From assembly GCA_014729445.1 (NCBI GenBank), contig WJJX01000111.1, positions 1 to 34,589 of the forward strand: a DNA stretch of 34,589 bases, read 5' to 3'. The notes beneath the pieces are model-generated. The model searched no databases, had not been told where the DNA came from, and saw nothing but the letters and a program-made list of their open reading frames with translations. The position numbers were made by a program, and so were the translations under genes. This document shows positions 1-34,589 of the stretch, one piece after another; position 1 is the stretch's first letter, and each line of letters begins with the position of its first letter. Source of the DNA: Candidatus Moraniibacteriota bacterium (lineage in GTDB: Bacteria; Patescibacteriota; Minisyncoccia; CAIUEV01; JAHKAQ01).

Positions 1-420
1 CCTGAGGGCCAAAAGGATGAAACAGACAAAGAGCCGATTATTCAGAAAATGACCGAAATCCGCGAAAAACTGACCAAAATACCAAAAGAAAGCCAAACAG
101 ACAAAGCTAAAACAAAGACAAAAACTGACGGCGCCGCTAAAAAGAAAAAACCAGCCGCCAAGATTAAATTTCCAAAAAGAAAAATCAACCTCGCTCAAAC
201 CAAAAAGATAATGTTTGAAAGACAGGAAGAATCCCTGATCAAAAAAATATCTTCAAACCCCAAAAATGATAAATCATACATTGAACTTGGTAAACTCTAT
301 CTTAAAGTCGAAAACCTTGAAGATGCCAAAGCCTCTTTTAAGCAGGCCTTGAAATTGAATAAAGGCAATTATGAAGCCAAAAAATTCCTAAAAGAAATCG
401 CTCAAAAATTAGAACTCTAA
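1..420 (+). CDS. TPR-repeat protein, C-terminal part (5'-truncated by the window edge)
   Basis: Frame is open from base 1 to TAA at 418-420. The C-terminus has a TPR-like pattern (NPKNDKSYIELGKLYLKVENLEDAKASFKQALKLNKGNYEAK) after a Lys-rich linker. Confidence 0.75.
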   Translation, partial: PEGQKDETDKEPIIQKMTEIREKLTKIPKESQTDKAKTKTKTDGAAKKKKPAAKIKFPKRKINLAQTKKIMFERQEESLIKKISSNPKNDKSYIELGKLYLKVENLEDAKASFKQALKLNKGNYEAKKFLKEIAQKLEL

Positions 421-579
421 ACTGATTTTACCTGTATTTGATTTGGACAAAATTTTTTGTTTTTATTATATTTAAAAATATTTTGAACTAAGCTTGGATT
501 TTTCAATAAGCTTTTTTAAAGATTAGGCCCGCTTCGCGAGTGTAATCTTTAAAATAATTTTATTATGGGTATTAAACTG

Positions 580-652
580 GCCGATGTAGCTCAGTTGGCA
601 GAGCACCACCATGGTAAGGTGTAGGTCAGCGGTTCAAATCCGCTCATCGGCT
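580..652 (+). tRNA. tRNA-Thr(GGT)
   Basis: Cloverleaf: acceptor GCCGATG/CATCGGC, D arm GCTC/GAGC, anticodon loop AT-GGT-AA (GGT at 613-615), T arm AGCGG-TTCAAAT-CCGCT. CCA is not encoded. Confidence 0.95.
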
Positions 653-690
653 CAATTAATTAAGATTGAATTGGTCGGCCTTGGGAAAAC

Positions 691-720
691 TTGCTTTTTT
701 GGTCGATTTTATGCTAATTT
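691..720 (+). promoter_or_regulatory. Possible sigma70 promoter for rpsB-tsf-gyrB
   Basis: TTGCTT (691-696), 18-nt spacer, extended -10 TGcTAATTT (712-720). Confidence 0.35.
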
Positions 721-776
721 ATTTTATAAGGGTTATGGGAACCCAGTTTTTTAATTATTAAATAAAATTTAACTAA

Positions 777-1550
777 ATGAGCACAAGTCCAAGCAGCATT
801 CAACAAGAACCCGATCAACAAAAAGAATCCCCAGAGGAGCAATTACTAGAAGAGGGAACTCTTGAACTTATCAAAAAAGCAAAGGATAAAAAAATTGATT
901 TAGAGGATTTATTAAAAATGGGTGTTCATTTTGGTCATCAGAAATCAAAATGGAATCCTAAAATGAGAAAATTTATTTATACCATGAGAAACGGGGTAAG
1001 GATTTTTGATTTGGCAAAAACAAAAGAGGCGCTCATTGAGGCGACCGCTTTCATGAAAGAAAAAAAGGGAGACGGTCAAATCCTGTTTGTGGGAACCAAA
1101 AGACAGGCCAACGATATCGTTAAAACTGTGGCCAATTACTTGGACATGCCTTATGTTACCGAACGCTGGTTAGGCGGAACTTTGACTAATTTTAAGACTT
1201 TAAGATCGAGAATCGACAAATTGATTATGGTGGAAAAACTTCAAGAAAAAGGGGAATTGAAAAAATATACCAAAAAGGAACAAGGTGTTTTCAAAGAAAA
1301 ACTGGAAAAATTCAATAAAAGAATGGGCGGAATTAAAAATATGAAGGAATTACCAAAAGTTGTCTTTGTTGTCGATTTGATCTCCGATAAAATAGCCGTG
1401 GACGAGGCCAACAAGATGAACATTCCCGTGGTTGGTATTGCCGATGCGAATGCCGACCCGACCAAAGTGGACTTGGCTATTCCGGCTAACGACGATGCAG
1501 TGGGTTCAATAAAATTTATTTTAACCTATATAGCGGCTAATTTAAAATAA
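777..1550 (+). CDS. rpsB: 30S ribosomal protein S2
   Basis: Motifs GVHFGH, WNPKM, LFVGTK, RWLGGTLTNF, IPANDD; lies directly upstream of tsf. Has an acidic N-terminal extension. Confidence 0.98.
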   Translation: MSTSPSSIQQEPDQQKESPEEQLLEEGTLELIKKAKDKKIDLEDLLKMGVHFGHQKSKWNPKMRKFIYTMRNGVRIFDLAKTKEALIEATAFMKEKKGDGQILFVGTKRQANDIVKTVANYLDMPYVTERWLGGTLTNFKTLRSRIDKLIMVEKLQEKGELKKYTKKEQGVFKEKLEKFNKRMGGIKNMKELPKVVFVVDLISDKIAVDEANKMNIPVVGIADANADPTKVDLAIPANDDAVGSIKFILTYIAANLK

Positions 1551-1636
1551 AGAAGCCTTAAAATTAGACTCCTGATTTTGAGGAACAGCTTGGGCTTAAA
1601 GACCTTAACCTTAAATAATTCTAAACATATAAAACA

Positions 1637-2224
1637 ATGAAAATAGAGGCTAAAAAAATAAAGGAATTAAGAGATAAAACCGGGGTCAGTATTATGAAAT
1701 GCAAAGAAGCTTTGGAGGCGACCGACGGCGATTTGGAAAAAGCCGTTGAAGAGCTTAGAAAAAAGGGCGAGAAAACCGCTCAAAAAAAAGCAGACCGAGA
1801 AACCAAAGAAGGCGTTATAGGCTCCTACGTTCACAACAACGGCAAACTTGCCGCTATGGTTAAACTTTACTGCGAAACTGATTTCGTTGCACGAAATCAG
1901 GATTTTATTGCTCTAGCTAAAGATCTTGCCATGCAGGTGGCCGCCACTAATCCTTTATACATAAATCCTTCTGAGTTTCCCGAAGCAACAATCGAAAATG
2001 AGAAACAAATTGAAAGAGAGGCTTTGAAAAAAGAAGGTAAACCCGATGAAATTATCGAAAAAATTCTCAAAGGTAAAATCAAAAAATTCAAAGAAGAAAA
2101 TTCTCTTTTAAAACAAGCTTTTATCAAAAATCCCGAAATAATCATTGAAGACTTAATTAACGATTCCATAAGTAAACTGGGCGAAAACATCAAAATCGAA
2201 GAGATAAAAAGATTCGAGGTGTAG
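1637..2224 (+). CDS. tsf: Elongation factor Ts (short, 195-aa type)
   Basis: IKELRDKTGVSIMKCKEAL UBA-like N-terminus and CETDFVA motif; canonical rpsB-tsf order. Confidence 0.97.
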   Translation: MKIEAKKIKELRDKTGVSIMKCKEALEATDGDLEKAVEELRKKGEKTAQKKADRETKEGVIGSYVHNNGKLAAMVKLYCETDFVARNQDFIALAKDLAMQVAATNPLYINPSEFPEATIENEKQIEREALKKEGKPDEIIEKILKGKIKKFKEENSLLKQAFIKNPEIIIEDLINDSISKLGENIKIEEIKRFEV

Positions 2225-2244
2225 TTCAATAAATAAACAAAAAC

Positions 2245-4245
<2,001 letters not shown>

Positions 4246-4246
4246 T

Positions 4247-5323
4247 TTAACCTCCTCTATTCATCGCAATTCCTATCGCCACCGCTAATTCATACTGAAA
4301 ACTTCGAATAATCGATTCCTGATCCCTGGAAAAACTGATTTGACTCCAGGGATCTCCATCCACAACCATAAGTCCGGTTTCCTTCTTTAAAAATTCTTCA
4401 AAACCTTTCAGTTTTGAAGTTCCGCCTACTGTGAGTACTTTTTGAACCGGGGTCGAGGAATTTTTTTGATTATAGGCCTTAATAACTCTTTTAAGTTCAT
4501 CGACAATTCTTCCAACCACTGGACTTATAAGCTCGGTTAAGCGAGGATCGCTTAATCCGCCTTCTTTTTTTAGCGCTTCGCTTCTTACGATATCAACGCC
4601 CAGCCCCCGAGCAATCGCATTGGTGATATCTCCCCCTCCAACGTCCACATTCCTGGTGGCCCGAAGAGAACCACTTACCGCTACAAGAATATTGCAAATT
4701 CTTGATCCGATATCCAGGATGGCCACGGCGTTATTCATTTCTTGCGGGCCAACGAGGCATCGAATAAGAGAAAAATTTTCCGGCTCAATGCTTCCCAAAT
4801 TTAATTTGGAATCTTTAGCTATTGTTTCATATTTTTGAATGGTATCGTTGGCTATCGCCATCAACAAAATTTTCATCTGGCCGCTGTCGTTTATTTCAAA
4901 GGACTTTTTATCCCCGGACCTGGCTTTTAAAAGCTCCCAGCCCAAGGTCACTTCGCCCAGGGGAACCGGAATAAATTTCACCGCCTCCCTTTTGATTAAC
5001 TCGGGTATTTGTTCAGGATTAGCTCTTGGAATGTTAATAAAGGATATAAAACTGGAAAAATTGGGCACACTGAAAGACGCGTCCCTGCAATCGATATTGC
5101 TTTTTTTTAAGGCAAATTTCAAAATTTTGGAAATTTGTTTTCCAGCGATAATTTGATTGCTGGTCTGAATCGAACCCTTTTTGAGCCTGGCAATGGTAAA
5201 ATTTTTTAAAACCGGGGTTCTTGACCGCAAGTCCAGATGAACAGCCTTAATCGAGGATGTTCCCACATCTATCCCTACTGACTCCAGTTTCCCCTTTTCG
5301 AAAACTTTTTGGAATAAACCCAT
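4247..5323 (-). CDS. pilM: Type IV pilus assembly protein PilM (actin-like ATPase)
   Basis: VGIDVGTSSIK, ILDIGSR, VGGGDIT, VLTVGGTSKLKG, AVAIGIAM. Likely start is ATG at 5323 (MGLFQ). Confidence 0.9.
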   Translation of the reverse strand: MGLFQKVFEKGKLESVGIDVGTSSIKAVHLDLRSRTPVLKNFTIARLKKGSIQTSNQIIAGKQISKILKFALKKSNIDCRDASFSVPNFSSFISFINIPRANPEQIPELIKREAVKFIPVPLGEVTLGWELLKARSGDKKSFEINDSGQMKILLMAIANDTIQKYETIAKDSKLNLGSIEPENFSLIRCLVGPQEMNNAVAILDIGSRICNILVAVSGSLRATRNVDVGGGDITNAIARGLGVDIVRSEALKKEGGLSDPRLTELISPVVGRIVDELKRVIKAYNQKNSSTPVQKVLTVGGTSKLKGFEEFLKKETGLMVVDGDPWSQISFSRDQESIIRSFQYELAVAIGIAMNRGG

Positions 5324-5413
5324 TATTATATTTGTTTTTATCTCTAAAGATGTTTGGAATTTTAGACTAAACAAAACCCCATTATTCTATTATATCTTAT
5401 GTGGGGGGAGGCT

Positions 5414-6421
5414 TCAAATATTTATTTTTGCCAGGCTGTTTCGCTCTTTTATTTCCTGAATCAAATTTTCGATTTCAACTTCTTGAACCTGGATATTTTC
5501 AAGTTTTTTTTGATATTCCTCGATAAGCTTTTCGTCAAATTTTTCCTTGGCCTCAATAAATTCCGCAAAGGCGGTATCAGCTTCATTGGCTATTTGAAGT
5601 TCCAACTCCAAAACCTCGTTTTGCGATTTTGAATCTTTATTAACTGCTGTCTCTTTTCTTTTTTGCAAAAAAGAAATTTGCCTGTGGGTAAAGATTTCAA
5701 AAGAATTAAGCAAATCAGCAACAATCGTCTTTATTTCTCTGGTGTTTTCAGTATTGGCCGGAAGCTCTTCTATATTTTGCCTGATTTCCGCAAATATGGG
5801 CAGCCGGCGGTTGATTAGCTCAATAGACCGCTCAAAATCCTCCGGACTGGAAAGTGTTTGAGGAAAAGAAATATTGTTTGTGGCTGATTCCAGTTTTTCA
5901 AGCAGCGGCGTCATTTCGATCAATAAATTGTTTAAACTTTCATAATCCCTGCTTATATCCTCAACTGAAAGATAATAATTCTCGATTTTTTCGGACAAAA
6001 GCTTGAGGTTTTGCTCTCGGCTGAAATCTATATTCTTATTTTTTTCGATTATTAAGGCCTGAAGACTCGCCGCAATCGCTTTGGATTGTTCTTTGGAGCC
6101 TTCGTTGTTAACCGCTTCCTGGTTTGATTTGCTCGCCAAACTCAAACCTTTAAAATTAGAGTTTACATCCTCTCTGAATAGACCGACTTTTGCTTTAACC
6201 TCCCGATAATCCTTCTCTCTTTTTTCCACATAGCCTTCCCCGGCGGGAATTAATTTCTTGGAATAAACAATAAAAACAGCCAAAATCAGAATAAAAAACA
6301 GGCTGAAGGTAAAAATGAATATGCCTTTCTTATCCTTTAATCGCTTAGAGACCCTTTTGAAAATTTGACCCAAGCCAAGAAACGGTTTTGATTTCGATTT
6401 TTTAAAATCTTTTTTCTCCAT
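5414..6421 (-). CDS. Hypothetical membrane-anchored helical/coiled-coil protein
   Basis: 335-aa ORF with a basic N-terminus, one hydrophobic helix (GIFIFTFSLFFILILAVFIVY) and a Glu/Lys-rich helical remainder. Confidence 0.75.
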   Translation of the reverse strand: MEKKDFKKSKSKPFLGLGQIFKRVSKRLKDKKGIFIFTFSLFFILILAVFIVYSKKLIPAGEGYVEKREKDYREVKAKVGLFREDVNSNFKGLSLASKSNQEAVNNEGSKEQSKAIAASLQALIIEKNKNIDFSREQNLKLLSEKIENYYLSVEDISRDYESLNNLLIEMTPLLEKLESATNNISFPQTLSSPEDFERSIELINRRLPIFAEIRQNIEELPANTENTREIKTIVADLLNSFEIFTHRQISFLQKRKETAVNKDSKSQNEVLELELQIANEADTAFAEFIEAKEKFDEKLIEEYQKKLENIQVQEVEIENLIQEIKERNSLAKINI

Positions 6422-6461
6422 TTTTTTGAAATTTATTTCAAGGATTCTTTGCGCCTTATAA

Positions 6462-7190
6462 TTAGTCTTTTCCCATGGCCTCCTGTTTTAACCGGGGCGG
6501 CATTTTTTCAATTGCGTATCTTAAGGCGGTTCTGGGCATATCTTTTTTATTCTCAAGAATAAAACGAAAAACCTGCCCGGGCTTATAATAGTAAGCGGAT
6601 TTAAGCATCCAGCCGTATCCTTTTTGAACTAAATCCTCCTTATCTTTAAGCAGTTTTTGAGCAATTTCAAATATATCCTTTAAATTCTGCCTCTTGGAAT
6701 AAAATTCCCGGGAATGGCTGATGAAACTCACGGCCGCAGCTCTTCTGGTCCACAGATTCCCGGAATCGGTCCAGGATTTAATCCTTTTGTTTAACTTGGG
6801 ATATTGCTTGAGCATCGGATGAATAACCTTCGAACAGAAATCATCGTCTTTGGCCCAATTATCTATATATTGATTGAGCCAATCTTCAAACAGAGAAATC
6901 TCTTTTGCCTTAAATCTTTCAAGAATTCCAGCGGTCCATTGAATGGCAATGGTCGCCTCCTCATTATAACCTGATTTGAATAATTTTTCTATCAGCTTAA
7001 TCTGTTCTTCTTTCTGCAAGTATTTTATGTTCTTAAAATGTTTTCGGGCAATTTTTCGAACAATCGGCGTCCTTATTCCGCGGCATTTAATTTTTTCCTT
7101 AAAAAATTTTTGGTTTTGCCTTTTATAAGTTAAATCAAGATTTTGATCCAGGTCTTTTCTAATTCGACTGATAATCCCATTAAAATCCAT
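6462..7190 (-). CDS. DNA alkylation repair enzyme (AlkD-like HEAT-repeat family)
   Basis: GIRTPIVRKIAR, IDNWAKDD, SGNLWTRRAA, DLVQKGYGWMLK, MPRTALRYAIEK are typical of the DNA_alkylation family. Confidence 0.9.
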   Translation of the reverse strand: MDFNGIISRIRKDLDQNLDLTYKRQNQKFFKEKIKCRGIRTPIVRKIARKHFKNIKYLQKEEQIKLIEKLFKSGYNEEATIAIQWTAGILERFKAKEISLFEDWLNQYIDNWAKDDDFCSKVIHPMLKQYPKLNKRIKSWTDSGNLWTRRAAAVSFISHSREFYSKRQNLKDIFEIAQKLLKDKEDLVQKGYGWMLKSAYYYKPGQVFRFILENKKDMPRTALRYAIEKMPPRLKQEAMGKD

Positions 7191-7217
7191 TTGAATAGCT
7201 TTAATTAAATTTTTTTG

Positions 7218-7290
7218 CGCGCCCGGCAGGAGTCGAACCTACAACCCCTTGGTCCGAAGCCAAGTGCTCTATCCATTGAGCCACGGGCGC
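7218..7290 (-). tRNA. tRNA-Arg(TCG)
   Basis: Reverse complement: GCGCCCG-TG-GCTC AATGGATA GAGC-A-CTTGG CT-TCG-GA CCAAG-GGGTT-GTAGG TTCGACT CCTGC-CGGGCGC-G. 73 nt, CCA not encoded. Confidence 0.95.
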
Positions 7291-7503
7291 TTATTTTAAC
7301 TTAAACATGACTTATTTGGATTTTCAAGTAAATCTTTGGTCGAATTTATTTAATATTACCATAAATATTGATTTTTTTCCATTTTTTTATTAAACTTTGA
7401 CTGGATGAGCTCATGTTAAGTTTTTCAAACGGAATTCAAAATTTTCATTATAAAGCCTAAAAATGAACTTAATATGCGTTAAATAATAAGTAAATAAGGA
7501 GGA

Positions 7504-8169
7504 ATGCATATATTAATTGTGGAAGACGAAAATAAAATTCTAAATTATTTAAAATCTTCTTTGAAAGCGGAAATGTTTTCTGTTGATTCGACCAATAACG
7601 GGACGGACGGCCTTTTTTTAGCCAGGACTAATCATTATGATTTGATCGTCCTTGATAAAAACCTGCCTAAGATGAGCGGGGATCAGGTTTGCAAAGAGAT
7701 CAGACGGAAGGGCATTAACACCCCGATCATCTTTTTAACCGGCGAGGATACGCTTGAAGATAAACTGACCTCTTTTAATATCGGAGCTGATGACTATTTA
7801 ACCAAACCCTATTCTTTTGATGAGCTTCTGGCCAGAATTAAGGCTTTGTTGAGAAGACCTCGGGGAATTGAAAAAAACAAAATCAAAATCGGCGATCTGT
7901 TGATTGACAGAAATAAGTTCAAGGTAACAAGAAATAACAAGGATCTAAGACTTACCAGAAAAGAGTTCAATTTATTACTGTGTCTGGCCAGCAGCAGGGG
8001 CAATGTTGTAAGTCGGGGTAAAATTTTGGAAACCGTTTGGGACATGCATGCGGATCCTTTTTCCAATACAATTGAATCTCATATTTTAAGTCTTCGAAAA
8101 AAGGTTGACCCCAAGAAAAAACTTATTAAAACAATTCCCGGACGGGGTTATATGATTGAAGCTGCTTAG
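7504..8169 (+). CDS. OmpR/PhoB-family response regulator
   Basis: Receiver domain (ILIVEDE, DLIVLD, IIFLT, GADDYLTKP) plus winged helix (LTRKEFNLL, IKTIPGRGY). Confidence 0.95.
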   Translation: MHILIVEDENKILNYLKSSLKAEMFSVDSTNNGTDGLFLARTNHYDLIVLDKNLPKMSGDQVCKEIRRKGINTPIIFLTGEDTLEDKLTSFNIGADDYLTKPYSFDELLARIKALLRRPRGIEKNKIKIGDLLIDRNKFKVTRNNKDLRLTRKEFNLLLCLASSRGNVVSRGKILETVWDMHADPFSNTIESHILSLRKKVDPKKKLIKTIPGRGYMIEAA

Positions 8170-8498
8170 ATGCCTGCTTGACCGCCAAAAAGAGAATTGA
8201 TCAACATAACTAAAGCAAAAGAACCAATCGCGATTGCGAGGCCGATAATGGCATAATTTAAATGACGCTTAGCCTGCTCCATTTTTTCCTGATTGCCTAT
8301 GGAAACAAGATACATCAGTCCTCCAATTACAAATCCGATAACTCCAATGCCTGCGATTATTAAAAAAATGAATCTTACAACATTCGAAACAACCTCCATA
8401 ATCGAAGGCGCTTCCTCAAAAAGTTCTTGAGCCCAGACGATTTGATAATTCAAGAAAACAAGCCCCCCGCTGACCAAACTAATTTTTAACTTTCTCAT
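8166..8498 (-). CDS. Pilin-like protein (TrbC/VirB2-like)
   Basis: Signal peptide ending VWA, then two hydrophobic helices around GGLMYLVSIGNQEKMEQAKRHLNYAIIGLAI, the pattern of CPR T4SS-type pilins. Confidence 0.8.
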   Translation of the reverse strand: MRKLKISLVSGGLVFLNYQIVWAQELFEEAPSIMEVVSNVVRFIFLIIAGIGVIGFVIGGLMYLVSIGNQEKMEQAKRHLNYAIIGLAIAIGSFALVMLINSLFGGQAGI

Positions 8499-8677
8499 AA
8501 AATCAAAATTATTTTTAAACTTATTTTCCGGATACTTGATGCAATAATATTTTCTAAATTAATCTCGGTCTTAAAATTCAGAAGAAGAAATTTTTAGATT
8601 CCATAAAAGAACTTAATAAGCTCCTTTTAAAAACAGCATAGCCTAATTGGATCATTTTTTCAACAATCTTTAAGGTA

Positions 8678-10393
8678 TTAATCCGCCTGTCTGTAAAAGA
8701 TTTTAACCTTTTGCAAATATAGGGGATGATTGGGTTTTTGGATGAGGTTGATCGTTTCCGCCTCCTTTTTTTCAACATCTTCTCCTTGAGCCGCCCTTAA
8801 GTTGTCGGTTAGAATTATCTTAAGTCCATTTCTATCGATTTCTATAATTCCGGTTAAATAATAATCCGATTTTTCTTTCAAATTAACTTCTTTTAACAGA
8901 TTCTGATCCGGGACTTCTATTTTGATAATTTTATGCCGGCTTTCAAAATAATAATAAGAGGAAATTTTTTTCAAATAGCGCCCCCAAAGACCAATCAGAT
9001 TTCCTCTTTGTGAGACAAAACTCTCTTTGTTCAATTCTTGGATTTGTTTTTCCACAAGTTGTCCCGTCTTTACTTTTTTAATCTCAAGCGCCTTTATATA
9101 CCCCTGATAGCTCTTTATGTGGAAATATCCTTTGATCTTTAACGTCTCTCCCGGATAGTAAATAAAATCCAACTCCGGCTCAATTATAATTCCATTGTTG
9201 TTGATTCCCAGATAAAAACGATTATTGTCTAAAAGGTGGGACCGATTTAAGACAATGCCTGAAACTTCGACCTCTTCATCTTTATTAAGTTTTTTAAAAT
9301 CCTCAAGGTTTTTAATCTTTTTGCGGCTTCGACCGGCGCCGGTCTCCTCCCTTTCCTCTGTCGATTGACTGCTTGATTGTTCCGCCTCTGCCTCTTCAAT
9401 GGCGTTCGGTGCGCCCGGGCTTGGCTTTTTACTCCAATAAACCTTCTCATTTTCGCTGTTTTTGTTGAGAGACAAACCGCTCTCGGCGTCAACATATTCC
9501 ATTTCATCAATTAATTGTTCGGATTTCGTATATAAACCAATCCGGTCATTCGAATTTCTAAGAGAAAACCGGAAGTCTTTTTTATAAAAGACCAAATGTT
9601 CGCCCGGCTTGATAATTTTTTGAGGAACAAATTCTTTGTTCTCATTGTTAACTATGTAAATATTTTTTAAATCGATTTCGAATTGAGAGGTGTTTAAAAT
9701 TTCGATGAATTCATTTTCGTCATTGTCCGCCCCTTCCGGGTTAGGCAAAATCTCGCTTAAAATCAAGCCGTTAATTAAATTATGATTATTGTCGTTTTCG
9801 TCATTTTTTTCCGAGTCCGCGGGGGAACAAGACGATTTTTCACCGGGCGTCCCAAAATCACCACTCGGCATTTGCTGGGTGCTTGTTTCAAGATTATCCA
9901 TGGAATAAATCTGAGGGGCTTCAAAGCTGCAGACTTCCAGCGATTTTCCCGTCGCCACATCGCTTGAATCGTATTCCAGCTTTATCTCAGCTTGGCCGTC
10001 GCTTAACAGAATAAATCCACCCTGATTGGAAAGATTTAAGCTCTTCCACTGGTAAGCGCAGTCAATACCGCCGTTTGCTTCCTGATCCTTGTTTTTACAC
10101 AAAACAACGAAATCCTTAGACTCAAGCACCAGGTCTTCTTCTATGCTGGACTCCTTGCTTTGATTGGATAATTCTAAACCTTTTAAGTTAATTGGATTAG
10201 CCGAGTTGTTGTAAATTTCAATCCATTCCCCTTTTGAATCGGCTACGGCATCGGGATTCGGCATTATTTCGGAAATTATTAAACCTCTTGATTCCAGGGC
10301 GCGGCTTGTTTTTCCGGCTAGAATCAAACAGAAAATGGGGGTTATAATCAAACAGAAAAGGGTTTTGGGCTTTGAAAATTTTTTTTGCTTCAT
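8678..10393 (-). CDS. Secreted protein with two lamin-tail domains (LTD) and probable OB-fold C-terminal domains
   Basis: N-terminal signal; two LTD starts (IISEIMPNP...EWIEIYN; ILSEILPNP...EFIEILN) ending in GTPG/SPG motifs. The C-terminal VEVSGIV...GETLKIKG segment is OB-like (inference). Confidence 0.85.
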   Translation of the reverse strand: MKQKKFSKPKTLFCLIITPIFCLILAGKTSRALESRGLIISEIMPNPDAVADSKGEWIEIYNNSANPINLKGLELSNQSKESSIEEDLVLESKDFVVLCKNKDQEANGGIDCAYQWKSLNLSNQGGFILLSDGQAEIKLEYDSSDVATGKSLEVCSFEAPQIYSMDNLETSTQQMPSGDFGTPGEKSSCSPADSEKNDENDNNHNLINGLILSEILPNPEGADNDENEFIEILNTSQFEIDLKNIYIVNNENKEFVPQKIIKPGEHLVFYKKDFRFSLRNSNDRIGLYTKSEQLIDEMEYVDAESGLSLNKNSENEKVYWSKKPSPGAPNAIEEAEAEQSSSQSTEEREETGAGRSRKKIKNLEDFKKLNKDEEVEVSGIVLNRSHLLDNNRFYLGINNNGIIIEPELDFIYYPGETLKIKGYFHIKSYQGYIKALEIKKVKTGQLVEKQIQELNKESFVSQRGNLIGLWGRYLKKISSYYYFESRHKIIKIEVPDQNLLKEVNLKEKSDYYLTGIIEIDRNGLKIILTDNLRAAQGEDVEKKEAETINLIQKPNHPLYLQKVKIFYRQAD

Positions 10394-10505
10394 CTGAAAG
10401 TTTAGTCGGAAGGGAGGGTGGGAAGCCCACCCTCTGATCTGGACTATAGCTTTTTTTAGATGAAATCAGGATAAAAAAATTTTAAAATTAAGATTAAAAT
10501 TTTTC

Positions 10506-11615
10506 TTATTTTTTTATGGGCGATAATAAATAAAGAAAATCGGGTTTTTCTCTGTTGGATTTAATCAAAATTGGAGAACTTGAATCGTTTAAGAGCATCT
10601 TAATCTTGTCTTCTTTAACTGAATTTATACCATCTATTAAGTATCTGTAATTAAAGATAATTTCGACATCTTCTCCTTTGATATTAACCTTTGTCTTTCT
10701 TGATCCTTCGCCCACCTTGCTGCTTTTGGCGCTTGTTGTAAGCTGCTCTTCTTTTTTGGAAAAGTTTAATTTAATGTCACTTGAGTCCTGGCCCGAAAAT
10801 AAAGAAATTAATCTAATCGAATCGATTAATTTATTCTTATCGACTACAACCTCGGTTTTAAATTCCCGGGGAATAATTTGAGTGTAATCCGGATAATTGC
10901 CGTCGATTATTCTTGAAATCAAATAAATGCTTTCGCTTTCAAAAACGATTTGATTGTCTTTAACATAAACATTTAAATCCTCGTCAGTGTCTTTAAAGAT
11001 TTGCATAATCTCAACCGCCGATTGACTTGGAACAATTACCGATTCAATATCTGATTGACTCAACCCGTTGCTTTTAATAATTTTTTCTCCCAGTCTAAAT
11101 CCGTCAGTTGAAACAATTCGAAGGTCTTTTTTATTGTTTTTTAAATAAACACTGGCTAAATCCGGTCTAATATTGGAAATTGCCACCGCAGGGATAACCT
11201 GTTCAATTGCTCGGGTGATTTGATTCGGAGGCAAATTGATTGGATTTTCTTTCTTAAGCTTTGGAATAATTGGAAATTCTTTGGAGCTTATTCCGTTAAT
11301 TGTTGTATTTGTTGATTTGGTGTTAATCTTAATACCATTTTGATTTTTGGTAAGAGTTATTTTTTTATCATTAATACTTTCCACAACGCTGCTTAAAATT
11401 TTTAGCGGTATGGCTACTTCGCCTTCTTTTTCTATGGAAGCGGGAACGGTTAAAACAACTCCCACTTCCAGGTTGGTGGCTTTAATTTTTAACTCCCCTT
11501 TTTTAGCCGTAATCAAAACACTGGCCAGGGCGGGTAAATTGTTATGGCTTTTAGCGATTCTACTTAGTTTGTTTAAAGACTGACCCAGGTAGTTTTTGAA
11601 TAGATTTATTTTCAT
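10506..11615 (-). CDS. dnaN: DNA polymerase III beta clamp
   Basis: ATNLE, EFPIIP, VSTDGFRL, SRIIDGNYPDY, IIFNYRYLID, LLSPI; lies downstream of dnaA. Confidence 0.97.
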   Translation of the reverse strand: MKINLFKNYLGQSLNKLSRIAKSHNNLPALASVLITAKKGELKIKATNLEVGVVLTVPASIEKEGEVAIPLKILSSVVESINDKKITLTKNQNGIKINTKSTNTTINGISSKEFPIIPKLKKENPINLPPNQITRAIEQVIPAVAISNIRPDLASVYLKNNKKDLRIVSTDGFRLGEKIIKSNGLSQSDIESVIVPSQSAVEIMQIFKDTDEDLNVYVKDNQIVFESESIYLISRIIDGNYPDYTQIIPREFKTEVVVDKNKLIDSIRLISLFSGQDSSDIKLNFSKKEEQLTTSAKSSKVGEGSRKTKVNIKGEDVEIIFNYRYLIDGINSVKEDKIKMLLNDSSSPILIKSNREKPDFLYLLSPIKK

Positions 11616-11815
11616 GTTTATAATTTAATAATAATATATAAGGCCGGGGATAAGTTGAAAACCCCTTTTTTTGTTTGGGTTGGGCTAAAAGTAATTGTTA
11701 GTTTTTAGATTTTTCATGTTTATATTTACTTAATAACAATACGGATTTTTTTAAACAGTTTTTTGGGTGTCAAATAAACAAAGTTATTCATTATTTATTA
11801 ACAAAGTTTTCCACC
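11616..11815. other. oriC: Probable replication origin (oriC) in the dnaA-dnaN intergenic region
   Basis: DnaA-box-like 9-mers: TTATCCCCG (minus, 11645-11653), TTTTCAACT (minus, 11653-11661), TTATTCATT (11784), TTATTAACA (11795), TTTTCCACC (11807). A GCC spacer and TAT repeats follow the first box. By eye the + strand changes from C-rich to G/T-rich here. Confidence 0.8.
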
Positions 11816-13191
11816 TATTGATTAAACAAACAATTGATTTCTTCAATTTCTTGTTTTAAAAGCGCGTCTTTCTTTATTTCATTGGATATTTTGTTAAATG
11901 CGTGCAATGTGGTTGTATGATCTCTGTTGCCCAGAATTTTTCCGATCACCGGAAATGAAGCCTTGATTTTTTTTCTCAAAATAAAGACCGCCACTTGTCT
12001 TGGTTTGACAATTTCACTTTTTCGGCTTTTGCCCTTGATTTTGTCCGGCTCCACTTTGTAAAAATCGCCGATTGTTTGGAGAATAAAATCCGGGTCTTTG
12101 GTGCGGTTTTCCATTTTTCTAATATCTTTTCCAAGAATTGTTTTGGCATTTTCAACATTTGGTGAAAGTTTTTTTAACTGGCAATTGGCGATGAATCTGT
12201 TTAAGGCTCCTTCCAGTTCTCTAACGTTATTGCTTATATTTTCGGCGATGTAATTTAAGGTTTCCATCGGGATGGGAAAATTTTGGTTTTCCGCTTTTTC
12301 GATTAAAATAGCGATTCTGGTTTCAGTGTTGGGCTTGGTGACGTCGACCACCATGCCCCCCTCGAATCTGGAACAGAGCCTGTCTTCAAGAGCGGGGATC
12401 GATTTGGGGGGCCTGTCCGAACATAGAACGATTTGTTTGTTGTTTTGGTAGAGGTTGTTGAAGGTGTGGAAAAACTGTTCCTGGGTTCCTTCTTTGCCGC
12501 CGATAAACTGGATATCATCGATTAAAAGAATGTCGACAATTCTGTAGATATTTTTAAATTCCTCCAACCGTTTTTCCTTGACCGCGAAGACAAAATCATT
12601 GGTGAAGCGTTCCGATGTTACATATTGAATAAGAAAGTCCGGCTTTTCTTTTTTTAGTTTATTGCCGATGGCTTGAAGAAGATGGGTTTTTCCCAGTCCG
12701 ACTCCGCCGTAAATAAATAAAGGGTTATATTTTTCACCCGGAGAGATTGAGACAGCTTCACTTGCGGCTTTGGCCAGTTCATTGTGAGAGCCCTCGACCA
12801 AATTGTCAAAGGTATAGCGGGGGTTGATATTATTTAAAGTGGATTTAAAGATGTTGTTTTCTATGTTTTGAGGGTGGACCGCTTTTTTTGAGCCTCGGTC
12901 GATTTGAGATCTTTTGATGGATCGATTTTTGTTCGATAGGCGCTCGCCGGGGATAACTTCGAACTTCAGACTAGTTATGCCGCTTTTGTATTTTTTAACA
13001 ATGGCAAGAATTTTTTTGGAGTATTTTCTGTCGAGCCATTCTTTGCCGAAGGCGTTTGGGACCGCAATTATCATGGTTGATTTGTCTATCTTGTGGATAA
13101 ATGTTTTCTTAAACCATGTAACAAAATGGGCCCTGCTTATGCTTAATTCGATTTCATTAAGTACTGCTTTCCAGATTTGTTTTTCGTTCAT
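11815..13191 (-). CDS. dnaA: Chromosomal replication initiator DnaA
   Basis: YTFDNLV, YNPLFIYGGVGLGKTHL, LLIDDIQF, QEQFFHTFN, RELEGAL, RDHTT. Likely start is ATG at 13191 (MNEKQIW). Confidence 0.98.
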   Translation of the reverse strand: MNEKQIWKAVLNEIELSISRAHFVTWFKKTFIHKIDKSTMIIAVPNAFGKEWLDRKYSKKILAIVKKYKSGITSLKFEVIPGERLSNKNRSIKRSQIDRGSKKAVHPQNIENNIFKSTLNNINPRYTFDNLVEGSHNELAKAASEAVSISPGEKYNPLFIYGGVGLGKTHLLQAIGNKLKKEKPDFLIQYVTSERFTNDFVFAVKEKRLEEFKNIYRIVDILLIDDIQFIGGKEGTQEQFFHTFNNLYQNNKQIVLCSDRPPKSIPALEDRLCSRFEGGMVVDVTKPNTETRIAILIEKAENQNFPIPMETLNYIAENISNNVRELEGALNRFIANCQLKKLSPNVENAKTILGKDIRKMENRTKDPDFILQTIGDFYKVEPDKIKGKSRKSEIVKPRQVAVFILRKKIKASFPVIGKILGNRDHTTTLHAFNKISNEIKKDALLKQEIEEINCLFNQ

Positions 13192-13206
13192 TTTTTTATT
13201 AATTAT

Positions 13207-13215
13207 TTTTCCACA
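13207..13215 (+). promoter_or_regulatory. DnaA box in the dnaA leader
   Basis: TTTTCCACA fits TT(A/T)TNCACA. A perfect TGTGGATAA also lies inside dnaA at 13092-13100. Confidence 0.65.
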
Positions 13216-13224
13216 AGTATTTTT

Positions 13225-13275
13225 AAGATATAGATTTTTTGTCTTTTTGACAACCACTAGTCTCGTTGATAAATT
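13225..13275. promoter_or_regulatory. Overlapping divergent sigma70 promoters (dnaA and the scpA/scpB operon)
   Basis: Plus: TTGACA 13247-13252, 17 nt, TGaTAAATT (-10 at 13270-13275). Minus: TTGTCA 13253-13248, 17 nt, TATCTT 13230-13225. Confidence 0.65.
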
Positions 13276-13315
13276 TATAATAAACTAACGATAAAGAACT
13301 CTTTCGAATTCTATT

Positions 13316-14536
13316 ATGAGTAAAGCTAAAAAAAACAAAAAAATGAAGCCGCCGGCAAATCTTCCGGTAAGTAATGATGTTCCCGATTTTTCAGGCGATA
13401 AGGATGCGGAAGGGGCGCGGAAAGAGAAAAACGAACAGAAGACATTTTCGGCATTTTCGGATATATATTCAAATACCGACTTGAAAGCGGAAAGTAAGCT
13501 TGAAAAAAAGGTTCCGCCGGAAGCGCCGAAGCTGTCGGCACCGTTGAAAGTGGAGGAGATTATTTATGGCAAAAAAGGGGACGAGGAAAAAAGCGAAAAA
13601 AAAGAAAGGGAGAAACAGAGCCGCCAAGAACCGCCGGAAGAAGCGAATCGAAACAATAATATCGAAGCGAACGGGCAGCAATTGGATGAGGCTTTAGAAC
13701 AAGGCACTCCTCGAAAGAAAACGATATCGGATTTTAAGTTAAAAGTTTTATTTGCTGCAATTGTTGTTATTTTTATTTTGCTGATTTTTGGTTACGCTTC
13801 TTTTTTTAGAAAGCAGAACGAAAAGAAGGATTCAGATCAAACCGAAGAATCCTCCTGGGGATTTAGCTTTAAAAATTTCTTAAAGACCGCAGACAAACAA
13901 CCTGTTGACAGGGAAGGAGAGGTGGAAGCCGAAGAGGAAGATGTTTTTGAGGTCGAAGAAGAAGTTGAAAAACCTGTGGAAAACTTTGACCTGGATAATC
14001 AAATTGATCTGGAATTGGATAAAATTGCGCTGGATATAGAAAATCTTAACGATTTAAAACAAGAGCTGTATCAATTTTCCACTTTTAATGTTCGGGAAGG
14101 AGAGGCTGTTCAATTGATAATTCGTTTAAACGGTCAGGATATAGGTTTTAATGAGCTAGTAAGAGGTTTAAACTTGGCGGTTCCGCTTTCCCGTGAAAGT
14201 TATGAAAAATTTGCCCTGGCTTTGACTCGAGAAAACGGTTTTATGAAATTCGGCTTATTGATTCGGACTAATAATACCTTAAATCAAAACAGAGAGTTGT
14301 TTCAAGAATGGGAAAATTATTTAAAGCAGAGTTTCGATGCTTTGTATTTCAATGAGCCCCTTAATGATCCCAATGTCAATGAGGGGGCGGGTTTTCAGGA
14401 TAGTTTGAAATTTGTCAACGGAAGATATATTAATTTAAGCAAAGCAAAGTCCTATTATTTAAACTATAGCTTAAATGGAAGTTTAATTATAATCGGTACC
14501 AGCACTAAGCTGGTAATAGATTTAAACAAATATTGA
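13316..14536 (+). CDS. Hypothetical single-pass membrane protein (X1), paralog of 15284-17167
   Basis: Charged low-complexity N-terminus, TM helix VLFAAIVVIFILLIFGYASFF, acidic linker, C-terminal domain with WEN...RYIN...LNY...IGTS. Its stop overlaps the scpA TTG. Confidence 0.85.
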   Translation: MSKAKKNKKMKPPANLPVSNDVPDFSGDKDAEGARKEKNEQKTFSAFSDIYSNTDLKAESKLEKKVPPEAPKLSAPLKVEEIIYGKKGDEEKSEKKEREKQSRQEPPEEANRNNNIEANGQQLDEALEQGTPRKKTISDFKLKVLFAAIVVIFILLIFGYASFFRKQNEKKDSDQTEESSWGFSFKNFLKTADKQPVDREGEVEAEEEDVFEVEEEVEKPVENFDLDNQIDLELDKIALDIENLNDLKQELYQFSTFNVREGEAVQLIIRLNGQDIGFNELVRGLNLAVPLSRESYEKFALALTRENGFMKFGLLIRTNNTLNQNRELFQEWENYLKQSFDALYFNEPLNDPNVNEGAGFQDSLKFVNGRYINLSKAKSYYLNYSLNGSLIIIGTSTKLVIDLNKY

Positions 14537-15255
14537 AAATGAAAAATCAAAAATATGTGGTTACGGTTGATAATTTTGTGGGGCCGCTGGAGCTTCTTTA
14601 CGATTTGGTTTCCAGGAAGCAATTGGATATTAATCAATTCTCTTTGGCTCAAATAGCAGATGATTATTTAAACGCGTTGAGCCGTTTTGCCCTCGAGGTG
14701 GAGGACGTGGGCGGTTTTTTGGAAATCGCGAGTTCTCTTGTTTTGATTAAATCATTATCCATTTTGCCGGAGCTTGGAGAGGATTTAACCTCTGAGGAGT
14801 ATCAAAAAATGGAGGATTTGGAAAAGAGGCTCAGCCTGTATTCTTTTTTTAAGAAATATTTTCAGAGCATTGAAGAGAGATATCTGAAGTCGGCTTATCT
14901 TTCCAGAGAATGGTTTGAAGCCGAAGATAAAAATTATCAAAAAGAACAGGTTTCGCCTGTGATAGACAAGAAAGAACTTTTAGAAAGCATGCGTTCGTTG
15001 ATTAAAAAAAATACCAATTTGGAGATTTTGAAAAGAGAAGCCATTAATGATAGAATTAAATTGGGTGAAAAGGTCAGATTTTTGAAAGCAAAATTAAAAC
15101 AGAACGGAATAATAAGCTGGCGCAGGGATTTTGCCGGGGAAACAAAGCCTGAAAAGGTTTTGCTTTTTTTAGCTGTTTTGGAGCTTTTGAGAAATTTTGA
15201 AATAGAAGTTTCTCAAAAGGGCTTTTTAACAGAGATTGATTTGACACCGGTCTGA
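14533..15255 (+). CDS. scpA: Segregation and condensation protein A (kleisin)
   Basis: N-terminal NFVGPLELLYDLV...LDINQFSLAQIADDYL, FLEIASSLVLIKS, and C-terminal LFLAVLELL...VSQ motifs. Start is TTG 14533 or ATG 14539. Confidence 0.92.
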   Translation: MKMKNQKYVVTVDNFVGPLELLYDLVSRKQLDINQFSLAQIADDYLNALSRFALEVEDVGGFLEIASSLVLIKSLSILPELGEDLTSEEYQKMEDLEKRLSLYSFFKKYFQSIEERYLKSAYLSREWFEAEDKNYQKEQVSPVIDKKELLESMRSLIKKNTNLEILKREAINDRIKLGEKVRFLKAKLKQNGIISWRRDFAGETKPEKVLLFLAVLELLRNFEIEVSQKGFLTEIDLTPV

Positions 15256-15283
15256 TTTTTAAAATTAATTAGCAACCGATAAA

Positions 15284-17167
15284 ATGATTCAAGAAGGCAT
15301 AAGAGATCCAACCAAAATAGAGATTGAGCTGATTGCTTTAAACAAGCTTGCAGATTATGCCGCCGGCAAGAGTCAGAGTGCGGTTGAGGCTTTTATTGTC
15401 GATGTTAACAGTGATAATTTTGAACAAATCGGGGAATCGTCGGATTTAAATATGAGCGGTGTTTTTTCCAAAATCAAAGAGTCAATAACCGGAGAAGATC
15501 CCGGGTCCGCTGATGGACTGGTTAGGGCGAAAGAGGATTTAGCCTTTGAGGATCAGAATAAAAAGGGATTTTTAGGACGCATGCTTCAAAAGGTTGGATT
15601 GGGCGATCAGGGCGCCCAGTCAGAAGAGGCCATGGATTCCTCGGTTACTCAAATTAAGCCTTCCAAGGATGCACTTAAAGGGGATTTTGCTTCCGCGAAT
15701 CAGGCTCAACAAGTTCCGCCCGGGGTTCAGCCACAAAGTCTGGGAATGCAACAAATTCAACCGCCGGCGCAGCCTCTTGGTCAGCCCCAAAACGGGTCAA
15801 AAATTACTCAAAGGCCGACGCCGGGAGTTCAAAAAATTCCGGTAACCGATTCAACGCCCGCGGCTCCGCCTTCTTTTTCCTCCAAGCCTCCGGCCGGTTT
15901 TTCTCCACAGGCCGGGATGAAAACTTCTCCTGCTCCGGCGCCTTCAGCTCCCTCGCCTCCCTCGCCTTCAGCCGCCCAGCCTCAAGCCCAGCCGAAATTA
16001 AGACCGTTAAAGCCCGATGTTTCGAAATCGACTCTGCCCCAACCCGAAAAAACGGCTCCTTCTGTTACACCGCCTCAATCGCAAAATAAAACCATAATAA
16101 AGCCTTATGTCCCCAAGCCACAGCCAAGCCCGGATAAAGCTTCGACAAGCTCTTTTGGAACTACCCAAGCCCAAGAAAAGAAAAAATCCGGGGGTGGTTT
16201 AATAGATGCCATGGTTGTGGTGGGTCGAACTTTGAGATTTCATTTAAAGACAATTTTTATCCTGATTGTAATGGCGGGAATTGTGGTCGCTTTTTTTGCC
16301 TTGCCAAAATTGACGAATCAACCTAAAAAATCTTCGGTTGATATTGTGGTTGAATATTCGAATCTGGTTTTTAAAAGAGTCAAAAATTCCTTTGCCGCTT
16401 TATTTAAACCGGGTGTTCAAACGAATCCGACGGATTTTGAACTCAGCGCTTTGTTGGTTGAAAACAAGGATCATATTGACTTGGGATCGATGAGTCTTGG
16501 CAGCGCTCTAGAACGAGCTTTGGATAAAGATCAAATCGCTCAGATCAGCGTTTCGCGCAATCAATTGGGGGCCGGGGCGATGGGCGGGGCTTTTGATCGA
16601 GCCTGGTTGGAAATAAAAGGAGAGGAAACACCGCTTAAGCCCAGTTATGTTTATCAGTTCGCGGATGAATATCGATATGATTTTGAGCAAAAGAGAATTT
16701 ATTTTTTGAAAATAACCGATTCAGAAGGGCGAAAAATTCCCTTTTCGGATTTTGTTTCGGGAATGAGAATGGATCAGATGCCGGCTTTTAAAAAAGATGT
16801 GCGCGATTATCATTTAATGATTTTTATAGAAGACAAGGGAGAGGCCTTAAACTCAAAGGATTATATTAGATTGGGCCTGGTCTTGCTTTTTGATCCCAAA
16901 AATCAGCCGTCTATGGCGCAGCTTAAAGATTGGGAAAATAAAATGATCGGACACTTGCTTAATTTTTATACTTCTAAAAATACTGAATTAATCGATCCTC
17001 AAAAGCAATTTGCCACAAGCTCCATCAGCTCTAACCGAAGATATTTGAATTTTACCGAGGATCATTCGTTGTCTCTTGATTATGGTCTGACTCAGGATGG
17101 AATGTTTATTGTGACAAGTAGAAATTTTGGAGAGATCCTGATGACCATATTGATTCAAAATAATTAG
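15284..17167 (+). CDS. Hypothetical membrane protein (X2) with Pro/Gln/Ser-rich linker, paralog of 13316-14536
   Basis: 627 aa; long P/Q/S-rich region, TM helix TIFILIVMAGIVVAFFAL, C-terminal domain with WEN...RYLN...LDY...IVTS. Confidence 0.85.
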   Translation: MIQEGIRDPTKIEIELIALNKLADYAAGKSQSAVEAFIVDVNSDNFEQIGESSDLNMSGVFSKIKESITGEDPGSADGLVRAKEDLAFEDQNKKGFLGRMLQKVGLGDQGAQSEEAMDSSVTQIKPSKDALKGDFASANQAQQVPPGVQPQSLGMQQIQPPAQPLGQPQNGSKITQRPTPGVQKIPVTDSTPAAPPSFSSKPPAGFSPQAGMKTSPAPAPSAPSPPSPSAAQPQAQPKLRPLKPDVSKSTLPQPEKTAPSVTPPQSQNKTIIKPYVPKPQPSPDKASTSSFGTTQAQEKKKSGGGLIDAMVVVGRTLRFHLKTIFILIVMAGIVVAFFALPKLTNQPKKSSVDIVVEYSNLVFKRVKNSFAALFKPGVQTNPTDFELSALLVENKDHIDLGSMSLGSALERALDKDQIAQISVSRNQLGAGAMGGAFDRAWLEIKGEETPLKPSYVYQFADEYRYDFEQKRIYFLKITDSEGRKIPFSDFVSGMRMDQMPAFKKDVRDYHLMIFIEDKGEALNSKDYIRLGLVLLFDPKNQPSMAQLKDWENKMIGHLLNFYTSKNTELIDPQKQFATSSISSNRRYLNFTEDHSLSLDYGLTQDGMFIVTSRNFGEILMTILIQNN

Positions 17168-17214
17168 GTTTGATATAAACGAAACTTAGTTGGATTTAAT
17201 TATAAACAGCAAAA

Positions 17215-17763
17215 ATGGTTTCTTTAGACAGAGAAAAAGAATTGTTTTGCGCGATAGTCTCGGTTTTGTTTGTTCTGGACGAACCGGTTGAGGCAGAACG
17301 CCTGGGCCGGGTTTTGAATGAAGAACCCAAAAAAATTACGAGAGCGATTAAATTTTATGCCGATTCGCTTGAAGCTGTTGGATTGGCGATCATTAAAGCC
17401 GGAAAAAAATTTCAATTGGCAGCCGATAAAAAAAACTTTAAATATTTAGAGCGGCTTTTTGATGGCGGAAAAAAGTTTAAACCCGGCAAGGCCAGTTTGG
17501 AAATCCTTGCGATTGTGGCCTATAAGCCGGGGATAACCAGAGAACAGATTGATTTAATTAGGGGGGTTAATTCTTATTATACTATCAGGGATTTGATGGT
17601 GAAAGGCTTGATTGAATATTCCAAAGGTGATAAAAAAAAACTAAGGGGAATTTATCCCTCTTTGAAGTTATTACAGACATTGGGAGTTAGGCGGCTTTCG
17701 GAATTGGACGATTTTCAAAAAATCAATCAGAATAAGTTAATTGATGATTTAATTGGTGAATGA
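17215..17763 (+). CDS. scpB: Segregation and condensation protein B
   Basis: VLFVLDEPV, ASLEILAIVAYKPGITREQIDLIRGVNS, LMVKGLI, LLQTLGVRRLSEL. Confidence 0.92.
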   Translation: MVSLDREKELFCAIVSVLFVLDEPVEAERLGRVLNEEPKKITRAIKFYADSLEAVGLAIIKAGKKFQLAADKKNFKYLERLFDGGKKFKPGKASLEILAIVAYKPGITREQIDLIRGVNSYYTIRDLMVKGLIEYSKGDKKKLRGIYPSLKLLQTLGVRRLSELDDFQKINQNKLIDDLIGE

Positions 17764-17805
17764 GACGGATTTTTTAAAATGATTTTATAATTTTAATAAA
17801 ACAAA

Positions 17806-18189
17806 ATGCAGGATGATGGGAATAATAAAGGTTCGTTTTCCGACCAAGAACCTATGGGAATTGAGCTTGTAACAATCAAAAAAAATTATCTGGATGAGAT
17901 GGAATCGCTTCGAAGAGAAGAGCAGGAATTGGTTAAAAAATTTAATATTGAGCTTGCTCAGACCATTTTTAATCTTGATTGGGAAGGAGATTTTGATTAT
18001 GAGGCCAATTTAAATTTATTTTTGAACGAATTGGCTCAGGTAGAGGAGTTTGTTTACAAATCCTCTGAAAATTTTTCGCAGAATGACATAAATATTTGTT
18101 TGTCTCAATTGAGGATCTTAAGAGAGAAGGCAAAAACGGCTATGGCAAAAGCCAAAGAAAAAGAGAAAGAACTGTTAAGCCGGGATTAA
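17806..18189 (+). CDS. Hypothetical acidic helical protein
   Basis: 127-aa ORF with the A-rich pre-ATG context seen at other genes; 42 nt after scpB on the same strand. Confidence 0.65.
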   Translation: MQDDGNNKGSFSDQEPMGIELVTIKKNYLDEMESLRREEQELVKKFNIELAQTIFNLDWEGDFDYEANLNLFLNELAQVEEFVYKSSENFSQNDINICLSQLRILREKAKTAMAKAKEKEKELLSRD

Positions 18190-18191
18190 GC

Positions 18192-19754
18192 TTATTTGAC
18201 GATTCTTCTTAGATCCATTCCGATCAGGCCGCTGGGGTTTATGTCCAGCAGATTTAAGATTGTTGGAGCCACATCGACCAGCATTCCTTGGACGCCTAAG
18301 GAGGCAGTAGTGGTTTGGGCGGCTGGTTTTCTGTTTTTTGGGTTAACAATCCAGCAGGGAACCGGATTATTAGAATGCTGGGTGTCTTTTTCGCCGGTTT
18401 TTAGATTGATCATTTCTTCAATATTGCCGTGGTCGGCTGTGATAACAAGGCAGCCTTTTTTTTCCAGGACTTTTTTGATTACCTCCCGCATATAATAATT
18501 CACGTTATCTATGGCAACAAGGCCGGCTTCATAGGTGCCTGTATGACCGACCATGTCGGGATTGGCATAGTTTACCAAAATGAAATCATAGATGTCTTTG
18601 TCTATTTCTTCCACAAGTTTTTGAGTTATTTCCAGAGCGCTCATTTCCGGAGCTTCGTCAAAAGAGGTAACGTTTTTGGAGGGGACTAGAATTTGATTTT
18701 CTCTTTCATAGGGAGTTTCGTTTCCGCCGTTAAAAAAGTAGGTTACGTGAGCGTACTTTTCGGTTTCGGCGATTTTAAGCTGATTTAATCCGTGACTGGA
18801 AATAATTTCACTGACTCTTGTTTTTATTTCTTGAGGAGGAAAAATAACTTCTCCCTGAAGTTCTTCAGCGTATTTTATCATAGACAAAAACTGGACCCCC
18901 TCCGCGAGAGATCTCTCGAATTGATCAAAGCCGGGATTCAGGAAAACTTCTGCAATTTGTTTGGCTCGATCTTTTCTGTAATTTAAGAAGATAACCATGT
19001 CGTTTGCTTGAATCGGTCCGACTGGATTGTCATTTTTAGTGATTACGACAGGTTTGATGTATTCATCGGTTAGATTACGATCGTATTGTTTTTTTAAAGC
19101 CGCAAGCGGATCTGTTTCTTTGATGCCTTTGCCCAAGGCCATCGCTTCATAGCCTTTTTTAATCCTTTCCCAGTTGTTATTTCGATCCATGGTATAGAAC
19201 CGTCCGCTTAGAGTCGCGATTTGACCTATTCCATTGTTAAGTATTTTTTTTATAAAATCGGTTCCGCTCATTGGAGGGGCGTCTCGGCCATCCATGATTG
19301 CATGAATGAAAGTTCGGTTTTCAATGCCATTGGTTTTGGCAATATCCAGCAGGGCCAATAGATGATCGATGTGGGCATTAACTCCGCCATCGCTTGCAAG
19401 TCCTAAAAGGTGAAGTTTTGCTTTGTTTTTTTTTACCGTTTGGATCGCTTTGAGGATGGTTTCATTTTCAAAGAAGGTGCCATTTTTAATGGAATTGGTT
19501 ATTCTGGGCAGGTCTTGGAAGGTAACCTGCCCGGTTCCGATTGTTTGATGACCCACTTCGGAATTGCCGTATTGCAGCCAAGGCAAACCGACTGAAATAC
19601 CGGAGGCTTGTAATAAAGTTTTGGGATAGTAGTTGTCGAGTTCTTTAAAAGTTGAGACATTGTTGGCATTTAAAAAAGCGTTACCTTCTTTTTCGTTAGT
19701 AATTCCCAACCCGTCCAATATCATTAAAACCACTGGTTTAAAAGCTGCTGGCAT
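18192..19754 (-). CDS. gpmI: 2,3-bisphosphoglycerate-independent phosphoglycerate mutase
   Basis: ILDGLG, GNSEVGH, DGRD, GRFYTMDR, AETEKYAHVTYFFNGG, NYANPDMVGHTG, TADHGN. Confidence 0.97.
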   Translation of the reverse strand: MPAAFKPVVLMILDGLGITNEKEGNAFLNANNVSTFKELDNYYPKTLLQASGISVGLPWLQYGNSEVGHQTIGTGQVTFQDLPRITNSIKNGTFFENETILKAIQTVKKNKAKLHLLGLASDGGVNAHIDHLLALLDIAKTNGIENRTFIHAIMDGRDAPPMSGTDFIKKILNNGIGQIATLSGRFYTMDRNNNWERIKKGYEAMALGKGIKETDPLAALKKQYDRNLTDEYIKPVVITKNDNPVGPIQANDMVIFLNYRKDRAKQIAEVFLNPGFDQFERSLAEGVQFLSMIKYAEELQGEVIFPPQEIKTRVSEIISSHGLNQLKIAETEKYAHVTYFFNGGNETPYERENQILVPSKNVTSFDEAPEMSALEITQKLVEEIDKDIYDFILVNYANPDMVGHTGTYEAGLVAIDNVNYYMREVIKKVLEKKGCLVITADHGNIEEMINLKTGEKDTQHSNNPVPCWIVNPKNRKPAAQTTTASLGVQGMLVDVAPTILNLLDINPSGLIGMDLRRIVK

Positions 19755-19836
19755 TTAGATTTTATTAAAAATTTAAGATTCTTTATTTGTTATTATAATA
19801 ATTTAAGCAGTCCAGGTAAACCGTTGCTGTTTTAGG

Positions 19837-21273
19837 TTATTTAACCCAGTGTTTGTTTTTTAGTTTTAAATCTTTCTCCTTTTCAATGTTTCTAATTTTA
19901 TTCAGGGCTTTTTTTCGAAGAGAGTTTATATTTTGTTGGTTTAGCTTTTTGGCTTCGCGGATTAAAAAATTTTGATTGTTGTTTTTGGGATTCTCAAGCA
20001 CTTTGGATAAAAGCACATCCAAAATAGCTCCCATTTTGGGTCCTTTTTCGACTCCGGCTTTTTGGTGAAGCAGATTTCCGTTAACGGCCAGCATTTTTAC
20101 GGAGACAGGGTCTTTGGAAACTTTGTCGATTAAGTATTCCAAATGTCTTAATTTATAGGGTTTGGCTTTGGGGCAGTCGCTTCCGAGTCTGTCGGCGATT
20201 CGAAGGTCCATTAAATCTTGGATATTTTTTCGTCCGACTTTACTTATTAATCTTCTTACGCTGCTTGGAGTGACTTTGTCGACTTCATAATAGAACATAT
20301 GGTTTTTTACAAGCAGGGAGGTGTGTTTGATAATTTTTTCGCTGTATCTTAAGCGTTTTAAAATCCGCCTGACCATTTTCGCGCTTGCATATTCATGATT
20401 ATAAAAGGTGCTTTTAGGGCCGTGGCCCCTTTTAGTTTGGGGTTTCGCGATATCATGGAATAGGGCAGCTAATCTTACGCTTAATTTTTTGCTTTTGCAG
20501 TTTCTTAGAGTATGCAGGATGTGGTCATAGACTGTTCTTTGATGGTGCAGGTTTTGTTTCACCCCCAGCGTGTTGGTGAGTTCCGGAATAATTTGTTTTA
20601 GAAGGCCGGTTTTTCTTAAAAGTTCAATGCCTTCGGCTGGAGTTTTTGATAGGATTATTTTATTAAACTCCTCTTTAATTCTTTCTTTGGATATTTTCTG
20701 TAAAAGTCCGGAATTTTTAATAATAGAGGCGTAAGTTGGGGGGTCGATTTTAAAATTAAGTTCATTGGCAAAGCGTACGGCTCGGATTAATCTTAAAGCG
20801 TCTTCTCGGAATCTTTGGTCGGGATTTTTCACCGAGCGGATGATTTGGTTTTTTAGATCGGATTGGCCTTTAAAAGGATCTATAATTTTTTTTGAAAAGG
20901 GGTCCAAAGCCATGGCGTTGATAGTAAAATCCCTTCGTTCCAAGTCCTCATTGATGTTTTTGCTGAATTTAACAGTCAGAGGATGTCTATGGTCTTTGTA
21001 GTTTTTTTCGGTTCGATAAGTTGTGATTTCGACAATTGATTTTGTTTTTCGATCCTTGATTCCCACAGTGCCGAATTTGTTTTCATAGAAACTTTCTGGA
21101 AAGATTTTTAGCATTTGATCAGGGGTCGCGTTAGTCGCGATATCCCAGTCTTTAGGTTTTTTTTCAAGCAGTATGTCTCTGACGCAGCCGCCGACTAAAT
21201 AACTCTCGAAGTCTTTTTGGCGGAGGCTTTTTAAAATATGGATGATGTGGAAGGGCGGCGTTATAAAATTCAT
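19837..21273 (-). CDS. cca: CCA-adding tRNA nucleotidyltransferase with HD domain
   Basis: YLVGGCVRD, KDWDIAT, EITTYR, DLERRDFTINAMA, RFREDALRLIR, ALFHDIAKP. Both tRNAs in the window lack an encoded CCA. Confidence 0.88.
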   Translation of the reverse strand: MNFITPPFHIIHILKSLRQKDFESYLVGGCVRDILLEKKPKDWDIATNATPDQMLKIFPESFYENKFGTVGIKDRKTKSIVEITTYRTEKNYKDHRHPLTVKFSKNINEDLERRDFTINAMALDPFSKKIIDPFKGQSDLKNQIIRSVKNPDQRFREDALRLIRAVRFANELNFKIDPPTYASIIKNSGLLQKISKERIKEEFNKIILSKTPAEGIELLRKTGLLKQIIPELTNTLGVKQNLHHQRTVYDHILHTLRNCKSKKLSVRLAALFHDIAKPQTKRGHGPKSTFYNHEYASAKMVRRILKRLRYSEKIIKHTSLLVKNHMFYYEVDKVTPSSVRRLISKVGRKNIQDLMDLRIADRLGSDCPKAKPYKLRHLEYLIDKVSKDPVSVKMLAVNGNLLHQKAGVEKGPKMGAILDVLLSKVLENPKNNNQNFLIREAKKLNQQNINSLRKKALNKIRNIEKEKDLKLKNKHWVK

Positions 21274-21281
21274 TTTTTCGC

Positions 21282-22580
21282 TTATATGATTAGGGTTTTG
21301 TCTTTCAGTGAAGGAGTGTCGACTTTTTTAAATAAAGTAGAAATTTTTTGGGTTTTAGTCAAATTAACTTTTGCTTTTTTGGGCCAGTATTTGAGTTCCA
21401 ATTTTAATTTGTTTTGATCAACGGGGGTGATTATCAAGTAAGACAGCTTGAAGTAAGGAATATATACATTCGGCAGATTGGACCAGGTTTTGATTGGCTT
21501 AAAGGTTTTTGTCCAGGAGCCGGTATTTACGATGATTTTATTTTTGTGTTTTTCCATAAAATCGGTATGGCTGTGGCCGAAAATCAGGATTTCATGTTCT
21601 TTGTTTTGGGCCAGGAAATTTTTGGCGGTTTCGTGCCAGCGGTGTCGATTAATATCGTAGTTTTTGGATTTTAGATTAATTCCATAGTCTTTTAGGCTGT
21701 TTTTTAAGTCTTTTTTTATAACTCGATAGGCTAAATAGAAAGAGAGATAAACTATCAAAAGGATTAAATTATATCCGATTACAAAATTGGTCAGATATTT
21801 TACGGGGCCCAGATAGTTGGTTATATAAAAGATATCAGGAGTTTTAATTAGATCGGTATAGGTCAAAATTGAAAAAATTAAAATGACCAGGTTAAAAATG
21901 AAGAGAATGAAAAAAGGAGTCAGTAAATAGCGTAGAAAAGGAGCCAATTCCTTATAGAAATAATTAGAAATGAACCAACCAGGCCCTATTTTATAAGGAT
22001 AGTTGAAAAAAGGAAGGTCGGCCAGCCATGGATTTTTGCAAGGATGCTTTTGAGCGTAGTTGATAATTTTTAGGATTATGTTTTTTTGAACGTGGTAGCC
22101 GTAGGGAGTATCGTTTATATCGCCAAAACGTTCTATCTTATTCGCAGAGTCGAAGCGATTGCCATGTTCAACCCAGATTTTTTTATTGTTAATAGAGATG
22201 GATAGATTTTCCTGCTGCAGTAAATTTAAATTCCATTTTTTAAATAACCGCGGATATTCTTTAAAGCATGCCAGTTCATGATCATGATTTCCAGGGATTA
22301 CGTTTATTGTGATCAGTCGCCCCACTTGTTTGATTTTTTGGAATATTTTTGGATGGGATTGAACGATGTGGTTGAATTTATCCAGCTCTTTATGCGATTG
22401 AATCTCCCAAAGATTTAAAAAATCACCGAGAATGTAGAGGGTTAGATCGTATTTTTTCGATTCTTTCTTTAGTTTGTCTAATAAAGCTATAAATTTTTTG
22501 CGGGCCGTAAAGCGGTTTAAAATCCCTTCACCGCCGATATGTAGATCCGAAATAAAGTATAATTTTTTGCCTTGGCTCAT
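21282..22580 (-). CDS. Calcineurin-like metallophosphoesterase (LpxH-like) with inserted transmembrane segment
   Basis: SDLH, LGD, GNHD, EHG, GHSH and NTGSW motifs, with two hydrophobic helices between EHG and GHSH. Confidence 0.85.
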   Translation of the reverse strand: MSQGKKLYFISDLHIGGEGILNRFTARKKFIALLDKLKKESKKYDLTLYILGDFLNLWEIQSHKELDKFNHIVQSHPKIFQKIKQVGRLITINVIPGNHDHELACFKEYPRLFKKWNLNLLQQENLSISINNKKIWVEHGNRFDSANKIERFGDINDTPYGYHVQKNIILKIINYAQKHPCKNPWLADLPFFNYPYKIGPGWFISNYFYKELAPFLRYLLTPFFILFIFNLVILIFSILTYTDLIKTPDIFYITNYLGPVKYLTNFVIGYNLILLIVYLSFYLAYRVIKKDLKNSLKDYGINLKSKNYDINRHRWHETAKNFLAQNKEHEILIFGHSHTDFMEKHKNKIIVNTGSWTKTFKPIKTWSNLPNVYIPYFKLSYLIITPVDQNKLKLELKYWPKKAKVNLTKTQKISTLFKKVDTPSLKDKTLII

Positions 22581-22585
22581 AAAAA

Positions 22586-23863
22586 TTAACTGAAATATTC
22601 TTTAATTAATTCCTGCGTAACTTCCTTATCATTCCATTTGATCAGATACTTGCCTATTTTCATGTTCTGTTCAGCGCCCTTGCCGGTTATTAAAATCACG
22701 TCGCCCTTTTTGGCAATATTTAAGCCTTTTTTGATGGCTTTTTTGCGGTCAAGGATTCGATAGGCTTTGATGAGATTTTTTTTGTTGATGCCCTGGAAGA
22801 TTTGGTTGATGATTTGTTTGGGGTTTTCTCCATAAGGATCTTCGTTAGTAACTATTGCATAGTCGGCGTATTTGGAGACAATGTTGCCCATTATGGGTCG
22901 TTTTCCCTTGTCTCTTTCTCCGCAACTGCCAAAAATCCAGATTAGTTTTTTGTTTTTTCTTCTTTTCAGCTTTGAGTGAAACAGTCGGCCCACTTTCTCC
23001 ATTGAATCCGGAGTTAGGGCATAATCGATTATTATTTCAATACCCAGTTTGTTGGGCACGGGATCCATTCTGCCGGGGATTCTTTTTAGAGTTCTAAGGG
23101 TTTGTTTAACGGTTGCTTTTTTAATTTTTAGGATTTTGGCTACCGTTATAGCGGCAAGAGCGTTTTCCACGTTAAATTTACCCGGCAGGGGGGTGCTGTA
23201 TCTGGTTTTGTCGACTACAAAGGAAGTGCCTTTTTTAAGCTTGTTAAGTTTTTCGGCCTTAATGATATGTTTTTTGTCAAGTTTTTTAATTGAGGGTTTT
23301 TTGATAGCGTAGCCGTAGATTTTATTTTCATCTCCAACAAAAAAATCCTTGGGATTTTTCATATTGAGATTTACAATGGAGAATCCGGTTTTTTTATTTT
23401 TGGCTGTCATCTTAAAGAGCTTTGTTTTGGTTTTGCGGTATTTTTCCATATTTTTATGATAGTCGAGATGTTCCCGGGTTACGTTGGTTATGACGGCCAT
23501 GTCAAACTTTGTTCCCCATACCCGGTTTTGATCCAGGGCATGGGAGGATATTTCGGCAATAACATACTTACAGCCGGCGTCAGCGCATTCTTTTAGAAAA
23601 TTTTGGAAATACAGCGCATTAGTGGTCGTAAACTTGGTATCGTTAATCCATTTTTTATCATCGATCCAAAAATTAATTGTTGAATTAATTCCCACTTTAT
23701 TTCCGGCATTTTCCAGAATTTTGCCGATCATTTGAACGGTGGTGGTTTTTCCGTTAGTTCCGGTGACGCCGATTATATAAAGTTTTCTTGATGGAAAGAA
23801 GTTTATAATGTTGGCTAAGAAAGCCACCAATAAATGGTATAGATTTTTGATTCTTCTTATCAT
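22586..23863 (-). CDS. murE: MurE-like Mur ligase (UDP-MurNAc-dipeptide amino-acid ligase)
   Basis: GVTGTNGKTTT, EISSHALDQNR, TNVTREHLDYH, FNVENALAA, IPGRM, IDYA, GSCGERDKGKRPIMG, LITGKG. Confidence 0.9.
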   Translation of the reverse strand: MIRRIKNLYHLLVAFLANIINFFPSRKLYIIGVTGTNGKTTTVQMIGKILENAGNKVGINSTINFWIDDKKWINDTKFTTTNALYFQNFLKECADAGCKYVIAEISSHALDQNRVWGTKFDMAVITNVTREHLDYHKNMEKYRKTKTKLFKMTAKNKKTGFSIVNLNMKNPKDFFVGDENKIYGYAIKKPSIKKLDKKHIIKAEKLNKLKKGTSFVVDKTRYSTPLPGKFNVENALAAITVAKILKIKKATVKQTLRTLKRIPGRMDPVPNKLGIEIIIDYALTPDSMEKVGRLFHSKLKRRKNKKLIWIFGSCGERDKGKRPIMGNIVSKYADYAIVTNEDPYGENPKQIINQIFQGINKKNLIKAYRILDRKKAIKKGLNIAKKGDVILITGKGAEQNMKIGKYLIKWNDKEVTQELIKEYFS

Positions 23864-23883
23864 AGACGTGGGGTTTTAAAAAA

Positions 23884-25062
23884 TTAAAATTGTAATTTGT
23901 CGGTTAATACGTTAAAGGTTTTTTGGGCGGCTTTTTGCCAATCAAATAATTTAGCCCGCTCTATACCTCTATTGGAAAGGACCTCCTGCTTCTTTTTGTT
24001 GGAAATTAAACTTAAAATTCTTTGAATCAGTTCATCCTCCCGATTGGGATTAAAATATTCAATAGCAGTTCTGCCGATTTCCGGGATCGCGGAAGTGCTG
24101 CCGGCAATAACGGGGCAACCGCTGGCCATGGCTTCCGCTACAGGGAGGCCAAAACCTTCATAAAGCGAAGGATAAACAAACATTTCCGCCCCCTGATAGA
24201 GAAAAGTCCTGTCCTTGTTTTTTATTTTGCCTGTCAAGACAACTTTGTCTTGAATTTCAAGCTCGGCGATTATTTTTTTTACGTCGGTTATGAGGGGATC
24301 TTTGATCTTTAAAATTTCGCCGGCCAGGACCAGCTTTCGATTGGCTAAAACATTTTTATAAGTCGCGGCAAGTCGTTTAAAAGTTTTTAAAAGCAGCTCC
24401 ACATTCTTTCTTTTTTCAAAACCGCCGATATAAAAAATATAAGGGGAGTCGATTTTAAATTTTTCTAATTTGTTTTTAATAGCCGTTTTGGAAAGTTTCA
24501 CCCGGAATTCTTCTTCAATGCCGTTATAAATAACCGAAATCCGACTGGAGGGGATTTTGAGGTATTTGATGATTTCCTTTTTTGAATATTCGGAGACGGT
24601 TATTATATGGTCTGCTTTTTTAGCAGCCTGAAAGGTTTTCTTAAAATAGATGTCTTTTCTTAAGTTGTTTGAATAGGTGCTTTCAAAAACTTTCCAAATC
24701 ATGTCATGGAGGGTTACCACATGACGAACGGTTTTAAAAACACTGGCTGAATTAAATGGGGTGAAGAAAATATCCACGTTGTCTTTAATGGCCGCTCTCG
24801 GCAGAAAGATTTTTTCCCAGCTGGCTTTTCTAAGAAGGTCGTCTCTTTTGTAAAAAACCGTTTCAACTATTTTTTTTCGGAGGTATTCGTTTTCGGGAAT
24901 AAGATCGAGATTGGTTTTCTCTTCGGCATAAAGATAATAGCTAACTTTGTTTTTGTTTGTTTTGTTTAGCTCGAGGAGACTTTTGATTATATTTAAGGAA
25001 TACTGTCCCAGTCCGGTGTTTATTTTTCTTAAAAATGAGGCATTTATACCGATTCTCAACAT
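23884..25062 (-). CDS. Glycosyltransferase family 4
   Basis: TLHD, TVSEYSK, IYNGI, RKN, YPSLYEGFGLPVAEAMASGCPV. Confidence 0.93.
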   Translation of the reverse strand: MLRIGINASFLRKINTGLGQYSLNIIKSLLELNKTNKNKVSYYLYAEEKTNLDLIPENEYLRKKIVETVFYKRDDLLRKASWEKIFLPRAAIKDNVDIFFTPFNSASVFKTVRHVVTLHDMIWKVFESTYSNNLRKDIYFKKTFQAAKKADHIITVSEYSKKEIIKYLKIPSSRISVIYNGIEEEFRVKLSKTAIKNKLEKFKIDSPYIFYIGGFEKRKNVELLLKTFKRLAATYKNVLANRKLVLAGEILKIKDPLITDVKKIIAELEIQDKVVLTGKIKNKDRTFLYQGAEMFVYPSLYEGFGLPVAEAMASGCPVIAGSTSAIPEIGRTAIEYFNPNREDELIQRILSLISNKKKQEVLSNRGIERAKLFDWQKAAQKTFNVLTDKLQF

Positions 25063-25103
25063 GCGGTTGTTTTATAAAAATTATTTAACCTTTCTATATT
25101 ATT

Positions 25104-25132
25104 AATGTATAGTCAAAAGTGTTTTTGGTCAA
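25104..25132 (-). promoter_or_regulatory. Possible sigma70 promoter for the GT4-murE-phosphoesterase-cca run
   Basis: Minus strand TTGACC (25132-25127), 17 nt, TACATT (25109-25104). Confidence 0.4.
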
Positions 25133-25223
25133 AATCAGATTAAAAATCCGTGGTTTGTCGAATTTTCATTTTGTGCTAATTGTGAATATAATGAAGATGT
25201 TTTGAAAATTTTTAGCGAAAATT

Positions 25224-26351
25224 ATGTCAAAAGAAAAAGTAATCGGTATCGACGCCAGATTTTACGGTTCAAAAAATAGGGGTTTGGGCAGATATACGAC
25301 CAAGCTGATTAAGGGTTTGGAAAAAATCGATAAGAGAAATAAATATTTTATTTATTTAACCAAAGAAAATTTTGATCTTTACAAACCCCGCAATAAAAAT
25401 TTTAAAAAAAAGCTTTTGAATATCAGATGGTATTCCTGGAAAGAACAATTAATCCTTCCTTTTTTAATTGATTGGAAAAAACTCGATTTTATTCATTTTC
25501 CTCATTTTAATGTGCCTTTGCTGACCTTTAAACCCTTTATTGTTACCATCCATGATCTGATTTTGTTAAAGTATCCGACCAGGAAAGCGACAACCTTGAA
25601 TAGGTTTTATTATTTTTTTAAAATGAGGGCCTATAAGCTGATTTTGTGGCGTACGATTATTTCTTCCGCTCAAATTATCTCGGTTTCTAAATTTACCAAG
25701 ACAGAGATTTTGAAATATTTTAGGATAAAATCCTCGAAGGCGGAAATCATTTATGAGGCTTGTTTGGACAGTCCAAAATCATGGGCTGAACTTAAAAAGT
25801 TTCGGTTGAAAAGTTCAAGTTCTCAAAAACTGTTATATGTAGGCGCCGCTTATCCGCACAAGAATTTGAAACGACTTTTGCTGGTCTTTAAAAATCTTAA
25901 AAAACGATATAAAGAGTTGGAATTGCTGATAGTTGGCGGGGATGGATATTTCTTTAAAGAAATTAAGAATTTTGTTAAGATAAAGAAGATGCAGGGGGTG
26001 GTTTTTTTAGGCCATGTAGAAAATGAAAAAGAACTAAGGAAAATATATAAAAAAGCCGATATATTTGTTTTTCCGAGTTTATATGAAGGTTTTGGACTGC
26101 CTCCTTTGGAGGCTATGCGGGAAGGCCTGCCGGTGGTTTCTTCTAATGCGGGAAGCATTAAAGAGATTTTGAAGGATGGAGCCTATTATTTTGATCCGGT
26201 CGATAGGGAGGATATGGAAAGGAAAATAAAGAGGGTTTTATCGAGTGAAAGCTTAAGGCGGAGCTTAATTAAGAAGGGGTATTTAAGGGTCCAGAAATTT
26301 TCCTGGCAGAAAATGGCCAAACAGACCTTTAAACTCTATTCAAAGATGTGA
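25224..26351 (+). CDS. Glycosyltransferase family 4
   Basis: IGIDAR, GLGRY, TIHDL, HKN, FPSLYEGFGLPPLEAM. Confidence 0.93.
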   Translation: MSKEKVIGIDARFYGSKNRGLGRYTTKLIKGLEKIDKRNKYFIYLTKENFDLYKPRNKNFKKKLLNIRWYSWKEQLILPFLIDWKKLDFIHFPHFNVPLLTFKPFIVTIHDLILLKYPTRKATTLNRFYYFFKMRAYKLILWRTIISSAQIISVSKFTKTEILKYFRIKSSKAEIIYEACLDSPKSWAELKKFRLKSSSSQKLLYVGAAYPHKNLKRLLLVFKNLKKRYKELELLIVGGDGYFFKEIKNFVKIKKMQGVVFLGHVENEKELRKIYKKADIFVFPSLYEGFGLPPLEAMREGLPVVSSNAGSIKEILKDGAYYFDPVDREDMERKIKRVLSSESLRRSLIKKGYLRVQKFSWQKMAKQTFKLYSKM

Positions 26352-26390
26352 GGATTGGAAAGGCGATTATTAGTTTGATAAAAAACAAAA

Positions 26391-29024
26391 ATGCCGCTAA
26401 AAAGAAAAAAATCAAAGATTGTTGATTTAAGCCCTAAAAATAACCTCGAGAGAGAATCGGTTTTGGATTTGCGTCAAAAAAAGAAGGAAAAGTTTAAAAA
26501 TCATTTAGTTAAACGAACGGTTCCTGTTTCCAATAAAGACGAAAGGGAAAGAAAAATAGTGGAATTTTTTCAGGACAAGGATAAAGTGCAGGAGGAAAGA
26601 AGGGCTTTATTCGATTTTTCTAAGGGCGTTTCCTCGGTTAAGAAAGCTCGAGCTGATAAAAGCGCTTCGGTTTTTTCGGCTCCAAAAGCTTCTAATTCGG
26701 CAGGTCTTCAAAAGAATTTTGATGAAGCGGGCATTGTTGATTTGAAATCTTTTAAAGACAAAAAATATGAGAGCGCAAGAAAGACGGCGATTGATTTAAA
26801 AAAAAAGAATCATCCTGTAAAAAAAAACCTAAAGCCTTGGATTCAAATTCCCAAAAGCGTCCGATCCAATCAAATAAAAAGAGAGTATAGCAAGCCGATA
26901 GACGGAGAGCCTGATTGGAAATTTCCGGTTAAGAGTAAAGAAGAGCTTTTATTCGAGGCTCAGAATGAAGAACCAATCCGAGTGGAAAAGAAGAAAAAAG
27001 AGCCCAGGACTCAATATTTAATAAATTTAAGAGAAGAGATCTTAACGCCGAGGCTTAAAAAAATATTTTCGACTTCTTTAAGTCTGGCTTTGATAATCAT
27101 TATTCTGCCTATAGCGATAATTGGGGCTAAAGTTTTACTCAATTTTGAAAAAGGAGAATCGTTAAGTTATTCCAATGAAAAGGTGGGCGTTAAAGAAGCG
27201 CAGGCTTCGATCGGCGATGCCGAAATCGGCAGAATAAAAAAATACGACGAGGTAACGGATGAAACTTATGTTAAGATTATCGAAGAATTTGAAAAAATTG
27301 AAGCTATTGTCAACTCCAAAGAGTTCGATAACGAAGTAAAAACGATTAATCAACATGAAAAGGTTGAAAGAGTTGAGAATTTTTTGGATCAGGCGGAAGA
27401 AAATATTTCAAAGTACGAAAAATTCACCTCTTCTCAAAACGAGCCCTCTTCCTTAACGATAATTCAAGAGGCTACTGATTTAAAGAAAAATCTGGCCGAA
27501 TCCAAAAATCAATTAAACGAGGCTTTATATCAGATTGACAATTTTAATTTAGACGATATTTCTCCTGCAGCTGTTGAAAAATTAAGGCAATTAAAAGAAA
27601 TTTTGCCGGATATGATTAGTCGGATTGCGGATTTGGAAAGTTACATTTCGGTAATTTTTGAATTTTTTGGGCTTAATGAGAAAAAAAAATACTTGGTCGT
27701 TTTTGAGGATAACAAAGAATTAACTGCGACAGGGGGAGCAATAGTCTCGTATGCCGTTATCGAGATGCAAAATGGAAAAGCCAAGAATATTTCTCCCAAG
27801 CAGATATACGACTTAGAGCTTTTGTATCGAGAAAAGATCATTCCCCCCAAACCTTTACAAAAAGCCATTGCCAATTGGTCTATTTACGATTCCAACTGGT
27901 GGGCGGATTTTGGAACTACCAGCGAGAAAATGGTTTGGTTTTATGAAAAGACCGGCGGCCCTCCTGTGGATGGAGTAATTGCGGTTAATGACGATTTTTT
28001 AAAGGATTTTTTGGATTTTTTGGGTGCTGTCGAGATTAGCGACGCCGGTGGGGAAAAGCTGGTTATAAACGGCGGGAATTTTTACGAATTTTTGAATGAA
28101 GAATCGGCGCTAAAGTATAAGAACGAGATTGAAAAAAAACATCAGAGTGTTTTGCCCAAGCTATTTGAGGAGATTATTAACCGTTGCGGCGAACTGGATT
28201 TTTCTTATTGGGATAGAATTTCCCAAAAGATGAAAGTCAATATTTTAGCTAAAAATATTTTGTTAAATTCTTTTGATCAAAAAATCAAAGGAACTTTGTC
28301 CTTCCTGGGCCTGAACGGTTCCTTATATGAAACAAGAAGGGATTATTTGAGTGTGATAACCAGCAATATTAACGATATTGAGGAAAAGATTGAGATAAAA
28401 GAGGAAATTATTCATGAAGCCCAAGTTCAGATAGACGGCACAATCCTAAACACGGTTACTTTAAAAAAGCGTTTTCTAAATCCGGAATCCATGCTGGAAA
28501 ATTATGACGAGCCTTTTACGGACTGGATTAGATTTTATGTTCCTGAGGGAAGTCAGCTTGTTTCTCAAAAAGGATTTGCCAACGGCAATTTCGAACCTTT
28601 AATAGATTATGAGAAATTGGGATATAAAGAGGATATAAGCATCAGTCAAACTCGCCGAAACTCCCATATTGATCCGGAAACTAAGATGATGATTTACGAA
28701 GAGAACGGTAAAACGGTTTTTGCCAATTGGGTTCATTATAGCCCCCAGGAAGAGGCCGAGGTTCAAATTACGTATTTGCTTCCCTTTAGCTTGAACTTAA
28801 ATAAGGAAGAGGAAGAGCCGGTTGCCGATTTGTATAGTTTATTTGTTCAAAAACAGCCGGGCAACAATAATGTGGAGCTTCAGACAAAACTTTCCGGTTT
28901 GTCGGATTATGCCTATGTTTACCATTACCCGAATGAACTTGTTTTAAGCAGGGCTGGTTGGGAGATTAAGCAGAATTTATTGGAGGATAAGTTTTATGCG
29001 ATTGTTGTTAAAAAAGAAGATTGA
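26391..29024 (+). CDS. DUF4012-domain membrane protein
   Basis: Lys-rich N-terminus, TM helix, coiled coil, then KKYLVVFEDNKELTATGGAI, DSNWWADF, VDGVIAV, WIRFYVPEGS, YSLFVQKQPG, matching the DUF4012 pattern. Confidence 0.8.
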   Translation: MPLKRKKSKIVDLSPKNNLERESVLDLRQKKKEKFKNHLVKRTVPVSNKDERERKIVEFFQDKDKVQEERRALFDFSKGVSSVKKARADKSASVFSAPKASNSAGLQKNFDEAGIVDLKSFKDKKYESARKTAIDLKKKNHPVKKNLKPWIQIPKSVRSNQIKREYSKPIDGEPDWKFPVKSKEELLFEAQNEEPIRVEKKKKEPRTQYLINLREEILTPRLKKIFSTSLSLALIIIILPIAIIGAKVLLNFEKGESLSYSNEKVGVKEAQASIGDAEIGRIKKYDEVTDETYVKIIEEFEKIEAIVNSKEFDNEVKTINQHEKVERVENFLDQAEENISKYEKFTSSQNEPSSLTIIQEATDLKKNLAESKNQLNEALYQIDNFNLDDISPAAVEKLRQLKEILPDMISRIADLESYISVIFEFFGLNEKKKYLVVFEDNKELTATGGAIVSYAVIEMQNGKAKNISPKQIYDLELLYREKIIPPKPLQKAIANWSIYDSNWWADFGTTSEKMVWFYEKTGGPPVDGVIAVNDDFLKDFLDFLGAVEISDAGGEKLVINGGNFYEFLNEESALKYKNEIEKKHQSVLPKLFEEIINRCGELDFSYWDRISQKMKVNILAKNILLNSFDQKIKGTLSFLGLNGSLYETRRDYLSVITSNINDIEEKIEIKEEIIHEAQVQIDGTILNTVTLKKRFLNPESMLENYDEPFTDWIRFYVPEGSQLVSQKGFANGNFEPLIDYEKLGYKEDISISQTRRNSHIDPETKMMIYEENGKTVFANWVHYSPQEEAEVQITYLLPFSLNLNKEEEEPVADLYSLFVQKQPGNNNVELQTKLSGLSDYAYVYHYPNELVLSRAGWEIKQNLLEDKFYAIVVKKED

Positions 29025-29025
29025 T

Positions 29026-30573
29026 TTAGTAATGAATGTAGATTGGAGTGCCGACATCGGAAAAATTAAAAACCACTTCAGCAGGGCCGACTCCCAGTCT
29101 GATACAACCATGACTAACTGGAATTCCCAAGTGATCTTGTCCTTCTTTGTAGCCGTTAGGCCATTCCGGCAGCTCGTGAATATAATGGCCGGCTCCGGTA
29201 AAAGCCAGGGAATAAGGCATCCACAGTTTATATTGGTGAGACCAATGGCGTCTTTCTTTTCTAAGTACGGCATAGGTGCCGGTAGGAGTGGCCATTCCTC
29301 TTTTTCCGGTAGAGACTTTGTAGGTCCCGAGAAGAATGCCGTCGTTGTAAATACTCATTAGCTGGGTTGAAAGATTAACGTCGATGTATTTTCCATCTTT
29401 GAAAAACGGATCATCGATAGAGCTTCGGCCATCTCTAACAAAACCGCCCTTATTGCCGGTAATAAATTCGATGCCGACATCTTCTTTTAAGTAACTGTCG
29501 TTTTGAGCTTTAAGTCCTTCCTTTAGCAGAATTTTGTAATTGGTGTCTTGTTTGAAATTTTCCGGGATAACTACAGCGGTTTTTTTGTTTTGACTGAATT
29601 CGATTTTATAGGGAGTGGGGGGGGTAATTTTTAAATTGTCTCTTAAGCTTTCTTCTTTGAAAGGTTTGTCAAAGGTGATGGTAAATTTTTGGTCAGTTGA
29701 AACATCTCTTGTTCCTCCTTTTGGGTAACTCTCTACAAAGTTTAAAGGCTCCAAGGTGGCAAAAGAAAATTCTTTTAGAGTCTTAAATTGAGAACCTTCT
29801 TTGTCGGTTGTATATTTTTGAGAGACGACTACTTTGTACTTTTGATTAAGTTCCAATGGTTTTTTTGGGGTTAGTACGTATTCGGTTTTGTCTTCGTTGT
29901 GATCGATATCGAAGTCGATTAAAGTTACATAATTGTTGATATCTTTTTCGTTGATTTGAGGAATAGGAGATTCTATGTCGGAGAATTTTTCATTGGTACT
30001 TATAGTCGGCGTTTTTTGATCTGTTTGTTCGATGGGATTTTTTTCAAGCGGAATTCCCACTTTAAATTCAAGTTCGTAGTCGGCCGTTGATTTGTTAAAA
30101 TCGATAAAAATTTTTTCGTCTACTTTAACCCCCTGATCTTTGTACGGAGAGACTTTGACGATCTGGGGATATTCTTCAATGCGAAATTCTTTTGCGTTTT
30201 TGAAAGGGACAAAAAGAGAGCTTTCGCCCTGGAAAGTGAGGGTATATTTTTGGTTGGGCGAAAAAATTTCTTGGGGGATAAATTTAAAACCGGTCAGATC
30301 CTCCTCCCAAAAAAGATCTCCCTTTATTCCGGGGGAAATTTTAAAGCTTTTTTTTATGAGATAGGGTTTAACGGGTTGATTGAATTTTATGTGAATATCG
30401 GAGTCTGGTTTGATATTTTCTTTATGGTCGAGACTGTAAGTTGTTTTTGGAATTAGCAATTCGTTTTTATGAGTGGAAAGCAGATTGAAGAAAATATAGG
30501 ATATGGCAAAACAGATGATAACATATAAAAACCAGGAAGTGAAAAATTCTAATTTAGATCCTTTTTTTTTCAT
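29026..30573 (-). CDS. L,D-transpeptidase (YkuD family) with Ig-like domains
   Basis: N-terminal TM; Ig-like repeats (IHIKFNQPV, FTITFDKP); catalytic IHELP...VSHGCIRL with IDVNLSTQ and VSTGK...TPTG. Confidence 0.92.
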   Translation of the reverse strand: MKKKGSKLEFFTSWFLYVIICFAISYIFFNLLSTHKNELLIPKTTYSLDHKENIKPDSDIHIKFNQPVKPYLIKKSFKISPGIKGDLFWEEDLTGFKFIPQEIFSPNQKYTLTFQGESSLFVPFKNAKEFRIEEYPQIVKVSPYKDQGVKVDEKIFIDFNKSTADYELEFKVGIPLEKNPIEQTDQKTPTISTNEKFSDIESPIPQINEKDINNYVTLIDFDIDHNEDKTEYVLTPKKPLELNQKYKVVVSQKYTTDKEGSQFKTLKEFSFATLEPLNFVESYPKGGTRDVSTDQKFTITFDKPFKEESLRDNLKITPPTPYKIEFSQNKKTAVVIPENFKQDTNYKILLKEGLKAQNDSYLKEDVGIEFITGNKGGFVRDGRSSIDDPFFKDGKYIDVNLSTQLMSIYNDGILLGTYKVSTGKRGMATPTGTYAVLRKERRHWSHQYKLWMPYSLAFTGAGHYIHELPEWPNGYKEGQDHLGIPVSHGCIRLGVGPAEVVFNFSDVGTPIYIHY

Positions 30574-30678
30574 TATAATGATCGGATTATTTTATGATTT
30601 TTTGGCTCATTATCCTTGGGGTGAATTGATAATGGCCGGATTTTTTTTAAAATTTGATATTATTTAGATCTGTTTTTT

Positions 30679-30687
30679 ATTATAGCA
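30679..30687 (-). promoter_or_regulatory. Extended -10 promoter element for the L,D-transpeptidase gene
   Basis: Minus strand TGcTATAAT, about 105 nt upstream of the ATG. Confidence 0.45.
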
Positions 30688-30882
30688 TATTTTATTTTTT
30701 TACTTTATTTTTTAAAAAAAATCAATATAATTAAAATAGATGGAAGCCATGTCCGGTTCTTTTAATCAAATTCAAATATTATAAGACTCTCCGAGAGTGA
30801 AAAATTCTAAATTAAAAATCCTCGCTCCGAGAGCATGTTTAATCGGGAAATTACTCTTTATTTTAAATTTTATTTATTTTTT

Positions 30883-31428
30883 ATGCAGGGAGAGTTTTTA
30901 GTGGATTTAGTAAATCAAAGCAGTCAATTGGGTTATGATCTTTATCATTCCTGGCAGGGCACTGTTTTGCGTTGGGTCTTGGGTGGCTATACCTTGCTTT
31001 TTATTGTTAATATTACGATTATTCTTGTGAAATACAATAGAAAACTCTGGGAATATAATCTTTATGGCAATAAAACCAAAAAAACTTTTGAAAAATTGAA
31101 GAAAAAAAATCCTTTAGCAGCCTGGGACGAGATCAAATTAAATTTGGATTCGCCAAATGCGAAGGATTGGAAAACCGCCTTAGTCGAAGCTGAAAAAATG
31201 TTTGATAAAGAATTGATTAAGGCCGGATTTAGAGGAGAAGAGATTGGCGAGAGGATTAACCAATTGGGTCCTAGTGATTTGGAGAATGTTTCATTGGATG
31301 AGCTGTGGGATGCTCATAGAATTAAAAACAGTGTGGTTAATGATTCCAAATTTGAATTGACAAATCAGAGTGCTAGAATTGCGTTTGAGGCTTTTAGGAA
31401 GGCCGCCGCCGATTTATTAGCTAAATAA
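30883..31428 (+). CDS. Hypothetical membrane-anchored helical protein (possible degenerate HEPN-like fold)
   Basis: One TM helix (WVLGGYTLLFIVNITIILV), then WKTALVEAEKMFD...GEEIGER...LWDAHRIKN. Start is ATG 30883 or 30835. Confidence 0.75.
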   Translation: MQGEFLVDLVNQSSQLGYDLYHSWQGTVLRWVLGGYTLLFIVNITIILVKYNRKLWEYNLYGNKTKKTFEKLKKKNPLAAWDEIKLNLDSPNAKDWKTALVEAEKMFDKELIKAGFRGEEIGERINQLGPSDLENVSLDELWDAHRIKNSVVNDSKFELTNQSARIAFEAFRKAAADLLAK

Positions 31429-31449
31429 TAGTAGCCTTTGCCTCTATAA

Positions 31450-31482
31450 ATAAACGAACCGCGCGCCGCGCGGTTCGTTTAT
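31450..31482. terminator. Probable bidirectional terminator hairpin
   Basis: Perfect 15-bp inverted repeat ATAAACGAACCGCGC-gcc-GCGCGGTTCGTTTAT between convergent genes. Confidence 0.8.
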
Positions 31483-31503
31483 GGTTATGGTATAATGTGA
31501 TTT

Positions 31504-32700
31504 TTAATAGATATAGCCTTTAATAATTCCGCTTCGAGCGTCAATCGTTCTTGTATTTTTTACTCCCCAACCTTTGTAATTCATTTCACTAACGGTTACT
31601 TTATTGCCGCTTACTTTTTCGACGTAAGCCACATGGCCCCATCTACTTTCGTGGGTCACCATAATTGCTCCGGGAATCGGACTTTTTCCGGTCTTTGCTC
31701 CATAAGCCTTGGCGTGGTATAACCAGGTACCAGCGTTGCCTCCCCAGGGAACATGTCTTTTTGTAGCTACATACCAGGTACACCAGCCATAAGGGAATCG
31801 ATGCGCCGGATATTTGTTTAAGCCGGTCGACCTGGTGGGGCCCGTTATTTGAGCATCGGGATTGGCGGCCGTGTATCTTGCCATTAAAGCATCTTGATAT
31901 CTTGGCTCGTCTTCGATTTTTCCATCCGGAATGATAATTTCTTCACCAACGGCAAGCTCTCCGTCGGCCGAAAGATCGTTAAATTCAATAATTTTATCTT
32001 CTTTGGCTTCGTATTTTTTGGCTAATGCCTTTATGGTATCGCCGGATTTGACTTTGTGTTTAACACCGGTTGTAGGCAGGATAAAGATTTCGTCGCCGGG
32101 TTTTATCAGTGATTCTGAATTAAGATCGTTAGCCCATAAGATAGTGCTTGTAGTAATCGAATATTTTTGGGCAATCGAACTTACCGTATCGCCTTCTTTA
32201 ACCTTATAGATAAAGACATCCTGTTGGCCGCTGTTGAATTCTTCGGCCGTTGGATTGGCGGTGGCTTTCATAGAGCCTAAAACGGTGTTTTTTTCACCTT
32301 CCTCCTTTAAGAATTTTTCATAGTCGGCCAGTTCGTCGGTGTTAGTCATTGAGGCCAGGGCCAATGAATGAGGTTTTTCAACATTACCAAGACTGCCCAA
32401 ATAAGAACCCCCGTCTCTATTGAATAAAAAATTACCGTCAAGGATATTGCCGTTTTGGGAGTTGATATTGGCAAAAGAAATAGAAAGAGCGCAACCTAAA
32501 ACACCTACTCTTGCTAGATTTCTTCTTAAAAACCTGGCCAAAAAAGCTATTTTTCCTCTTTTTAAAAAACCTATCAGTTTGATTTGATAAGTATTGATTT
32601 TTCCACAAATAGCTTTAAATCTAGCGATGGCGGGAAAATGCTTTATGTGGTTGGTTTTCTTATATTGTTGCAACCTTTTTAATTTATCCCGATGTTCCAA
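31504..32700 (-). CDS. Peptidoglycan hydrolase with two LysM domains and a CHAP domain
   Basis: YKVKEGDTVSSIAQKY and HKVKSGDTIKALAKKY LysM repeats; CHAP GWCTWY and WGHVAYV. The start codon is uncertain. Confidence 0.92.
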   Translation of the reverse strand: MEHRDKLKRLQQYKKTNHIKHFPAIARFKAICGKINTYQIKLIGFLKRGKIAFLARFLRRNLARVGVLGCALSISFANINSQNGNILDGNFLFNRDGGSYLGSLGNVEKPHSLALASMTNTDELADYEKFLKEEGEKNTVLGSMKATANPTAEEFNSGQQDVFIYKVKEGDTVSSIAQKYSITTSTILWANDLNSESLIKPGDEIFILPTTGVKHKVKSGDTIKALAKKYEAKEDKIIEFNDLSADGELAVGEEIIIPDGKIEDEPRYQDALMARYTAANPDAQITGPTRSTGLNKYPAHRFPYGWCTWYVATKRHVPWGGNAGTWLYHAKAYGAKTGKSPIPGAIMVTHESRWGHVAYVEKVSGNKVTVSEMNYKGWGVKNTRTIDARSGIIKGYIY

Positions 32701-32846
32701 TTTATTAAAAAGGCTTCTTGCTTTTTTACTTATGGCTTTATAGCTCCTTTCAAGAAATAAATAAAACTTTCTTCATTATCTAAACTTAAACTTTGAAAGT
32801 TAATACTATTTCCTGATGTTAATTATTAGCTTTTTTGCCTAATATG

Positions 32847-32875
32847 AAGTTAGCAGATTTGGGAATTTTGGTCAA
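32847..32875 (-). promoter_or_regulatory. Possible sigma70 promoter for the LysM-CHAP gene
   Basis: Minus strand TTGACC (32875-32870), 17 nt, TGcTAACTT. Confidence 0.45.
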
Positions 32876-32989
32876 TATATTTTTGTTAAATCAGCTTTTG
32901 GAATCAGCCGGCCGGCCCAGACCAAGAATTGATTTAACAGCAGGGGCTGCGTTTAAAGCCATGCAGCGGATATTCCGCTGTTGGGGTTT

Positions 32990-34144
32990 TTATCTTTTTA
33001 ATATACCCTCATAGATTTGGAGAGTCTCTTTGGCGCAGGTTTCCCAGTCGAATCTTTCAATATTTTGAAGGCCGTTTTCGATCAGCTTTTTTCTTAAAGA
33101 TTTATTATGAATGGCTTTGTGAAGTTGGCTTACAAATTTATTTTTATTGTGCTTAATGTTAAATAAGATGCCGGCATCCTGGACAATTTCTTTGTGGCAG
33201 GAAAGATTGCTGGCCATTATAGGAACTTCGCTTTTCATAACTTCTGCCAGGGGGAGATTGAATCCTTCGTAAATGCTTGGAGAAACATATAAATGAGCCA
33301 TCGCGTAAACCACCGGGAGCTCTTCATTTTTGATGTATCCGATTAGTTTAACTCTTTCTCTGAGTACGGGATTCTGTTCTAGAATTTCGTCTATTCGTTC
33401 ATCATAATTTCGGGCTTTTTCTCCTCCAATTACCAAAACCGTTTCGTCGTCCTTGTAAAAAGAAATATAATTATTGAAAGCTTCGATTAGAAAAGGCAGA
33501 TTTTTTCGAGGCTGCAGAGAGCTTATGTTTAAAATATAGCGGTAAAAAAGGTTGTATTTCTTTCTGATTTTATTGATGAATTCATTTTTAAACTCTCTAA
33601 GGGGCTTGAAATTTTCCTTGTTGATTCCGTTGTAAACGGTACTTATTTTGGAGGAGGGGGTTTTATAATTTTTGGTGATTTCGTTTTTGGTGAAGTTGGA
33701 AACGGCAATTATATGATCCGCTCTTTTAAGGCTTCGGGGTATGAAAAAATTTAAAAGCAGTCTGTCTATGAACTGGATATACTCGGGATGCTTGAGAAAA
33801 GAAATATCGTGAATGGTGGTTATGAGTTTGGTTTTTTTAGGGAGGCGCAGGGGGGTTATGTATTGGACATGAACTAAATCGATTTTCTTTTCTTTGACGA
33901 ATTTAGCTAAAGAGTATTGCGTCCAGAAAATTTTATTGCCTGGAGTTAGGGTAACGATTTTGAAATTCTTGGGCAGTTTTCTTAGGATTCTTTTTGCAAT
34001 GGATTCTCCCTCATAGGAATCGGTGCATAAATAATAGCTGTTTCTACTGTCAATTTGAGCCAGATTTTTGATGAGATTGGTGATATAGATTTCGTCTCCG
34101 GTCTGTCTTTTTCCGATTTTTCTAATATCAAGGGCGATTTTCAT
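32990..34144 (-). CDS. Glycosyltransferase family 4
   Basis: MKIALDIR, TIHDIS, AVSNFTK, VYNGI, RKN, PSIYEGFNLPLAE. Confidence 0.92.
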   Translation of the reverse strand: MKIALDIRKIGKRQTGDEIYITNLIKNLAQIDSRNSYYLCTDSYEGESIAKRILRKLPKNFKIVTLTPGNKIFWTQYSLAKFVKEKKIDLVHVQYITPLRLPKKTKLITTIHDISFLKHPEYIQFIDRLLLNFFIPRSLKRADHIIAVSNFTKNEITKNYKTPSSKISTVYNGINKENFKPLREFKNEFINKIRKKYNLFYRYILNISSLQPRKNLPFLIEAFNNYISFYKDDETVLVIGGEKARNYDERIDEILEQNPVLRERVKLIGYIKNEELPVVYAMAHLYVSPSIYEGFNLPLAEVMKSEVPIMASNLSCHKEIVQDAGILFNIKHNKNKFVSQLHKAIHNKSLRKKLIENGLQNIERFDWETCAKETLQIYEGILKR

Positions 34145-34236
34145 GAAAATAACTGTTTAAAATTTAACTTAAGATGGCTTATTTCCATTTAATCAGGTTT
34201 TTCAAAAATTTCAAATTTAATTTTCGGGTTTTGAAT

Positions 34237-34587
34237 TTAGAAATTTTTTTCTTGATATTGGACCGCTTCCGCCAGGTGATTTGTATTGATTTTTTTTTGA
34301 TTGTCAAAATCGGCAATGGTTCTTGCCACTTTAAGGATTCTAAAATAGCTTCGGGTGGAAAAATCAAAAGCTTTAACGGCTTTTTTAAGGAAAATTTTAG
34401 CTTCCTTTTCCAAAGTGCAGAACTGGTAAATTTCTTCCTGGGTCATGGCCGAGTTTAAAAAAGTGGTTGAATTTTTGAATCTTTGTTTTTGGATTTCCCT
34501 GACTTTTTCAATCAAGAGTTTAAAACCGGAGGAGTTAATTTTTGATTTTTTTTGGAGTCTTTTAAATTTTACTTTGGGAACGTTTAT
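34237..34587 (-). CDS. YifB/ComM-family Mg-chelatase-like AAA ATPase, C-terminal part (5'-truncated)
   Basis: Frame is open to the window edge: INVPKV...VREIQKQRF...LNSAM...STRSYFRILKVARTIAD...HLAEAVQY. Confidence 0.85.
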   Translation of the reverse strand: MNVPKVKFKRLQKKSKINSSGFKLLIEKVREIQKQRFKNSTTFLNSAMTQEEIYQFCTLEKEAKIFLKKAVKAFDFSTRSYFRILKVARTIADFDNQKKINTNHLAEAVQYQEKNF

Positions 34588-34589
34588 GA

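Follow-up and report, generated by a model that had tools for sequence, protein, structure and literature searches.

A family-specific membrane protein gene between scpA and scpB in Patescibacteria

In most genomes of a Moranbacterales-type family of Patescibacteria, the genes coding for the condensin subunits ScpA and ScpB are separated by the gene of a membrane protein, here called X2. The best explanation of the data, to which we give a probability of about 0.6, is that X2 is a bitopic envelope protein specific to this lineage, encoded by a gene that was inserted in an ancestral scpA-scpB operon, and not a condensin-dependent chromosome anchor. The arrangement has been kept in genomes where X2 itself is strongly diverged, and X2 is found in two genomes from which Smc, ScpA, and ScpB appear to be missing.

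Genes of the locus

The window (the whole stretch of DNA analysed, 34,589 nucleotides) contains the series X1-scpA-X2-scpB-small ORF, with all five genes on the + strand and divergent from dnaA. The gene order, the strand, and all four junctions described in the first-pass annotation agree with the coordinates of the open reading frames. The features are the following:

10506-11615: dnaN, the next gene after dnaA
11815..13257, - strand: dnaA (Pfam Bac_DnaA, 4.5e-68, plus Bac_DnaA_C and DnaA_N), divergent from X1 with a 58-nt spacer
13247..13275, + strand: promoter-like site upstream of X1, TTGACA-17-TAAATT with TG (consensus scan, 10/12 matches)
13316..14536, + strand: X1, 406 aa, bitopic membrane protein
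13745-13801: TM of X1 (~residues 144-162), between a K/E-rich N-region of ~140 aa and an ectodomain at ~residues 168-398
14533..15255, + strand: scpA (kleisin), TTG start, overlapping X1 by 4 nt
15284..17167, + strand: X2, 627 aa, bitopic membrane protein of a family-specific orthogroup, 28-nt gap after scpA
15314..15430, + strand: N-terminal mini-domain of X2, predicted cytoplasmic (residues 11-49; consensus KIEIELIxxxxLxxxxKGKxxxxVENFxVD)
16250..16306, + strand: TM helix of X2 (residues 323-341; Kyte-Doolittle 19-residue window, mean 2.69)
16322..17164, + strand: ectodomain of X2, ~280 aa, the C-terminal ~150 aa being the module common to X1 and the wider family
17215..17763, + strand: scpB (kite subunit), 47-nt gap after X2
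17806..18189, + strand: small acidic ORF, 127 aa, 42-nt gap after scpB

An alternative ATG of scpA, two codons downstream of the TTG, would leave a small gap to X1 in place of the overlap. ScpA matches PF02616 with 58.3 bits (cut-off 24.6) over model positions 1-228 of 232, and the NCBIfam model of segregation/condensation protein A at 1.9e-28, which is under the equivalog cut-off; ScpB matches PF04079 with 93.4 bits (cut-off 27.4). The smc gene, rightly noted at first pass as missing from the window, lies on contig C79 of the same genome. The cumulative GC skew is lowest at about 10-11 kb, in agreement with an origin in the vicinity of dnaN/dnaA. A scan for DnaA boxes gave 16 matches against 7.9 expected, with no intergenic cluster. 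The promoter-like site upstream of X1 is weak, as the region contains nine such sites for a shuffle mean of 10.7, and the promoter and terminator scans of the region gave no better results than shuffles.

X1 and X2 each have one strongly hydrophobic 19-residue window (residues 144-162 and 323-341, respectively), as expected from the single TM helix that had been assigned to each protein. The long low-complexity N-termini also assigned to both hold only in part, since the first ~50 residues of X2 are a conserved and confidently folded mini-domain (strand-helix-strand-strand in AlphaFold2, with pLDDT 81-89 over residues 11-50), joined to the TM helix by a disordered, P/Q/S-rich linker. X1 lacks a domain of this type, according to both the alignment and the N-domain profile. 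In their C-terminal parts, all the shared motifs quoted in the first-pass annotation are present in the translations, and the alignment of the two proteins is significant (BLASTP E = 7e-5, 23% identity over 135 aa). An independent profile, built from six X2 orthologues, all from other genomes, and run on the 1657 ORFs of at least 80 aa of this genome, identified X2 (6e-60), a paralogue on contig C82 (4e-10), and X1 (2.1e-5, spanning profile positions 43-265 of 281), with no further match at E <= 10. The similarity of X1 and X2 is weak, yet above chance, and as judged from these sequences the two are paralogous via an unnamed C-terminal domain. Neither X1, X2, nor the small ORF has a match above any cut-off in Pfam or NCBIfam (X2 has none at E <= 1), in line with the earlier remark that the shared domain is not a recognised named family.

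X2, X1, and the wider ectodomain family

The X2 orthogroup was defined by the KIEIELI...VENF mini-domain, a single TM, and a full-length ectodomain of ~280 aa. The X2 protein of the window belongs to it (N-domain profile E = 2e-26), and orthologues are present in all eight genomes of the Moranbacterales-type family, with none of comparable score in six genomes of sister families. The N-domain has the same distribution, with one copy per genome in 8/8 family genomes and none in the six sister-family genomes, and the X2 clade has an SH-aLRT support of 100 in the maximum likelihood tree. X2-type sequences make up about 15 clusters (P0003-P0016), with P0012-P0016 the remote ones. The order scpA-X2-scpB is found in six of the eight genomes (G000, which is the present one, G003, G004, G005, G006, and G007) and in the metagenome contig L089, so that the co-location of X2 with scpA and scpB proposed from a single genome is in fact lineage-wide. 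The membrane proteins found between the two genes, in this genome and five relatives, have 400-630 aa, and the junctions in the relatives are short gaps or overlaps. Orthologues of X2 have diverged to 25-32% identity while this order survived. A search with a smaller alignment returned only the two known MAG loci in genome contigs and one metagenome contig of 1.9 kb. Elsewhere in the class, scpA abuts scpB with no room for a gene in 25 of the 30 ScpB loci, 24 of these continuing into a Peptidase_S11 gene. Hence, X2 is a family-specific insertion and the arrangement is a derived one.

The other elements of the locus are not conserved in this way. The first-pass annotation had assigned to each Scp gene its own membrane partner. 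However, a search of 5.8 billion clusters gave a single homologue of X1 (P0002, 42% identity), and in none of the relatives examined does scpA have a neighbouring gene with an X1-like ectodomain. The maximum likelihood tree places X1 and P0002 beside the class of paralogues found between rpoC and pnp (SH-aLRT 85); a tree constrained to group them with the X2 clade does not fit significantly worse (delta lnL 3.95, p-AU 0.36), this group having been named after the tree was seen. X1, a divergent paralogue, is restricted to this lineage, so that the alternation X-scpA-X-scpB reflects chance in this one genome rather than a design. The proposed linkage of the unit to the origin is not general either: X2 is within 0.1-3 kb of dnaA in only three of the eight family genomes (G000, G001, and G002), and in G003-G006 the surroundings of the unit, examined over 10-14 kb, contain no dnaA. 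The small acidic ORF is a real gene family, with homologues in six of the seven other family genomes and a second copy in this one (at C39, 63% identity). It had been taken as part of the unit, but in each of the relatives it is on another contig than X2, and it is not a conserved member of scpA-X2-scpB.

A profile search with the ectodomain recovered 690 cluster representatives at E <= 1e-3. The C-terminal half of the domain is a member of a large family of membrane-anchored ectodomains that occurs throughout Patescibacteria and has no name. The signature of the family is a C-terminal domain of ~150 aa with the pattern W-E ... F..S ... RY.N ... Y ... TS, matched by both X1 and X2. All 14 genomes of the order have members of the family, from two to four each. 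Genes of other members neighbour those coding for a PBP transpeptidase, a Mur ligase, MurJ, or FecR-domain proteins, or lie in the rpoC/pnp interval; the C82 paralogue and its counterparts in G001 and G002 adjoin FecR-domain genes. An N-terminal cytoplasmic motif, I-R/H-T-M-x-x-D-L, is present in 91 of the 132 family representatives with at least 250 aa; X1, P0002, and the 14 X2-type sequences checked all lack it. Among the 150 matches listed in a phylum-wide search with the full-length alignment, at least 19 genomes other than G000 match the C-terminal domain, five of the same class and 14 of other classes. A phylum-wide tally of 107/151 was set aside, since matches to the low-complexity and TM regions of the model had raised it. 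Homologues scattered without a link to scpAB would speak against the first-pass proposal; this is what one finds when the whole domain family is considered, whereas the X2 subgroup does not show it.

The AlphaFold2 model of the X2 ectodomain has a pLDDT of 76.9 (>85 across most of model residues 110-283) and a pTM of 0.76. Its best matches in VIA-align are TM1622 (Z 5.6), the PknH ectodomain (5.5), and DcrB (5.2), with TP0453, TiME, Mog1, Apa, LpqN, and PsbP among the further top rows. These matches are weak (rmsd 3.5-4.7 A over 108-133 residues), in a range of Z that the tool describes as 'common arrangement'. Foldseek gave no match for the model in the PDB at E <= 1e-3, and a profile search of PDB sequences gave nothing below E 1, its single match at E = 1 being meaningless. 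The structural neighbours in the ESM Atlas include Minisyncoccota hypotheticals, DUF4836, DUF3352, and PknH_C, all under the bar. The model thus only weakly suggests a fold like that of Mog1, PsbP, and the PknH sensor. Several of these proteins, namely the PknH sensor domain (4esq), DcrB (6e8a), LpqN (6e5d), TiME (7cu8), and PsbP, are membrane-tethered alpha/beta sandwich ectodomains, an arrangement that X2 may share (Z 4.0-5.6). However, the Mog1/PsbP-like domains have no sequence similarity to X2 in Pfam or in the PDB profile search, and the X2 ectodomain has an extra N-terminal subdomain.

The resemblance to DUF3352 (PF11832) and DUF4836 (PF16120) is of the same order (Atlas TM 0.35-0.42, under the bar). 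One family representative, P0061, has a sub-threshold match to DUF3352 (E = 1.6e-4), whereas 64 of the 65 members scanned have no match at E <= 0.01. The DUF3352 model matches nothing at E <= 1 in the 14 genomes of the order, and neither X1 nor X2 matches it at that threshold. For the N-domain of X2, fold searches gave at best Z 2.8 and Foldseek E >= 2.8, and the ESM Atlas, queried with residues 1-60, returned no usable feature match and only unrelated structure rows. A complex prediction of ScpA, two copies of ScpB, and X2 residues 1-70 scored 0.00, which is evidence neither way.

X2 without condensin and the role of its position

Two family genomes, G001 and G002, are draft MAGs with completeness of 94% and 93%. 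ScpB was not found in them, nor was ScpA at E <= 0.1, and their only matches to the Smc model are weak coiled-coil ones, compared with 1e-88 in G003 and G005. Both keep X2 with an intact N-domain (E about 1e-26 to the N-domain profile). At the contiguous X2 loci (L013 and L014) both flanking slots, of scpA and scpB, are empty, and the genes in the slot of X1 (249 aa in G001 and 355 aa in G002) do not significantly resemble any of X1, ScpA, and X2 (best E 0.03). Inasmuch as condensin is absent from these draft genomes, X2 appears to be independent of Smc-ScpAB. Because X2 and its N-domain persist there, dependence on condensin is not supported, and the condensin-linked role first proposed fails on co-occurrence.

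The X2 gene would have entered an operon of the type scpA-scpB-(D-Ala-D-Ala carboxypeptidase) in the ancestor of the Moranbacterales-type family, and then stayed. The protein is predicted to lie with its N-terminus in and its C-terminus out; the ectodomain may bind an envelope component, as the PknH sensor, LpqN, and DcrB domains do, and the N-domain may hold a cytoplasmic partner. A transcript shared with scpAB, and among relatives also with the carboxypeptidase gene, could tie expression of X2 to the programme of segregation and wall growth, the function of X2 not depending on condensin. As the structural matches are weak (Z <= 5.6, nothing in Foldseek, Atlas rows under the bar), the ligand-binding analogy rests on little.

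Two observations run against this explanation. The order scpA-X2-scpB has outlasted most neutral linkages, as might be expected if X2 had a genuine functional link to condensin, and the proximity of X2 to dnaA in G000, G001, and G002 leaves room for an origin-related role. If X1 and X2 were condensin-linked tethers, as first proposed, their N-termini would bind ScpA, ScpB, Smc, or proteins near the origin, and the origin region would be coupled to the envelope in the manner of polar anchors in other bacteria. The maintenance of X2 in the scpA/scpB interval, its distance of 0.1-3 kb from dnaA in those three genomes, and a conserved, folded mini-domain suited to protein binding would all fit. 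Yet X2 and this domain outlive Smc, ScpA, and ScpB in two genomes, X1 has neither the domain nor a conserved link to scpA, dnaA is not near the unit in G003-G006, and the ectodomain family is scattered over unrelated contexts, all of which makes such tethers improbable. It is also quite unlikely, if conceivable, that X2 is a Patescibacteria-specific coupler of chromosome and envelope, with the N-domain docked on the origin-proximal segregation machinery and the ectodomain fixed in the wall. The docking would be on Smc-ScpAB where present and elsewhere on another partner, for example DnaA- or ParB-bound DNA. If true, both the persistence of the gene inside scpAB and its adjacency to dnaA in three genomes would be accounted for.

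The position might instead carry no information on function. The scpA/scpB junction would tolerate insertions in Patescibacteria, and X2 would have landed there once and been hard to remove from a tight operon. This is unlikely, though the best placed of the alternatives. X2 is an insertion in a junction that is closed in 25/30 loci elsewhere in the class, it survives the loss of both flanking genes, and the gene of another membrane protein, cpCone-1, 'might also be inserted between' scpA and scpB, according to a preprint (10.1101/2025.01.14.632903). The retention of one site across genera despite ~25% identity, with overlapping or short junctions, suggests in contrast selection for co-expression. 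The neutral account largely overlaps the best explanation, differing from it only on whether co-expression matters. Lastly, the architecture of X2, with a sensor-like ectodomain joined through a TM and a linker to a short folded N-domain, recalls anti-sigma-type signalling, in which the ectodomain would sense the state of the envelope and the N-domain sequester a cytoplasmic regulator until release. An Atlas neighbour cluster, under the bar, combines zf-HC2 (anti-sigma), FecR, and DUF3352, FecR-domain genes adjoin the C82 paralogue as well as the corresponding genes of G001 and G002, and a response-regulator gene precedes scpA in G005. We give this little credence, as the N-domain has no detectable anti-sigma similarity (none in Pfam at E <= 1; fold searches at Z <= 2.8) and no sigma factor gene is adjacent.

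To our knowledge, chromosome organisation and segregation in the ultra-small, uncultivated Patescibacteria are essentially unknown. When an entire family keeps the gene of a membrane protein in its condensin accessory operon, that protein becomes a tangible candidate for connecting envelope and chromosome, but its outliving of condensin points the other way. Attention shifts to the phylum-wide, unnamed family of membrane-anchored ectodomains (690 clusters), which is in no database description, and to the repeated loss of Smc-ScpAB in the class. Function should not be read from the gene order of a single genome.

Comparison with known tethers and operons

The chromosome-to-envelope tethers RacA-DivIVA, PopZ-ParB, and HubP-ParA act through ParB, ParA, or RacA on DNA, and not through ScpAB, and we know of none of them that is encoded inside scpAB. 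HubP has a periplasmic N-terminal LysM, a topology opposite to that predicted for X2. MapZ, a bitopic marker of the division site, has a cytoplasmic N-domain, a TM, and an extracellular C-domain, in the same order as the predicted parts of X2. No homology of X2 to any of these proteins was detected; what they share with it is the concept of a protein anchored at the membrane or pole that carries a cytoplasmic protein-binding module.

As in the canonical scpA-scpB operon, ScpA and ScpB are here ordinary members of their families. Unlike in that operon, a membrane protein gene splits the pair, with a further paralogue ahead of scpA in this genome. The class-wide order scpA-scpB-Peptidase_S11 (24/30 loci) matches the Bacillus layout, ypuG-ypuH and then dacB in B. 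subtilis. Another parallel to X2 is cpCone-1, of the Lipocone superfamily, also a membrane protein, with its gene reported to lie at times between those of the kleisin and the kite subunit; the superfamily is described as lipid head-group enzymes and the authors speculate on membrane processes coupled to chromosome segregation (10.1101/2025.01.14.632903). cpCone-1 differs from X2 in belonging to another superfamily, X2 consisting of one TM helix and a large ectodomain, while both place a membrane protein gene at the same point of the condensin operon.

Gene order around dnaA

The first-pass annotation described gene order, strand, junctions and divergence from dnaA correctly: X1, scpA, X2, scpB and a small ORF follow one another with a 4-nt overlap and then gaps of 28, 47 and 42 nt.

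11815-13257, divergent from X1 and 58 nt upstream of it: dnaA (Pfam DnaA)
13316-14536, plus strand: X1, 406 aa
14533-15255, plus strand: scpA (Pfam ScpA, 58.3 bits)
15284-17167, plus strand: X2, 627 aa
17215-17763, plus strand: scpB (Pfam ScpB, 93.4 bits)
17806-18189, plus strand: small ORF, 127 aa, acidic

X1, X2 and the small ORF have no Pfam family, and NCBIfam agrees. The dnaN gene lies beside dnaA and is likewise divergent from X1; the cumulative GC skew turns near 10–11 kb of the window, consistent with an origin close to dnaN/dnaA. A scan for DnaA boxes shows enrichment (16 observed, 7.9 expected) and no clustering of them in any spacer.

The small ORF, counted earlier as a member of the unit, has homologues in six of the seven other genomes of the family, each on a contig other than that of X2, and a second copy in the window's genome (G000) at C39:2327-2683 with 63% identity. 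By this distribution it is a real family, outside the X1-scpA-X2-scpB unit. Further upstream, gyrB (2245-4242, plus strand) has a single in-frame TGA at 2839-2841, with the frame continuing unchanged; Pfam locates the ATPase part ahead of this codon, and DNA_gyraseB, Toprim and the C-terminal part beyond it. TGA is an ordinary stop elsewhere, for example at the end of X1, and the one in gyrB may reflect an error in sequencing or a pseudogene, or else read-through or recoding.

X2 in the scpAB operon and in genomes lacking condensin

X2 has orthologues in all seven other genomes of the family, G001–G007 (E from 1e-22 to 1e-48 in a single-protein search, 1e-81 to 1e-106 in a profile search), and nothing in the six sister-family genomes scores comparably. 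Every orthologue carries an N-terminal motif, with alignment consensus KIEIELIxxxxLxxxxKGKxxxxVENFxVD, which occurs exactly once per genome in 8/8 family genomes and in 0/6 of the sister family. The first 60 residues of X2 are modeled by AlphaFold2 as strand-helix-strand-strand, with pLDDT of 81–89 over residues 11–50; hence the "low-complexity N-terminus" ascribed to X2 holds for the linker only and not for this folded N-domain, which matched no known fold in fold searches.

The order scpA-X2-scpB is found in G000 and G003–G006, divided over two contigs in G007, and on a 1.9-kb metagenome contig (L089). In G003–G006 a response-regulator gene precedes scpA (Pfam check in G005 only) and a ∼320-aa gene follows scpB, confirmed as Pfam Peptidase_S11 in G003 and G005. 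The proposed adjacency to the origin is retained in part: dnaA is near X2 in G000, G001, and G002, but no dnaA homologue was found in the 10–14 kb examined around the cluster in G003–G006.

Among the other families of the class, ScpB is present in 54/81 genomes, and the arrangement was judged on the best 30 ScpB loci. In 25 of these scpA is directly followed by scpB (gaps of at most ∼170 nt), with Peptidase_S11 next in 24 of the 25. Locus L075 probably has the same direct arrangement; one of the best 30 has MazG in place of scpA, and three lie at a contig edge or could not be resolved. This direct order elsewhere in the class indicates that X2 is an insertion specific to the family, within an old operon of scpA, scpB and a carboxypeptidase gene. 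The X2 gene would have entered the operon once, and X2 is probably co-expressed with scpAB. The passages returned by a full-text literature search did not describe any membrane protein of Patescibacteria encoded between scpA and scpB; in an excerpt of one preprint, another membrane protein gene, cpCone-1, is said to be perhaps likewise inserted between these two (10.1101/2025.01.14.632903).

The pairing of X1 and X2 with the Scp genes, close to dnaA, led to the proposal that the two could couple the origin region to the envelope as condensin-linked tethers. In G001 and G002, whose X2 proteins are the most similar to that of the window among the relatives and are likewise encoded near dnaA, ScpB was not found, ScpA was not found even at E ≤ 0.1, and the Smc model gives only weak coiled-coil matches (E about 1e-7, versus 1e-88 and better in G003 and G005). 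Because these genomes are 94% and 93% complete, respectively, and scpAB and smc are on different contigs in G000, it is unlikely that all three genes fell by chance into gaps in both metagenome-assembled genomes. In the contiguous loci L013 and L014, the Scp slots on either side of X2 are empty. Upstream there is, in G001, a disordered transmembrane protein of 249 aa; downstream come an amidase and then Peptidase_S11. X2, including its N-domain, is intact in both genomes (E about 1e-26). Since selection appears to have maintained X2 beyond the loss of the complete Smc-ScpAB system, these genomes argue that it is not an obligate condensin partner. A chromosome tether is thus possible but disfavoured, and X2 is best read as a lineage-specific envelope protein that functions without condensin.

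Condensin itself is patchy in the class: ScpB was not found in 27/81 genomes and Smc in 20/61, many of them 98–100% complete, and it seems from these absences to have been lost repeatedly. The usual Smc is ∼1180 aa long. That of G000 has only 723 aa (C79:6192-8351; L023:319-2490, minus strand), in which Pfam SMC_N covers the two halves of the head and Pfam detects no hinge domain at E ≤ 0.1. Matches occur in 41/61 genomes of the class, the listed intact ones in open frames of 674–796 aa (contig-edge truncations and the fragmentary G017 and G054 excluded), about 60% of the usual length. This may be a naturally occurring "mini-Smc", short-armed and perhaps lacking a canonical hinge; no naturally short Smc was described in the passages returned by a full-text search on the Candidate Phyla Radiation.

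X1, X2 and their ectodomain family

Each protein has a single strongly hydrophobic segment (residues 144–162 of X1, 323–341 of X2) and no signal peptide, so each N-terminus is predicted to lie in the cytoplasm and each C-terminal domain outside the cell membrane. The shared C-terminal domain was borne out: the last ∼135 residues of the two align with E = 7e-5 and 23% identity (BLASTP). An independent profile, made from six X2 orthologues of other genomes and including neither window protein, was searched against the full set of 1657 ORFs of G000 that reach 80 aa; it matches X2 (6e-60), a protein of 346 aa encoded on contig C82 (4e-10), and X1 (2.1e-5, spanning positions 43–265 of 281), and nothing else. 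G000 thus has three members of one ectodomain family, and the similarity of X1 and X2, weak as it is, exceeds chance and supports paralogy.

The idea that each Scp gene has its own membrane protein, which suits X2, fails for X1: no relative examined has an X1-type gene beside scpA. The X1-scpA link is, as far as can be seen, confined to this lineage. X1 lacks the X2-type N-domain, and its homologue in a word-index search is P0002 alone (42% identity). The domain tree has 56 rows: X1, X2, P0002, 12 X2-type representatives (P0003, P0005–P0010, P0012–P0016), 20 paralogues from the order, and 21 other representatives over 250 aa from P0017–P0042; it excludes the P0011 fragment, P0044 (which is identical to the FecR-class paralogue of G001), representatives no longer than 250 aa, and everything after P0044. 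X1 and P0002 fall beside the rpoC-pnp paralogue class of G003–G006 (SH-aLRT 85, below the star threshold), a class missing from its usual place in G000; a topology that groups X1 with the X2 clade is not rejected (p-AU 0.36). By eye, X1 (KPPANLP, window 13316-13380), P0002 (KPPSNLP) and a 355-aa gene in the X1 slot of G002 (APPNLP, L013:5584-6651) have a similar short N-terminal motif; no BLASTP alignment behind it is significant, and it may be shared by chance in low-complexity sequence.

With the ectodomain profile, 690 of 1.84 billion cluster representatives match at E ≤ 1e-3 (82 at ≤1e-10, 15 at ≤1e-30). Every genome of the order has 2–4 members, and in the phylum sample at least 19/150 other genomes have a match covering the C-terminal domain. 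Pfam gives nothing on the ectodomain of 64/65 scanned members and a sub-threshold DUF3352 match on one; the DUF3352 model has no match at E ≤ 1 in any of the order's 14 genomes. Among the neighbouring genes are a PBP transpeptidase accompanied by a T4SS-pilin-like gene and pth, a Mur ligase, MurJ, and genes for FecR-domain proteins; other members occupy the rpoC/pnp gap. A strongly conserved cytoplasmic motif near the N-terminus, of IRTMxxDL type (variants IRTMQDDL, IHTMKDDL and VRTMQSDL among P0017–P0150) lies within the first 150 residues of 91/132 representatives of at least 250 aa and is absent from X1 and X2; it looks like a candidate short docking peptide for a cytoplasmic partner.

Several paralogues have recurrent sites. 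In G003–G006 one class (L042, L043, L045, L047) sits directly upstream of pnp, in convergent orientation to the rpoC end. Sister-family paralogues at L048, L052, and L054 (with rpsO intervening in L054) also adjoin pnp, form a separate, well-supported clade, and have no rpoC seen next to them. The sister family also has, at L035, L036, and L037, a ∼310-aa paralogue flanked by a PBP transpeptidase gene on one side and a ∼350-aa T4SS_pilin-domain protein on the other, followed by pth; L039 is without PBP and pth neighbours and has a glycosyltransferase fragment upstream. The window has a 110-aa T4SS_pilin-domain ORF (8169-8498, minus strand) by a Lamin-tail-domain protein, near pilM.

Fold of the X2 ectodomain

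The AlphaFold2 model of the X2 ectodomain is confident (pLDDT 76.9, pTM 0.76), its low part being the first 52 residues, and Foldseek gave no match to it. Its structural neighbours in the ESM Atlas, none of which reaches the tool's bar, begin with Minisyncoccota hypotheticals and continue with DUF4836, DUF3352, a FecR/zf-HC2 cluster, and PknH_C. The best VIA-align rows are weak: TM1622 (Z 5.6), the PknH sensor domain (5.5), and DcrB (5.2), together with TP0453, TiME, Mog1, Apa, LpqN, and PsbP. These rows are thematically consistent and provide a lead, at the level of the model and with no membership claimed, towards an envelope-binding domain of the Mog1/PsbP-like kind.
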